Shown here one piece after another: positions 1 through 64,000 of a stretch of DNA of 64,000 bases. The notes under the pieces were generated by a model that saw only the letters and a list, made by a program, of their open reading frames with translations, did no database searches and was not told where the DNA came from. The DNA comes from Methanobacterium sp. (GTDB lineage Archaea > Methanobacteriota > Methanobacteria > Methanobacteriales > Methanobacteriaceae): positions 6,384 through 70,383 of the forward strand of contig JADFDH010000006.1 of NCBI GenBank assembly GCA_018263005.1, read 5' to 3'. The stretch's first letter is position 1. The number at the start of each line of letters is the position of its first letter. The position numbers were made by a program, and so were the translations under genes.

Positions 1-82
1 TCAGCTCAATAAATTAAAAAACTAGAATCTAATAAGGTATTGCCAAATAAAAAGTGAGAATTTAGAGGAGTTATTTTTTTTT

Positions 83-646
83 ATGACTAATGATTGTCCT
101 AATTGTGGAAAAGAAAATCCTGATATCGATGAATTTTGTAAGGAATGTGGAACGAAGCTATCACCAAAATCTGAGGAAACCAGTATTTTTAAAGTTATTG
201 GTATAGTTTTGTTACTAGTTCCTTTTTATTTACACATCATACTATTCCTGGGTATTTTCTATCCAGCAATAAAAAACTTTCCTATTGCTTTAATGATTGC
301 TATACTAGTGTCTGGTTTTATCTGCGTAATCTTCTATTATCCTATTTTTAGTTTATATAATATTATAACTTTCATAATAACACTTAATAATTATACTAAA
401 GGAAAAATTGATGAGAAAAAAGTAAATGCAAAATTATTAAAATCCGGCCATCCTGTTTATCTTATTAAAAAGCTTATTGATGCTTCCAATGATGAAAAAA
501 TAGATAAAGAAAAAAAGATCTTTTTAAAAAGTATTATAACGGAAATTGAAAGCCAAGAAAAAAAATTTTATACATCTGAAAGCGTTTACAAGGTTAAATT
601 AATTGATGCCACCAATAAGCAAGGTAGTTATAAAGATTTGAGTTAG
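83..646 (+). CDS. zinc-ribbon membrane protein, function unknown (possibly truncated, see findings)
   Basis: N-terminal CPNCG-x12-CKECG zinc ribbon. It is followed by hydrophobic helices (VIGIVLLLVPFYLHIILFLGIF; IALMIAILVSGFICVIFYY) and a K/E-rich tail. GAGGAG lies upstream of the ATG. Confidence 0.5.
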   Translation: MTNDCPNCGKENPDIDEFCKECGTKLSPKSEETSIFKVIGIVLLLVPFYLHIILFLGIFYPAIKNFPIALMIAILVSGFICVIFYYPIFSLYNIITFIITLNNYTKGKIDEKKVNAKLLKSGHPVYLIKKLIDASNDEKIDKEKKIFLKSIITEIESQEKKFYTSESVYKVKLIDATNKQGSYKDLS

Positions 647-814
647 AAGAAAACTCTAAAAAGTATTCTAAAGGTTTATTTGTTACAGCTGGTTTTTTTG
701 CATTTATCACCATATTTACTTACATTTTAGGGCCAGTTATGTATAATTTATTACCCTATGAATTATTAATTTTCTTCATATTTTTATTGCTTGGAATATT
801 TGTGAGAACTAGGG

Positions 815-1027
815 CAAAACAATAATCAAACCTACTGAAAACATCCTACCTAACAGTGGCAAACATTAGAGAAACTTCATACTAGCCAACTGAAGAGCAC
901 CCAACTGGGCACTAACCAGCTAGGCAAAAAATACCTTAGCCAAACTAGTCCGACATGTACAGTTAAGTCATGAACATCTACAGAAACATCATACCAGCAA
1001 GACTATCCTACTACGTCAATATCTAAA
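815..1027 (+). pseudogene. decayed 3' end of a fourth adhesin-like paralog (pseudomurein-binding-repeat module)
   Basis: By-eye alignment of 841-1027 to 3809-3994 (and the same region of the other two paralogs) gives roughly 75-80% identity. It ends in the same ATCTAAAAAA stop context and is followed by the same T-rich block. The frame is broken, for example by TAG at 883-885. Confidence 0.75.
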
Positions 1028-1058
1028 AAACCAGGCTAAAAAGAAGGAATTATTAAAA

Positions 1059-1084
1059 TTTTTCCCTTATTTTTTTTATTTTTT
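1059..1084 (+). terminator. oligo-T archaeal terminator block retained behind the decayed paralog
   Basis: TTTTTCCCTTATTTTTTTTATTTTTT. The same architecture follows each intact paralog. Confidence 0.4.
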
Positions 1085-1163
1085 AAATTGTAAACAGATT
1101 TTTATCACTTAATTGGATTTTAAGAAATATCCATCGGTATTCAATTACCCATATAATATCATC

Positions 1164-1324
1164 AAATTTAAGTAGTTGCTATACTAAAATAATATTTACC
1201 TAAAACTTTTTTAGGACTTAATGGGGTTGAACAACATTGAACAAAACATTACTCAACGGATACTTTTTTTATGGAAATAGTCTTTCAATTTATAACAATA
1301 ACTCGCTAGAACAACCCCTAAAAG
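1164..1324 (+). promoter_or_regulatory. conserved upstream module of adhesin-like gene 1 (TATA-like boxes, inverted-repeat arms, internal T7 tract)
   Basis: AAATTTAAGTAG at 1164-1175. Left arm CTTTTTTAGGACTTAATGGGGTTG at 1206-1229. T7 tract at 1264-1270. CAATTTATA at 1286-1294. Right arm CAACCCCTAAAAG at 1312-1324, complementary to the left arm. The same ordered blocks precede genes 2 and 3. Confidence 0.5.
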
Positions 1325-1360
1325 AAGAATTATATTAAAAAATTAAAAGGAGGAAAAAAT

Positions 1361-3994
1361 TTGAACAAGAAACTTATCGCAATAGCCTTTACCTTAGTAA
1401 TGGCAATAATGCTCAGCGGTGCTGTTTCAGCAACAGAAGATTCTTCTTCTGAGGAACTTCTAACCACCACCTCAACGAATACTGTATTACCTGATCCGTT
1501 TGTTGTGGAAACCGGTATCAGCTACACAACCATACAGGCAGCTATCGACAGTGTTTTCACCCAGGATGGTATGACCATCCAGGTAGAGCCAGGAGTCTAC
1601 AATGAAGACGTTCTGGTATGGAAAGACCTGACCATATTGTCCAATACTCAATTTGGAGCGTCGGTTAACTCTTTCTATATAACCAGCACAGGCAGTGGTT
1701 CCACCATTGACGGATTTTACATCAACGGCGGAACTGGAGAAGCCATAACCCTAATGGAAGCAACCGATTGTACCATCAACAATAACTGGATCAGCGGAGC
1801 ATACAGCGCAGGTGTGGCCCTAGTAGACTCAAATGGTAACGACATCACTAATAACAGATTAGATAATACCCTATCAGCCTTATACTACGGAATCTACCTA
1901 GACAACAGTGACAACAACTGGATCTATCAAAATAGTATAGGAAATTCCCGATTTGATGCTATGTGGCTATACCAATCCGATCTGAACGATTTAGATAGTA
2001 ATTATATCTTCTCCAGCGGTGGAAACGGAATATATCTGGAAGAAAGCGATGATAATTACGTCGAACAAAACCAGATATTATGGAACAGCTTCGACGCTAT
2101 AGTGGTTGACGGATCATGGAACACTTACCTCTACCTTAACCAGATCTGGGAAAACGGTGAAGATGGAATTACTGTTTGGGATTCTGATGATACACTCATA
2201 GAAGAAAACACAATCTTCAGTAACGGTGATGATGGTGTAGATGTTTTCTCATCAGATGATGTAACCCTCATCATCAATCAAATCTACTCGAACTCCTGGT
2301 TTGGAGTGTATGTGGAGAATTCCCTGGGCACAGCTATAGAAAGTAACAGCATATATGGAAACATCTTCGACGGAGTTAATATATTCCAATGCAGTGAATT
2401 CGAAATAGGCCCATATAATCTCATCTTCTCAAATGGAGACAACGGAATATACGTGAATGACTCCCTTATGTTCGCCATAGACTTAAATGACATCTACCTG
2501 AACACAGGTAACGGTGTAGAAATCGATAATTCCGCAGAATTCGATGTACTCTACAATGACATCTACCAGAACGGCGGAGATGGAGTTGACATCGACGACT
2601 CCGCACTATTCGAAATCAACGACAACTGGATACATAACAATGTTGATGATGGAATAGACTTGGATACCTGTTCTGAAGCACTGATAGATCCTAACCTGAT
2701 CTATGATAACACCGAATCTGGAATAGAGATGAACGACTGCGAATATATTGACATCTACGATAACGAAATCTACAGCAACGGCCAGTGCGGAATAGAAATG
2801 GACAACAGTACAGAAATCAACATAGAGGGCAACCTGATCTACGACAACGAAGACCATGGTGTATTGGTCACCAACAGTTCCTTTGTGAATATCGAAGATA
2901 ACTGGATTGATAACAACGGATGGACCTATATCGGTGACGGTGTACATATTGAGACTTCTTCTTACATAGACGTGCAAAATAACACCATCAGCAACAACGA
3001 TGATGATGGTGTGAGCATAAACTCAAATATGATATCCGTATTCCAAAACGACATCTTCGGAAACTCTTGGGGCGTATGGCTCTGGGGCGATGCCGATGAT
3101 GTATTGGTTAACTTCAACCGCATCGTAGATAACACAACCTATGACCTGGGATACACCGCTACTGGTGATGTGGACGCTACCTTGAACTGGTATGGATACA
3201 ACGACGCTATCAGTGTAGCCGCTAGGATAGATGACACCGGAACTGGTACTTTAACCTGGGACCCCTGGATTGTATTATCCATCAGCGCTGCTCCTGGAAC
3301 TGTAAGTATTGGTGGAACCTCTACCATAACCGCAGATCTATTACACGACAGCGACGGATTCTACCACAACCCATTTGTGGGACTAGTACCATATACTGGA
3401 TCTGCTAATTTCGTAGCCACTACCTTCGGAACCATAACCAACGCCACTAACTTCAGTAACGGTGTAGCCACCGCTACATTGACCAACCTGAATGTTGCTG
3501 GTAATGCTGTGGTTGATTCAACCGTAGACCATCAGACCGTATCCACAACCGTAGTAGTGGTACCTGGAGCTACCATTCCAGAGATAATTGCAGCTGCAGG
3601 ACAGGTTAAAGCATTCTACGAAGCTAACGGCTTCCTACCAGCCAACATACTGGTCGGAGCGCAGAACCTGACCATGCCCCAGTTCCTGTACTTACTAGTG
3701 ACTGCCACTCAGAACGTGAACGTAGGCAACCTTAACCCCATAACAGTCATACCAGTTAACCCAGCACCCGCACCCGGCGGAAGCTACACCCACGGAAACC
3801 TCTTAAAAGCATCCTACCTAACCGTAGCCGGTAACATCAGAAACTTCATCTTAGCCAACGGACGAGCACCCAACTACGCACAAACCAGCCTCGGTAAAGT
3901 ACCATTCGCTAAACTAGTGTACATGTACAGCAAAGTGATGAACTTCTACGGAAACATCATACCCAACAGACTACCCAACTACGTATACATCTAA
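1361..3994 (+). CDS. adhesin-like surface protein: signal peptide, right-handed beta-helix (PbH1/NosD-like) repeats, Ig-like domain, C-terminal pseudomurein-binding repeats
   Basis: TTG start 7 nt after AAGGAGG. Signal peptide MNKKLIAIAFTLVMAIMLSGAVSA. More than 20 tandem units of about 22 aa with N-x-I..N/G-x-DGI periodicity. LNWYGYN cap motif. Ig-like segment LSISAAPGTVSIGGTSTITADL. C-terminal ...NGFLPANI... and ...NGRAPNYAQT... repeats of the Methanobacteriales cell-wall-binding type. Confidence 0.85.
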   Translation: MNKKLIAIAFTLVMAIMLSGAVSATEDSSSEELLTTTSTNTVLPDPFVVETGISYTTIQAAIDSVFTQDGMTIQVEPGVYNEDVLVWKDLTILSNTQFGASVNSFYITSTGSGSTIDGFYINGGTGEAITLMEATDCTINNNWISGAYSAGVALVDSNGNDITNNRLDNTLSALYYGIYLDNSDNNWIYQNSIGNSRFDAMWLYQSDLNDLDSNYIFSSGGNGIYLEESDDNYVEQNQILWNSFDAIVVDGSWNTYLYLNQIWENGEDGITVWDSDDTLIEENTIFSNGDDGVDVFSSDDVTLIINQIYSNSWFGVYVENSLGTAIESNSIYGNIFDGVNIFQCSEFEIGPYNLIFSNGDNGIYVNDSLMFAIDLNDIYLNTGNGVEIDNSAEFDVLYNDIYQNGGDGVDIDDSALFEINDNWIHNNVDDGIDLDTCSEALIDPNLIYDNTESGIEMNDCEYIDIYDNEIYSNGQCGIEMDNSTEINIEGNLIYDNEDHGVLVTNSSFVNIEDNWIDNNGWTYIGDGVHIETSSYIDVQNNTISNNDDDGVSINSNMISVFQNDIFGNSWGVWLWGDADDVLVNFNRIVDNTTYDLGYTATGDVDATLNWYGYNDAISVAARIDDTGTGTLTWDPWIVLSISAAPGTVSIGGTSTITADLLHDSDGFYHNPFVGLVPYTGSANFVATTFGTITNATNFSNGVATATLTNLNVAGNAVVDSTVDHQTVSTTVVVVPGATIPEIIAAAGQVKAFYEANGFLPANILVGAQNLTMPQFLYLLVTATQNVNVGNLNPITVIPVNPAPAPGGSYTHGNLLKASYLTVAGNIRNFILANGRAPNYAQTSLGKVPFAKLVYMYSKVMNFYGNIIPNRLPNYVYI

Positions 3995-4037
3995 AAAAAG
4001 GCTTAAAAAAGGTGGAATAATCCCAATTCCCCATCCC

Positions 4038-4057
4038 TTTTTATTTTTATTTTTTTA
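4038..4057 (+). terminator. oligo-T terminator after adhesin-like gene 1
   Basis: CCCTTTTTATTTTTATTTTTTT lies about 40 nt after the stop codon. Archaeal termination at T tracts is established. Confidence 0.45.
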
Positions 4058-4150
4058 ATTAGTTACCTATTGAATAAATTCCATTAATTTTCATTCTATA
4101 AGATGTTGTGAAATTCTATTTCTGTATATGTTTTGAAATTTTATTTCGGC

Positions 4151-4327
4151 AAATATAAGTAATTGTGATATTATAATACTTTTGCCTAATTTTTATTAGG
4201 AATAATGGGGTGGAAACAATGACCAAAAAACATCACTATTACAGTTGCTACTTTTTTTATGAATTGGACTTTTCTATCAATTTTTTCACAATACTTTTCC
4301 GAGTTTAAACAACACCCCCACCCTAAG
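4151..4327 (+). promoter_or_regulatory. conserved upstream module of adhesin-like gene 2
   Basis: AAATATAAGTAA at 4151-4162. Left arm TTATTAGGAATAATGGGGTGG at 4193-4213. ACAGTTGCTACTTTTTTTATGAA at 4241-4263. CAATTTTTT at 4278-4286. Right arm CCACCCTAAG at 4318-4327. Confidence 0.5.
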
Positions 4328-4366
4328 AATATTTATTAGTAAAAAAACTAAAAAGGAGGAAATAAA

Positions 4367-7108
4367 TTGAACAAGAAGCTTATAGCATTAGCTTTTGCTA
4401 TGGTAATGGCAGTTTTGCTCTCGGGTTCTACTTTTGCAGCTGATGACATTTCAGTCTCTGACGAGTTACAGACCACATCGTCTAACTCTGCAGTGCCTGA
4501 CCCATTTGTTGTGGAAACCGGTATCAGTTATACCACTATCCAGGCAGCTATTGACAGCGTGTTCACCGAGGATGGGATGACTATCCTGGTTGAGTCTGGT
4601 ACCTATAACGAAGATGTTTTCGTGTGGAAAGAGTTGACCATCACCGGTCAAAGTGCAGTGACCACTTTTGTGGACTCATTCTATGTAGTCAGTGATAACT
4701 GTGATATATCCGGATTCACATTGAACAATGGAAACGGAGAAGCTATAACCCTGATGGACACCGCCGGATGTTATATACATGATAATATCATCACCGGTCC
4801 ATACAGTGCTGGTGTTGCGGTGGTAGGAAGTGATACAGATATCTCATATGAAAATGAAGTATCAAATAATATCATAACCGGATGTTATTATGGTGTCTAC
4901 CTGGAAAATACTGCAGATAATCTTATATATTCCAATGACATAATAGGAAGCTTATGGAGTGGTATATGGGTTAATCAGAGTATGGGTAACGTCATAGATG
5001 AAAACCTATTAACATTATCATTATACGATGGAGTATGGGTACTGGATTCAGCGGACACTGTGATCTCAGAAAACACCATCATCGCCAACGGAGAAGCCGG
5101 AGTATGGGTAGAGAATTCCCTTGGAACTATCATCAGTAGGAATACCATAAGCGCCAGCATAGAGGCTGGAGTATATGTTGAGAATTCACTGGGAACCCTC
5201 ATCAATGAGAACACCATCAGCGCGAACTTATTAGACGGAATTTCAATTATAAGTTCTGACGAGACAGCCATTGAAGATAACACCATCACCGCCAACCTAT
5301 TAGAAGGTATACACGTCCAAAATTCCGATCTGGTGCACATAATGGGTAACGATATCCAAACAAGCCTATTAGGCGGAATCAGAATGGAAGACAGTGACTT
5401 CGCCACAATTGCCGGTAACCTGATTCATGCCAACCTCATCGACGGTATAATGGTCTTTAACTGCGCTGATTTCGACATAACCAACAACGACATCTACCTG
5501 AACGGTGCTGACGGAATTCTGGTAGTTAATTCAGCTGAATTTAATATAACTGGCAATGATATCTATCTGAACATTGAAGATGGAGTAACCGTTGTTAACT
5601 GTGAACTCTTCAGCATAACTGGAAACAACATCTACATAAGTATCAACGGTGTGGAAGCATGGAATTCAGCAGACTTCACCATAGAAAATAATGATATATA
5701 CCAACACTTAGGAACCGGAGTATACATCAATGATTCAACCGGATTTGACGTCATTGAAAACAACATCCATAACAACGTATTAAGCGGTGTTGATGTGGTG
5801 AACGAATCTTCCTATGGTTTAATCGGTGAAAATGAAATTCATCATAACCTGATGTTTGGAATATATGTCCATTTCTCAGAGTATATGGTTATAACCGAGA
5901 ACTGGATATACAACAATGGTGGTGATGGAGTAGAACTCAGCACAACCTACGATGTTGAAATAGTTGATAACTTAATTGAAAACAACCTACTGGCCGGTAT
6001 TTACGTCCATAACAGCACAGCTATTTTAGCAGATTACAATTTAATACGAAACAACCTGATAGATGGTATACACTCCAGCAACAATGCCGATGTACAAATT
6101 ACAGATAATGTAATACATGGACACGTGTTAGATGGTATTGACCTCATTAACACTGACCAGGTAGTTATCTTCCAGAATGACATCTACGATAATGATTGGG
6201 GTATTTATGTTGACGCTAATTGCAGTGATGTGGCCATAAACTTCAACAGAATTGTGGACAATACCTTCTGGGGATTAGAAAAAGCCGGCAGCACACCTAT
6301 AGACGCCACCCTTAACTGGTGGGGTTACAATGACGCTGCTGATGTGGATGATCAGATTAGCGGAATAGCCATAATATACGACCCTTGGATTGTATTATCC
6401 ATCAGCGCTGCCCCAGCTAACGTCAGCATCGGTGGTACTTCTACCATAACTGCTGACCTGTTACACGACAGCGACGGATTATATCACAACCCAATAAATG
6501 GTGTGATACCATACACGGGACTGGCTAACTTCACCACTGACCTAGGAACCATTGTAGATGCTAACTTCGTAAATGGAGTGGCAACCTCAACCCTGACTGG
6601 TTTAAACACCGCCGGCACTGCTACTGTATCATCAACAGTGGACCATCAGACCGTATCCACAACCGTAGTTGTGGTACCCGGAGCAACTATCGCTCAGATA
6701 ATCACCGCAGCCGGTGTGGTTAAGGCCTTCTATGAAGCCAATGGCGTACTACCTGCCATTGTACTGGTAGGTGCGCAGAACCTGACCATGCCCCAGTTCC
6801 TGTATCTCTTAGTCACCGCAACTCAGAACGTGAACGTAGGCAACCTTAACCCCATAACAGTCATACCAGTTAACCCAGCACCCGCACCCGGCGGAAGCTA
6901 CACCCACGGAAACCTCTTAAAAGCATCCTACCTAACCGTAGCCGGTAACATCAGAAACTTCATCTTAGCCAACGGACGAGCACCTAACTACGCACAAACC
7001 AGCCTCGGTAAAATACCATTCAGCAAACTAGTGTACATGTACAGCAAAGTGATGAACTTCTACGGAAACATCATACCCAACAGACTACCCAACTACGTAT
7101 ACATCTAA
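4367..7108 (+). CDS. adhesin-like surface protein paralog 2 (beta-helix repeats, Ig-like domain, pseudomurein-binding repeats)
   Basis: TTG start after AAGGAGG. Signal peptide MNKKLIALAFAMVMAVLLSGSTFA. Divergent beta-helix core. The last ~155 aa are near-identical to paralog 3 and the last ~130 aa to paralog 1. Confidence 0.85.
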   Translation: MNKKLIALAFAMVMAVLLSGSTFAADDISVSDELQTTSSNSAVPDPFVVETGISYTTIQAAIDSVFTEDGMTILVESGTYNEDVFVWKELTITGQSAVTTFVDSFYVVSDNCDISGFTLNNGNGEAITLMDTAGCYIHDNIITGPYSAGVAVVGSDTDISYENEVSNNIITGCYYGVYLENTADNLIYSNDIIGSLWSGIWVNQSMGNVIDENLLTLSLYDGVWVLDSADTVISENTIIANGEAGVWVENSLGTIISRNTISASIEAGVYVENSLGTLINENTISANLLDGISIISSDETAIEDNTITANLLEGIHVQNSDLVHIMGNDIQTSLLGGIRMEDSDFATIAGNLIHANLIDGIMVFNCADFDITNNDIYLNGADGILVVNSAEFNITGNDIYLNIEDGVTVVNCELFSITGNNIYISINGVEAWNSADFTIENNDIYQHLGTGVYINDSTGFDVIENNIHNNVLSGVDVVNESSYGLIGENEIHHNLMFGIYVHFSEYMVITENWIYNNGGDGVELSTTYDVEIVDNLIENNLLAGIYVHNSTAILADYNLIRNNLIDGIHSSNNADVQITDNVIHGHVLDGIDLINTDQVVIFQNDIYDNDWGIYVDANCSDVAINFNRIVDNTFWGLEKAGSTPIDATLNWWGYNDAADVDDQISGIAIIYDPWIVLSISAAPANVSIGGTSTITADLLHDSDGLYHNPINGVIPYTGLANFTTDLGTIVDANFVNGVATSTLTGLNTAGTATVSSTVDHQTVSTTVVVVPGATIAQIITAAGVVKAFYEANGVLPAIVLVGAQNLTMPQFLYLLVTATQNVNVGNLNPITVIPVNPAPAPGGSYTHGNLLKASYLTVAGNIRNFILANGRAPNYAQTSLGKIPFSKLVYMYSKVMNFYGNIIPNRLPNYVYI

Positions 7109-7140
7109 AAAAAAACCAAGTTTAAAGGTGAAAAAACCAA

Positions 7141-7169
7141 TTTTTCCCCTTTTTTTTATTTTATTTTTT
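7141..7169 (+). terminator. oligo-T terminator after adhesin-like gene 2
   Basis: TTTTTCCCCTTTTTTTTATTTTATTTTTT. Confidence 0.45.
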
Positions 7170-7260
7170 AAAAGAACATCAGATTCTTAGCTGGGTTCTA
7201 ATTTTTTACTCATTTACAACCCCTCATTTAATTGGGCATTTTTACCATTTTAATTTCAGC

Positions 7261-7434
7261 AAATTTAAGTAGTTCTGAAACTAAAAAAGTATATGCTTAT
7301 AAATTTTTTAGGACTTAATGGGGTGAATAATCATTTGTTCAAAACATGACTATACAGTTGCTACTTTTTTTTATGAACTGCACTATCTCCATCAATTTAT
7401 CTTAATGTTCAAAAAATATACCCCCCCTAAAAAG
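7261..7434 (+). promoter_or_regulatory. conserved upstream module of adhesin-like gene 3
   Basis: AAATTTAAGTAG at 7261-7272. Left arm TTTTTTAGGACTTAATGGGGTG at 7304-7325. ACAGTTGCTAC-T8-ATGAA at 7354-7376. CAATTTATC at 7393-7401. Right arm TACCCCCCCTAAAAAG at 7419-7434. Confidence 0.5.
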
Positions 7435-7471
7435 ATTTAAAATAAAAAAAAATTGAAAAGGAGGAAAAAAA

Positions 7472-10255
7472 TTGAACAAAAAGCTTATAGCATTAGCTTT
7501 TGCCCTGGTAATGGCAGTTATGCTCAGCGGGGCTGTTGCAGCTGCTGATGAGGATACGGTTGCTGATGACACCTCTTCTGGTGATCTTTTAACCACCACC
7601 TCATCAAACACAGCCTTGCCTGATCCCTATGTTGTGGAAACTGGTATCAGTTACACCACCATACAGGCAGCTATCGACAGCGTGTTCACCCAGGATGGTA
7701 TGACCATCCAAGTAGAGGATGGCACCTACAATGAAGACGTTCTGGTGTGGAAGTCCCTGACTATCGTAGCCGATAATCTATATGGAGCGACGGTAAATTC
7801 GTTCTATATCACCAGCACAGGCAGCGGTTCCACCATTGAAGGATTCTATATTAATGGTGGTACTGGCGAAGCTGTAACCCTCATGGACGCTACCGATTGT
7901 ACCATCAAAAACAACTGGATCACCGGCGGATACAGTGCCGGTGTAGCCCTGGTAAACAGTGACAACAACGACATAACCTATAACGTTATTGATGATTGGG
8001 CATCAGCCAACTACTACGGCATCTACCTAGACAACAGTGACAACAACTGGATATATCAAAACAGTGTAGGAAATTCCACATATGACGGTATCTGGCTATA
8101 CCAATCCGACCTGAACTATATAGACTCCAACAATATCTACTGGAACAGTTTTAACGGAGTTTATCTGGACGAGAGCGATGAAAATAACCTAGAAAACAAC
8201 TACATATGCTGGAACAGTTTTAACGGAGTATATGTAGATGATAGCGATGACAACAATATAGACTATAACTATATCAATGAAAACGGTTTAAACGGTATCT
8301 ATGTCTATAATTCAGTATCCACTGACATCTACAATAACCAAATATATGACAACGGTGCCCAGGGAATCGAAGTACAATACGGCAGTGATTTCCTTATCGG
8401 CGGCTTACTTGGAACTAATGTAATCTACGGCAATGGAGATTATGGTATATACGTTCATGATTCCAGTGATTTCGAAGTATCATATAATACCGTCTATGAC
8501 AACGCATGGGACGGTATAGGAATCTATAACAGTTCAGAATTCGTCGTAAACGTTAATGCGGCCTTTGACAATGTGAATAATGGTATAAACATAGTAGGGT
8601 CATCAGATGTAGATGTAACCGGTAACTACGCATACAGTAACGATGCTGATGGAATACAACTCTACGTTGTTTCCGATGCTTTTGTATACGGTAACAACGC
8701 CGATATCAATGTGTTCGACGGTATTCACATTTACTACTCAGATAATATCCTCGTTGAATGTAACGATGTTAATCTTAACGGCGAGGATGGTATAGATGTG
8801 GTAGACTCTAATTACTTTGACATCCAATACAATTTAATCTATCAAAACGTAGATGATGGAATAGATATCGGAAATTGCGATAATTTCAATGTATTTGACA
8901 ATGACATCTACCAGAACGGAGATGATGGTGCAGATATAAACAACTCTACCTTGTTTGAAGTAAACGACAACTGGATCTATGAAAACGTTGATGATGGTAT
9001 AGACCTAGACACCTGTACCAACGGTCTGATAGACCCCAACTTGATCTATGATAACACTGAATCAGGAATAGAGATGAACGACTGCGAAGCCATAGATATC
9101 GTAAATAATGAAATCTATGGTAACGGTGATTATGGAGTTGGAATCTTTGATTCCAGTGAAATCTCTGTAGATGGTAACATCCTAGATGATAACGAGGATG
9201 GTGTGCATATTGAGGGTAGTTCCTTAATCATTGTGCAAAACAACACTATTAGCAATAATTCTGATGATGGTGTGAGCATAAACTCAAATCTAGTAACCGT
9301 ATTCCAAAACGATATATTCGGAAACGTTTGGGGCGTATGGCTCTGGGGCGATGCCGATGATGTAGATGTGAACTTCAACCGCATTGTGGACAACACTAAC
9401 GTAGATCTGGGATATATTGCAACTGGTGATGTGGACGCTACCTTGAACTGGTGGGGATACAACAACCCAGCTGATGTGGCCACCAGAATAAGCGACACCG
9501 GAACCGGTACTTTAACCTATGATCCTTGGATAGTCTTATCCATAACTGCTAGCCCAGCTAGTGTGGGTATCGGCGGAACCAGTACTATTACTGCTGATCT
9601 GTTATACGACAGCGATGGTATGTATCACAACCCCGTAAATGGTGTTATACCCTATAAGGGATCTGCTAATTTCACAGCCACCACCTTCGGAACCATAACC
9701 AACGCCACTAACTTCAGTAACGGTGTGGCCACCGCTACTCTAACTAACCTGAATGATGCTGGTAACGCTGTGGTTGATTCAACAGTGGACCATCAGACCG
9801 TATCCACAACCGTAGTAGTGGTACCCGGAGCAACTATCGCTCAGATAATCACCGCAGCCGGTGTGGTTAAGGCCTTCTATGAAGCCAATGGCGTACTACC
9901 TGCCACTGTACTGGTAGGTGCGCAGAACCTGACCATGCCCCAGTTCCTGTATCTCTTAGTCACCGCAACTCAGAACGTAAACGTAGGCAACCTTAACCCC
10001 ATAACTGTAATCGCAGTTAACCCAGCACCCGCACCCGGCGGAAGCTACACCCACGGAAACCTCTTAAAAGCATCCTACCTAACCGTAGCCGGTAACATCA
10101 GAAACTTCATACTAACCAACGGACGAGCACCCAACTACGCACAAACCAGCCTCGGTAAAATACCATTCAGCAAACTAGTCTACATGTACAGCAAAGTCAT
10201 GAACTTCTACGGAAACATCATACCCAACAGACTACCCAACTACGTATACATCTAA
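7472..10255 (+). CDS. adhesin-like surface protein paralog 3 (beta-helix repeats, Ig-like domain, pseudomurein-binding repeats)
   Basis: TTG start after AAGGAGG. Signal peptide MNKKLIALAFALVMAVMLSGAVAA. The N-terminal ~200 aa are closest to paralog 1 and the C-terminal ~155 aa closest to paralog 2. Confidence 0.85.
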   Translation: MNKKLIALAFALVMAVMLSGAVAAADEDTVADDTSSGDLLTTTSSNTALPDPYVVETGISYTTIQAAIDSVFTQDGMTIQVEDGTYNEDVLVWKSLTIVADNLYGATVNSFYITSTGSGSTIEGFYINGGTGEAVTLMDATDCTIKNNWITGGYSAGVALVNSDNNDITYNVIDDWASANYYGIYLDNSDNNWIYQNSVGNSTYDGIWLYQSDLNYIDSNNIYWNSFNGVYLDESDENNLENNYICWNSFNGVYVDDSDDNNIDYNYINENGLNGIYVYNSVSTDIYNNQIYDNGAQGIEVQYGSDFLIGGLLGTNVIYGNGDYGIYVHDSSDFEVSYNTVYDNAWDGIGIYNSSEFVVNVNAAFDNVNNGINIVGSSDVDVTGNYAYSNDADGIQLYVVSDAFVYGNNADINVFDGIHIYYSDNILVECNDVNLNGEDGIDVVDSNYFDIQYNLIYQNVDDGIDIGNCDNFNVFDNDIYQNGDDGADINNSTLFEVNDNWIYENVDDGIDLDTCTNGLIDPNLIYDNTESGIEMNDCEAIDIVNNEIYGNGDYGVGIFDSSEISVDGNILDDNEDGVHIEGSSLIIVQNNTISNNSDDGVSINSNLVTVFQNDIFGNVWGVWLWGDADDVDVNFNRIVDNTNVDLGYIATGDVDATLNWWGYNNPADVATRISDTGTGTLTYDPWIVLSITASPASVGIGGTSTITADLLYDSDGMYHNPVNGVIPYKGSANFTATTFGTITNATNFSNGVATATLTNLNDAGNAVVDSTVDHQTVSTTVVVVPGATIAQIITAAGVVKAFYEANGVLPATVLVGAQNLTMPQFLYLLVTATQNVNVGNLNPITVIAVNPAPAPGGSYTHGNLLKASYLTVAGNIRNFILTNGRAPNYAQTSLGKIPFSKLVYMYSKVMNFYGNIIPNRLPNYVYI

Positions 10256-10285
10256 AACTAAATTAAAAATGGAATAAAACAAATA

Positions 10286-10312
10286 TTTCCCCTTTTTATT
10301 TTTTTATTTTTT
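10286..10312 (+). terminator. oligo-T terminator after adhesin-like gene 3
   Basis: TTTCCCCTTTTTATTTTTTTATTTTTT. Confidence 0.45.
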
Positions 10313-10451
10313 AAGAAATGATCTAAATTTTCATTCTATATCTGCTTTTAAGATTTATCACAATATCAACGGTTGATTTTCATTTTCGATAATATATAAA
10401 TAGTAATAAAGTGAGAATTATATCTATATAAATATTTTAGTAGTTAATAGG

Positions 10452-10868
10452 GTGATAATGTTGAGAATTCCGAAAAATGTCCAAATTGGTTTAATAATTG
10501 CAGTTCTTTGTTGTATTGTAGCTGTTTCTGGATGTACTTCCAACAATACTACGACCAAGAACAATACGAGTTCTAATAATTCAGATTCAAATCCACAAGC
10601 TTCAAGTGAGATTCTTATTGTGGTTGATTATGCTGGTAGTTGGGCGGTTGATGTAAGTGGTGCTTTCGGATATCGTTCATTTTCAGGAACAGGAAGTCAA
10701 ACCAATAACATAGGAACTGTGAGTGGAACTGTAACTGCTGCCGCTCGCAAAACTGACAACGGTAATGGTCTTTTAACCGTTTCCATAACTAAAGATGGGA
10801 AAACACTAGCCTCACAGAGCACATCATACCCCTATGGAGGGGCAACGGCAGTGGCCACAGGGATCTAA
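10452..10868 (+). CDS. small secreted or lipoprotein-like protein, unknown function
   Basis: Hydrophobic N-terminus ending in VSGC. This is followed by an N/S/T-rich linker and a Gly/Ser/Thr-rich beta-type domain. The start is ambiguous (GTG 10452, ATG 10458). Confidence 0.45.
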   Translation: MIMLRIPKNVQIGLIIAVLCCIVAVSGCTSNNTTTKNNTSSNNSDSNPQASSEILIVVDYAGSWAVDVSGAFGYRSFSGTGSQTNNIGTVSGTVTAAARKTDNGNGLLTVSITKDGKTLASQSTSYPYGGATAVATGI

Positions 10869-11232
10869 AATCCCCATCCACCCTTTTTAAAACAAGTATA
10901 CAATGAGTCCTAAGGAACGTTTGATCATTACTTTCCTGCTTTTTTTACTGGTTTTAATGATTATAAACCTGGTATTTTTCCTGATTAAATAGAAAAAGCA
11001 TTATTAGAATCAAAGAGTTGATATCTCCAAACTCATTAAAATCTATGATAATATCTCAAAACTCATTAAACTCCAAGAGTGTATTGAAAAACTCTTTAAA
11101 ATATGAATTTAGGTTATGTATTTAAAAAATAGTTATTTCATCTCAATTAATCAAAAAATTATCATCTTAAAAAAAAAATAGTGGAAGATTCATCCCCCAA
11201 ATAAGTAAGGGAATGAACCATTTATTTTCTAT

Positions 11233-13611
11233 TTATACTCCTGCCCCGCCTGAGAGGGAGCTGGCATCCATACCCAAGAGCATGGGTTTTGGAAGTTCTA
11301 TGCCGATGGTTTCCTTGATCACGTCCTCCACGGTTTCCACCAGGACGAATTCCAGTTCATCTTTAACATCAGCAGGGATATCGTCCAGGTCTTTCTCATT
11401 ATCATGGGGTAGTATTACTCTTTTTATTCCAGCTCGATGGGCGGCTAATACCTTCTCTTTTATCCCTCCCACAGGGAGCACAGCTCCCCGGAGTGATATT
11501 TCCCCGGTCATGGCCAGTTTAGGATCAACTTCCCTTCCGGTGACCAGGGATGCTATGGTGGTTAAAAGGGCTACACCTGCAGATGGTCCGTCTTTGGGTA
11601 TTGCTCCAGAGGGTACGTGAATGTGCAGGTCCTTCTTATCGAATTCCACCCGTTTAAGACTTAATGCTAATCTGGAGCGGATTAGGCTCTCTGAGATCTT
11701 AGCAGATTCCTTCATCACATCCCCTAATTGTCCGGTGAGGGTTAATTTTCCTGCACCCGGCATGAAAGCTCCTTCTATGAATAGTATATCTCCACCTACC
11801 GGGGTCCAGGCTAATCCGGTCACCACTCCTGGTGGGTTGTTTTTTCCGGCCTGGTTTATCTGGGTTAGTTCATGGCCCAGTATGTCATAGAGCATGTTTT
11901 TCTGTACTTTGTAGGGGAGTTCTACATTTCCTAGAACCACTTTTTCAGATGCTACCCTGGCCACGGCGGATAACTGTCTTTTAAGTCCTCTTACTCCGGC
12001 TTCTCTGGTGTATTTTTCGATGATGGTCTTGATGGCCTGATCCTCTATTTGTAGCTGTTCCTCTGTTAGTCCATGTTCTTCCAGCACTTCTTCTATTAAG
12101 TGTTTGCGGGCTATGATGAACTTCTCATGGCTGGTGTAGCTTCCGATCTCTATGGTTTCCATTCGATCCCTTAATGGTGCTGGTATTCCCCTTAATGTGT
12201 TGGCTGTGCCTATGAAGAACACGTCGGATAGGTCATAGGGGACTTCCAGGTAGTGGTCGGAGAAGGTGTTGTTCTGTTCCGGGTCCAGCACTTCCAATAG
12301 GGCGCTGGCTGGGTCGCCACTGTAGGAGGCCATTAGTTTATCCACCTCGTCCAGTATAAAGACGGGGTTTTTACTACCGGCTCTTCTCATTCCCTGGATG
12401 ATCCTACCCGGCAGGGCTCCTACGTAGGTTCTGCGGTGTCCTCTGATTTCTGCTTCATCTTTAACTCCGCCTAGACTGATCCGTACGTATTCCCTTCCTA
12501 ATGCCTCGGCTATGCTCTTGCCCAGGCTGGTTTTACCTGTTCCGGGAGGTCCGGCTAATAGTAGTATGGATCCTTGTTTGTTCTGTTTGAGTTTCATCAC
12601 TGTTAGGTGCTGGATGATGCGGTCTTTCACCTTATCCAGTCCATAGTGCTGCTGGTCCAGTACTTTCCGGGCTTCTTCTATGTCTATATCTTTAATCTGG
12701 CTTTCTTTCCAGGGCAGGTCCACCAGCAGGTCTAGGTAGTTTCGGATAACGTTTTCCTCGGAACTGTGACTTCCCTGTCTTTCCAGTTTGTCCACTTCCT
12801 GCAGGGCTACTTCATTAACATCCTCTGGCATGTTGGCTTCTTCTATTAATTCACGGTAATCTTTTTTACCGGATTTGCCTTCTGATTCGTTGAGTTCTTC
12901 CTGTATAGCTTTGAGCTGTTCTTTGAGCATGGTTTCTCTGTGTTTCTTGTTCATTTCATCGTTGAATTTGGCGGCTATTTCCATCTGGAATTGGATGGAT
13001 GCTTTCTGTTCTATGAGTATGTCCAGGAATTTTAGACTTTTTTCTTTTAGGGAGGTTATTTCCAGTAATTCCTGCTTCTCTGATGGGGATATTCTCATAT
13101 AGGGGAATAGGTATGCTATGATGTGTGTTATATCATCCATATGGTTGACCTTTTCCACGTAGGCCTGTGCTCCTTTGAAATTTTCACTTATCTCCCGGAC
13201 TAGATGGCGGATGTGTCCCAGGATTTCCTGTTCTTCTTCCTGTGTTAGATCATTTATATCCGGTATTGTCTGGTAGGTTGCTTTGAAATTACCTTTATCC
13301 TGTATTAGTTCTTTTATTTCTACTCTTTCCAGGATCTGTATTTTCATGTGGTACAGGTCCTTCATTTCCCTGGCTTTTTCAACTTTAATTAAGGTTCCTA
13401 TTTTATGAAAATCAGATTCTATGTATAATCCTTCCACATGGTCTTCTTTAACTGCCAGGATGATGCCGTAGAAATCATCTTCAGACAATCTGTTGTAGAA
13501 TTCTCGGCCGATTTCTTTATTTATTTTAAGGTTTATATCAGTTTTCTGTAGATATACCGTATGAGGTATAACTATTACTGATAATTCTTGGTTTATGTTG
13601 GTTTCTTTCAT
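11233..13611 (-). CDS. lon: ATP-dependent Lon protease, bacterial LonA architecture (LON N-domain + AAA+ + Ser-Lys protease)
   Basis: 792 aa. It has an N-terminal substrate-binding domain of about 200 aa plus a coiled coil. Walker [10 protein letters not shown]. Protease motifs [10 protein letters not shown] (catalytic Ser) and [14 protein letters not shown] (catalytic Lys). There are no transmembrane insertions of the archaeal LonB type. Confidence 0.9.
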
Positions 13612-13795
13612 ATTATCACAGGATAAATGATTTATTGATCCTTATTTACTTAATCTAATAATTATGGGGTGTTGTTTTATTATTTTTTAATTTTGATGAT
13701 GGTTTTTTTATGTTTTAATGATGATATTTTAATTAAAAAAAAATTTAAGCGTGAATTTATGGTTTTATTTGATTACTTGTTTAAACCATTTTTTT

Positions 13796-14152
13796 TTAAT
13801 CATCTCTATATCTTGGTTCTATTTTTTCACATTTCAATAGAAGGCATCCGAATAAGAAATCTATTTTTTCTTTATGTTCCACAAGGGCTTGCTCATTGAA
13901 TGTGTAATATATGTAGTTTCCCTGTTTTTTGGCGTTGAGTATCTTAGCTGTTTTCAGCACCTTTAAATGTTGGGAGGCTGCTGGTTGGGTTAAACCCATT
14001 ATACGGGCCATATCTGTAACGCTGACCTTCTCCATTTCACCTGAGGCTAATCTGTAGATTAAAAGCAATCGGTTAATATTTCCCAGTGCTTTAAATAGTT
14101 CTTCCAGATCTTCGGATAAATCTGAGCATCTTTGGGGATTAACCTTCAACAT
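13796..14152 (-). CDS. ArsR/SmtB-family winged-helix transcriptional regulator
   Basis: LGNINRLLLIYRL....VSVTDMARIMGLTQPAASQHLKVLKTAKILNAKKQGNYIYYTF matches the ArsR HTH and wing pattern. Confidence 0.8.
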   Translation of the reverse strand: MLKVNPQRCSDLSEDLEELFKALGNINRLLLIYRLASGEMEKVSVTDMARIMGLTQPAASQHLKVLKTAKILNAKKQGNYIYYTFNEQALVEHKEKIDFLFGCLLLKCEKIEPRYRDD

Positions 14153-14159
14153 ATAACAT

Positions 14160-14187
14160 AAGTATATAAGAATATGCTTATATACTT
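14160..14187. promoter_or_regulatory. perfect 11-bp inverted repeat overlapping TATA-like sequence just upstream of the ArsR gene (candidate operator/promoter)
   Basis: AAGTATATAAG-aatatg-CTTATATACTT lies 8-35 nt upstream of the ATG at 14152. Confidence 0.5.
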
Positions 14188-14284
14188 TTCTGTTTTAGAA
14201 ATAATATCAATGAAAATTTGAGACTAAAAATTATCTAAAAAAAAATAAAAAAACCAGTTTATTGGACAAAAAAATAAACCCACT

Positions 14285-15964
14285 TCATTTATGGGCGAAA
14301 TAGAAAGTCAACTTTCCACCCTCTAAACTATCTAAACGGGCGAATCCCACTCTTTCCAATTGAACCACATCACCAACTCTAATTTCCCGAGATTCTGGTT
14401 CAATTAAACCATTTGAAACACTGGCATCAGGCATAACTAACTCTACCTGATAATTGGATGAAGAAGGCACCCAATGTACAATCCTAGCATCTGATTTACG
14501 AGCCTCCTCCAGGGAAGCGCTGTGATAGGTAACTTCATCACCTATGAATATATTCACCGCATCCATAAGCCTTACAACTTTATCCCTATTATTATCAAGA
14601 TCTTCCTGGCCGAGATAGACCGCCCCATCAAAGTATAGTTCCCTAAACCCGGCTTCCGGGAAATCAGGGTGCTTTAAACGTTCTATATTGCCTTTTAATA
14701 CTTCGGGAAGGCCCTTTATCTCAACTTTCTCTGGATTTAAAACGGCGAAGTAACGGTTGCTTTTATCTTCCAGTAAATTCCGGTTCAAACCATATATCTT
14801 CTTCCAACTCACCGTAGAATCGGCTATTTTCACTCCTATCTCCAGCATCAGCTCCTCTATAGCTCCCTGCATTATTCCCCTGCGAGCTATGGCCCTGATG
14901 GTACCCAGCCGAGGGTCATCCCAACCAGAATAAACACCTTCCTCTATGCCTTTACGGGCCTGGGATGTGCTTAAGGCAATATCCTCCATTTTCAAACGAC
15001 CGTAATGGATGAACTCCGGGATTTTCCAGGAGAAGTGCTGGTAGAGGTACTTCTGCTTTTCACTGTTGGCCAGATGGTCCTTACCACGCAGCACATGGGT
15101 TACACCCATAAGATGGTCGTCCACCGCCACAGAGAAGTTCATCATAGGATAAACCCTAAAATCACCACCTATTCGGGGGTGTTTCTCTTCTACTATCCGC
15201 ATAGCCACCCAATCCCTGATAGCAGGGTTTTTATGATTAAGATCTGTTTTAACCCTTAAAACCGCTTCCCCCTCACTCATATCCGGCATCTTCTTCCAGA
15301 GTTCTAGATTCTCCTCCAGTGACAGGTCCCTGCAAGGACAGGCTTGATTTTGATCCTTTAACTTCTTGAACTCATCTCCAGGACAGATACACATATAAGC
15401 CTGGTCTAATCTGATTAATTCCTCAGCATACTGATGATATATCTCCAACCGGTCGCTCTGGATGTATAACTCCTGCCATTCAGTCTTCAACCATTCCAGA
15501 TCCTCAGGTATCATCTGATATGCATCTGGGTCTACTCTACGGGGGTCTGTGTCCTCCACTCTTAAGATCAGCTTACCTCCGTAGCGTTTAACATATTCCT
15601 GGTTTAAACAGGCAGCCCGGGCATGGCCTATATGTAATGGTCCGCTGGGATTAGGGGCAAACCTTAAAACCACCTCACCCTCCACTCCAGGAAGGTCGCT
15701 TAGTCCTTTTTCTTGGGTTTTTTTCTCTTTTTTAGTTTCCTGAACTCCCAGTTTGGATAGTTCCATTTTCTGTTCTTCTAAGCTCATGTTATTAACTTTC
15801 TCCACCATTTCTGAGCTTAGTATAAGGATTTTCTGGGGGTCTTTGCGTAGTTCGGCGTGGCTCGCCATGATCACACCCATTACTGCCTTACTATGGGCCT
15901 GGCCCTTATGATTAACCGCATTTAAAAGGGTATATTGGTATATGAGTTTTCGAGTTTCTTCCAT
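14285..15964 (-). CDS. gltX: glutamyl-tRNA synthetase (archaeal type)
   Basis: Class I HIGH motif in PNPSGPLHIGHARAA. The length and overall pattern match archaeal GluRS. Confidence 0.9.
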   Translation of the reverse strand: MEETRKLIYQYTLLNAVNHKGQAHSKAVMGVIMASHAELRKDPQKILILSSEMVEKVNNMSLEEQKMELSKLGVQETKKEKKTQEKGLSDLPGVEGEVVLRFAPNPSGPLHIGHARAACLNQEYVKRYGGKLILRVEDTDPRRVDPDAYQMIPEDLEWLKTEWQELYIQSDRLEIYHQYAEELIRLDQAYMCICPGDEFKKLKDQNQACPCRDLSLEENLELWKKMPDMSEGEAVLRVKTDLNHKNPAIRDWVAMRIVEEKHPRIGGDFRVYPMMNFSVAVDDHLMGVTHVLRGKDHLANSEKQKYLYQHFSWKIPEFIHYGRLKMEDIALSTSQARKGIEEGVYSGWDDPRLGTIRAIARRGIMQGAIEELMLEIGVKIADSTVSWKKIYGLNRNLLEDKSNRYFAVLNPEKVEIKGLPEVLKGNIERLKHPDFPEAGFRELYFDGAVYLGQEDLDNNRDKVVRLMDAVNIFIGDEVTYHSASLEEARKSDARIVHWVPSSSNYQVELVMPDASVSNGLIEPESREIRVGDVVQLERVGFARLDSLEGGKLTFYFAHK

Positions 15965-16046
15965 AAAAATACAACCAAATACTAATCATTGCCTGCTATG
16001 ATAAAAATATAAATATTTAAAAAAATGTTAAAATAATATAATAATT

Positions 16047-17066
16047 TTAATTACTGCGCTGTAACATGTAATCTGCCAGTAATAATAGAGCCTCTTTTGT
16101 CTTTGAATCATCCACCACATCCAATAATTTTTTTGCCCTTTCCACATTTTCCAGGGCTATATCCCTGGTGTAATTTATGGACCCATACTTATTGAAGATG
16201 TTAATGGCCTTCTCCACTATTTCTTCATCACTATAATCAGTATTATCAGAACTATTAAGCAGGGAAATGAGTGTCTCTTTATCCTCTGCTGATGCACGGG
16301 ATAATGTGTGAACCACCATAAGTGTCATTTTACCCTCTACAATATCACTACCCACTGGCTTGCCCAGTTCTTCTGCATCGCTTACCACATCCAGATAATC
16401 ATCCTGTATCTGGAATGCCATGCCTATCAGTTTTCCATATTCTGCCAGTGCCTCTATCTGTTCTTCACTGCCACCGCCGAGTATAGCCCCTGATTTGGTC
16501 GCTGCGGCAATTAAGGCTGCGGTTTTTTTATAGATCATGTTCAGATATTCACTCTCTGATACATCCATTTTTCCTTCAAATCCCATGTCACAGGCCTGTC
16601 CTTCACAGATCTTAATACAGGCATCCACCACTGTGTTCAATGCTTTGATCACCTGCTGGGAGGGTATGTCTTCTTCATGGGTCTGGGCTACCAGTTCAAA
16701 TGCCAGGGAAAAAAGAGTATCACCGGCGAGTATGGCCATTGGTTCTCCCCATATGGTGTGTACTGCAGGTAATCCTCTTCTCATTTCATCCTCATCCATT
16801 ATATCATCATGGATCAGGCTGAAAGTATGGATCAGTTCCACAGCTGCCGCTGTTTTATAGGCGCCTTCCGTCCTGCCGCCCACTGCTTCAGCACTTAAAA
16901 GTACCAATGAAGGTCTTATCTTCTTTCCACCAGCTTTTATAAGATGTTTAGATGCATCATAAAGATTTTTAGGATCAACAGTTCCTAATGATTTATTTAT
17001 TTCCTCATCAACACCTGCTGAATATTTTTTCAGTATATCTAAAACTTCCAAATCATATCCCTCCAT
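16047..17066 (-). CDS. idsA: geranylgeranyl diphosphate (short-chain isoprenyl diphosphate) synthase
   Basis: First Asp-rich motif [12 protein letters not shown] and second motif QDDYLD. The start is placed at MEGYDLEVL (ATG 17066), which overlaps the RNase J 3' end by 14 nt. The longer ORF-track start would run deep into RNase J. Confidence 0.85.
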
Positions 17067-18402
17067 TAAAAACCTGTGCCTGTCCATTACGCAGTAAATG
17101 AATATTATTTCCCATCTTATAACCTTCTTCCTCTGCCAGTTCAGTGTAAGCTGCCAGCATCTCCAGATCACCATGGGCGGGGATTATATGCTCCGGGTTC
17201 AGCATCCGGATGAAGTCCCGGTGATCTTCTCTTCCAGCATGTCCAGAAACGTGCAAATTAGGATATATTCTAGCCCCGCTGGATTTAAGCCTTCTCTCCA
17301 TGACATTTCTGTTGGCTATGTTCATGGGACTGGGAATTATAGGTGCCGATATTAGAACATTATCCCCTGGCCTTACATGGAAATTGGTTTTAGCATTGGC
17401 AATACGAGGCAGTAGAGCATCAACTTCACCCTGATGTCCGGTGGTCACCAGGAGAAAGTCTTCTCTTTTTTCCTCAGCCCGGGCCAGAGCCCGGTTAACC
17501 GCCTTAGGACTTCCGTAGATACTGGCTGTTTCTGGGAGGTTTAGAATCTTCAGTTTCTCAGCAATACTGCCAAAACGCTCCATTGATCGGCCTAAGAGTA
17601 GGATCTGTCTGTCGCTTTGATCAGCAATGTTACAAATAGCCTGAATACGTTCTATATGAGATGAGAATGTGGTGATTAGCATTCCCTCCTTTTCGGTTAA
17701 AGCCTGCTCCATCACATCCTGTAAAACCAGACGGGCAACCTTTTCCGAGTGTGTTTTGACCTCCTGTTCTTCGGTCATCCTGGTGGTTTCCACTATTAAG
17801 GCCAGTACACCATTTCTGCCCAGCTCCCTCAGTCTTTGATAATCTGGTGGGGAGGATAACATCTGATGGTTATCAAATTTGAAATCATTAGCATATACTA
17901 TGATACCCTCTGATGTATGTAATGCTGCGTTAACAGTCTGAGGAAGACTATGGGTGGTGTTTACAAATTCAAGGGTTACATCAGGGGATAATTGTATCTT
18001 CTCCCCGGGGTTTAATATCTGCAAGGGATTGCTTACCTTGAATTTCTTCTCGGATTTGATGGTTTTCTCTATGAGGCCCATGGTATATGGTGTGCCGATG
18101 AGTGGTGCCTCATACCGGTGGGCCAGTTTCCCTACTGCCCCTATATGATCCAGGTGACCGTGGGTGAATACAATGGCCCTTACCTTACCATCAACCTCCT
18201 TCATCAGAGTATCATCGGGTATTATCCCTCTTTCTATGAGGTCTAAACTGTGCATTCTGGCCATATCTGTATCTTCATGTATATGCACCCGATCCAGATG
18301 TATGCCCATATCGAATATTACCACGTCTTCACCGATCTTAACTGCGGACATGTTCTTACCCACTTCTTCATATCCACCTATGGCTATTACTTCAACACTC
18401 AT
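17053..18402 (-). CDS. rnj: archaeal RNase J (metallo-beta-lactamase / beta-CASP ribonuclease)
   Basis: Metallo-beta-lactamase motif [11 protein letters not shown]. 449 aa with a beta-CASP-type C-terminal half ([10 protein letters not shown]). Confidence 0.8.
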
Positions 18403-19457
18403 AATGATGACCTCCTGGCGTATTTCTCAGTATTTATACCCCTCTGGGTGAGCCATTCCCGGGTTTTTCCCTGTATTATCAGATCACACTTGGCCAGTTC
18501 ATCCAGGTTGGAAGCTCCCACCAAGAACATGGCCACCTTTAATTCTTCCATATATTTCCTTAATTTATTCATAACTGCTTCATATCCTTTATAAGCTTCT
18601 TTAAGCAGCGGTAATGCTATTCCAACCGCATCCGCTCCTAAGGCTATGGCTTTAGCCATGTCCAATCCGTTTCTTATCCCTCCACTGGAGATGATGGGTA
18701 TTTTTACGGCCTCGGAAACCTCAACAGTACTTACTGCCGTGGGGATTCCCCAGTCCCAGTAAAGATCTCCCAGACTTCGATCCGGCGAACGGTAGGTCTC
18801 CACAGCAGCCCAGCTGGTCCCGCCTGAACCAGCTACATCAATAGCTGCAACCCCCAATTTTTCTAAAACAAGGGCATCTTCTCTTTTAATCCCGGCACCT
18901 GTTTCCTTAACGATGACGGGTGTTTCCAGCAATTTTATGGTTTCCCTAATAAGTTTAATATAATTTTTAGCATCCACATCCCCTTCAGGTTGTATTGCTT
19001 CCTGTAATGGGTTAAGATGAACTGCCAGAGCATCTAAATCCATCATATCTGCTGCTTTATCCGCGTATTCTATTTGGGGCGCTCCTATATTTCCCATTAT
19101 AAATGTGGTTGGTGCTTCATCTCTTATCACGGTGTATGTTGTTTCAAGTTCCGGATATTCAACCGCTGCCCTTTGACTTCCCATTCCCATTCCTATTTGA
19201 AGCTGTTCAGCGGCTTTAGCCAGTTCCCGGTTAATCTCCTGGGATGCTGGATGGCCTCCGGTTATGCCGGTGATGATGATGGGTGCTTCTAATTTCTTAT
19301 TTAAAAATTCAGTTTTTAAACTGATCTCTTCCTTATCTATTTGAGGAAGAGCTTTATGAATTAATTCTATATCATTAAAACCTGTTTTCTTCATTCTATA
19401 CTCCACATCGCTGTTGGTGCATATCTTCAGGTGTTCTAATTTTCTTTGGTGAATCAT
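18399..19457 (-). CDS. fni: isopentenyl-diphosphate delta-isomerase type 2 (FMN-dependent)
   Basis: N-terminus RKLEHLKIC and TIM-barrel FMN motifs ([21 protein letters not shown]). It overlaps its neighbours by 4 nt on both sides. Confidence 0.9.
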
Positions 19458-20266
19458 TTTCTTAATTCCTTCTTAATTCCTTTTATTCTTGTTCCCTTTA
19501 CTTTATCGCCATTTAAGACGTTTTTAATAATATCTATTCGATTAGCATTAATAATTTCAGATTCTATTCCTTCATCTGCCAGTTGTAATAATTCAAATAC
19601 TTTTCCACCCATTCCCCCAGTCACATCCACTGTTTCTGCTTCTCCTATCTGCAGTGGATCCTTCGATGAAACCACTTCCAATAAGTGGGCGTCCTTATGT
19701 TTTTTAGGATCCTTATCGTATATTCCGTCCACATCGGTGGCCAGGATAACTCTCTCCGGTTTTAAATTCAAAGCTAAATATTGTATTAACTGATCACCCG
19801 ATAGAACGGCCATTTTTATTGAATCGTCCGAGTCCAGTACTACATCTCCATATAGTACTGGTGTGAAGTTCAAATCAAGATAATTCTTTATTATACTCAG
19901 ATCAGCGCCTTTGATCCTTTTATTTTCTGTTTTTATGAATGATGACGGTTGCAGGGACACTGCGTTTACACCATTTTTTCTTAAGTATTCAGTGACCTTC
20001 AGGTTCAACTGCCGGACATGTTCCTGGGTTATAGAGAATCCCTGCATCTTATGTTGTAAGTCTTTAAGATCGCTTATTTTATCCCCAATTCCATATTTCC
20101 GGGCAAAGGGATGGCCAAATGAGCCGGCACCATGGACTATGATGAGCTGTTGGTAACTTGACAGTGATATCTCCCGGGCTATCCTAGCTAAATTTTCCGG
20201 GTTTATAGTGGGTTTTTCTGCTTCTTTCCTGGTTATAACGCTTCCGCCTAGTTTTAAAATTATCAA
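19454..20266 (-). CDS. ipk: isopentenyl phosphate kinase
   Basis: Amino-acid-kinase fold N-terminus [11 protein letters not shown] and VHGAGSFGH. It sits in the archaeal mevalonate cluster. Confidence 0.85.
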
Positions 20267-20401
20267 ACTTAAATCCTGCCTATTTTTTTAGATTTATAGA
20301 GCTTTTATGCTTTAAATACTTATTAGTTAAGTCATGACGCCTATTTTGGTTAAATTTACCATTTGATTTTTTATAAATTTATGAACAATCATCGAATTTT
20401 T

Positions 20402-20557
20402 TACCCTAAACTAGGCAGATTACCGATCATTTAAAATTCCACTTACCCAGACATAATATCAAATTGCCATTTTTACCCTTACCAGGTAATATAAATTATA
20501 AGATCAAATCCACCAGGCAAATATCAGATCACATCTACCTGATAATTATCTAAATTA
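20402..20557. repeat. degenerate direct repeats of about 30-37 bp in the mvk-ipk spacer
   Basis: Units contain TACC(C/A)(A/G)G...ATAT. They include a copy (ATCAGATCACATCTACCTG, about 20522-20540) of the last 19 nt of mvk (ATCAGATCTCATCTACTTG, about 20557-20575). Confidence 0.5.
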
Positions 20558-21541
20558 TCAGATCTCATCTACTTGGCAGCCGTCCCCTGATATTTTAATA
20601 GGAAATGCTTTTTCTTCCTTTTTTAGTTGTTTTAGAACTTCATCCTTTTTTCCAGGACAGTAAGCTATGATGCTGCCCCCGCCACCCGCACCGGTGATTT
20701 TGGAACCCTTAGCCCCGCTTTCCCTGGCCAGGTAGACCATCTTTGAAAGCACAGGGGTGTTAACGCCCAGAGCATCTAATAGACCATGGTTGAAGTTCAT
20801 CAGTTCTCCCAGTTCATTCTCATCTTTTCGAGTTAAAGCTTCCCTTGCTTCTAGTGTAATCTGCTCCATAGACTCGAAAATGGGATTGATTAGGGAAGGA
20901 TATTTTTCTTTTTTACTTCTGACTGTTTTTATTAACTCACCAGTGTTGCTCTCTCTTCTGGTGTGTCCTATTACTAATGGAATATCCCAGTCCAGGTTCA
21001 ATTTGATGATCTCTCCAGTCTCTGGTGAAAGATAAATAGCACCGCCAAATGTACTTAGGGTGGTGTCAATAGGGCTTGCTTCTCCCTGAACTTCTAATTC
21101 TACCTGATGAGCTAGTCTTGCTATTTTATCCCTGTTAAATTCCTGTTTAAAGTATTTAAAAGCAGCTGCTAGTGTGGCTACTGTTACAGCCGCTGATGAT
21201 CCTAAACCTGCTCCTATGGGTATTTCCAGTTCTAATACGATTTCTAATCCCTTTTCGAATTTTAATCCTGTTTCATTTTGGATTATAATTAATGATCTTA
21301 GAATGTAACTTAATATACCGGTTTTATGGTTATTTTCACATTTTATGGTCTCATCTTCCAGTTCCAGATATCCGGAAACTCCCAGTTGAGGTGTTTGAAC
21401 ATGTATCCTGTTGTCAGATCTTTCCCCCATTTTTATATGAACATATCTGTTTACAGCAACTGCTATGGCAGGTTTTCCGTAAACAACTGCGTGTTCTCCA
21501 AAAAGAATGACTTTACCAGGTGCAGATGCTGTGATTTTCAT
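20558..21541 (-). CDS. mvk: mevalonate kinase
   Basis: GHMP kinase motifs KVILFGEHAVVYG and PIGAGLGSSAA. Confidence 0.9.
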   Translation of the reverse strand: MKITASAPGKVILFGEHAVVYGKPAIAVAVNRYVHIKMGERSDNRIHVQTPQLGVSGYLELEDETIKCENNHKTGILSYILRSLIIIQNETGLKFEKGLEIVLELEIPIGAGLGSSAAVTVATLAAAFKYFKQEFNRDKIARLAHQVELEVQGEASPIDTTLSTFGGAIYLSPETGEIIKLNLDWDIPLVIGHTRRESNTGELIKTVRSKKEKYPSLINPIFESMEQITLEAREALTRKDENELGELMNFNHGLLDALGVNTPVLSKMVYLARESGAKGSKITGAGGGGSIIAYCPGKKDEVLKQLKKEEKAFPIKISGDGCQVDEI

Positions 21542-21592
21542 ATAAGTGTTTACACCCCAAATTTTTTTAAAATAAGATCAGTGCAATTTTAG

Positions 21593-22447
21593 CTAGATTA
21601 AACCAGCCGATGCATAACCCACAACAGCAGAGTAGTCCCCGGTGATATCACCACTGGTAGCATATTTATAAATTTCAGCTTTCTTTACTCCTTTCATTTT
21701 AGAGTAAACTATTGTAGCGGCAACTGCTCCGTATCCGCACATGGAAACGTTTAATTCACCAACGGTATTCAAGAATCTGATCTCGTCTAAACTCCTTATG
21801 GAATCTAAAACCTGACCATCATTGTTGCTGGCTATTTGCTGGGGTTGGTAATGGGTGAAGTCTGTGCTGGCCACCAAAACCACGTCTCTGTCCAGTTCAT
21901 CCCTGGTTTTAGCCAATGCACGGCCTATTTCAGAGGCAGTCTCCAGGTCCTGCATCCACATGCATATGGGTACAATTTCAAATCTTTTACCACCCATACC
22001 TGCTATGTACTGCAGGAAGGGGAGCTGTACCTCACAGCTATGTTCCTGATGATGTGCTAATGGTTCTGAATCAAGGATTGCTGCATTTTTTAGTAGTTGT
22101 TCCGTAAATTCTTCATCGATTGATGAAAGTCCTAAGGGAGTTTCCCACTGGCCCTCGCTTACCGTTGAAACACCGGAGCCCATTCCCGTGTGATTGGGAC
22201 ATAGTATGATAAATGTATCCGGCAAACCATCCTCTGCTAAATTTAAATATGCATGGGCGGCGATGGGCCCTGAATACATGTAACCAGCATGTGGTACTAT
22301 AATTCCTTTTAGTTCCCTTTCTGTTCCCAGATGGTCTGGTATTTGTCCAGGACCAAGCTCGTGTTTGAAGCACCATTCGATCCTTCTTTTTAAAGAATCT
22401 TCATCTGCCTCATAGAAAGAGCCGGCCACTGCAGGTTTTCGGATCAT
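21593..22447 (-). CDS. MEMO1-family protein (AmmeMemoRadiSam system protein B-like)
   Basis: N-terminus RKPAVAGSFYE. Motifs IVPHAGYMYSG and HSCEVQLPFLQ are characteristic of the Memo family. Confidence 0.8.
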   Translation of the reverse strand: MIRKPAVAGSFYEADEDSLKRRIEWCFKHELGPGQIPDHLGTERELKGIIVPHAGYMYSGPIAAHAYLNLAEDGLPDTFIILCPNHTGMGSGVSTVSEGQWETPLGLSSIDEEFTEQLLKNAAILDSEPLAHHQEHSCEVQLPFLQYIAGMGGKRFEIVPICMWMQDLETASEIGRALAKTRDELDRDVVLVASTDFTHYQPQQIASNNDGQVLDSIRSLDEIRFLNTVGELNVSMCGYGAVAATIVYSKMKGVKKAEIYKYATSGDITGDYSAVVGYASAGLI

Positions 22448-22500
22448 AAAAAAACACTGCCTTTTTATTTTTTTTTATATATTTATCCACAATTTTTCCC

Positions 22501-22665
22501 ATTTTTTTTTGGTCACTTCAACAGATTGAATATTTTTTGGTTCTGATCGAGCCCTGTTATTTTTGGTCCTGATCAGGCCCTAATATTTTGCTGTTAAATT
22601 GTGAACCTAATATTTTGCTGTTGAACTGTGAACCATATTATTTGGCTTTTGATGGTGAAATTTTA
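22501..22665. repeat. degenerate tandem array with a period of about 27 bp (5-6 units) in the rps2-memo spacer
   Basis: Units start with TATTTT(T)G. Best pairs: TATTTTTTGGTTCTGATCGAGCCCTGT / TATTTTTGGTCCTGATCAGGCCCTAA and TATTTTGCTGTTAAATTGTGAACCTAA / TATTTTGCTGTTGAACTGTGAACCATA. Confidence 0.6.
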
Positions 22666-22681
22666 TTTTAAATTTGGACCA

Positions 22682-23278
22682 TTATATTTTCAGTTCGAAA
22701 TCGGTTGGTTCCGCGTCCAGATCCTGATCTTCTGCTATGGTTCCTTTTTCCCGTAGGATCTGTCGAGCCAGGAGCCAGTAAACTAGTGCTATAGCTTTTC
22801 TTCCCTTATTATTTACTGGTACAACAATATCCACATTTCCCAGCAGGTTTTCTGTGTCGCATAATGCCACTACAGGAAGTCCCATTTGTTTTGCTTCTAT
22901 TATGGCCTGGGAATCTGATCGGGGATCGGTGACCACTACTACTTTGGGTTCGATGAATTTGTTATATTCAGGATTGGTCAGGGTTCCGGGTATGAATCTT
23001 CCGGGTATTGTTTTGGCTCCTGTGATTTCTCCAAATCTCTTTACAGGTGCCTGTCCGTATTGTCTGGTGGAAACTACCAGTACATCATCTGGGTCGAATT
23101 TGGCTAGGAATTTGGCTGCGGACATTATTCTGTCGTTGGTTTTTCTCACGTCCAATACGTACAGCCCATCGGCCCTTACCCGGTAAATGTATCTTTCCAT
23201 ATCCTTGGTTTTCTGTTGAGTGCCGATGTGTAAACCGGCTGCTAAATATCTGTCCAGTGGTATTAAGAGTTCTGACAA
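22682..23278 (-). CDS. rps2: 30S ribosomal protein S2 (uS2)
   Basis: [13 protein letters not shown]...YVLDVRKT pattern, at the conserved end of the alpha-operon-like cluster. Confidence 0.93.
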
Positions 23279-23509
23279 CTTATCACCTCATCATATTAAT
23301 ATTTTTTTTGTTAACTTCTATAATTTCCTTCTTATTAGCCTTGATTATATTATTCCAGTTAATTTGGATGTTTAATGACCTTATTGGTAATAAATAGAGG
23401 TTAATTTATTATATTTTAATAATTAATTAGAAAATATGGGTTTTTCCATATATTCAATTTTTTATAAAATTTGATTTTTACTTTCTTTAGGGAAGAATAT
23501 TTAATTATT

Positions 23510-23701
23510 TTAGTCTTCCTCTACTGTTATTGCCTCGTTGGGGCATATGTCTATGCAAACTTCGCATAAGCTGCATTCTTCACAGTTATGGGTCACCATT
23601 TTCTCGCCGTCTAGGATGAATATTTCCATAGGGCATACATCTGCGCATTCTGCACAGTCTGCACCTTCACATTTATCGTAGTCAATTATTATTTTAGCCA
23701 T
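23510..23701 (-). CDS. 2x[4Fe-4S] ferredoxin (63 aa)
   Basis: Two cluster motifs: CEGADCAECADVCP and CEECSLCEVCIDICP. Confidence 0.8.
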   Translation of the reverse strand: MAKIIIDYDKCEGADCAECADVCPMEIFILDGEKMVTHNCEECSLCEVCIDICPNEAITVEED

Positions 23702-23808
23702 TTCAATCTTCCTTAATTTTTGATTTTTTTTTTATACGTTGCAAAATATCCTATTTTCTTTAATGAATAATTTTTTTTATGATTAAAAAATATAAAGTGT
23801 GTTTTAAT

Positions 23809-25065
23809 TTATCTGTATTTTTCTATAATGCCCATATGAGGTTCGGTGAGTTCTTCTTCTATTCTAATCAGTTCGTTGAGTTTAGCTATTCGTTCACCGC
23901 CTACTGCTCCTGTTTTGATTATGGGACAGGAGAATGCTACAGCCAGATGTGCTATGGTTTCATCGGTGGTTTCACCAGACCGGTGAGATACCACTGGCAC
24001 GTATTTGTTATTCCTGGCCAGTTCCACTGTTTTATAAGTGTCTGTGAGGGTTCCTATCTGGTTGGGTTTTATGATTATAGAGTTACCTGCCTTTTTACTT
24101 ATCCCTTCACTTAGGATCTCTGCATTGGTAACGAAGACATCATCTCCACAGATCAGGCACTTGTCACCGGCTTTCTTGGTGAGCTCGGCAAATCCGTCAA
24201 AATCTCCTTCTCTTATGGGATCCTCAACAAAATAAAATCCGTAGGTGTCTATAATTTCCTCTACAAAGTCTATTTGTTCTCCGGTGCTCCTATTTACCCC
24301 TTCTCTCTGGTACACGTATGTTTCCTTCTCGGGATCCCACATTTCACTAGCAGCCATATCCAGGGCTGGTTTTACCTCTACACCGATCTCCTCTGTGACC
24401 GTCTGGCAGGATTTGACCTGTATCTCCAGTGCCTCTTCACTGGTAAGATTAGGAGCCCATCCTCCTTCATCACCTTTACCACCGGTGAATGATTTGTCTT
24501 TTTCTTGGATCAATTCTCTGATCTTTTTATGTACACTTACATTTGCAAATACAGCTTCGGTTATGTTGGTTGCTCCCACGGGTATGACTAAAAATTCCTG
24601 TATATCTGGTGCATTTTTACCGGCGTGAGCTCCTCCGTTTATCATATTACCCAGGGGATAAGGTATTTCATGGGGCATGTTACCCCCTAAAAAGCGGTAT
24701 AATGGCATGTTATATGATGATGCTGCTGCTTTGGCCGTTGCCATGGAAACTGCGACGGTTGTGTTTCCTCCGATGGATGATAAGTTTTCTGTTCCGTCAA
24801 TCTCTTTCAGGACCAGATCTATTTCGTTTAAATCTTCAGCGTCCATTCCAATGAGTTCAGAGGATATGATATCTTCCACTTCTCTGATTATCTTATCCAC
24901 TCCCCCTACGGGAAAGGCCACTACTTCACGAGCTCCGGTGCTGGCTCCGCTGGGAGCTGCTGCCCTTCCGAAACCATTCCAGGTTATTACATCCACCTCT
25001 AAGGTGGGGTTTCCTCTACTGTCTAATATTTTTCTTACACGTATGTCTTCTATAATACTATCCAC
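23809..25065 (-). CDS. eno: enolase
   Basis: [14 protein letters not shown] near the N-terminus and SHRSGETTD near the C-terminus. The start is placed at GTG 25065, 6 nt after GAGGTG. The ORF-track start at 25074 lies inside that SD. Confidence 0.9.
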
Positions 25066-25146
25066 AATTAACACCTCTTATAAAAAAAACAGTGGTTGTT
25101 CAGGTCTTATTTTTGGATTTTATCTTATCTTATAAACCTTTTTATA

Positions 25147-25374
25147 TTATTCTTCGCCTATTCTCTTCACTTTTAGCGGTATTAGATTTTCTTTAAGCTC
25201 TAATGTAGCTATGTCTATGGGATCAATGGAACCGGTAACTTCAACCTTTGGTTTGGCGCCCATGGAAAGTTGGAGAGCTCGGGCTCCGATCAGTCTAGCT
25301 CTTTCAAACCGGGTTAATACTTTGGGTTTTACTTCCTTTTTTGTGGTTTTTTTCTTTCTGGGCATATTATGCAT
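25147..25374 (-). CDS. rpoK: DNA-directed RNA polymerase subunit K (Rpo6)
   Basis: [21 protein letters not shown] motif. Confidence 0.9.
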
Positions 25375-25506
25375 CTCCTGGTAATTCTATTTTTTAATTC
25401 GGATCCTATGCCTTATTAAATAAATAAATGATTTTTAACCCTTAATTATGGAGTTTTTTTCCTTAATATTGATCAGCCTTTTTAATAGGTTGTTTTTTTA
25501 ATATAA

Positions 25507-25677
<171 letters not shown>

Positions 25678-25681
25678 CTTT

Positions 25682-25849
25682 TTACCATACTTCAACATGA
25701 GCTATGAACATTCTTCTGCAGCAATACTTGTCTATTCCAAGATCGTCGAGGACATCCTTAGGATCTTCTCCTTCCTGAGTTCTCTTTTGATATTCTTCAA
25801 AATAGGCTGATACTACTTTTCCACAGCTTAAACATCTGACTGGTATCAT
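25682..25849 (-). CDS. rpoN: DNA-directed RNA polymerase subunit N (Rpo10), 55 aa (below the ORF-track cutoff)
   Basis: Hand translation gives MIPVRCLSCGKVVSAYFEEYQKRTQEGEDPKDVLDDLGIDKYCCRRMFIAHVEVW. This carries the zinc-binding CxxC...CC pattern of RpoN. Confidence 0.9.
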   Translation of the reverse strand: MIPVRCLSCGKVVSAYFEEYQKRTQEGEDPKDVLDDLGIDKYCCRRMFIAHVEVW

Positions 25850-25963
25850 AAAACCATCATTTTAGTCCTTTTTTAAAATAATTTTTTTTCTTCGGATCTA
25901 TTCTAGGGGAATAAACATTCCATTCCAATGGAAATAAAGTACTCTTGTAATATATTTCCCTTA

Positions 25964-26046
25964 TTGGCAGGAAATAAAATCCACCATATAGGAATATCCC
26001 CCTTCTGGCAGGGAATGAAATTCTCCACCAGGGATTTTAATAGATC
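25964..26046. repeat. direct repeat of about 41 bp (2 units) in the rps9-rpoN spacer
   Basis: TTGGCAGGAAATAAAATCCACCA at 25964-25986 and CTGGCAGGGAATGAAATTCTCCACCA at 26005-30. Each is followed by (T)A(T)AGG(A/G)AT. Confidence 0.55.
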
Positions 26047-26057
26047 AACATATTTGT

Positions 26058-26462
26058 TTATCGGTAACTTTTCTGTCTGCGGGCTCTGGCCCCTCTTCCA
26101 CCGTACTTTTTAGGCTCGCTTCGTCGGGGATCTCCCACCAGCATGGTCCTATCGTACTGAGAGTATTTCTCTTTAAGATCCATGTCACTGGTCCATTGAA
26201 CCAGTCCTTTTGCTATTACCATTCGAGCAGCCTCTGCCTGTCCCATTACACCGCCACCTACTACTTTGACATCTATATCAACATCATCAGCTAGTTTACC
26301 GGCCAGTGTTAGTGGTTCGTTTATTTTTAGCCGGGCCAGTTCTGGCTGGTAGAGTTCTGCAGGATATTTGTTAACCCTCACTCTTCCTTTGCCTTCACGG
26401 AATTTTCCCCGGGCAATTGCTGTTTTTCTTTTTCCACTGGTATGAATAACTTTCTTCATCAT
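26058..26462 (-). CDS. rps9: 30S ribosomal protein S9 (uS9)
   Basis: [11 protein letters not shown]... and a C-terminal ...RRQKSYR. Confidence 0.93.
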
Positions 26463-26518
26463 TACACTAATCCTTAAATTTTTTATAATATCAGATTAAT
26501 TTTCTATTTTATGAACCC

Positions 26519-26941
26519 TTAAAATTTAGAGCCCAGTAAATGGGACACTCTTCCCAGTTCAACACTTTTTACCAGATTCTTAGGCTGTGCTTCTAATGGT
26601 TTTAAGGCTTCTTGATTTTCCAATTCTTTAGGAACTCCTACATAAACCTTTAATGATTTAAAGGCTTCTCTTCCTTTTGATCTTTTATAGGGTAACATGC
26701 CCCTTACGGTTCTGCGGAAAATATCATCGGGTCTCCGGGGATATTTAGGCCCCATCCTTCGGGGGTTGGAAATACTAGCCCTATCTATTCTCTGTTTATA
26801 TTTTTTATAGGCCCAGTCTTTAGTTCCAGATATCACTATCTTATCTGCATTTAAAACTGTTATATCCTCGCCCTGTAAGAGTTTCTTGCTGACCTTGCTG
26901 GCCAGTCTTCCCAGAACAAGTCCTTCTCCATCTATGATCAT
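26519..26941 (-). CDS. rpl13: 50S ribosomal protein L13 (uL13)
   Basis: [15 protein letters not shown]-terminus and operon position. Confidence 0.93.
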
Positions 26942-26986
26942 TTTAATACCATTCCTATATGATTTTTTTTTTGAATAAATTTTTTT

Positions 26987-27346
26987 TTATTCTATTATTT
27001 TCACGCCGCTACCCTTGGGATTTTGCTCCATAAGCTGACTTAGCTCTAAGCATTCTCCTCCGGCATTTTCGATTTTTTCAGTTGCTTTCTGGGAAAAATT
27101 TACAGCAGCTATCTGTACTTTGTGTTCCAGTACACCCATACCCAGTACTTTTCCAGGCACCAGTACCAGATCATCGGCTTTGGTGTGCCTGTTGATCTGT
27201 GATATATTTACCTCGGCCTGTTTTCTGGTTGATTTTTCCAGTTTCCGGGCTAAATCCTTCCAGATTGCTGCCTTCTCCTGGTATGATTTTTCTTTAAGAC
27301 TCATTATGAGCTCTGTGATCTTGGGATTTGTTTTTTGAGTTTTCAT
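26987..27346 (-). CDS. rpl18e: 50S ribosomal protein L18e
   Basis: TNPKITELI...[20 protein letters not shown] pattern and operon position. Confidence 0.9.
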
Positions 27347-28143
27347 TTAACTTTCTCCTCACTAAATGTTATGATTTTATCAGATTTATCGCTTAATATG
27401 TCGCAGGCAGCTTTGATAACTTCTTCCGGTGTAAGTGAGCCATCTGTTTCGATTTTAAATATGAATTTATCATCCTGTCCTTCTACGGTTATGGCTTCAA
27501 CTTCACAGTCTTTCTGGCATGTTCTGCACATGTTACACTCTTCAGGGTCAGCTATTAGTATCTTGTTATTCTTTTCATCGAATTCCAGAACTCCCCGGGG
27601 ACATTCTTCAGCGCATTTGGCGCATGCTTCACATTTTTCTTCATCGACCATGATCAGGGGATAGTGTTTATATGCTGCTGATGTGGTGGGCTGCCATTTG
27701 GCATGTTCTAGGCCAATACCCAGCTGGGCTATTGCCTCCAGTTCCACCTCTTCATCATCTCTAAGTTTCATTAGGGGAATAGTATCATGAACAGGTACTA
27801 TTTTAGGATCTTGTGAAGTTAGATCTCCTGAATACACTACTTTAGGTCCTTTCTCTTTTAATAGGAGTGATACACTACAACGAGGGCAGTGATCGGTGCA
27901 GTCACATTCTTCATGGAGTATTATGGATTCCAGATCTGTTTTTATGGGAACCAATCCTAATCTATGAGCTAATACTTCGTCGAATATTCTTGAATCGTTT
28001 TTGTAGATCTCCACTTCTTCTACGGCCATGGTGGGTACTTCCACCATGCAGATCCTGCGCAGTGCATTCATGAAAGGTACATCTGCACCTTCTATTACCA
28101 GGACTATTCTTTCTTCGTCTCTGGATTTTACGTCTATATCCAT
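27343..28143 (-). CDS. rpoD: DNA-directed RNA polymerase subunit D (Rpo3) with ferredoxin-like Cys clusters
   Basis: [15 protein letters not shown] motif and an internal [12 protein letters not shown] / [11 protein letters not shown] domain. The start is set at MDIDVK (ATG 28143), immediately after the rps11 stop and behind a GGGGGAGAAGGG SD. Confidence 0.9.
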
Positions 28144-28144
28144 T

Positions 28145-28546
28145 TTAGACCCTTCTCCCCCTTTTACCTCCTGGTCTTCCTGTTCCATCATGAGGTATTG
28201 GAGTGACATCTTCAATTTTACCTATTTTAATACCAGCCCTGGCTAAAGCCCTTATGGTGGCTTGTGCACCGGGTCCTGGGGTTCGTGGACCATTTCCTCC
28301 GGGTGCTCTGACCCGGATGTGTAGTCCTATCAGTCCTTTTTCTTTAACATCATCTGCTGCCCTGGTTGCTGCTTCCATAGCTGCGAAGGGTGATGATTCC
28401 TGTCGGTCTGCCCGTACGACCTTACCACCGGACCATTGGGTTATGGTTTCGGCTCCGGTTAGATCGGTGACGGTGATAATTGTGTTGTTGAAAGAGGAAT
28501 AAATATTAGCTACACCCCATTTTTCTTTATCCGCCATTTTTTTCAC
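28145..28546 (-). CDS. rps11: 30S ribosomal protein S11 (uS11)
   Basis: [18 protein letters not shown] and [15 protein letters not shown]. Confidence 0.93.
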
Positions 28547-28597
28547 CTTATCATTTTTATTAATTTAATAATTTTTATTTTCCTAAGTTTTATCTAT

Positions 28598-29125
28598 TTA
28601 GTTTTCACCGGCTTTATCAGAAGCCTGTTGTTTTTGGTATTTTTCCATTGCAGAGCCTTGATAGAAACTTATAAGTTCTTCCTCTCCGCTTTTAACCAGA
28701 TAACTTGGTGAGTCTATTTTTTTACCATCCAGTGCTATGTGACCGTGAACTACCATGATCCTGGATTGTTTGGCTGTGTTGGCCAGTCCTTTCTGGTGTA
28801 CCATGGTCTGCAGTCTTCTGCGTAGAACATCTTCCATGGTCAGGTTCAGAACATCTTCCAGTTTAGAATCTTTACCTAGAAAGCCCTGATTTATCAGGTG
28901 ACTTAATAATTGCTCTCTTTCGGTTTTATTATCTTCACTGGACATACCCAAAAGTTCCCTGGCATCTCTCCTATATCTCTTAACCATAGTCTCGGCTTTC
29001 CAAATCTCTTTCTTGGTTTTTAGCCCGTATTTTTTTACTAATTTATTTTCTAATTTTATCCTGTCGGCATTCCATGGATGAGATGGTGTGTCATATTTTT
29101 TTCTTGATTTTCTTGGATGTCCCAT
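28598..29125 (-). CDS. rps4: 30S ribosomal protein S4 (uS4)
   Basis: [19 protein letters not shown]-terminus and an S4 RNA-binding domain. Confidence 0.93.
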
Positions 29126-29146
29126 AATGATCGTCTCCTAATAAAT

Positions 29147-29605
29147 CTACTGTGGTCTTCCTCTTCTTCTTCTGACCCCTACAGATGACCCTTTCCTGAA
29201 GGTGGATTTGGTTCTTTGACCCCTAACAGGTAATCCCACTTCATGTCTTCTTCCCTTGTAGCTTCTTATTTTCTTCATCCTGTTCAGGTCATCTCTCAGG
29301 CGCATCATTAAATCTGATTCAATCAGGTGGACTGTTTCACCTGTTTCATAATCGTTTCTTCTGTTTAACATCCATTCAGGGATATTATGTTGCTTTGGGT
29401 TTCTCACCGCTTCTTCAATTTCATTTATTTTATCATCTGATAAATATCCAATTTTCTGATTTAAGTCTAAACCCATTGATGAGCATATGGCTCCGGATAA
29501 TGCTATTCCCACGCCTCTTATATCTGCAAGTGCGTTTACCACTGGCTTGTTACCGTCGACGTCTCTTCTAGCAATACGGACCATGTGTTTGAATTCTTCT
29601 TCCAT
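29147..29605 (-). CDS. rps13: 30S ribosomal protein S13 (uS13)
   Basis: [21 protein letters not shown] pattern. Confidence 0.93.
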
Positions 29606-29775
29606 ACTATTATTCCTCCAATTAAGGCTCGAATCCTATTTTTAATATTATCATTCTATTTTTGAATTTTTTTTTGTTTATTATTGATTTTATCTTCCTT
29701 TGTTCATTTTCCCTATTAATTTTCATATTATTCTGGTAAATTTAAAGGAATTTCTTTTAATTTACGTTTTTATAA

Positions 29776-29864
<89 letters not shown>

Positions 29865-29980
29865 CAAGACAATTACAATCTTATAATGATATTAACTTTT
29901 TATCATTAATAATGGGCTTTTTTTAGTGAGTATAATACTCTCTAGTTTATGGGGGGAAGTTCTTACAAAGAGCGGTTTTT

Positions 29981-30943
29981 TTACTTCCACATCTTTGGAT
30001 ATGTTCCCGGTTCCATAAAAACTTTTTTTATATCTACCATGATATCTTTCTTTTTCTCCAGTATATCATGGCATTTATAGAGACTTTCTCCTGCTGCAAC
30101 CAGTTCATCTTTGAGTGTGAATAGTGCAACGGTAGATCCCTTCTCTATGTCGCTGCTCAGGGAGGTTATTCCTCCCGCAGCCAGATCAGCCCCATGAGCT
30201 ATGGCATCTACAGCAGAGTCCCTGATATATATTTTGGGAAGATGTGCTGCAGCCTGTTCCATGGGCATTACAACCTCACGTAATGGGGATTCATCTCCTT
30301 CCTCTTTCCATTCATGGTAAGCATCAGTGAGATCCTGCAGATTCTTAAGGGTTTCATCCTCTTGGAAGGGACCTACCCTGGTTCTGCGCAGCTCAGCCAT
30401 ATGAGCACCGCATCCTAGGGCTTCCCCTATATCATGGCAATACTTCCGGATATAGGTGCCTGCTTCACAGCCTATGGTGAAAAGAACTTCCTGTCCTTCC
30501 AGTTCTAATAGGTGTACGTAGTATATTTTACGTACCCGAAGCTCCCTTTTAACCGCTGATTTTACTGGTGGTGTTTGGAATATTTTTCCCTGAAATTCCC
30601 GGAGTATCTCTGCTATACGGCAATCTTCAACTTCCTCATGGAGTCTCATGAGACAGACGTATTCTTTTGGTGCTTCCAGGAGAAGATGTATAACCCTGGT
30701 GGCCTGATCAATTCCAATAGGAAGTACACCGGTAACCCGAGGATCTAGTGTTCCCCCGTGGCCGGTTTTATCAGCGGATAGTATTCTTTTAACCCAGGAA
30801 TCAACTTCATGGGAAGTGGGGCCTGATGGCTTATCCAGGTTGATAACACCCTTGGATATATGCTCATCTATAGGTCTTTTATTTGGTGAACATCCGAATT
30901 TGGGATCTGTTTCACCTTCTGCCTTATGAAGCAGTTCAACCAT
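29981..30943 (-). CDS. truB: tRNA/rRNA pseudouridine synthase Cbf5 (TruB family, H/ACA RNP catalytic subunit) with PUA domain
   Basis: Catalytic motif GHGGTLDPRVTGVLPIG. The length and C-terminal PUA-like region fit Cbf5. Confidence 0.9.
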   Translation of the reverse strand: MVELLHKAEGETDPKFGCSPNKRPIDEHISKGVINLDKPSGPTSHEVDSWVKRILSADKTGHGGTLDPRVTGVLPIGIDQATRVIHLLLEAPKEYVCLMRLHEEVEDCRIAEILREFQGKIFQTPPVKSAVKRELRVRKIYYVHLLELEGQEVLFTIGCEAGTYIRKYCHDIGEALGCGAHMAELRRTRVGPFQEDETLKNLQDLTDAYHEWKEEGDESPLREVVMPMEQAAAHLPKIYIRDSAVDAIAHGADLAAGGITSLSSDIEKGSTVALFTLKDELVAAGESLYKCHDILEKKKDIMVDIKKVFMEPGTYPKMWK

Positions 30944-31044
30944 CGATAAAACCCATCATTTACTTTTTGTTTAGGATTTTAAAAAATTATGAAATCCATT
31001 AAGAATTATTGTTATCTATTAGTGATTTTTTGGAATCTAAGACT

Positions 31045-31275
31045 TTATGCTATAGCAGCCTGCAGATCCTTTTTAATCTGTTCTATATCCTCTGATTTTA
31101 TCTCTATCGTCTGATCTACAGGTTCTAAATGCTTAATATTACATCTTCTATTTTTTATAGAATCACCTACAATTTCTACGAATTTATCATCGATAATCTC
31201 TATAATAACGCATTTTTCACCTGCTTCTCTACCTGCGATCTTTACACATACTCTTCCAACTTCTATTGCTGGCAT
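31045..31275 (-). CDS. rpl14e: 50S ribosomal protein L14e
   Basis: MPAIEVGRVCVKIAGREAG KOW-type N-terminus. Confidence 0.88.
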   Translation of the reverse strand: MPAIEVGRVCVKIAGREAGEKCVIIEIIDDKFVEIVGDSIKNRRCNIKHLEPVDQTIEIKSEDIEQIKKDLQAAIA

Positions 31276-31356
31276 TTAATTCACCTCAACCTATTTTTTT
31301 CTTAATTGAATTGTTAAAATTTATTTTAAACTTTTGCCCTATATTTTATGGGGCAC

Positions 31357-31875
31357 TTAAATTTCTTCTGTTGCTTTTAATATGATATTGGCTATACTTT
31401 CCGGGTTGAAACTATCGGTGTTTATGATGAGATCATAGATGTCCAGATTATTTATGTCGATGTTGTGTATTTCCCGATATCTTTTAGCCTCACTTTCTCC
31501 CCTTTCTATAATCTCCTTTTTCACCACATCTGAATGTTTGTTTTCTCTGTGGCTTATTCTTCTAGCTCGAACATTTAAAGGGGCTATGAAGCATATTTTG
31601 ATATCTGCATCTATGAAATAGGCGGATAGTCTACCTTCCACTATCAGATCATCTTTTTCACTGGCAATCTGCGCCTGTCTCTGGTCTATCTCATCATCTA
31701 TCTTAGTGTTTGATTCCGCGTATTTACTGAAATCCAGTATATCCATCTTATGTTCATGAGCCATCTGGCGAAATATATCCCCTGCTGAAATATATGGAAT
31801 TCCCATTTTTTCTGAGAGGATTTTCGAGGCGGTGGTGGTACCGCTTCCTGCGAGTCCGCCGATGGTTATGATCAT
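31357..31875 (-). CDS. cmk: cytidylate kinase (archaeal type)
   Basis: P-loop IITIGGLAGSGTTT and operon position. Confidence 0.85.
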   Translation of the reverse strand: MIITIGGLAGSGTTTASKILSEKMGIPYISAGDIFRQMAHEHKMDILDFSKYAESNTKIDDEIDQRQAQIASEKDDLIVEGRLSAYFIDADIKICFIAPLNVRARRISHRENKHSDVVKKEIIERGESEAKRYREIHNIDINNLDIYDLIINTDSFNPESIANIILKATEEI

Positions 31876-32141
31876 CAGGATCTGGCCTCTTTCTTAAACA
31901 CATCACGGGAGCATTCTGAGCACAGATACCCACCGTATGGTCGGTTTGGCCTTTTCTTTGTTTTAGAAAGTTTTCTTATTTGATATGGTCTTCCTCGGGG
32001 GACTGAATGCAGTATTTTTCCGCAGTTAGCACATGTGTGCTTGGAGGGTTTTTTCTTCTTGTAATGTAATACTGTTTTGCCTCCGGGGGTTTTCTTAAAG
32101 GTTCTCTTATAAGATCTTGATCTGTATCTTAACTGTGGCAT
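31875..32141 (-). CDS. rpl34e: 50S ribosomal protein L34e
   Basis: RYRSRSYKR...CANCGK...CSEC zinc-ribbon pattern. Confidence 0.9.
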
Positions 32142-32243
32142 GTTATTTTTTCTCCTAAAGATTTAATTTTTTCTTATTTTAATATTATATTAATTTGATG
32201 ATGCTTACATCCATGATTATAAATCTCTCTTAATTTAATGGGT

Positions 32244-32840
32244 TTACATTCCCCCGCCTTTTATTCCCAGAAACTTCCTGAACACCATGGACATGGCAAA
32301 TGAGGATAAAATATACCAGCCCAGCCATCCTATGGTGGCGAAGGGAGTTACCGCACCAACGGGGTAAAACATGGTGGCTATCCATTGGAAAAACGGCACC
32401 AGAAACAGGTAATAACCAAAGGTTGGTAATTGTACATAAAATGATCCGATAAGTGGGTTTCCAGACATCCAGTAGAATACGATTATGATGGGTACGAAGG
32501 TCACTATCATTGGTTTGAAGGAGTTGAACATCATTTCCTTCTGTATATCCATGAATTTAGACTGTTTTTTTTGCATCTCAGCCATTAATTTAGGATCACC
32601 AGATTTCTGGGCCTTCATCATCTCCTGCTGGTACTCTTTCATCTCCTTCTGCAGGTACTGCAGACGATCCTGGTCTACTAATAATTTATTAGCCAGTGTA
32701 ATTAAAAAGGCCACTATGGTGGCGATGATGAACACTCCGAAAATAGCCCCGAACATGGGATTGTTAGGATCATTCACTAAAGTAAGTAAAGGGTCTAATA
32801 TTGGATTTAATATTGGATTTAGAAAGTCAAAGCCTGCCAT
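32244..32840 (-). CDS. DUF106-family membrane protein (archaeal YidC/Oxa1/EMC3-like insertase candidate)
   Basis: Three transmembrane segments flank a K/E/Q/M-rich coiled region (QYLQKEMKEYQQEMMKAQKSGD). It holds the conserved slot between adk and rpl34e. Confidence 0.75.
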   Translation of the reverse strand: MAGFDFLNPILNPILDPLLTLVNDPNNPMFGAIFGVFIIATIVAFLITLANKLLVDQDRLQYLQKEMKEYQQEMMKAQKSGDPKLMAEMQKKQSKFMDIQKEMMFNSFKPMIVTFVPIIIVFYWMSGNPLIGSFYVQLPTFGYYLFLVPFFQWIATMFYPVGAVTPFATIGWLGWYILSSFAMSMVFRKFLGIKGGGM

Positions 32841-32959
32841 TTTATTATTTCCTCATCTTTTATATTTTGAATACATGAATATTTTATTTATAAGGTTTTC
32901 AATCATCTCTGGGATGTAAATATATCTATAGTTTCAATCATCTCGGGGTATATAATAAT

Positions 32960-33517
32960 TCATTTTAAGGTTTCAAACATCTCTTGGGTAGTATCATCGA
33001 GTTGGTTATCATGATTTTCTATTATCTGGACTGTGGCACCAGTCATGGCTGCATAGGCCATGGAGACTGATCGGTTCATCTGCTGATGTAAATCTATATC
33101 CTTCAACTTCTCCATATCCCTGGTTCTGGTCTTATCACTAATTCTCCTCAGTAATATCTCCTCAGCATCGGCTTCTATGAGTACGAACTGATCCACTTGC
33201 AGTTCTTCCAACACCCAAGGAGGTAGTCCGGGTAGGAAACCATGTGGTGTTTTAATAGTGCAGTGGGTGTCCACGATTATATTATTTTCCTCGGACATTT
33301 CTCTAATGCTTTTAGCTGCTTCCCTTTGAACTTCTTTCTGCACATCAGGGGAGAGTTTCCTCATGGAGTCTCTGTTTTCTACTAAATTCATTTTCTGAGC
33401 TATCTCCAACATCACATCCCCATAATTAACATGTACATAATCGAGGTTTACCAGGGCCCCTTTAAGAACCGTGGTGCTTCCTGAACCTGGAATTCCAGCG
33501 ACTACTACCACTCTCAT
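32960..33517 (-). CDS. adkA: adenylate kinase (archaeal type)
   Basis: P-loop VAGIPGSGSTT. The start is set at MRVVVV (ATG 33517), 4 nt after GGGTGA. Confidence 0.88.
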   Translation of the reverse strand: MRVVVVAGIPGSGSTTVLKGALVNLDYVHVNYGDVMLEIAQKMNLVENRDSMRKLSPDVQKEVQREAAKSIREMSEENNIIVDTHCTIKTPHGFLPGLPPWVLEELQVDQFVLIEADAEEILLRRISDKTRTRDMEKLKDIDLHQQMNRSVSMAYAAMTGATVQIIENHDNQLDDTTQEMFETLK

Positions 33518-33591
33518 ATTTTCACCCATTATTTCTTATTGTTTTTATTATTATCCTGTAATTTTATCTTTTTTTTGATTTTTATTATGCA

Positions 33592-34941
33592 TTAGTCACC
33601 TAAGAATCTTCTAAGCATGGGGTGCATGTCCATCAGTTGTTCCTGGGCTATTTCTTCATATAATTTATACACAATACCCACAGTTAGCAGCACACCAGTA
33701 CCTCCACCTAGAGCTCCGGTTAAATCCGCTCCAAATGCCAGAAGACCAACGAAGGCCCCTCCCATTATGGTTATGGCTGGTATGTACTTTTTTAGGATCC
33801 TTTCAAACTGACCCCGGTTACTTCTGAAACCCGGTATCTGCATACCCATCTGATATAATTGTTTGGATACCTGTTTAGGCCCTATTCCACTGAGTTCAAC
33901 CCATAACCAGGCAAATAATATACAGATGCCAACGAATACCACGGCATAGAATAACACTTGCAGAGGGTTGGTGAAGATCATGCTTAAGGTGGGTGTGGTT
34001 AACCATAATGCCAGGCCACTTACTGCTTTTCCATTGGAATATGTTCCGAATATGGGGATTCCCAGTTTCTGAAACAGTGTGGCAAATAGTTGCACGTTCA
34101 AGAGAAGTGCGCTGGCTAATATAACAGGCATATTACTGGCATAGATGAATTTAAGTGGATATTTCCCCCGTGCACCTTTAACACCACCATATGATAGTGG
34201 TATCTCCACACGCATACTTTCCGCATATACCACCACCAGAAACACTACTATTACCGCGAATACCGGTATGAGCAGAGAGAAATCTGGTTGACTGGTGGTT
34301 AAAGTGTATATGAAATGCGGTATAGCTCCTGAAGGTACTCCTGGGGATGTGGGTGAGGATAGGAAGTTGAATGATCCAACTACAATAGTCTGGGCTACTC
34401 CTGCTGCGATGAATAGTCCTACACCACTGCCGAATCCCCATTTGGATACCACTTCATCGAGGAAGATTATTAAAATTCCTCCGATGGTTATCTGTAATAT
34501 GAGTATCCAAACTAACTCGGGTGAAGATGGAGATAGAGCACCGGTTAGTACCAGTACCGCACCCTCAAAAACTGTGAATATTATGGCCAGTAATTTCTGG
34601 GTTCCCTGGAATATTACTTTATCCCGGGGCTGGGAGAGATCCAGTTTTATGATCTTACCCCCCACCAGTAATTGTAATATGATGGAAGCTGAAACTATGG
34701 GACCTATACCTAGGGTAATGATTGATCCGAAGCTCCCTGCTAAAACAGCCCTTAATGCTGCGAATTGATCTACAGCTGTTGCGCTTAGACCAAATAATGC
34801 AACTTGTCCTAATATGAAGTAAAGAATCAGTATTATTCCTGTCCATTTGAGTTTTTCTTTGAAAGGAACTCTATAAGTTGGTGATCCTACCTGAGGAAGC
34901 AGGGTAAATATGGGTTCCAGTTTTTCAATCAATGATTTCAC
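33592..34941 (-). CDS. secY: preprotein translocase subunit SecY
   Basis: Ten-TM profile and operon position after rpl15. Confidence 0.93.
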   Translation of the reverse strand: MKSLIEKLEPIFTLLPQVGSPTYRVPFKEKLKWTGIILILYFILGQVALFGLSATAVDQFAALRAVLAGSFGSIITLGIGPIVSASIILQLLVGGKIIKLDLSQPRDKVIFQGTQKLLAIIFTVFEGAVLVLTGALSPSSPELVWILILQITIGGILIIFLDEVVSKWGFGSGVGLFIAAGVAQTIVVGSFNFLSSPTSPGVPSGAIPHFIYTLTTSQPDFSLLIPVFAVIVVFLVVVYAESMRVEIPLSYGGVKGARGKYPLKFIYASNMPVILASALLLNVQLFATLFQKLGIPIFGTYSNGKAVSGLALWLTTPTLSMIFTNPLQVLFYAVVFVGICILFAWLWVELSGIGPKQVSKQLYQMGMQIPGFRSNRGQFERILKKYIPAITIMGGAFVGLLAFGADLTGALGGGTGVLLTVGIVYKLYEEIAQEQLMDMHPMLRRFLGD

Positions 34942-35004
34942 TCCTTAAGACTTTACTATTCTGCGTAACAATTATATTTTTAGGGCTTTCTGAATTTAGA
35001 AATT

Positions 35005-35442
35005 TTAAATTATTGATGCTTCTCCTCCGGCATCTTCAATCTTCTTGATGGCACTTTGGGAGAATTTTGGTGATCTAATCACCAGGGATCTGGTTAATCT
35101 GCCTTTACCCAATACCTTGTTGTAACCCATCTTGGTAACATCCACTAAAATTTTTCCGTTTTCTTCACTGGCCAGACCCTTTTTGAGTAAATCATCGAGT
35201 TTTTCATCCAGGAAGTCTAAATTTATGGGTTTGAATTTGTATATGGTCTTCTGGGGTCTTTTGAAACCATATTTTCCATAATGATCAGGATCGTATTTGA
35301 CTATCCAGGACCACATATGCTTATGGCCTCCGGCCATTCCTCTTCCACCACGGTGTCCTGCTCCTCTTCTTTTCTTAGAACAACCTCCACCTATGGTTCG
35401 TGATCCGCGCATTTTCCTTATTTTCCGTGTTCTTCTTATCAT
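35005..35442 (-). CDS. rpl15: 50S ribosomal protein L15 (uL15)
   Basis: MIRRTRKIRKMRGSRTIGGG start. The longer ORF-track N-terminus is AT-rich spacer. Confidence 0.9.
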   Translation of the reverse strand: MIRRTRKIRKMRGSRTIGGGCSKKRRGAGHRGGRGMAGGHKHMWSWIVKYDPDHYGKYGFKRPQKTIYKFKPINLDFLDEKLDDLLKKGLASEENGKILVDVTKMGYNKVLGKGRLTRSLVIRSPKFSQSAIKKIEDAGGEASII

Positions 35443-35578
35443 GTAATCAACCTTCAATATGATTATATTAGCTTGAATTTTTTTAGGGATTTTATATAAT
35501 ATTAGGGGATGTTTATTGATCTTAGGGATGTTAATATGATCTTCATATTTTTTGATCAACCTTTTTTAAAAGGTTGAT

Positions 35579-36034
35579 CTATAACATCTTATTGATCAGG
35601 CCCTCTATGCTTTCTCCCCTGTATCCTAAACTTCCGTCTTCATTATAGGCTTTTTTGATATTTTTAAATCCTTTTCGGGGTGGGTGTAATCTGAAGACTG
35701 GTTTTATTCCTGATTCTTCCAGACTTGCACCTTCTAGAACTGCCTGGGATAGGTCTTCTATGGATTGGTAACTGGTTTTTTCTTTCAGATACTCGTCTGT
35801 AACCTTTGAACCTCCAGGTAATGTTCCTCTTTTGGATATCATTTTAACCAGGGTTTCTTTATTTATCTCTCCCCAGGTTATGTAATCTTTTGCCTTCTGG
35901 AGCATTCCCTGATAGCTGGGGTTTTCTTCGATTATTACGGCGTGGTTTATCCTATTCAGCCGTAACATTTTCATAGTATCCGTTATGTCCCCCTTAACAC
36001 CAGTTCTACCCCTTACTCTAATGGCTGCAATCAT
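35579..36034 (-). CDS. rpl30: 50S ribosomal protein L30 (uL30)
   Basis: [12 protein letters not shown]...TMKMLRLNR pattern. Confidence 0.92.
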
Positions 36035-36077
36035 TTATTATCACCTTAATATTTACTAATCTTAGGTGGAGAGAATA

Positions 36078-36725
36078 CTAATCTGCGCATTCCACTCCCA
36101 GATTTTTAAGATCTGATTTCTTGGCCTTGACTTTGCTTAACTGTTTTAATGCTTCGAAAACAGCTCCTGCGAAGTTTATAGTGGTTTGGGTTTGTCCTCT
36201 GGTTTCGGACCATAAGTCATCTATACCTGCTAGTTTTAATATGGTTTTACCCACATCTCCTATGGCCAATCCAACTCCTCCTGGTGCTGGTATGAGGGTT
36301 ACCCTTACGCTTCCTATTTTACCTTCCACTTTAAATGGTACGGTGTGTTCTTTTCCACAGACGCATCCCCAGTCTCCGCATCCTCTGCGTACCTTTATTA
36401 TATTATATTTAGCATCGTCAACTGCTTTTCTAATGGCCGGGCCTACTTCCTTAGCTTTACCCTGTCCCAAGCCTACGTACCCGTTTTTATTACCAACAGC
36501 TACAATGACTCGGAAATTCACTTTTCTACCTGATTTATGCATTCTCTGCACCAGGTTAACATCCATTACTTCTTCTTCCAGATCGGGTAATAGGGTGTTT
36601 ATTATTTCCAATTCCATTATAGGAAGGCCTCGGTCGAATATCTCATCGATATCACTGATGGTGCCTTCCTTAACCAAACGTCCTAGGTTGGTTTTTGGCT
36701 CCCATTCCTGCATATCATTGTTCAT
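36078..36725 (-). CDS. rps5: 30S ribosomal protein S5 (uS5)
   Basis: [14 protein letters not shown] and [17 protein letters not shown]. Confidence 0.93.
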
Positions 36726-37303
36726 GATGATTCCTCTTTAATCTTTTCTTTAATGGTTTTGAAGTGATCAGGGAGATCTGAAGGTTGAAGTCCCCTTTCT
36801 AAATATTGTGAAAACTTTTTACTTACCTGGGTATCGTTTAAGGTTTGACTGTAATTTGCTATGTGTTCTCCGTTTATTCTGTCTTCTTCTGGTAAGATGC
36901 TTTCATTATATGGTACATCTAATCCGGCGTCCACTGCGCCTTTAAGTACTGCGTATATTTTAGATCCTTTGAGTGATGATTTAAGACCAATGTCCAGGGT
37001 AGCTTCGTTTATTTCATTATTTAATGCCCGTTTCCCGCATAAAAATCCGGTGAGATATGCGGCGGAGGTGTTTTTTCCCCCTGCTTTCCAGCCTAATTTT
37101 TCTAATTCCTTGGAATTGGCCGATGCCAGGGTTTCATCTCCTTCATTGTTTATCTTAATTATTTGGGCGGTTATATGTTTATTAGAAATCCTTACGACCA
37201 TCCTGGGCTTATCCATTGTGGTTAGCTTTAATCTGGCTTTATAATTTGTTTTTCCTTGTTTTCTTCTTTTAAATGCCAATTTATATCTTGATCCGTGTGC
37301 CAT
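36722..37303 (-). CDS. rpl18: 50S ribosomal protein L18 (uL18)
   Basis: [18 protein letters not shown]-terminus. It overlaps rps5 by 4 nt. Confidence 0.93.
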
Positions 37304-37315
37304 AATATTCCCCCA

Positions 37316-37762
37316 TTATCTGAGAAGGTCATGATCCCGAGCATAGGTTTTCATATATGATTTACTTCGGAATGCGCCACCTTTAGCCATTTTATAAAGC
37401 TTACGATAAGTGGTTTTATTTATATCCCTGTTATCTCTCATATCCTTCAAATCTTTTCTCAGTGCTCTTATGGTAGTCATCCAAGCTTTCTTCTTAGGGT
37501 TTCTTGCCCCTTTAGCTCCTTTTATACTACCGCGTCCTTTTCTTCTTCCTTTCTTTTTCTGTTGTGCGATCTTCTTAGATCGGTAGCTGCTAATCCCTTT
37601 TTTTGGTTTAGCCTTAATAACTCCGTTATTAATTAGTTGCTTAACTCCTTCTCTGGTTATAGCCCGTGATACTTCTTCAGTATTTTCCGGATCTATCCAA
37701 ACCCGATTTACTCCGACCTTGAGAATATCTGCAGCTAATCTTTTTTGAGTAGTAAGATTCAT
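37316..37762 (-). CDS. rpl19e: 50S ribosomal protein L19e
   Basis: MNLTTQKRLAADILKVG start, behind a GGGAGG SD. Confidence 0.9.
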   Translation of the reverse strand: MNLTTQKRLAADILKVGVNRVWIDPENTEEVSRAITREGVKQLINNGVIKAKPKKGISSYRSKKIAQQKKKGRRKGRGSIKGAKGARNPKKKAWMTTIRALRKDLKDMRDNRDINKTTYRKLYKMAKGGAFRSKSYMKTYARDHDLLR

Positions 37763-37926
37763 TAAAAACCTCCCTGAAACAACCAATTTTTTTATGGCTG
37801 TTTATTTTTTATGATATAATCCAAAATCTAAAAAACACGTGTTTCTATGATTATTGGATTTGAAATGCGCCCTGAAATCTTGATTCCATGCACATGTTAT
37901 ATTAATATGGATTAATCCATATCTGA

Positions 37927-38262
37927 TTATAATTCCTTGTTTAAAATCTTAATTCCTAATTCTGATGCTTTTTCGAGGATTATTTCTTTTTTCCGTTTTC
38001 CTACGGTGGAACTAATCCTGCCGGCCTGGGTTTCCGGGTCTAAATTTTCTAATTCCTTAATATTAGAAACCAATACATCTTGGTATCCTGATGGATGTAA
38101 ACCTCTCGTTGCTTTTGGAGATCCGTAACCTATAGATGGCATGGCTGGTTTTCTTGCTTCATACCTTCTTCGTTTACTGGTTTTTCCCCGGGCTTTCCTC
38201 CATTTATCTCCCAGTTTCTTGTATCTGTGCCATTCCTGACGTTTAAAATGTGGTTTTTTCAT
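37927..38262 (-). CDS. rpl32e: 50S ribosomal protein L32e
   Basis: [18 protein letters not shown] start, behind AAGGAGTGA. The ORF-track GTG start overlaps that SD. Confidence 0.9.
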
Positions 38263-38273
38263 TATGGTCACCT

Positions 38274-38807
38274 TCACTCCTTACTGATCAGGTATATTCC
38301 GTCCTGGAATACCCTGGGATCTCTGCCCTTAATTTTAGTGGCCTGTTCTATATTGGCCATGGTTTGACCCACATCTTCCTTATTGATCCCTTCCACGATA
38401 ACTTCATCACCGTTTACTTTGACCTTGGTTTCGCCTAATACTTTGGCTGTACGGGGGTGTCTTTCACCCAGGAAGTTATCAATGGTTACCCGGTCACTGG
38501 ATACTTTAACGGTCATGGGAAAGTGAGCGTATACTATTTTCATTTTATAAATAAAACCATCGGTTAATCCCTTGATCATATTAGTTAGATGGGATTTTAT
38601 AGTGCCTAACATGGCTTTATCCCTTTTTTTAGGGAAAGGTGCTTCTAAAATTATTTTTCCATCTTCGGCGCTGATTTTGATATTTCGGCTTTTAAATTTC
38701 CTTTTGAGTTCACCCTTTGAACCGGTTACCACTACTTCATCCTGTATGGTGACCTTTATCCCCTCTGGTATGGGGATTTCATCTCTGATACTTGCTAATT
38801 GAGCCAT
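38274..38807 (-). CDS. rpl6: 50S ribosomal protein L6 (uL6)
   Basis: Start at [19 protein letters not shown], just after the rps8 stop. Confidence 0.92.
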
Positions 38808-38817
38808 ATTAATCACC

Positions 38818-39210
38818 TTAGTAAATGTAAGCCAGAAGCCTGCCACCAATTCCCTTTTCTTTAGCATCTTTATGGGTCATTATTCCTTCGGGTGTGGTCA
38901 TTATTATTATTCCGAAGTTTTTAGAGGGCAGATATCTTTTTTCAAATCGTTCAAATTCGTCTTTTTTCACGGCGTGTCTGGGTTTTATTACACCGCATTT
39001 GTTTATGTTTCCTTCGAGTTCCACTATGAATTGGCCTGCCTTTCCATCGTCTACGAACTCGAATTCACCTATATATTCTTCCTTCTGCATGGTTCTTAGA
39101 ACATGCCCGATCATTTTTGATGCGGGGGTGATTTTGCATCTGTTGTTTCCCTGCATTTCATTGTTTCGCATGTTGGTAAGAGCGTCTGCCAGAGGATCCA
39201 TGAGAGTCAA
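38818..39210 (-). CDS. rps8: 30S ribosomal protein S8 (uS8)
   Basis: MDPLADALTNMRNNE N-terminus. Confidence 0.93.
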   Translation of the reverse strand: MTLMDPLADALTNMRNNEMQGNNRCKITPASKMIGHVLRTMQKEEYIGEFEFVDDGKAGQFIVELEGNINKCGVIKPRHAVKKDEFERFEKRYLPSKNFGIIIMTTPEGIMTHKDAKEKGIGGRLLAYIY

Positions 39211-39222
39211 ATTTATTCACCT

Positions 39223-39366
39223 CTAATTATATTTTTTAAATCCAATTTTTGATGCAAGTTCTCTGAAGCATTGTCTGCATAACATAAGCCCGTATCTTCT
39301 TACCAGGGCAGAGTGATCCCCACATCTTCTGCATTTTCTTGATGCCTTTCCGTATTTTCTTGGCAA
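39223..39366 (-). CDS. rps14: 30S ribosomal protein S14 type Z (uS14), 47 aa, TTG start (below the ORF-track cutoff)
   Basis: Hand translation gives (M)[46 protein letters not shown]. It has the CxxC...CxxC zinc motif and AAGGTGA lies 4 nt upstream of the TTG. Confidence 0.88.
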
Positions 39367-39393
39367 TTTATCACCTTTAATTATTTTGGGTTA

Positions 39394-39900
39394 CTATTCC
39401 ACCTTAATCTTAAATTTTTCCTGCATAAACACCTTGGTCTCTTCTGATGTGACCTGATGTTTTTGGGGAATCTTTCTTTGTTGAATTTTCCTTCTCTTTA
39501 TTCTGTAACCGGGTTTTTCAAAGGTAACTGAAACATTCATTCCAAATATACCAATATCAGGATCGTAACGCATCCCCGGGATATCGATGTGTTCTTCTAT
39601 TCCAAAAGAAACATTACCCTGTTTATCGAATTTTTTGGATTCTAATTTATTACCTATACCGTTTAGAATGAGTTTTATGGCTTCATCTGCTTTTTGATCA
39701 CGTAATGTGACTTTACAGGCTATGGGCTGGCCTTTCCGTATACCAAATTCTGGATTGGTTACTTTGGAATAGGTTCTGACAGGTTTTTGATCGGTTATAC
39801 TGTTTAGTAATTTCTCTGCCCGGGCCAGCTTCTCTCCACCTTCACCTACTCCTATGTTTATGGTGGCCTTGGCTATTTTCACTTCTTCCATGGGATTCAT
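39394..39900 (-). CDS. rpl5: 50S ribosomal protein L5 (uL5)
   Basis: [17 protein letters not shown] pattern. Confidence 0.93.
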
Positions 39901-40628
39901 TATTTACCCCCGGGAAGTGTTATCATTGGTTTTTCTTTACCTAAAACAAAAACATAATCTTTAAGGGTTTGGAATGTTTTTCCATCTGCGGTTTCTATTA
40001 CCACCGTGTTGGGCATGGATGATTTGGTGATGGTTATTTCCTTTATATTACCCCTTTCACCTATGTGTTTTCCGCCGATTACCAGACCTAAAGATCCGCT
40101 TTCAAATTTTATGTGATCTTCAATTTCCTGTTCTGGAACTTTGAGTTTCAACACATCAGCTGTTTTATAATCATCCTCAGTCAGACAGTTCCTGCCGTCA
40201 TGAAGGTTTAATTGAGTTTTAGCGTCTTTGATTATGGTTTTATCCTCGATTCGGCATAATTTGAATTCCTTGTTTTCCGCTGATATGGGGTACATTATGA
40301 GTTTTCCTTTTTCATCAGGGAGTACACGGTATACTTTACCTGACTTGGGGATTTCAATAACGTCCATGAACCCTATTGGGAACTTATAATCTTTTCTTGG
40401 TCGGCCGTCAACCAGGATATCTCCTTTGTTGATGATTATCTTGGCTTCCCTGGCATTATCCGCTATTTCAAGAATGTCCCTTACAACTATCAGGAGGGGC
40501 ATGGATTTATCCAGGGCATGGGAACCTGCGCTGGTTTTAACTGTCCATTTATATTCTTTAGGATGTATTGGCCAGTTTTCTGGTGCCTTATAACGTTTTA
40601 AATGTTTTCTTGAACCCATTTTAGCCAT
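39900..40628 (-). CDS. rps4e: 30S ribosomal protein S4e (eS4)
   Basis: [18 protein letters not shown]-terminus. Confidence 0.93.
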
Positions 40629-40630
40629 AT

Positions 40631-40984
40631 TTATCCCTTCCTCTCTATTACTTCATTTCTTTCATCGTCATCAAGATCCAGTTCTACCAGCATCACTTTA
40701 GAAGGGTGAACTGAATGATAAACTTGATTCCCATCGGGTTTCTGTACCGAAACACCATCGATCATTAACCGGTAATGTTTGAGGTCAACTTTCTCTACTT
40801 TTCCTTCCTGTTCCTTGAAATCTCCCCTCATCACCAGAACTTTATCTCCTTTTTTTACTGGTAGAGATCTTGTCTGGTACCTCTCTCTGAGCTCTTCAGA
40901 AAGTGTTACGCTCATTAATTTATGACGAACATGTAACGGTGCTTTAAAGCGAAATTTCCTTTGTTTTCTTGGCTGTTTTGACAT
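40631..40984 (-). CDS. rpl24: 50S ribosomal protein L24 (uL24)
   Basis: MSKQPRKQRKF start 5 nt after GGTGA, with a KOW motif. Confidence 0.92.
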   Translation of the reverse strand: MSKQPRKQRKFRFKAPLHVRHKLMSVTLSEELRERYQTRSLPVKKGDKVLVMRGDFKEQEGKVEKVDLKHYRLMIDGVSVQKPDGNQVYHSVHPSKVMLVELDLDDDERNEVIERKG

Positions 40985-41038
40985 AATATTCACCGTGTAT
41001 TAAATTCATTTAAAAAATATTATTAGTTTTATTCATTT

Positions 41039-41437
41039 TCAGACGATTATGCTGGCCGCACTTCCTATGGAAGGCCATCGGTCTGCTGCTTCCTTAGCAA
41101 CTGGTCCTCGTATTTCGGATCCTTTAAGCACTCCTTCCGGACTTAGAATTACAGCTGCATTATCTTCAAATTTAACTCTTAAACCGTCTGCTCTGCGGTA
41201 TTCTTTTTTCTGCCTGACCACTACCGCTGTAGTGACTTCTCTTCTCATTTCTACTGATCCCTTTTTTACGGAGATCACTATCATATCACCCACACCAGCA
41301 CTGGCTAATCTTCTTCTAACCCCTTTATATCCTTTAACCGATACGATTTCCACTTCTCTTGCGCCGGTGTTATCCACACACTGTAGTCGGGCTCCTATGG
41401 GTAGTGATTTGGAAACATTAGATGTGATAGCCTTCAT
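41039..41437 (-). CDS. rpl14: 50S ribosomal protein L14 (uL14)
   Basis: [20 protein letters not shown] pattern. Confidence 0.93.
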
Positions 41438-41438
41438 T

Positions 41439-41756
41439 TCAATCTCCCTTAACCTCGATTACTACGAAATGTTTGGTCTTACTGAGTGGTCTGCATTCTG
41501 CGATTTTCACCGCATCACCAATGCTTAAGTCTATGCAGTCAGGTTTATGTGCGTGTATAATTGATTTTCTTTTTTCGTATCTTTCAAACTTACGAATAAA
41601 TTTATAAAAACTTCTCTCTACAGTGACGGTTCTCTCCGCTTTATCACTGGTCACGATTCCTTCTAATATCTGCCCTCTTACAGGTAGATTTCCGTGGAAA
41701 GGACAGTTAGGATCATCGCATTTTGTTTTTGGTTCTGTAACGTCGATACCAATCAT
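41439..41756 (-). CDS. rps17: 30S ribosomal protein S17 (uS17)
   Basis: [22 protein letters not shown] start 5 nt after AGGTGA. Confidence 0.92.
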
Positions 41757-41876
41757 TAATATCACCTTTATAGTAAATTTTTTTTTCGAATAGTATTTTT
41801 AAGTAAGTTAACCCGTTTCATCCAGTATTCAAATTATAAATTCACAGATTTCTTCTGATGCTTATCAGTTGACCAC

Positions 41877-41950
41877 TGATCCTATAGAGCAGTATTTACT
41901 GATCCAGTATCAGTTCTCTGATGATCCTATAGAGCAGTATTTACTGATCC
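41877..41950. repeat. 29-bp perfect direct repeat (2 copies, 45-bp period) in the rnp1-rps17 spacer
   Basis: TGATCCTATAGAGCAGTATTTACTGATCC occurs at 41877-41905 and 41922-41950. Confidence 0.85.
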
Positions 41951-41954
41951 TATA

Positions 41955-42239
41955 TCACCAGTACTTTCTGTATCTCTTTTTAATCCTGTTTTCTGGACGA
42001 ATCGCTATTATTTGACCGTTAATTTCAACTTTAGCACCATCAGGAAGTTGGAAATGAAAAGTCGCCACTTTTTTGGGGATGATCTTTTCATTTCCCTTGT
42101 CATCCTCTATTTTGATGGTGTTCTTGGTTTCGTCAACAACCTTTCCTTTTATCCCTTTATATCCACTATGTGAGCTGCGGACTACCTCTACAGGCAAACC
42201 AACAAGCTCGTGTCTGAATATGTTTTGTGGAGTTATCAT
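41955..42239 (-). CDS. rnp1: RNase P protein component 1 (Rpp29/Pop4)
   Basis: ELVGLPVEVVRSSHSGYKGIKGKVVDETKNT pattern and operon position between sui1 and rps17. Confidence 0.88.
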   Translation of the reverse strand: MITPQNIFRHELVGLPVEVVRSSHSGYKGIKGKVVDETKNTIKIEDDKGNEKIIPKKVATFHFQLPDGAKVEINGQIIAIRPENRIKKRYRKYW

Positions 42240-42259
42240 GATATTATAAGAGACAGAAA

Positions 42260-42601
42260 TTATCTTCTCTTTCTGCCCTTACTTCTTTCATCCCTGTCTT
42301 TGATTTCAATGGTGTCTGAAGAAAAGCCCATATTAGCTAGAACTTCTTTCACTTTCCTTTTATGGTCTCCCTGAAGTTCTATCTGGCCTTTTTTTGCAGT
42401 TCCTCCACAGGCGCATTTATTTTTTAGTTCCTTGGTTAATTCTCTTATGTCGATGTCATGCTCATCGATACCTTCTACTATGGTCATGAGCTTCCCGAAT
42501 CTTCTTCTTACTGTGTAGACTTTAACTTTTTGAATCTCCCTTGCTATCTCTTCACATACGCAAAGTTCTTCTGGAAGACCGCATATCTCACAGACTGTCA
42601 T
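42260..42601 (-). CDS. translation initiation factor SUI1 (aIF1)
   Basis: N-terminal [13 protein letters not shown] and SUI1 fold sequence [13 protein letters not shown]...ACGGT. Confidence 0.88.
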
Positions 42602-42606
42602 CTATT

Positions 42607-42813
42607 TTAGTTCTCCTTCGTTTTTTCACTCATTATGGTAAGTACCCGGGCAATAGTCCGTTTAAGTTCTTTAACTTTACCCGGATCTTCATAAATTCCA
42701 GCGGCAGCGCTTTTAGAGACTATCTTTGAATGTTCTGCCCTGAGTTCATCCAATTTTTTCTGGATTTCCCCTATCTCCATTGCCCTTATTTCCTTGGACC
42801 TTAATATTACCAT
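42607..42813 (-). CDS. rpl29: 50S ribosomal protein L29 (uL29)
   Basis: LRSKEIRAMEIGEIQKKLDELR pattern. Confidence 0.92.
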   Translation of the reverse strand: MVILRSKEIRAMEIGEIQKKLDELRAEHSKIVSKSAAAGIYEDPGKVKELKRTIARVLTIMSEKTKEN

Positions 42814-42862
42814 TTTTCTACACCTTTTTATAATTTCCGAATTTATCTATTTTTCTAAAGAT

Positions 42863-43873
42863 TTACTGGGAATTTTCTTTGGTTTCTTTAGCAGGTTTAA
42901 CAAGATCGGCTGTTTTGAATTTTTTAAACTTGATTTCCGGTCCCTTTTTCTCTTCTGCTTCCACAGATTCTTTAACCTTCTTAGTCTCAGCTTCCACAGA
43001 TTCTTTAACCTTCTTAGTCTCAGCTTCCACAGATTCTTTAGCTTTCTTAGTCTCAGCTTTCACAGATTCTTTAGCTTTCTTGGCCTCAGCTTCCACAGTC
43101 TCTTTGACTTTCTTGGTCTCTGGTTCTTCTTCTATGTCTTCCAGGTTATCTTCTGTTTCTTCGCTTATTTCATCTTCAATTTCATCAGATACTGTTTCTT
43201 CAGCTACTTCCACGTCTGGAGCTGGTGATTCTTCTTCCTCTGTACTTTCCACCAGGGTTTCACTTGGTGATTCTTCCACAGTGGGCATTATTATATCAAC
43301 TTTATCAGGCAGTACAGTTCCTGGTGGCATGATCCTTACATAAATTCCCAGAACACCCGGTTTAAGTTGGACTGTTGCAAATCCTTCCCTTACAAAACGG
43401 GTGGATGGTTCACCACATTTCTTTATGTATCCATCTATAAATTTGGCACATGCAGATCTGGATCCTCTAATCTTACCAGAAATGGTAACCTCCACACCCT
43501 GGGCTCCTGCGCCCATTATTCTTCGAAGTGCAGTGTAAGCCACTCTCCTGAAGTGCATACCCCTCTGTAACATGGCCGCTATTTTATGGGCCATGATCTT
43601 GGGATTGAGTTCGGGGACATCCACCTCTTTAACTTCTACCTGGGGATTTTCCAGTTCGTAGTTGTTTTTTAGATTCTGGGTTATATTTCGGACGGTTTTT
43701 CCTCCTCTTCCTATAACCATACCGGGACGTTCTGCATAAACCACCACCATGGTTCCTAGAGGTGTTACTTGAATCTCCATTCCACCGTAACCGGCTCTTT
43801 CCAGTTCTTTTTCTAAATATTCATCGATTCTAGTCCTTTTAAGACCTTCTGTTACAAAATCCTTTTCAATCAT
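42863..43873 (-). CDS. rps3: 30S ribosomal protein S3 (uS3) with a long repetitive K/E-rich C-terminal extension
   Basis: KH-domain N-terminal ~210 aa, followed by acidic and ETKK(V/A)KESVEA repeat tails. Confidence 0.92.
42957..43121 (-). repeat. in-frame tandem repeat, 5 x 33 bp, inside the rps3 3' region
   Basis: The plus-strand unit GCTTCCACAGATTCTTTAACCTTCTTAGTCTCA repeats at 42957, 42990, 43023, 43056 and 43089 (last unit degenerate). It encodes [11 protein letters not shown] units. Confidence 0.9.
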
Positions 43874-44331
43874 TGAATCTCCCCTAGTACTACTTGTATG
43901 TGGGTGGTTGGTGTGTTAAAGGGACTTGCTCTTCCAAAAGCTCGGGGAGTCCATCCTCTAATAACGTAACCTCGGTGACTGGATATATGTTCGATTTTAA
44001 GATTTTCCGTATCTAATCCCTGATATTCAGCGTTGGCTTCGGCATTTATCAGCACATCTAAAATTTGAGATGCTGCTTTAACCGGATAACGACCAGTGGG
44101 CCATCCTTTAAGACCTTTACGGTGTCCTATCTTTTTATTATGTCTTTTAAAGGGTACTGGTTTCTTCATTTCTATTACGTCTTCTAAATATTCCTTAGCC
44201 TCTTCTATTTCCATTCCCCTTATGGTTCTGCATATCTCAACAGCATGTTTTGGGGATATTTTAAGAGATCGGCCGCTTGCCTTTGCTTTTTTTGATGTAT
44301 CCTCATTGTAAGCGTATTTAATCTTTGCCAT
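43870..44331 (-). CDS. rpl22: 50S ribosomal protein L22 (uL22)
   Basis: [18 protein letters not shown] pattern. It overlaps rps3 by 4 nt. Confidence 0.93.
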
Positions 44332-44343
44332 GATATTAACTCC

Positions 44344-44754
44344 TTATTTAAGGGGTACGAACATGGATGATCTGGTTGCACCCATCCCCGGATCTCCGTG
44401 CTGGACTCTTTGTCTGGTCACTGCAAACTCCCCGAAATAGCAGCCAATCATCTCTGGCTGGATAGTTATTTCTACAAATTGTTTGCCGTTGTATATTCCA
44501 AAGGTCATTCCCACCATCTCTGGTAGGACTATCATATCCCGGCAGTGAGTCTTTATAATGCGGGGCCTTCCTCCCTGGTCTCCTTCTTTTTTAAGTTTTC
44601 TAATTTTTTCTAATACCTTCTTCTGTCTGGGTAGGAAGCCTTTCTTCAGGGATCTTCTTTGCCTGGAAGGGAATAGTTGAATAACATTATCCAGTGGCAT
44701 CTGTTGCAATTCTTCCAGGGTATAACCGCGATAACTAAATTCTTTTCTAGCCAA
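44344..44754 (-). CDS. rps19: 30S ribosomal protein S19 (uS19)
   Basis: [15 protein letters not shown] pattern. Confidence 0.93.
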
Positions 44755-44829
44755 TTAGTCTCCTCCTAATGAATCTGTCTAATATCTATTATTTTCACTA
44801 AATTTTCTTGTTTTATAATTTTTTAGGAT

Positions 44830-45555
44830 CTATCTTCTTTTTCCTGTTCGTTTAGCAGCGATGGAACCTACTTTTCTACCTGGTGGTGCGTGTCTGGATA
44901 TGGTGGTCGGCCTACCAGGATGCTGTCTATTACCTCCACCGTGGGGGTGATCTACTGCGTTCATGGCCACTCCTCTCACACCTACACTCTTCTTACCTTT
45001 AGCTTTCATAGCGTAGTGTCTGTTCCCTGCTTTAAGGAATGGTTTCTCTTTTCTTCCGCCTCCAGCTACCACTCCAATGGTGGCTCTGCAGTGGGGGTTG
45101 AATGCCTTTAATTCACCGGATGGTAATTCGATGATGGCTTTACCAACATCATGGGTGATCAAAGAAGCGTAAGTACCGGATGATCTGACGAATTTACCGC
45201 CATCTCCTGGGTATTTCTCAATGTTATAAATAGGGGTACCTTCCGGAATTTCAGCCAGTGGTAGGGAATTACCAGGACTTATAGGTGCTGATACTCCACA
45301 GGCAATATTATCATTAATTTTAATACTTTCTGGTGCTAAAATAAGTAATTTTTCATCGTTTTCAAAGTTAACCAACGCCAGTGGGGCGCTTCTTCCGGGA
45401 TCGTGGATGATGTCCACCACTTTACCCTGAAGGCTTCCTTCTTTTTCTATATCATCATAAAATCGATAAGCGATCCTTCCCTTAAATCTGTGCGATGCAC
45501 TTTTATAAGTGGGAGTTCCTCGTCCTCTCCTCTGAATTATCAATCGTTTTCCCAT
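44830..45555 (-). CDS. rpl2: 50S ribosomal protein L2 (uL2)
   Basis: GVAMNAVDHPHGGG motif. Confidence 0.95.
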   Translation of the reverse strand: MGKRLIIQRRGRGTPTYKSASHRFKGRIAYRFYDDIEKEGSLQGKVVDIIHDPGRSAPLALVNFENDEKLLILAPESIKINDNIACGVSAPISPGNSLPLAEIPEGTPIYNIEKYPGDGGKFVRSSGTYASLITHDVGKAIIELPSGELKAFNPHCRATIGVVAGGGRKEKPFLKAGNRHYAMKAKGKKSVGVRGVAMNAVDHPHGGGNRQHPGRPTTISRHAPPGRKVGSIAAKRTGKRR

Positions 45556-45595
45556 TTTATTTTTCCTCCCTTAGGGATGTTATTATATATTATTA

Positions 45596-45856
45596 TTAGA
45601 ATACTCCCATTTTCACAGCTATATCTTCTGCACTGTGTTCGGCTTCCAGTTTTATGTATGCCATTTTTTCACCGCGAGAAGTGATCTGGGTGTTGACCCT
45701 TTCCACCTTAACAGCGTAAAGATCTTCAAAGGCCGTTTTTATCTGTGTTTTACTGGCCGTCCTTCTAACCATGAAGGTTAATTCATTGTTTTGATCAATG
45801 GCATTCATACTTTTTTCTGTTAAATGTGGTTTTATTATTATTGAATAAGAATCCAT
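45596..45856 (-). CDS. rpl23: 50S ribosomal protein L23 (uL23)
   Basis: MDSYSIIIKPHLTEKSMN start (ATG 45856). Confidence 0.92.
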   Translation of the reverse strand: MDSYSIIIKPHLTEKSMNAIDQNNELTFMVRRTASKTQIKTAFEDLYAVKVERVNTQITSRGEKMAYIKLEAEHSAEDIAVKMGVF

Positions 45857-45876
45857 TTTCAATACATCCTAAGCAT

Positions 45877-46665
45877 TTATTTGTTTTGGAATAATTCTCC
45901 TAATTTTTCTATGGCTGATTTTGTGTAAATGGTAAGTCTTCCGGGATGAGTTCCGGGGGCTAGTAATTCTGCGTTAAGGTTATCCACCACCACAATATCT
46001 ACACCCGGATGGTTTCTTGCGCCTAGACTTATTCCTTTATCTTCTCCAACAACCAGTAAAGGTCCTTTTGGTGTTTTGTATTTCCTTCCCCTTGTTTTAC
46101 CTCTACCGGCCCGTATTTTTCGTCCTGATTTGGCCCTGACAACATCATCCATTATTCCCAATTTTTTCATGATCTCTCTGGTTTGGCTGGTTCGCTTAAC
46201 CTTGCATAATTCATCATCAACTACCAGGGGTATTTGGGCAACTTTTTCTGTGCGATGACCTCTTTCTTTTACCAGTTCTGGTTTTGCTGTTGCGGCCACT
46301 GCAGATCTTATGGCTAATCTTCTTTCTTTTTTGTTTATTTTCTCATGGATGATCCGAGCAGCTCTTGGTGGATGCGCCCTTCTTCCGCCTACAGCCTGGG
46401 GTACGAAAGCCCCTTTAGATCCGGCGGGGTGTCTGGAACCCTTCACCCGAGGAACCATAGCTGCACCACGGCCCGCTCCAAATGATTCGGCGGTGGTTCG
46501 CTTTCCAGCCATAGGATCTGTTCCCCATGGTTGAATTCTGGCTGTTTGAGCAGATATTACTGCTCTTTTTATGAGATCAGGCCTAAATTCTTCTGTAAAA
46601 ATATCAGGAAGTTCGATTTCATCTATTTCTTCACCTTCCAATGAGTAAACCTTGATTTTCGACAT
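45877..46665 (-). CDS. rpl4: 50S ribosomal protein L4 (uL4)
   Basis: Operon position plus the [14 protein letters not shown] and [12 protein letters not shown] motifs. Confidence 0.93.
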
Positions 46666-46710
46666 TTTAAATCACTCTTTTATATTACCAATGTGAATTT
46701 GATTTTTAAT

Positions 46711-47721
46711 TTAAACTCCCTGTTTAGAAGCTGTGCTGATAAATGATATTTGAGCAGGGTCATTATGTTTTCCGTGGGGTCTTATGGCTTTTCTCAGCAT
46801 CACCAGACGTTTCGATGGTCCGGGTACCGAACCTGCAATTAGCACATAGTTATTTTTCACCAGACCATATTTTACAAATCCACCCTGAGGGTTGACATCA
46901 TCCACTTCTGATACGTCTCCAATTTTCAGGATCTTCTTATTGAACTCGGTTCTCTTATGGTAGCCCATCTGACCAGCCATGGGTACTGTCCACATGGTCC
47001 GGGAAGGTGACCATGGTCCAATTGAACCTACAACCCTTGCTTTACTGCTTCTTTTTGCTTTTCCGTATTGTATCCTTATACCGAATCTTTTAACCGGTCC
47101 CTGGAATCCTTTTCCCTTAGTAACTGCTATTGCATCCACATGTTCTCCATTGGAAAAAGCGTCCGCATAGTTGATTTGTGAGCCCAATACTCCTATGGCA
47201 TAATCCAGTTTCTCTTCTACACTGCTACCCCCAATACCACATTCCAGTATTTCCGGTTTCTTCTTAGAAACACTGGTTAACCGGGGTTTGGTGTGAATTA
47301 AAACCCTTATTTCTTCTACTACATCTAATTTCTTCTTTAATTCTTCTATCCGTGCTTCAGGATCATAATCTTCAGGTAGGGTGATGGTTCTTTCCAGATC
47401 TTCATCCAGGTCCCCTGCCAGAATGTCGGTCATGGTTGCCAGACCGTAAGTATCCTTACGGTAGGCTCTGATGGCCATTACAACAGCTGGGGGTGTTTCC
47501 AGTACGGTTACTGGTTTGCTTATTTCCATTCCTTCTGTTGGTGAGTTTTTTGTGTTGTCCAACATGGTTACGTGGGTCATTCCCACTTTATAGCCTGGAA
47601 ATCCTAAAAGCCCTACTTCTTCAATTTCAGGCCAGGAGCTGGTTTTTGGTGATTCCTTAGCCGCTCTCTTCCTAGGACTATATGCAATTGATCCTTTTCT
47701 TGGTTGGTGATGTCTAGTCAT
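46711..47721 (-). CDS. rpl3: 50S ribosomal protein L3 (uL3)
   Basis: HQPRKGSIAYSPRKRA N-terminus and FPGYKVGMTHV. Confidence 0.95.
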   Translation of the reverse strand: MTRHHQPRKGSIAYSPRKRAAKESPKTSSWPEIEEVGLLGFPGYKVGMTHVTMLDNTKNSPTEGMEISKPVTVLETPPAVVMAIRAYRKDTYGLATMTDILAGDLDEDLERTITLPEDYDPEARIEELKKKLDVVEEIRVLIHTKPRLTSVSKKKPEILECGIGGSSVEEKLDYAIGVLGSQINYADAFSNGEHVDAIAVTKGKGFQGPVKRFGIRIQYGKAKRSSKARVVGSIGPWSPSRTMWTVPMAGQMGYHKRTEFNKKILKIGDVSEVDDVNPQGGFVKYGLVKNNYVLIAGSVPGPSKRLVMLRKAIRPHGKHNDPAQISFISTASKQGV

Positions 47722-47764
47722 AAAATTTTTCCTCCTTACATTGGCAAGATTCTTTAAATCCGAG

Positions 47765-48577
47765 TTATTCCGTATTTAAGAGCAAGTTAAATACAGATAA
47801 TGTTGATAATACCGCCTCTTCAGTCCTTACAGTTTTAGTTCCCTGTTCCGGGACGGTGTTTACCTCAAAGTTCACGTCCCTTTCATCGATTAAATCGTGC
47901 AAGCCTGAATATGGACCGCCGAACAAAATAGCTATCCGTTTGGAGCCCTTTAAACTATCTTTAACTTCATCTAAAATAGAAACAATAGATACAGCATATT
48001 TACTTGTTCCAATAACCAGATCCGGTTTTGGTTTAAGCATCCCTATACTATCATGCAAATTCTTATAAGTAGATAAAGTCTTATAACCCCAATAAACTTC
48101 TGGTTTATCAGGTTCTACAATTATTTCCTTGGCAAGCTTGGTTACCCGAAAGCTTAAGACTTTGTTTACGCTGAGCTTTTCCTTGCACAACGCCAGTCTG
48201 TCAGCACCAATGTCAACAATGGTGCCCTTTTTTACTCTTTTTATGGTTAGTCCCTGTCTATAATCACCTTGTCTGACTTCTTCAGTGGGGTGATGTGGAG
48301 TGCGCAGCGGTGGAAGTATCCCTGCATAACGCAACTCTTTAGTTATAGGAAATACCTTTTTTTTAAGGTACTGAGGTGTATTCATATAAGTGAGAACATC
48401 ACTAATAAACTTTACCTCTTCTTTAGTAGAATTATCACTGTAAATCACTATTCTGTCAACCCGAAATAGAGCTGCAGATCTTCCTATCAAGCCTACTTTA
48501 TAGGTTCTAAGTTTTAAATCTTTTGTTTCCGCCAGAATTGAAGCTGGTAAAAAGATGGATATATGTTTTCCTTCCAT
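47765..48577 (-). CDS. SPOUT-superfamily putative RNA methyltransferase (DUF171 family) at the head of the r-protein operon
   Basis: ISIFLPASILAETKDLKLRTYKVGLIGRSAALFRVDRIVIY resembles the DUF171 family that precedes rpl3 in Methanobacteriales. This assignment is from memory of that family. Confidence 0.65.
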   Translation of the reverse strand: MEGKHISIFLPASILAETKDLKLRTYKVGLIGRSAALFRVDRIVIYSDNSTKEEVKFISDVLTYMNTPQYLKKKVFPITKELRYAGILPPLRTPHHPTEEVRQGDYRQGLTIKRVKKGTIVDIGADRLALCKEKLSVNKVLSFRVTKLAKEIIVEPDKPEVYWGYKTLSTYKNLHDSIGMLKPKPDLVIGTSKYAVSIVSILDEVKDSLKGSKRIAILFGGPYSGLHDLIDERDVNFEVNTVPEQGTKTVRTEEAVLSTLSVFNLLLNTE

Positions 48578-48693
48578 CTTTTAATGTCTGTTTACTATAG
48601 GTTTATATATATCTATTACAGTAAATTAGTTTTGATTATACTTTTTCCTGATATTTATAAATTACCCATTCAAACCTATATAAAATTATATAC

Positions 48694-48827
48694 AGATCGG
48701 ATCAAGGGAACGATATATATAATAATATAGATCCTAACCATGACCAGTTTGATATAAATAATAATGGATCCTATCCATGATCGAGTTAAAATCAATGATA
48801 AATATCCAATGACCAGTTCGATTTGAT
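48694..48827. repeat. three to four imperfect direct repeats of about 37 bp upstream of the r-protein super-operon
   Basis: GATCCTAACCATGACCAGTTTGAT (48730), GATCCTATCCATGATCGAGTTAAA (48767) and ATCCAATGACCAGTTCGATTTGAT (48804). A weaker unit lies near 48694. Confidence 0.55.
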
Positions 48828-48921
48828 TTTATAGAGATCTGATATAGATACTCTTCTATTGAATATTTTTTTTTAAGATTCGAATATTGAATGTAAAATA
48901 GCTCACATACAAAAATTAGCA

Positions 48922-49542
48922 TCATCCTTTTACTATCCTTAAAACAACCACTTCCACTTCTACTTCTTCTTTCTGGTGGAAATCATACATATGTGGTATG
49001 GGAAAATGATAGTAATAAGATTGAGACACATAAGCACCTTCTGATTCGAATAACTGCTTAACAAATTTCTCAGTCTCTTTTAAATGAAATGAATATACCA
49101 CTGGAGCTACTTTAACAGATTTAGATATGAAAATCCTATCTGCTTCCTTTCTATGGGCTTTCTGAGCACCGAATGGTGGGTTCTGCACCACAGTATCGGC
49201 TTTCTCATTGAACTCACCAATATCTCCGGTAATGAACCGGCAACGATCATCCAAACCTCTTTGAGAAGCTTCCTTACGGGCTATCGCCACAGCCTGAGGA
49301 TCAGCATCCACACCCACCACCTGAGAAGCACCCAAAAGAGCAGCGCCAACAGAAAGAATACCCGTACCACATGCCAGATCCGCAACTTTCAAACCCCCAA
49401 TATCACCTAAAGAATAGGCATTCCACAGAATATCCGCAGCAATCCCAGCCGGTGTCTGATACTGTTCCATATCCACTTTAGGCTCTTTGAAAGTTGCAAT
49501 GGACTCAAGAGCCATTTCCAGGTGTCTTTTCTTCCGAATCAT
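48922..49542 (-). CDS. class I SAM-dependent N6-adenine methyltransferase (METTL5-like rRNA methyltransferase candidate)
   Basis: SAM motif VADLACGTGILSVGAALLGA and catalytic VVQNPPFG. Confidence 0.75.
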   Translation of the reverse strand: MIRKKRHLEMALESIATFKEPKVDMEQYQTPAGIAADILWNAYSLGDIGGLKVADLACGTGILSVGAALLGASQVVGVDADPQAVAIARKEASQRGLDDRCRFITGDIGEFNEKADTVVQNPPFGAQKAHRKEADRIFISKSVKVAPVVYSFHLKETEKFVKQLFESEGAYVSQSYYYHFPIPHMYDFHQKEEVEVEVVVLRIVKG

Positions 49543-49900
49543 AAAAATTCAATTATATTATCTATAGACCGTTCTAAAAAAATAATACCCTACAATTCAT
49601 TTAAAGTAAAAAAAATTTATGATTCATAAAATAAAAATCAATCCCAACCACCATTATTAACTGATTGAACTAAAAAATAAGACATATCACCATTCCAATC
49701 TGTCCTGAGTAAATTATTGATATCCTAAGCAATAGGCCAGTCCCCAATAGATTAACTCAAACTATATAAAGGAAAAAAATATATAGAATTGTAAATAAAT
49801 AGATAATAAATATTAGATATAAAAATAAGTAAATTAAACAGGGTTTAACGGTGCTTAAAGAATAGATCATAAATTTATCAGATTATAAGGAAAGATTTTC

Positions 49901-51388
49901 ATGTTCAATAAAATTTTAATAGCCAACCGTGGTGAAATAGCCATAAGAGTGATGAGGGCTTGCAGAGAACTAGGAGTGAAAAGCGTAGCCATATACTCAG
50001 ACGCTGATAAAAACTCACTCTTCGCCAAATATGCTGATGAAGCACTGCACATCGGAGAATCAGCCCCCAGCCAAAGTTATTTGAATATCGATAAGATAAT
50101 GGACATGGTTGGAAAGTCAGGAGCAGAAGCCATACATCCCGGATACGGATTTCTAGCAGAAAATCCAAATCTAGGTAAAGAATGCGAAAAACAAGGCATC
50201 AAACTAATAGGCCCCCCATACTCTGTGATAGAGGCCATGGGAGATAAGATCACCGCCCGGAAACTGATGAAAAAAGCCGGAGTACCCGTGGTCCCCGGGA
50301 CAGAACAGGGATTAAAGGACATAAGCGAAGCCACCCAGATAGCAGAAAATATAGGATACCCGGTGATGGTTAAAGCATCCGCCGGTGGAGGTGGCATAGG
50401 CATGAGAATAGTCTATGAAGAAGATGAACTATTAAGAGCCATAGAATCCACCAAATCAGTAGCTGAATCTGCATTCGGAGACTCCACAGTATATATAGAA
50501 AAATATGTGGAAGAACCCCGACACATAGAATTCCAGATACTGGCCGATGAAAAGGGAAACACCATCCACGCCGCAGAAAGAGAATGCTCCATACAAAGAA
50601 GAAACCAGAAACTAATCGAAGAAGCACCATCACCCATCATGACCCCCGAACTCCGGGAAAAAATAGGAAAAATAGCAGTCAGAGCAGCATCATCTATAGG
50701 ATATACAAATGCAGGTACGGTTGAATTCTTATATTCCAAGGGAGAATTTTATTTCCTGGAAATGAATACCCGTGTACAGGTTGAACATCCCATAACCGAA
50801 GCAATAACCGGAATCGATTTGGTGAAAGAACAGCTGAAAATCTCATCCGGTGAAGAGTTATGCTGCACCCAAAATGAAATAAGAGTAAACGGACACTCCA
50901 TCGAATGCAGGATAAACGCAGAAGACCCCTTAAACGATTTCGCTCCCAACCCAGGTAAGATCACAGGATACCGATCCCCCGGTGGACTGGGTGTAAGGGT
51001 GGACAGTGGCGTGTACATGAACTACACCATACCCTCCAATTATGACTCCATGATATCCAAGCTCATAGTCTGGGGAAGGAACCGTAACGAAGCAATCAAC
51101 CGCATGCGCAGAGCCCTATCAGAGTACATAATATTAGGAGTTAAAACCACCATACCCTTCCATAAAGCCATGATGAACAGCCCCCATTTCCACAAGGGAA
51201 TACTACACACCCATTTCGTTGATGAATATAGAATTGAGATCACCGACGATATGAGGAAAGTGGTTGAAAAAGACCGGGAAATGGAAGAACGGCTTAAATC
51301 AACTTTCTTACCCACGAAAAAAGTAGCAGCAGTATCCGCTGCGGTATCCAGTTATATAGCCCATGCATCCCATAAAAAATCAAAATAA
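49901..51388 (+). CDS. pycA: biotin carboxylase subunit (pyruvate carboxylase subunit A type)
   Basis: FNKILIANRGEIAIRVMRACRELG N-terminus, an ATP-grasp domain and MNTRVQVEHPITE. Confidence 0.9.
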   Translation: MFNKILIANRGEIAIRVMRACRELGVKSVAIYSDADKNSLFAKYADEALHIGESAPSQSYLNIDKIMDMVGKSGAEAIHPGYGFLAENPNLGKECEKQGIKLIGPPYSVIEAMGDKITARKLMKKAGVPVVPGTEQGLKDISEATQIAENIGYPVMVKASAGGGGIGMRIVYEEDELLRAIESTKSVAESAFGDSTVYIEKYVEEPRHIEFQILADEKGNTIHAAERECSIQRRNQKLIEEAPSPIMTPELREKIGKIAVRAASSIGYTNAGTVEFLYSKGEFYFLEMNTRVQVEHPITEAITGIDLVKEQLKISSGEELCCTQNEIRVNGHSIECRINAEDPLNDFAPNPGKITGYRSPGGLGVRVDSGVYMNYTIPSNYDSMISKLIVWGRNRNEAINRMRRALSEYIILGVKTTIPFHKAMMNSPHFHKGILHTHFVDEYRIEITDDMRKVVEKDREMEERLKSTFLPTKKVAAVSAAVSSYIAHASHKKSK

Positions 51389-51422
51389 AGCAATATAAAA
51401 ATAAGAATAATAGGTGATTATT

Positions 51423-52397
51423 ATGCTCCAGAACAAGATATTAAAATTGCTTTATGATAAAAAAGGTGAATTCATCACCAACCAAGAAATAGAAGACCAA
51501 ACCGGCGTTTTAAAAGAAAAGATAGATGATTATATTCAGATCTTCAAGGAAGAAGGTTACCGGATCGACAAATCAGAAACCGGGTATCGCCTCAGCGGAA
51601 CACCCAACATACTGCTTCCCTATGAAATAAAGAAGAACCTGAAAACGAAGTACATGGGAGGGAACATCCACTTCTATAAGGAGGTGGACTCCACTAATGA
51701 TGTAGCACGAAAACTCGCTGATGAAGGAGCTGCAGAGGGAACCATAGTCATAGCGGAAAGTCAGCGCAGTGGTAAAGGTAGAAGGGGTAAAAAGTGGATC
51801 TCACCATCCGGAGGTGTTTGGATGACCATAATCCTCCGTCCAGATGTGGAACCTAACAAAGCACCCCAACTAACACTGGTCGCTGGAGTTGCCGTTGCCG
51901 AAACCCTGGATGCGGAATGCGGCTTGGATATTGGGATAAAATGGCCCAATGACATATTAATCGGTGATAAAAAAGTCTCCGGAATACTCACCGAAGTGAA
52001 AACAGACCTGGGCCAAGTAGATTATGCTCTGGTAGGTATAGGGATAGACTTAAATATGGATATAAACCTATTCCCCCCTGAAATACGTGGAGGCGCAACA
52101 TCACTGAAGGCAGAGTTGGATAGGGAGATAAAAGGGGCTGAACTGGTTCAGAGATTCCTTCAAAGATTCGAATATTATTATGGAGAATTCAAAGAGGGCA
52201 ACTTCCGAGAAATACTTAACCAATGGCGCAGACTATCCAGTACCATAGGAACCTATGTAGAAGTGCATAAGAAAGGAAGAACCGTATATGGGGAAGCTGT
52301 AGGCGTGAACAAAGACGGTAAACTCATATTAGAAATGGATGACGGTTCCCTGCGCAAGATAATATCAGGGGAATGCATCCATACCAAGAAGGAATGA
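51423..52397 (+). CDS. birA: biotin-[acetyl-CoA-carboxylase] ligase with N-terminal HTH (BirA-like)
   Basis: GRRGKKWISPSGGVWMT motif and KWPNDILIGDKKVSGIL. ATG 51423 lies 6 nt after AGGTGA. Confidence 0.88.
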   Translation: MLQNKILKLLYDKKGEFITNQEIEDQTGVLKEKIDDYIQIFKEEGYRIDKSETGYRLSGTPNILLPYEIKKNLKTKYMGGNIHFYKEVDSTNDVARKLADEGAAEGTIVIAESQRSGKGRRGKKWISPSGGVWMTIILRPDVEPNKAPQLTLVAGVAVAETLDAECGLDIGIKWPNDILIGDKKVSGILTEVKTDLGQVDYALVGIGIDLNMDINLFPPEIRGGATSLKAELDREIKGAELVQRFLQRFEYYYGEFKEGNFREILNQWRRLSSTIGTYVEVHKKGRTVYGEAVGVNKDGKLILEMDDGSLRKIISGECIHTKKE

Positions 52398-52614
52398 AAA
52401 GATATAATTTAATTATTTAATCCCTAATCATGTGCTTAATGATTAAAAAATCGAAAGCAAAATTATAATTTGGAACTTAGAATTTGAATTCCTTCATTTA
52501 GTAAAATATTTATATAAATAGGAATTAATTTTATAATACAGGTAAAACCTGGGAGTCAGTGTACCTTGAGATGCACGTTAATAGTACTTCCAGGTTCTGA
52601 TTCTGATTTTATTA

Positions 52615-53229
52615 TTATTTATTCCATATTTTTGATATAAAACAATTAATATCAATGATATTAGTGTAGAGACTATTTTTATGTTCATATTTCTGGAAAA
52701 AAGACCATGCAATCATATCTGCAAACTGCAACCCAGACCAAGCATGAGAATAACTATGGTAAATTTTTATATTCTTTATAATTGAATTATTTGAAATTTT
52801 AGCCCGAAAATAATGATCAAAATCATCCCGAAGCATTTGTTTTCCCTTTGATTTATCAATTCTAACTTCTAAATGGCCATTTATTTTTATTTGATGAGTA
52901 AGATATCCGGCTACATAATTATAAAGCATATTTTTATCATTAATAAGGAATTCACTATGAAGATTAGTTTTATTTAAAACTGCGGCCAGGATTTTGGAAT
53001 TATCAATTTTATTTAGCTCTTTTAACATGTGTATTCTAACTTCAAATGATGATTTATTTCCCTTAATTTCATTTACCTTAGAGAGCTCTTTTTTAAATTT
53101 ATTCCTCCTCATATTCTTTATTACCCTATCTAATGGTCTGAAATCTTTGATTAAAAGTGCAACAATTATTAAATAATTCGATCCGTTTAATCCGAGATCT
53201 CCACTCTCATCAATGTACATATAGTTCAA
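52615..53229 (-). CDS. DUF3800-family protein
   Basis: N-terminal YIDESGDLG signature. The gene is markedly more AT-rich than its flanks by eye. Confidence 0.6.
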   Translation of the reverse strand: MNYMYIDESGDLGLNGSNYLIIVALLIKDFRPLDRVIKNMRRNKFKKELSKVNEIKGNKSSFEVRIHMLKELNKIDNSKILAAVLNKTNLHSEFLINDKNMLYNYVAGYLTHQIKINGHLEVRIDKSKGKQMLRDDFDHYFRAKISNNSIIKNIKIYHSYSHAWSGLQFADMIAWSFFQKYEHKNSLYTNIIDINCFISKIWNK

Positions 53230-53413
53230 TTAAAACCCCATTATTATGAAGTAAATTCTAAGTAATAAAAATTAGGTAATATATATGATTTAATTATTCA
53301 AGTTCATAAAATAATTAATCATTGGTAATTCTTATTAGATGTTAAAATCTACTATTTATATTACAATTTTTTAACCAAGCCTTTCCAATATTCTACTATA
53401 ATAAGTGATATAC

Positions 53414-54742
53414 ATGCTTAAAAAGAGATACATACTGTTATTATCAGTGATAATGGTAAGTATGATTTTCATTTCTTTCTCAACAGGTAATTATCCTATT
53501 AAACCCAGTAAACATATAAACAGCAGCCTCATACAATCTGAAGACAGGGTTTTAGTCATCGCCGTCCATCCGGATGATGAATCCATCGCCTGTGCTGGTG
53601 TAATCCGACACTGTGTGGAAAACAACATCCCGGTAGAAGTGGTGGTCTTAACCGACGGCTATCTGGGCGCACCGGCCAACATCAGACATGATGAAACAGT
53701 CAACGCCATGAATATTCTAGGCCTGGAAGCAGAGCATATCTATTTTTTAGGTTATCCCGATGGTACCTTACCTCTTTTACTCTCTAAAAATTGGGAGTCC
53801 ACCAATCCCTACCGAATAAACAACACCACCAGCAATGCCAATTATAACTATTCCTACCAGGAAAACGCCACCTACAGTGGGAACAGCTTGTATCATAATT
53901 TAGCCGATATCCTGGACCATTTCCAACCAACCATCATATTCTACCCTGATTCGGAAGATGAACAAATCGACCACTGGGCGGGTAACGCCTTCACCGAATA
54001 TGTTATGGCCCGGACAGGATATAACGGCACTGGATATACCTACATAGTCCATGACCCGCCACACTGGCCATCTCCCCGCACCTACACACCGGAAGCTTAC
54101 CTATTACCACCTCCGGAGTTAACCTATATAGACTATAAATTCGTATTGTTTCCCCTGGACCAGTACCAGGAACGGCTGAAAGAAGCAGCCATAGGAAGCT
54201 ATCCTTCACAGATAAACACAGACTCCTATATCCGCTCTTTCATCAGGAAAAATGAGATATTCGCCATCGACCCCCTGATAAAAGCCAGCCCCACCAACCA
54301 ATCACTGAACTTCTCCATCCCGCCACAAACAGTTATAAAAGAACCTAAGAAGTTCGAAAAAGGAAAAGGATCCATAAAGACCAGGGAGATAACCGCAGTA
54401 GGATTCCAGATGGATGGGGAAAACGCCTGGATCAGCATAAAAACCAAGAAAAACATATCATCCGATGCCTGGTATGAAGTACATATCCTCTATCTGGACA
54501 GTGAAAACTTAGAAAGAATAGATATCAAGATCCATAACGGAACAGCCTACTATGAAAAATACAACCAAAACAGCTTCCAGGACGGTGATCCTGAAGTTAG
54601 GATATTAGGAAATGATCTAATAATGAAACTACCCCCATCCGCTTTTGATGCGGGTAACCTGTTCCTCTTGAGCGCAGATATAATCAGTGGCAACACCCTC
54701 ATCGACTGGACAGGATGGAGGACAATTGAGATCATCCGCTGA
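53414..54742 (+). CDS. membrane-anchored PIG-L/LmbE-family N-acetylglucosaminyl deacetylase with an uncharacterised C-terminal domain
   Basis: N-terminal TM helix and the PIG-L motif VLVIAVHPDDESIACAG with downstream HxxH-type residues. The C-terminal ~170 aa have no recognisable motif. Confidence 0.7.
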   Translation: MLKKRYILLLSVIMVSMIFISFSTGNYPIKPSKHINSSLIQSEDRVLVIAVHPDDESIACAGVIRHCVENNIPVEVVVLTDGYLGAPANIRHDETVNAMNILGLEAEHIYFLGYPDGTLPLLLSKNWESTNPYRINNTTSNANYNYSYQENATYSGNSLYHNLADILDHFQPTIIFYPDSEDEQIDHWAGNAFTEYVMARTGYNGTGYTYIVHDPPHWPSPRTYTPEAYLLPPPELTYIDYKFVLFPLDQYQERLKEAAIGSYPSQINTDSYIRSFIRKNEIFAIDPLIKASPTNQSLNFSIPPQTVIKEPKKFEKGKGSIKTREITAVGFQMDGENAWISIKTKKNISSDAWYEVHILYLDSENLERIDIKIHNGTAYYEKYNQNSFQDGDPEVRILGNDLIMKLPPSAFDAGNLFLLSADIISGNTLIDWTGWRTIEIIR

Positions 54743-54806
54743 AAAAATCTGTATTTATTTAGTAATCTGGCTCTGTTTGTATCGTTAAAATATATTAGGC
54801 AACGGT

Positions 54807-55823
54807 TTAATCAACTTCAATAACTGCCGGCCATCCCAGTTCGCCTTCCACTTGGAATTTTTTTTCGGTGATTATCTCAGCCACGTGGATGTTGGTGCAG
54901 GTATGTGGGGTTAGTTCTGCTGTTTTAACCTCTGAATTCCCTGCTAATGCCATATGTGGTATTATCTGATCTCCCATGTAACGATCCAATGCTTCATTTC
55001 GGGAGAGGTGGTATAATAATTCCCGGGTAGCTTCATCTCCCACAAGTTCTGCTCTTTTACCTGGTTTGCCCAGTGAACTGCCCCCTATCCTGTTTTCTCC
55101 ATCGGTCCATAAAACTATCCCCGAACCGGGGCCCTGGGCCCTGTTTGAATGTTGTATTATAATCTTCGCCGGATAACCGTGTTCTTCCAGCTTCTTTTCC
55201 GCGTTTGATGCCTGTCTCTCTGCAACGTGTCTGGGAAGTTTCACCGCATGGGATATGCCTCTAATATTATCAAATCTTAAATCCACTAGTTTGAAAGGTT
55301 TTATCTTGTTAATCGGATGGATATTAACCTTTACGATACCCCCTCCCCGGGGATAGTGTCCTCTTTGAATTAGCTGGGCTCGAGCTTTATAGCCCAGTGA
55401 TTTAAGTAAAGGTAGAGTAACATTTAAGAAGTAATCAATAGGTGGTGACCAGGGGACATCGGTACCTCCTTTCAGGGTTAGATTAACCGGGGTTTTGGCA
55501 AATGCTGCGGGAATCATCAAACACTGCAGTGCCAAAGTGATGCTTCCTGCTGTGCCGATATCCACCTCATAATCTCCCCCTTCCAGTTCATGGGGTTCGA
55601 AGCTGATTTCAGTGGATCCTAATCTCAATCCATCAAAGTGGGCATTACATAGTTGGGCAACGGATTTCAGGGCGGTTAAGTGCTGGGGCATCAGACCGGG
55701 TTTTGGTCTTCCTGCGCGGATATTTGTTATCCTAATGGATTTTCCGGTTATGGTTGATAGAGCTGCTGATATTCTAAGAAGCGCCCCTCCTCCTTCTCCA
55801 TGGGATCCGTCAATTACCAACAT
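54807..55823 (-). CDS. rtcA: RNA 3'-terminal phosphate cyclase
   Basis: VIDGSHGEGGGALLRISAALS N-terminus. Length and pattern are typical of RtcA. Confidence 0.88.
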   Translation of the reverse strand: MLVIDGSHGEGGGALLRISAALSTITGKSIRITNIRAGRPKPGLMPQHLTALKSVAQLCNAHFDGLRLGSTEISFEPHELEGGDYEVDIGTAGSITLALQCLMIPAAFAKTPVNLTLKGGTDVPWSPPIDYFLNVTLPLLKSLGYKARAQLIQRGHYPRGGGIVKVNIHPINKIKPFKLVDLRFDNIRGISHAVKLPRHVAERQASNAEKKLEEHGYPAKIIIQHSNRAQGPGSGIVLWTDGENRIGGSSLGKPGKRAELVGDEATRELLYHLSRNEALDRYMGDQIIPHMALAGNSEVKTAELTPHTCTNIHVAEIITEKKFQVEGELGWPAVIEVD

Positions 55824-55935
55824 AATTTGACCTTATCCTGGTTTATTAAATTATTGAATTTAAAAAAAAATCATGACCACCATTAATTTGTATAAACAAT
55901 TAAATGATAAATTTACCCAGTTAATTTAGTGAATA

Positions 55936-57093
55936 TCAGTTGAAAAGGATATCTCGACAGGCCTGCCTATCATTTATTACTTTATTTAGTCTTCTAATTG
56001 CATCCTGGAAGGCATTGGTTATATATTTAGCATCGATTCTTTCTGCATCCTTGGAGGCCATATCTAATCGGATGGTTGATGAGGCACCAGGCATACCCAC
56101 TGCAGGTATGGTGATGATATCATGGTCTTTGAGGAGTATCATGGCCATGATCTGGGCGGCTTCCTTCTGATTAATAACTTTTTCATCCAGATAGTCTATT
56201 TCAGCCAATAGATCATCTTCTTTAAGCATAACCCCCGTTGGGGTTTTATTTATACCAGGAAATCCTTTTTTTAATTTTTGATAAATTTCCTCCCTCTTAT
56301 CCTGAGATCGGAGTATTCTATCCGGACTGAATTGTTCCAGAGCCCTTACTATACCGGCTGTTAAGGGTGGCTGTGCTTCTAATCCGTACTGATGTGCCTT
56401 TGATTTTATAAGATCAATATATTCTCTTCTTCCGGACATCAGGCCTCCCCGGGGTCCGTCCATTAGTTTGTCCGTGCTGGTTATTACTATATCCACCCCC
56501 ATATCCATTGCCCGGGGCTGTTTGTATAGTATGGTTCTGAGTCTGGCTCCTGAGGCATCATCTACTAGTATGGGGATGTTCTGGGACTTTGATGTTTCCA
56601 CCACCTTTAGGAAATCTTCCTTTTTTATAATCTGATGGTCCATGGTTGAGCCGGTTATGATGGTCAATGCGGTATTATCATCTATTTTAAAATCTGTTAT
56701 CTGGTCATATTCTGCGTAACTGGCACCAAGGAGTTTTATACTCCGGGGTATGATGGGATGGGAGGGTAAATCGGGTAGATAATGGGCAACTTCATCAGTG
56801 GATTTTACCAGTGCCAGGATTGTTGCCAGGATACCGGAGCTGGTCCTGTTAAGAGCCAGAACCTTCTCTCCACCCAGGTGTTCCATTCCTAATGGTTGTA
56901 GTTTTTCTTCAAAAATAGCTGGTCCGGCATAGGTTTCCAGGAGATCTATGTCCTCTTTTTTCAGGGGAAACCCTCCTGAGAGGCCGGTGAGATCGTAGAG
57001 ATGCGTCCTATCCTTGTTCTCTATCTTGGAATTTATGATCTTAAGTGCTGCTTCCCTTCTTTTTGATTCGTCTAGAGGGGAATTTAAAAACAT
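55936..57093 (-). CDS. SelA-like PLP-dependent enzyme of unknown function (archaeal UPF0425 type)
   Basis: Fold-type I pattern with a probable PLP lysine in ITSTDKLMDGPRGG, which resembles the SelA GDKLLGGPQAG region. Confidence 0.6.
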   Translation of the reverse strand: MFLNSPLDESKRREAALKIINSKIENKDRTHLYDLTGLSGGFPLKKEDIDLLETYAGPAIFEEKLQPLGMEHLGGEKVLALNRTSSGILATILALVKSTDEVAHYLPDLPSHPIIPRSIKLLGASYAEYDQITDFKIDDNTALTIITGSTMDHQIIKKEDFLKVVETSKSQNIPILVDDASGARLRTILYKQPRAMDMGVDIVITSTDKLMDGPRGGLMSGRREYIDLIKSKAHQYGLEAQPPLTAGIVRALEQFSPDRILRSQDKREEIYQKLKKGFPGINKTPTGVMLKEDDLLAEIDYLDEKVINQKEAAQIMAMILLKDHDIITIPAVGMPGASSTIRLDMASKDAERIDAKYITNAFQDAIRRLNKVINDRQACRDILFN

Positions 57094-57149
57094 TTTATTA
57101 AACCTACTTTTAAAATTAATTAAAAAAAAAATATAGAATGGATTATTTT

Positions 57150-57650
57150 CTATGCTTCTTCAGCTTTATGGTTTTCGGGCTTTAGTACAATGGCACTATC
57201 TGCTGAGTTTTGCAAAGCTGCGCTGAATCCTGGTTCAGCCCCTATGACTATGGTTTCCTTCCCATTTTCTTTGGCTTTGTTTACTATAGGCAGGAAATCA
57301 GCGTCACGAGTCATTAGGGCTATAACATCAATATTAGGGTTGTATATTAGTTCCATTGCTTCAACTGCCATGTAAACATCGGTATCACCGGCCACCACTA
57401 TGGGTGTGAATCCCTGATTTACTATGGCCTCTATGAGTTTATCTGAAGCGTATTGGTTCAAAAGGACTTTACCCACCCTCATATTACCATATTCAGATAT
57501 AATCTCTCTAACCAGATCAAGATTAAGGCTGAACTCTTTTCTTAACATGTTAGGCCCGTCAACTAATAGGCCTATGTTCTTTCCTCCAGATTCACCCCTC
57601 CTAAGAGGTATATAATCCTTCAAAGAACTTAATCTTTCAAAACTACGCAT
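57150..57650 (-). CDS. NYN/LabA-like domain protein (putative ribonuclease fold)
   Basis: [13 protein letters not shown] and VVAGDTDV...ALMTRDADF acidic motifs fit the NYN/PIN-like fold. Confidence 0.65.
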
Positions 57651-58014
57651 TTAAATCCTCCATTATCATCGTTACAATGGTTGTAAACAAAAAAAAGGCT
57701 TATATCATCACTTAAATAATGAACATTGTATCTGGGTTAAAATCCTGCCCTGATTAATATTTTATTAAGATTATCAATGGATTGTACAATTATAAACGGA
57801 TAAAGGGTTGGATTTTTCAAACAGTGGTGATGGCCTGATCTTTAGTTTAAATTATGATATTATGTATTATTTTATGGGCCGACAAACTATATAATCTTTA
57901 CAAAAACCATGTTTTGTAAAAAAATACATTAATTTATGGTCTTTATTAAAAAATTAAAATTATATGAAGTGGCTTTAAAGATTTTAAACCATTATAATCG
58001 TAATTAAAAGATTT

Positions 58015-58353
58015 CTATTCAATCTCCAGTGAAAAAGAATCCTTAAACAGCTCTTTAACCACGTTAAAATCTTCTGTTTCTAAACCAGCGATGGTGAGAT
58101 CATCAGCATCCCGGATATAATATTCAGAATCTACTATTTCACCAGAATCATTCATATATAGGAAAAGACCATCTGAAAACTTTCCTGGTTTCCCTGCTGG
58201 GAAGAAGACTTCAAATCTTATGAGAACCTCAGACCCGATAATGCTGTTTTCCAGTTCAATTCTTTTTTCTTCATTATTAAGAGCTTCTTTAAACTGTTCC
58301 ATCCTTGACTGGAGTTCTTCTTTTATTAATTTTGACTTATCAGTTTTGGTCAT
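58015..58353 (-). CDS. hypothetical small acidic protein
   Basis: 112-aa ORF with no recognisable motif. Codon usage looks consistent with its neighbours by eye. Confidence 0.4.
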   Translation of the reverse strand: MTKTDKSKLIKEELQSRMEQFKEALNNEEKRIELENSIIGSEVLIRFEVFFPAGKPGKFSDGLFLYMNDSGEIVDSEYYIRDADDLTIAGLETEDFNVVKELFKDSFSLEIE

Positions 58354-58554
58354 TTATTACACCGTCAAATAATTTTCAGCTTACTGTCATTATATTCATC
58401 TATAATAAATTAAGTAGCTTTTAAAGATTACCCCCCTAATAACTGGGGGCGTTGATCTTTTTATGGTTATAAACTTCAGTGACTTAAATAGTTTTGTTCA
58501 TTCCATATAAAAGAAACTAACCATGATATGTATAATCAGCCTTTAAAAATTTTA

Positions 58555-59397
58555 TCACTCGGTGAACCAGTACCTGAAATGACAGACTGAAGGATTCACC
58601 CCTACTTTGATCTCCTGTTCCATCCAACCAGCTATGTTAGTCCATTTGAAGGTCAGATCAGCCATGGCATGGCACATTAAACAGAATATCTTGTTTTCCA
58701 TGGTACGGTTCTCCCATATGCAATGGGATATTCTAAACTCATCATCACCGATTTCTGATTTATAACCCAGATTCTTAAAGAATAGGGATATCCAAGCCAG
58801 ATAATTGTCGAAAAGCTCTTCCGGATCTTCCTCGTTTAGATCTACCTCTTCTTCCATGTAGGGTTTCACATTATCCTCAAACATCCGGGCGAATGCATTT
58901 AAAAAAGCAGCTGTATCCTCAATATGGACACTGGAAGTTAAGGCAGGGGTTGAGCTTAAAATGAAATTGTTAATCACCTTTAAACGTTCCTTCTGATCCT
59001 TTAAATCCTTAATATCAAACTGTTGACTGCTTTTATTGAGAGCGATTTCTATGTTGAATTTAAGCTCCTGATCATTGAACGGCTTAAACACATACCCATA
59101 AGGTTTGGTTTGTTTAGCCCTTTCAAAGGTACTGTCATCTGCATGGGCCGTGATATAGAGAACCGGGGCGTCAGTGAATTCAGAAATCTTATCCACCGCA
59201 TCAATACCATCCATATCTCCCTTAATTACGATATCTGCTAATATAAGATCCACAGGGATGTTTTCCACCATATCGATAGCTTCTTTACCATAACTGGCAA
59301 CAGCTGGAACCTCATATCCCCATAATTCCAATTTAGTTTTAAGTTCCAGTGCAGTGATAGCATCATCTTCAATGATCAGCACCTTAGGATTTGACAT
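58555..59397 (-). CDS. response regulator: CheY-like receiver plus Cys/His/Trp-rich C-terminal output domain of unknown function
   Basis: Receiver residues EDD (aa 10-12), LILADI (phospho-Asp), YITAH and FKP. The C-terminal part carries HCIWE...FCLMCH...VCHFRYW. Confidence 0.8.
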   Translation of the reverse strand: MSNPKVLIIEDDAITALELKTKLELWGYEVPAVASYGKEAIDMVENIPVDLILADIVIKGDMDGIDAVDKISEFTDAPVLYITAHADDSTFERAKQTKPYGYVFKPFNDQELKFNIEIALNKSSQQFDIKDLKDQKERLKVINNFILSSTPALTSSVHIEDTAAFLNAFARMFEDNVKPYMEEEVDLNEEDPEELFDNYLAWISLFFKNLGYKSEIGDDEFRISHCIWENRTMENKIFCLMCHAMADLTFKWTNIAGWMEQEIKVGVNPSVCHFRYWFTE

Positions 59398-59644
59398 AAC
59401 ACACCCTTAACTAGTAAAATTAAATTTTTTACAATAATAGTTTGGATGGAGACCCTTATATTAATTACTATCAAAGCATTTTCAGGGATATTTAAATAAT
59501 ATCAAAGCCCTTAAAACTGGAACTAAAATAAAAAAAAAATATAAAACTATTGAACAGAAGAAAAAAATACAAACAATCATTAAACTGAATCTGAATAAAA
59601 AAAAAATCATAACCCATTAAAAATAAGAAGACCAGATTCCAGTC

Positions 59645-60394
59645 TTAAAAAAATATTTGATAAGGATTTCTGATGCACATATTCTTAATATCCTTCCAGG
59701 AGACCCCGTAATCCATAAGAGTATTGATGAATAGTTTAAAACCATCCGTAGGGCGCATGTTATGCTTCTGCCCCAGATCTGTGGCTAGAATAGTTCTACG
59801 TGATCCTATTTCTTTTATGGCCTGGGCTATGGTCTCTGGACTTATATGATCATGTCTGGGAAGGCAGGCCACATAACAGTGCTCCAGAAAGGCTTTCCTG
59901 GACATTTCCTGTTGCTCATCCAGACTAGCCCCCACTACACTGGTGAGAGGATGGTTGACTATGATATTTTCTAACTGATAGCTTTTCGCCAGATCCAACA
60001 CCGGGAATATATCACCGACACTCAGATGACCTGTGGCTAAGACCAGATCATTTTCAGCTATCACGGTGAATATGCTCTCCAGGGACTCCCTATCCTTCTT
60101 AAAATTAAATTCCATTCTATCCTTGGTGGGGAGCCATATTATCTTCCCCCCTAATGCTGCGGCGGTTTTAACCGCATCCACATTCAGACCACCCACACTA
60201 CGGTTGAGACATACACCCCCAAAGACTTTCATCCCCGTGGCTACTTGTGCTATGGCCGATCTTCCAGATGTGGGTTCTCCATGACTTTTCAGTACAATAG
60301 CCCTCATCTTCTCATTTAAAGCTGCTTCAGCTGCTTCAAGGTCCGACAGAAGTCTGGGCTGATCATCGGGTGCGGTGTGCAGATGAATGTCCAT
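59645..60394 (-). CDS. amidohydrolase-superfamily (TIM-barrel metal-dependent hydrolase)-like protein
   Basis: N-terminal MDIHLH (HxH), an internal ATGH and a C-terminal ILATDLGQ Asp motif. The start is set at ATG 60394, 7 nt after the fumarase-beta stop. Confidence 0.5.
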   Translation of the reverse strand: MDIHLHTAPDDQPRLLSDLEAAEAALNEKMRAIVLKSHGEPTSGRSAIAQVATGMKVFGGVCLNRSVGGLNVDAVKTAAALGGKIIWLPTKDRMEFNFKKDRESLESIFTVIAENDLVLATGHLSVGDIFPVLDLAKSYQLENIIVNHPLTSVVGASLDEQQEMSRKAFLEHCYVACLPRHDHISPETIAQAIKEIGSRRTILATDLGQKHNMRPTDGFKLFINTLMDYGVSWKDIKNMCIRNPYQIFF

Positions 60395-60401
60395 GAATCC
60401 C

Positions 60402-60947
60402 TTAAGGGGATACTTTTTTTCTAACCTGTTCATAGAGATTTCCGCCATGGGAGTCCATGGTTACAAACAGAGGTCCGAAATCCTTTACTTCCAGTTCCCA
60501 GATAGCTTCAGGAACGCCCAGATCTATCCAGTACACATTCTTCACCTTCACCACTGATTTAACATATAACGCAGCGCAACCTCCCACTGCACTGAGGAAT
60601 ACAGCTCCGTTTCTTTTAAGAGCTGCTTGTGTCTGCCTATCCATCCCCCCTTTGCCTATAACCGCCTTCACTCCCCGGCCTATAATCTGGGGCTGGTAAA
60701 GGTTCATCCGGGTGCTGGTGGTGGGACCTACAGCCACCATCTTAAAACCATCCTCACCCTCTTCTATGATGGGTCCGGCATGAAATATTACAGCACCCTC
60801 CAGGTCCACGGGATGTCCTTCTTCCACCATTCTCTTATGGGCACTGTCCCTGGCGGTGTAAATGGTACCCGTTATATGAACAGTGTCTCCAATACTTAAT
60901 TTAGCTGTGTCTTCCTCTAAAAGAGGTGTTTTTAGTTTTACATCCAT
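60402..60947 (-). CDS. class I (Fe-S) fumarate hydratase / hydro-lyase beta subunit
   Basis: [14 protein letters not shown]..., GPTTSTRMN and VIGKGGM are motifs of the FumA C-terminal / TtdB family. Confidence 0.8.
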
Positions 60948-61167
60948 GCCTTTACTTCCTTTTTAGATATTATATAAATCTATAAAAATATAAAGACTCT
61001 TATATACTATAAAGACTATATGATGGTAGATATCTAACTTAAGTTTAAGTTTGTTAAAAAAAAATTCATGACTTAATTAGATGGATATAAAATCTCTTAT
61101 TATGATAACTGTTATTTTATTATGAAAACCTGCTTTATTATATTATTATTAGAATTTGGGGAATAAT

Positions 61168-62988
61168 ATGTCTGCTATGGATACTATAATGGGTCTTACC
61201 AAGTACATGGTTACTCTTCCAGTAACCCATATCTCGGTCTTCATCATCATAATCATCAGCTTCATCACCGGCATAATAGCCGGTTTCATCGAACCAGGAA
61301 CCAACCAGTCCCTATTAAGCACCATACTATACGGTGGATCCATTGGGTTTTTAATATTCGGTGCCATGTCCATCATGGCCGGGGCCTTAACCACCACCCT
61401 GGTCAACATGCTTGAGGGGAAATTTATTAAGATGAAGCAGTCCATGTTTCTAGCCCTTTTATCCATGGTCATAGTAGCCATCATCTACCTCATCGGTAGT
61501 TTAGTCTCCCATCTCACCTTCTACAGTTTCACCATCGACGCCCTTATATATGGCTGTGCCATTATCTTCGCCTTCAGAACCATGATCCTCTGGGGTACAA
61601 AAAATGTCCGCCTTATAGCCTCGGTAATCATAGCCATAATTCAGCCGGCGCTGATACTTAGCATGGTCATGGTCATAGTATTTCTAACCAGCATCACCAC
61701 CAATTTAGGAGAGTTCAGTGTAATAGCAGTTCTACTGAAGATAGTTATCGCTTCTCTAATATTAGTCATAGCCATATTCTCATTTGTAGTGGTAATTGAA
61801 TCACCCATGAGAAAAAATCTCGGCGTAGGTGGTTTGGAACTTTTAAGCCTGTTCATATCCCATATAAGTGAGGGTTCGCAGGCTATGGAGGGAGCCTTCG
61901 AAGACATGGGAGAATCCATAAAAACCATAGTAGGCGTATTATCTTTCAAGGGAAAAAAGGGTATTAAAGCAATATTTCTATCCCCCAGCGTACATCCCGG
62001 CCCCGTAGGAGAGATAGGCGGGGGTAACATGCCCACGTTACTAGGTAAAAGGTTCAACACTTTCACCATGGTCTCCCACGGCCCGTCAACCCATGATTTT
62101 AATCCGGTAGCATCTAAGGAAATAGATAAAATAGAAACCGCAGTCAAAAACGCCCTGGAAGATATGAAATACTCTGACTCTGCAGGGTTCTTCCAGAGAA
62201 CCGAGAATGAGAATGCTAAAATAGGATATCAGTACTTCGGTGATGACCTGGTATTACTGGTGACCTTCTCCCCAGTGGGCTTTGATGATATAGATTTCGG
62301 CGTGGGCCTGGCTGCGATGAACGCGGCGAAGGTCAGAGGAGCACAGAACGTTTTAATGGTGGATTGTCATAACAGTTTCGTGGCAGATAGCAGGATACTA
62401 CCCGGTCATAAGGAGGTTTTCCAATTATTAGGTGCTGTGGATAAAATAGAAAAACCCACCAGCCAGGAGAAAATACGGGTCGGCAGCCACTTCGACCCCA
62501 TGGACGACTTTACCAAGGAACAGGGAATAGGACAAAGCGGAGTTAAAGTGATGGTGGTAGAAGTAGGGGGAAAACAGAAAACCACCTATATACTATTAGA
62601 CTCCAACAACATGGTCATCGGCTTTAGAGAAAAGATACTCGACGCAGTGAAAGGACTGGGAGTGGACCATGCCGAGGTGATGACCACGGACACCCACTAC
62701 GTTAACACCCTCTCCGGAGGCCACAACCCCGTAGGGAATAAAATGCAAGAAGAAATCATAGAAACCATCCTAGAAGCAACCAAAACCGCCATGGAAGACC
62801 TGGAAACCGTCCAGGTCGGGCTTAACATTGCAGAGATAGATGATATAAAAACATTAGGCCCCACCCACGCCACAGAACTGGTGACCACCATAAGCTCCAT
62901 AATCGCCGTAAGCAAAATATTCGCACCCCTAGTATTCATACTAGCCCTCCTATTCGCATTCATATGGATCTTCTATGGAGTGGGATAA
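61168..62988 (+). CDS. DUF2070-family integral membrane protein
   Basis: The N-terminal ~230 aa form a polytopic membrane region, followed by a soluble domain and a C-terminal TM helix. The family assignment is from memory of archaeal DUF2070 architecture. Confidence 0.55.
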
Positions 62989-63126
62989 TTCATTAATCCA
63001 TTAACTATATTTAAATCTTAAAAGCTAAAAATTAACCTTTAATAAATAATTTGAACAAAAAAGAAAACTGAAAAAATAATCATAATTAAAATAATCAAAA
63101 AAATAAAAATAAAAAAATATTTACAG

Positions 63127-63405
63127 TTAATAATTTAAAAACAAGGTCCAAGTGACAATCCAAATGAAAACGAAAGGCACTATTCCACTCCACAGCCAAC
63201 CTTTAAAGCCACCGACCTTTTCCTTACCAAACAGTCTTTCAGACATCTTACCGGATAAGTAGAGAATCACCACACCCAGTAAAACGGCTAATACTTCGTT
63301 TTTACCAATGCCCGCGATGACTCCGGTGGCTATGATGAATGATAAGTAACCAGAAATTATGGCTGTTACCGCGTGTAATGCTGTTAATTTAAACTCAATT
63401 TCCAT
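63127..63405 (-). CDS. small membrane protein (3 predicted TM helices)
   Basis: ATG 63405 lies 8 nt after GGAGG. Hydrophobic segments include LTALHAVTAIISGYLSFIIATGVIAGI. Confidence 0.5.
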   Translation of the reverse strand: MEIEFKLTALHAVTAIISGYLSFIIATGVIAGIGKNEVLAVLLGVVILYLSGKMSERLFGKEKVGGFKGWLWSGIVPFVFIWIVTWTLFLNY

Positions 63406-63468
63406 ACTTTTTTCCTCCAATTTAATTAATTTATGATTAACCATATATAATATTCTGAGGGTACACCC

Positions 63469-64000
63469 ATGAAAGCCATGTCCAACGTAGATATTTACGC
63501 AGTCTCCAGTGAGTTACAGAAATTATTAAAGGACGCCCGCTTTCAGAAAGCATACCAACCCAGCAAAGACACCGTTTTAATAAGATTCCATGTTCCCGGC
63601 TTCGGCCGGAGAGATGTAATATTCCAGGCAGGGGCAAGAGTGCATATAACCAATTATCCACCACCCAATCCTAAAGTTCCCCCTAATTTTCCCATGCTCC
63701 TAAGAAAATACCTCAACGGAGGCACAGTAACCCAGGTACGGCAGCATCATTTTGACCGCATCATGGAAATCGAGATTCAGAAGGAGCATAAATATACGCT
63801 GATCATAGAACTTTTCTCCAAGGGCAATATAATACTTTTGGATGAGGAAGGTCAGATCATACTACCCCTCAAACGCAAGCTATGGCAGGACCGCAGAATA
63901 TCCTCCAAGGAAACCTATAAATACCCGCCAGAAAGAGGATTAAACCCCATCCACGCCGAAAAGGAAGAGATCAAAGATTTATTTTTAGATTCTGGTACTG
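63469..64000 (+). CDS. NFACT-family protein (Rqc2/FbpA-like ribosome quality-control factor), 5' part, runs off the window
   Basis: Hand translation gives [41 protein letters not shown]...[20 protein letters not shown]. This is the typical NFACT-N start. The frame stays open to the end of the window. Confidence 0.7.

Follow-up and report, generated by a model that had tools for sequence, protein, structure and literature searches.

A probable new cis-acting 5' leader with Shine-Dalgarno-like and anti-Shine-Dalgarno-like arms upstream of tandem adhesin-like genes in a Methanobacterium-type genome

The window analysed here, a 64-kb stretch of a Methanobacterium-type genome, contains three tandem paralogous adhesin-like genes of the beta-helix/PMBR type on the forward strand: gene 1 (877 aa, 1361-3994), gene 2 (913 aa, 4367-7108) and gene 3 (927 aa, 7472-10255), all of them with Beta_helix, NosD and PMBR domains. 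Their TTG start codons lie at 1361, 4367 and 7472 and their Shine-Dalgarno (SD) sequences, GGAGG, at 1349-1353, 4355-4359 and 7460-7464; SD and start codon together span 1349-1363, 4355-4369 and 7460-7474, with a calculated anti-SD binding of -10.0 kcal/mol for copy 1. Remains of another adhesin-like gene copy, a decayed 3' end with its terminator, are found at 828-1089 (forward strand), where blastn alignments with the three genes show 75-77% identity to each 3' end and the translation is broken by stops and frameshifts: spacer 1 is therefore an inter-copy spacer too. Spacer 4 (10256-10460, forward strand) is a truncated fourth repeat unit that aligns with spacers 1-3 as far as the left arm described below and then diverges; it includes a terminator, a TATA-like stretch (~10385-10401) and a left-arm homologue, TTTTAGTAGTTAATAGGGTGAT (10435-10456), which binds the anti-SD with -9.9 kcal/mol and appears to serve as SD for a small lipoprotein-like ORF that begins with the ATG at 10458 and extends to 10868. 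The window also contains a beta-CASP gene of the RNase J type.

A first-pass annotation had described five ordered blocks upstream of the three genes, and all of its coordinates were confirmed; the blocks, like the genes, are on the forward strand. Block (i), a TATA-like AAAT(T/A)TAAGTA, occurs at 1164-1174 (AAATTTAAGTA), 4151-4161 (AAATATAAGTA) and 7261-7271 (AAATTTAAGTA); its copy 1 version is similar to the tRNA promoter ATTATAAG of the window, a homologue in spacer 4 stands upstream of a separate gene, and its identification as an archaeal TATA box is credible on sequence grounds, with a putative transcription start site (TSS) for copy 1 at ~1197. At the predicted 5' end of the transcript there is a palindrome, CCTAAAA-N3-TTTTAGG in copy 1 (1199-1215; a hairpin in both the MFE and centroid structures, whose 3' half is also complementary to CCTAAAA at 1317-1323) and CCTAAT-N4-ATTAGG in copy 2 (4185-4200; a predicted hairpin). 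The left arms (1206-1229, 4193-4213 and 7304-7325) end in a G-run that we call L: GGGGTTG at 1223-1229, (T)GGGGTGG at 4206-4213 and, within the copy 3 L region (7305-7325), GGGGTG at 7320-7325. The right arms (1312-1324, 4318-4327 and 7419-7434) carry the C-rich complement R: CAACCCC at 1312-1318, CCACCCTA at 4318-4325 and TACCCCCCCTAAAAA at 7419-7433, respectively 30, 31 and 32 nt 5' of GGAGG. The calculated L:R duplex energies are -13.3 kcal/mol in copy 1 and -15.0 kcal/mol in copy 2; in copy 3, GGGGTG is complementary to TACCCC (7419-7424) and TTTTTAGG (7305-7312) pairs with CCTAAAAA (7426-7433). The arms are short, consisting in copy 1 of two exact 7-nt half-arms.

Between the arms, block (iii) reads GGATAC-T7-ATGGAA in copy 1 (1258-1277), ACAGTTGCTAC-T7-ATGAA in copy 2 (4241-4263) and ACAGTTGCTAC-T8-ATGAA in copy 3 (7354-7377), the last two differing solely by T7 versus T8; the T tracts occupy 1264-1270, 4252-4258 and 7365-7372. 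Block (iv), CAATTT(A/T)T, is found at 1286-1293 (CAATTTAT), 4278-4285 (CAATTTTT) and 7393-7400 (CAATTTAT), and is a possible proximal TATA; its TTTAT begins 23 nt upstream of the first base of R in copies 1 and 3, and copy 2 has a 10-nt insertion (~4292-4301) between block (iv) and R. The composite pattern TAATGGGGT-N10-22-AAAACATNACT occurs 3 times in the window and was never recovered in 100 shuffles. Start codons fall 5-9 nt past the 3' end of L in the window copies and are not conserved; the short upstream ORFs of the module are likewise not shared between copies, as had been claimed.

Among the paralogs, four-fold synonymous sites are 42-76% identical (53-67% in the neighbouring N-terminal coding region), as compared with pairwise identities of 64-71% for the module and 48-57% for the stretch from the terminator to the TATA box: within the window, conservation is thus block-wise and no more than modestly above the silent-site level. 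For a wider comparison we used a set of 7 leader sequences from 4 lineages (6 distinct leaders), namely the three window copies, L056, L110 and the pair L001/L109. The arrangement of a G-rich and a C-rich arm is also found upstream of homologues in these three other Methanobacterium lineages, whose proteins show 45-61% amino-acid identity (L056 46%, L110 45%), a result contrary to the possibility, raised earlier, that conservation reflects recent duplication only; as judged from these sequences, the L and R arms predate the local duplication. R is located 20-32 nt upstream of the SD in every leader, with an L-R separation of 82-114 nt, although the sequence between L and R cannot be aligned across lineages. 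Since a profile of the window copies failed to detect the leaders of the other lineages by sequence, the arms are considered homologous between lineages on the grounds of their position and of short motifs. The arrangement is absent upstream of adhesin-like genes with other N-termini in the same genomes, and the leader has no Rfam match. The best-conserved block, CTAC-T6-8-ATGAA, is carried by the window copies and L056; the model of SD and anti-SD mimicry presented below does not account for it.

Evidence for pairing of the arms comes from several calculations. RNAalifold, given 5 leaders that MAFFT had aligned without supervision, returned L:R as the sole consensus helix, and L:R was again the only one predicted with the three window copies alone; no conserved inner structure between the arms emerged from consensus folding. 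In a register-fitted alignment, that is, one that we fitted to the structure, 91.7% of the cells are paired versus 76.1 ± 3.9% in shuffles (0/500 reached the observed value) and 48-65% in slid registers, and the covariation score is 0.542 versus 0.272 in shuffles (0/500). The compensatory change between copies 1 and 2, from U-A to G-C, was verified; over the whole set, 4 leaders have U-A and 2 have G-C at helix pair 5, and at pair 6 there are 2 leaders with G-C, 2 with U-A, 1 with A-U and 1 with G.U. The best duplex between the L and R zones includes L:R in 7/7 leaders. By duplex energy each leader falls among the best 4-10% of 2,415 natural intergenic windows, and the Fisher combination of the four lineage values gives p ~0.004 (hand calculation). 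The non-Watson-Crick cells of the 7-bp core comprise six G.U, one A.A and no A.C: mismatches of the G.U type without A.C fit a helix in the sense-strand RNA better than a DNA inverted repeat.

The nature of the arms themselves, overlooked in the first-pass annotation, changes the most likely mechanism: the left arm mimics an SD and the right arm an anti-SD. All anti-SD energies were calculated with an assumed 16S 3' end, GAUCACCUCCU, which follows what is general in the Methanobacteriales and was not taken from this genome. L binds this sequence with -7.6 to -10.7 kcal/mol (-7.6 in copy 1, second only to the true SD, -9.4 in copy 2 and -10.6 in copy 3), compared with -10 to -11.4 kcal/mol for the true SD and -5.9 or weaker for all other sites. 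L is in general the second-strongest site of its upstream region, that of copy 3 being listed as the strongest; a site of comparable strength is present in only 14% of 60-nt control windows, and in related genes G-runs of the L type are genuine SDs. The sequence of R complements that of L and resembles the 16S anti-SD as well; in L056 it includes a literal UCCCCU. R could pair with either partner, L:R (-9.6 to -15.4 kcal/mol) being stronger than R:SD (-5.0 to -8.5 kcal/mol); in the three window copies the R:SD pairing (-5.0 to -6.3 kcal/mol) is interrupted in the centre by a C.A mismatch.

The explanation that we favour, and to which we give an even chance, is that the module consists of a promoter and an AU-rich 5' leader of ~165-190 nt that acts post-transcriptionally, on translation and stability, and not through DNA inversion. 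The G-run L (GGGGUKR), near the predicted 5' end and nearly a match for the true ribosome-binding site in anti-SD binding, would pair with R in the sense-strand RNA, and R would alternate between L and, more weakly, the true SD. When L and R are paired, the true SD would be open and the decoy SD hidden; when L is occupied by a 30S subunit, or by a ribosome starting at one of the non-conserved start codons just downstream, R would be freed and could occlude the SD. Some premature termination at the U6-U9 tracts is also probable in this explanation, without these tracts being a universal core of the element.

An unlikely alternative, partly supported by the data, follows the earlier proposal of a leader whose long-range helix encloses an oligo-T terminator: transcription would start at the distal promoter, most transcripts would end at the U6-U9 tract (by intrinsic termination and aCPSF1), and read-through would be set by the forming and breaking of L:R, or by base-pairing between the U-tract and the A-rich sequence that precedes the SD. 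The proposal is supported by the L:R complementarity, kept by compensatory changes in four lineages, and by the credible TATA of block (i); the case for an enclosed terminator is less strong. Between their arms, 6/7 leaders have tracts of U6-U9 (U7, U7 and U8 in the window copies, U6+U8 in L056, U5+U9 in L001, U6+U8 in L109), but L110, which retains L and R, has only U4. Tracts of U4-U7 act as archaeal terminators, two tracts giving high efficiency (PMC8716108). So strong a signal would be unexpected in a 5' leader if unused; the best-conserved block is moreover the one built around this tract. On the other hand, archaeal termination does not require a hairpin, and it is therefore hard to see how a 7-bp helix some distance away could govern it. 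In 3/3 window copies an A-tract downstream of R and upstream of the SD complements the U-tract, a match that is trivial in AT-rich DNA, and the lack of a conserved inner structure, of an Rfam match and of a conserved upstream ORF or leader peptide in the leaders also weighs against attenuation. As to riboswitch-like control, the leaders show no sign of a ligand-binding fold.

It is improbable, in our estimate, that the leader has no dedicated function and was simply inherited by descent, with L a relic or occasional SD (as in spacer 4 and before the short non-conserved upstream ORFs) and R a plain C-run, chance complementarity arising readily in an AT-rich leader with only two G-rich and a few C-rich islands. 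Such a reading is consistent with the single-sequence folding energies, which are no better than those of shuffles (z = -0.10, +1.48 and +0.20), with the individual duplex energies, which do not reach significance when compared with mononucleotide shuffles (p = 0.02-0.26) and are no better than the top 4-10% of the intergenic windows, and with the ensemble probabilities of L:R: these are 0.65-0.82 in copies 1 and 2 and L110, where L:R dominates (3/7 leaders), but 0.14 in copy 3, 0.05 in L056 and 0.00 in L001/L109, four ensembles in which other C/U-rich segments take up L and the SD. The failed profile search, and a module barely more conserved than silent sites within the window, point the same way. 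Against it, L, R and the R-to-SD distance have been kept across such divergent proteins while the intervening sequence was not, two helix positions have changed on both sides with retention of pairing, the core has six G.U cells and no A.C, and the other adhesin-like genes of the same genomes do without the arrangement.

We regard as distinctly doubtful the existence of two transcription units, in which block (i) would drive a ~70-nt small RNA that includes L and is terminated at the U-tract, and the mRNA would be transcribed from block (iv), its TSS lying at R or close to it; the SD mimic of the small RNA would then pair in trans with the neighbouring mRNA at its C-rich 5' end, each paralog having its own co-evolving pair. 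A distal TATA, a segment of ~70 nt and a U7-8 terminator do form a complete small-gene layout, the TTTAT of block (iv) is held 23-24 nt before R in copies 1 and 3 and in L001/L109, and the covariation of L and R is equally compatible with pairing in trans and in cis. However, block (iv) is a weak TATA without a BRE-like flank, in copy 2 is shifted by 10-13 nt, and cannot be recognised in L056 or L110; the usual spacing would put the TSS at R or immediately downstream of it, so that the mRNA would not include R; and L110 lacks a long U-tract.

The proposal that the arms are DNA inverted repeats, at which a recombinase flips the 82-114 bp bearing the proximal promoter and makes the adhesin phase-variable, is not supported and seems to us scarcely credible: inverted repeats around a TATA-like box upstream of a surface-protein multigene family are the classical setting of phase variation, as in bacterial invertons (fimS; PhaseFinder promoters), but the core repeats here are only 6-8 bp, much shorter than the typically longer repeats of invertons, the arm spacing varies, 4/6 distinct leaders have DNA-level G.T mismatches, always in the direction neutral for sense-strand RNA, the inter-arm segment has the same orientation in 4/4 leaders with CTAC-T6-8-ATGAA, and no recombinase was found among the 27 ORFs scanned in the window. 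Among the papers listed by a literature search, none mentioned invertons jointly with archaea or Methanobrevibacter.

The favoured leader shares traits with several known systems. In translational attenuation leaders of the ermC and cat/cmlA type, and in other SD-sequestering 5' leaders, an upstream segment also competes for the SD-occluding segment, and the start codons just after L in the window copies are reminiscent of them; here, however, a conserved leader peptide is missing and R:SD is weak in the window copies. In the icaR mRNA of Staphylococcus aureus, a UCCCC anti-SD, a motif also present in RNAIII and RsaE, pairs over a long distance with a G-rich SD (UAGGGGG) of the same mRNA and thereby controls a biofilm or surface-related gene (PMC3868564); unlike the present case, its anti-SD is in the 3' UTR, targets the true SD and leads to RNase III cleavage, whereas here the 5' leader contains both partners and R has its stronger complement in a decoy SD. 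Regulatory 5' leaders of methanogens with SD-dependent initiation are represented by Methanosarcina cdh and mtaCB and by the long 5' UTRs of M. mazei, for which control by premature termination, processing or translation has been proposed (PMC3600222); those leaders differ in taxon (the present ones belong to Methanobacteriales), gene class and sequence, and are not defined by a helix between a pseudo-SD and an anti-SD. STAB-SD, the 5' mRNA stabiliser of Bacillus thuringiensis cry3A (Agaisse and Lereclus 1996; reviewed in PMC4113751), is likewise an SD-like sequence near the 5' end of a leader >100 nt, complementary to the 16S 3' end and unused for translation of the main ORF, in an mRNA for an abundant secreted or surface protein and in an organism with an RNase J-type 5'-3' exonuclease; STAB-SD needs no partner, whereas the pseudo-SD described here has a conserved complement near the true SD, and its host is an archaeon. 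We conclude that the module is probably a new cis-acting 5' leader of these adhesin-like genes, in which L, when bound by a 30S subunit, could also act as a STAB-SD-like barrier against 5'-to-3' decay by RNase J.

Three intact adhesin-like paralogs lie in tandem in the window, with TTG starts at 1361, 4367 and 7472 and products of 877, 913 and 927 aa that carry Beta_helix, NosD and pseudomurein-binding repeat domains; among the matches listed, their nearest relatives are Methanobacterium MAGs throughout. The first gene of the window encodes a zinc-ribbon membrane protein (83-646), and upstream of copy 1 the 3' end of a fourth adhesin-like copy, decayed by stops and frameshifts, is preserved together with its terminator (828-1089; 75-77% nucleotide identity to the 3' ends of the intact copies). 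Each intact gene is preceded by a distal TATA-like box (block i), a G-rich left arm (L, a pseudo-Shine-Dalgarno sequence), a CTAC-Tn-ATGAA block with a U-tract (block iii), a proximal TATA-like CAATTT(A/T)T (block iv), a C-rich right arm (R) and the true SD, GGAGG; every block that the first-pass annotation had listed was recovered in place. The paralogs themselves are old. The proteins are 57-58% identical to copy 2, and four-fold synonymous sites are 42-76% identical between paralogs (53-67% in the adjacent N-terminal part). Pairwise identity among the copies is 64-71% for the leader module and 48-57% for the terminator-to-TATA stretch upstream of it; conservation within the window is therefore block-wise (TATA, L arm, CTAC-Tn-ATGAA, SD) and only modestly above the silent-site level.

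The N-terminal subfamily to which these genes belong (signature MNKK...PDP..ETGISYTTIQAAIDSV) has few members in public data and is rare in the collections that we searched. A full-length protein query gave two useful homologues, an N-terminal query no matches, and a C-terminal profile 97 matches, the majority being fragments or members of families with another N-terminus. None of the protein searches gave a match of 100% identity, and the protein of the GluRS-like ORF at 14285-15964, the only one looked up from the window, has no record, which suggests that the collections lack the source genome. A protein-alignment scan of the genome collection yielded at least two close loci (L001 and L002), the other 52 listed being distant beta-helix proteins. 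Four loci gave usable upstream regions: L056 (46% aa identity; a Logan assembly), L110 (Methanobacterium sp. GCA_021372715.1; 45% aa identity; itself a tandem pair), and L001 and L109, which form one sub-lineage; L055 has only 94 nt of sequence before its gene. In L056, too, the adhesin-like gene is preceded by one for a zinc-ribbon membrane protein (275-691), a conserved synteny. The start codon is TTG, 7 nt after GGAGG, in the three window genes and in the L110 homologue (930), and ATG in the L056 and L001/L109 homologues.

In all four full leaders outside the window, the 3' end of L, a G-run, lies 131-155 nt before the start codon, and a complementary C-rich run precedes GGAGG by 20-32 nt. 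The distance from L to R is 82-114 nt, and the AU-rich sequence between them is otherwise unalignable between lineages. The arms read GGGGUUG and CAACCCC in copy 1, (U)GGGGUGG and CCACCC(UA) in copy 2, GGGGUG and UACCCC in copy 3, GGGGGAG and CUCUCCC in L110, (A)GGGGGGG(U) and (A)UCCCCUC(U) in L056, and GGGGUUGA and UCAACCUC in L001/L109. The complementarity that the first-pass annotation had seen in the window is kept upstream of the homologues in L056, L110 and L001/L109, and so is not merely the product of recent duplication. A sequence profile built from the window copies alone did not detect the leaders of foreign lineages; what the lineages have in common is therefore arrangement and complementarity, not overall sequence. 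No further copies of the module were found by nhmmer in any locus, and it is absent from L108 and L111-L115. Where the adhesin-like gene has another N-terminus (L002, L111-L113), its leader is short and ordinary, with neither pseudo-SD nor L/R duplex. A metagenome search with the pattern TACTTTTTT-N0-2-ATGRA-N60-90-AAAAGGAGG gave 51 matches, of which none adjoined a homologue, and these were discarded as chance.

The L:R complementarity is upheld by covariation at two positions. The first helix position changed on both sides is U-A in four leaders and G-C in two, and the second is G-C in two, U-A in two, A-U in one and G.U in one. Departures from Watson-Crick pairing within the 7-bp core number six G.U cells, one A.A and zero A.C, an asymmetry expected of a sense-strand RNA helix and unexpected of a DNA inverted repeat or an antisense RNA. 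L:R is the sole consensus helix returned by RNAalifold, both on an unsupervised MAFFT alignment of five leaders and on the three window copies alone. In the register-fitted alignment 91.7% of cells are paired, as against 76.1 +/- 3.9% in shuffled ones (0/500) and 48-65% in slid registers, the registers for these counts having been chosen by the analyst and the lineages being few. The duplex between the L and R zones ranks, for each leader, in the top 4-10% of 2,415 natural intergenic windows of the same genomes (p ~0.004 by Fisher combination of four lineage values, a hand calculation). No part of the region reached a gathering-score match in Rfam, and at E <= 10 there were chance matches only, none in the leaders. 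Two other roles for the arms were considered and rejected: the flanks of L:R form a symmetric 3x3 internal loop, not the bulge-helix-bulge motif of a splicing-endonuclease site, and the arm spacing varies (82-114 bp) too much for transcription-factor half-sites.

Against the 16S 3' end GAUCACCUCCU, which we take to be the canonical Methanobacteriales sequence, anti-SD binding to this assumed tail is -7.6 to -10.7 kcal/mol for L and -10.0 to -11.4 kcal/mol for the true SD. In 7/7 leaders L is the only other strong anti-SD site of the 260-nt upstream region, second or equal to the true SD; a comparable site occurs in only 14% of 60-nt control windows, and in neighbouring gene families G-runs of this type serve as the real SDs. 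Because R is complementary to L, it resembles the 16S anti-SD (CACCUC in L110, CAACCUC in L001, UCCCCUCU in L056). The predicted pairing of R with the true SD (-5.0 to -8.5 kcal/mol) is weaker than that with L: it amounts to -7.3 to -8.5 kcal/mol in L056, L110 and L001/L109 and drops to -5.0 to -6.3 kcal/mol in the window copies, which have a C.A mismatch there. In predicted ensembles this pairing appears in copy 3 alone (0.22 per R nucleotide; <=0.03 in the other six leaders). L001 (2864-2892) and L109 (~7435-7465) also contain an inner hairpin, ACUCCUCU(U/C)AU...AU(A/G)AGAGAGU, with one compensatory U-A to C-G change, followed by U5-6 and U8-9 tracts; one strand of this hairpin, CUCCUCU, mimics the anti-SD perfectly, and L is bound to it in the predicted MFE structure. 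Small palindromes stand at the inferred 5' end of the transcript in copies 1 and 2 (CCTAAAA-N3-TTTTAGG at 1199-1215, CCTAAT-N4-ATTAGG at 4185-4200); since the 5' half of the first, CCTAAAA, recurs inside the R arm (1317-1323), TTTTAGG could pair either locally or at long range.

The most telling case for the nature of the arms is the fourth spacer (10256-10457), which can be aligned to spacers 1-3 beginning at the stop codon and continuing over the terminator and the TATA to L, and diverges after L. Its L homologue, TTTTAGTAGTTAATAGGGTGAT (10435-10456, ...TAATAGGGTGAT), lies directly 5' of the ATG at 10458 of a small lipoprotein-like ORF (10458-10868; 136 aa, with a signal peptide and a lipobox-like AVSGC) that has no Pfam match, and a homologue of block (i) lies ~60 nt before this ORF. 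The array's repeat unit therefore stops immediately 3' of L, and spacer 4 is a truncated repeat unit, in which the leader pseudo-SD appears to be used as a real SD. It also follows that block (i) is probably a working promoter and L probably transcribed and accessible to ribosomes.

We consider the chances about even that these leaders act at the RNA level, as a pseudo-SD:anti-SD system controlling translation or stability. The distal TATA, whose sequence resembles the tRNA promoter of the window and from which the TSS is inferred, would give an mRNA with a leader of ~165-190 nt, in which L would pair with R; this pairing would keep R off the true SD and hide the decoy SD. R would be released by a 30S subunit on L or, in the window copies, by ribosomes starting at non-conserved start codons 5-9 nt past the 3' end of L. 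No ORF follows L in L056 and L110, and those elsewhere are not conserved, in line with what the first-pass annotation had remarked of the short upstream ORFs in the window, and a leader peptide was rejected on this ground. All three copies do share a homologous frame that crosses the T-run (TTT TTT TAT, FFY) and stays open for 29-39 codons (1237-1338, 4219-4308, 7327-7446); copy 3 keeps it by two compensating 1-nt indels (TATTACAG to TATACAG, T7 to T8) but lacks a canonical start codon. The peptides show little conservation, and an equivalent ORF is missing from L056 and L110. Alternatively, a 30S subunit at L might shield the 5' end from RNase J, as in the STAB-SD protection of cry3A (PMC4113751): L likewise is SD-like, lies near the inferred 5' end of the leader, has strong complementarity to the assumed 16S 3' end and does not direct translation of a conserved ORF. 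Long-range pairing of a C-rich anti-SD with a G-rich SD is described in icaR (PMC3868564), and long regulatory leaders are described in methanogens (PMC3600222). An RNase J-type beta-CASP/metallo-beta-lactamase gene, which bears on the 5'-protection model, is present in the window on the minus strand (17053-18402), among mevalonate-pathway and ribosomal genes.

U6-U9 tracts are found between the arms in 6/7 leaders (U7, U7 and U8 in the window, U6+U8 in L056, U5+U9 in L001, U6+U8 in L109), and thus between the inferred TSS and the start codon. A U-tract of at least 4-7 U defines an archaeal terminator (PMC8716108), and by this measure they are bona fide termination signals. Transcription attenuation at these tracts is nevertheless unlikely to be the core of the mechanism: L110 keeps both arms with U4 tracts only, and there is no evident route by which a remote 7-bp helix could control hairpin-independent termination, so that attenuation is better seen as a plausible added layer. 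The attenuator leader envisaged in the first-pass annotation therefore survives in part, the transcribed leader with its long-range L:R helix being favoured by the covariation, and the control of termination by that helix being disfavoured. The best-conserved block between the window copies and L056 is CTAC-T6-8-ATGAA, and its CTAC and ATGAA flanks are unexplained by the leader model.

Complementarity between a G-run and a C-run can arise easily, and simple inheritance without function is a further reading, which we judge quite improbable. The L:R duplexes are worth -9.6 to -15.4 kcal/mol; individually they are not significant against mononucleotide shuffles, and single-sequence folding energies are no better than those of shuffles (z-scores ~0). 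The predicted ensemble probability of L:R is 0.65-0.82 in copies 1 and 2 and L110, and 0.00-0.14 in copy 3, L056 and L001/L109, in which L and the SD are taken up by other C/U-rich segments; this split pattern is compatible with a switch, and also with weak non-functional complementarity.

Block (iv) may be a proximal promoter, and there is a slim chance that each adhesin-like gene has its own ~70-nt RNA, running from the distal TATA to the U-tract, and that the SD mimic of this RNA binds the anti-SD-like C-run found at the 5' end of the neighbouring mRNA, either in trans or, in cis, as a ribosome-sensing leader. If so, free 30S or the dosage of the small RNA would set the amount of each surface protein, and each paralog would have its specific, co-evolving riboregulator pair in an archaeon. 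For a separate small RNA of this size combined with a proximal mRNA promoter the chance is slightly smaller, the support being a block (iv)-to-R distance that is constant (23-24 nt) in three lineages. The TTTAT of block (iv) has this spacing in copy 1 (1286-1318), copy 3 (7393-7424) and L001 (2938-2968)/L109; a 10-nt insertion widens it to 37 nt in copy 2. That L and R are DNA inverted repeats of an invertible promoter, the other proposal of the first-pass annotation, is scarcely credible, since the core repeats measure only 6-8 bp and are imperfect, with G.T mismatches of RNA-compatible direction in 4/6 distinct leaders, the arm spacing ranges over 82-114 bp, all four leaders with CTAC-Tn-ATGAA (the window copies and L056) carry the inner segment in one orientation, and a Pfam scan of 27 ORFs across the 64-kb window found no site-specific recombinase, for which the annotation had proposed a search.

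Our literature search found no description of such a leader for Methanobacteriales adhesin-like genes, in agreement with the first-pass annotation. The component ideas (decoy SD, anti-SD pairing, U-tract termination) are known from bacteria, which makes the leader a variation on known themes, in a domain with few such elements. Its thermodynamics are weak, and it stands on a thin base of evidence. To our knowledge very few cis-acting regulatory RNAs have been described in archaea, and we know of nothing on the control of the large adhesin-like protein families of Methanobacteriales; these proteins mediate attachment and syntrophic or host interactions. If merely inherited, the leader still records how the tandem array grew, and also shows how a neighbouring gene apparently took over a leader-borne pseudo-SD as its real SD. 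If the pseudo-SD:anti-SD reading is true, a decoy ribosome-binding site that pairs with an anti-SD-like element beside the real site would constitute a compact system open to mutational tests, from which the interplay of SD-dependent initiation, RNase J decay and U-tract termination in archaea could be learned.
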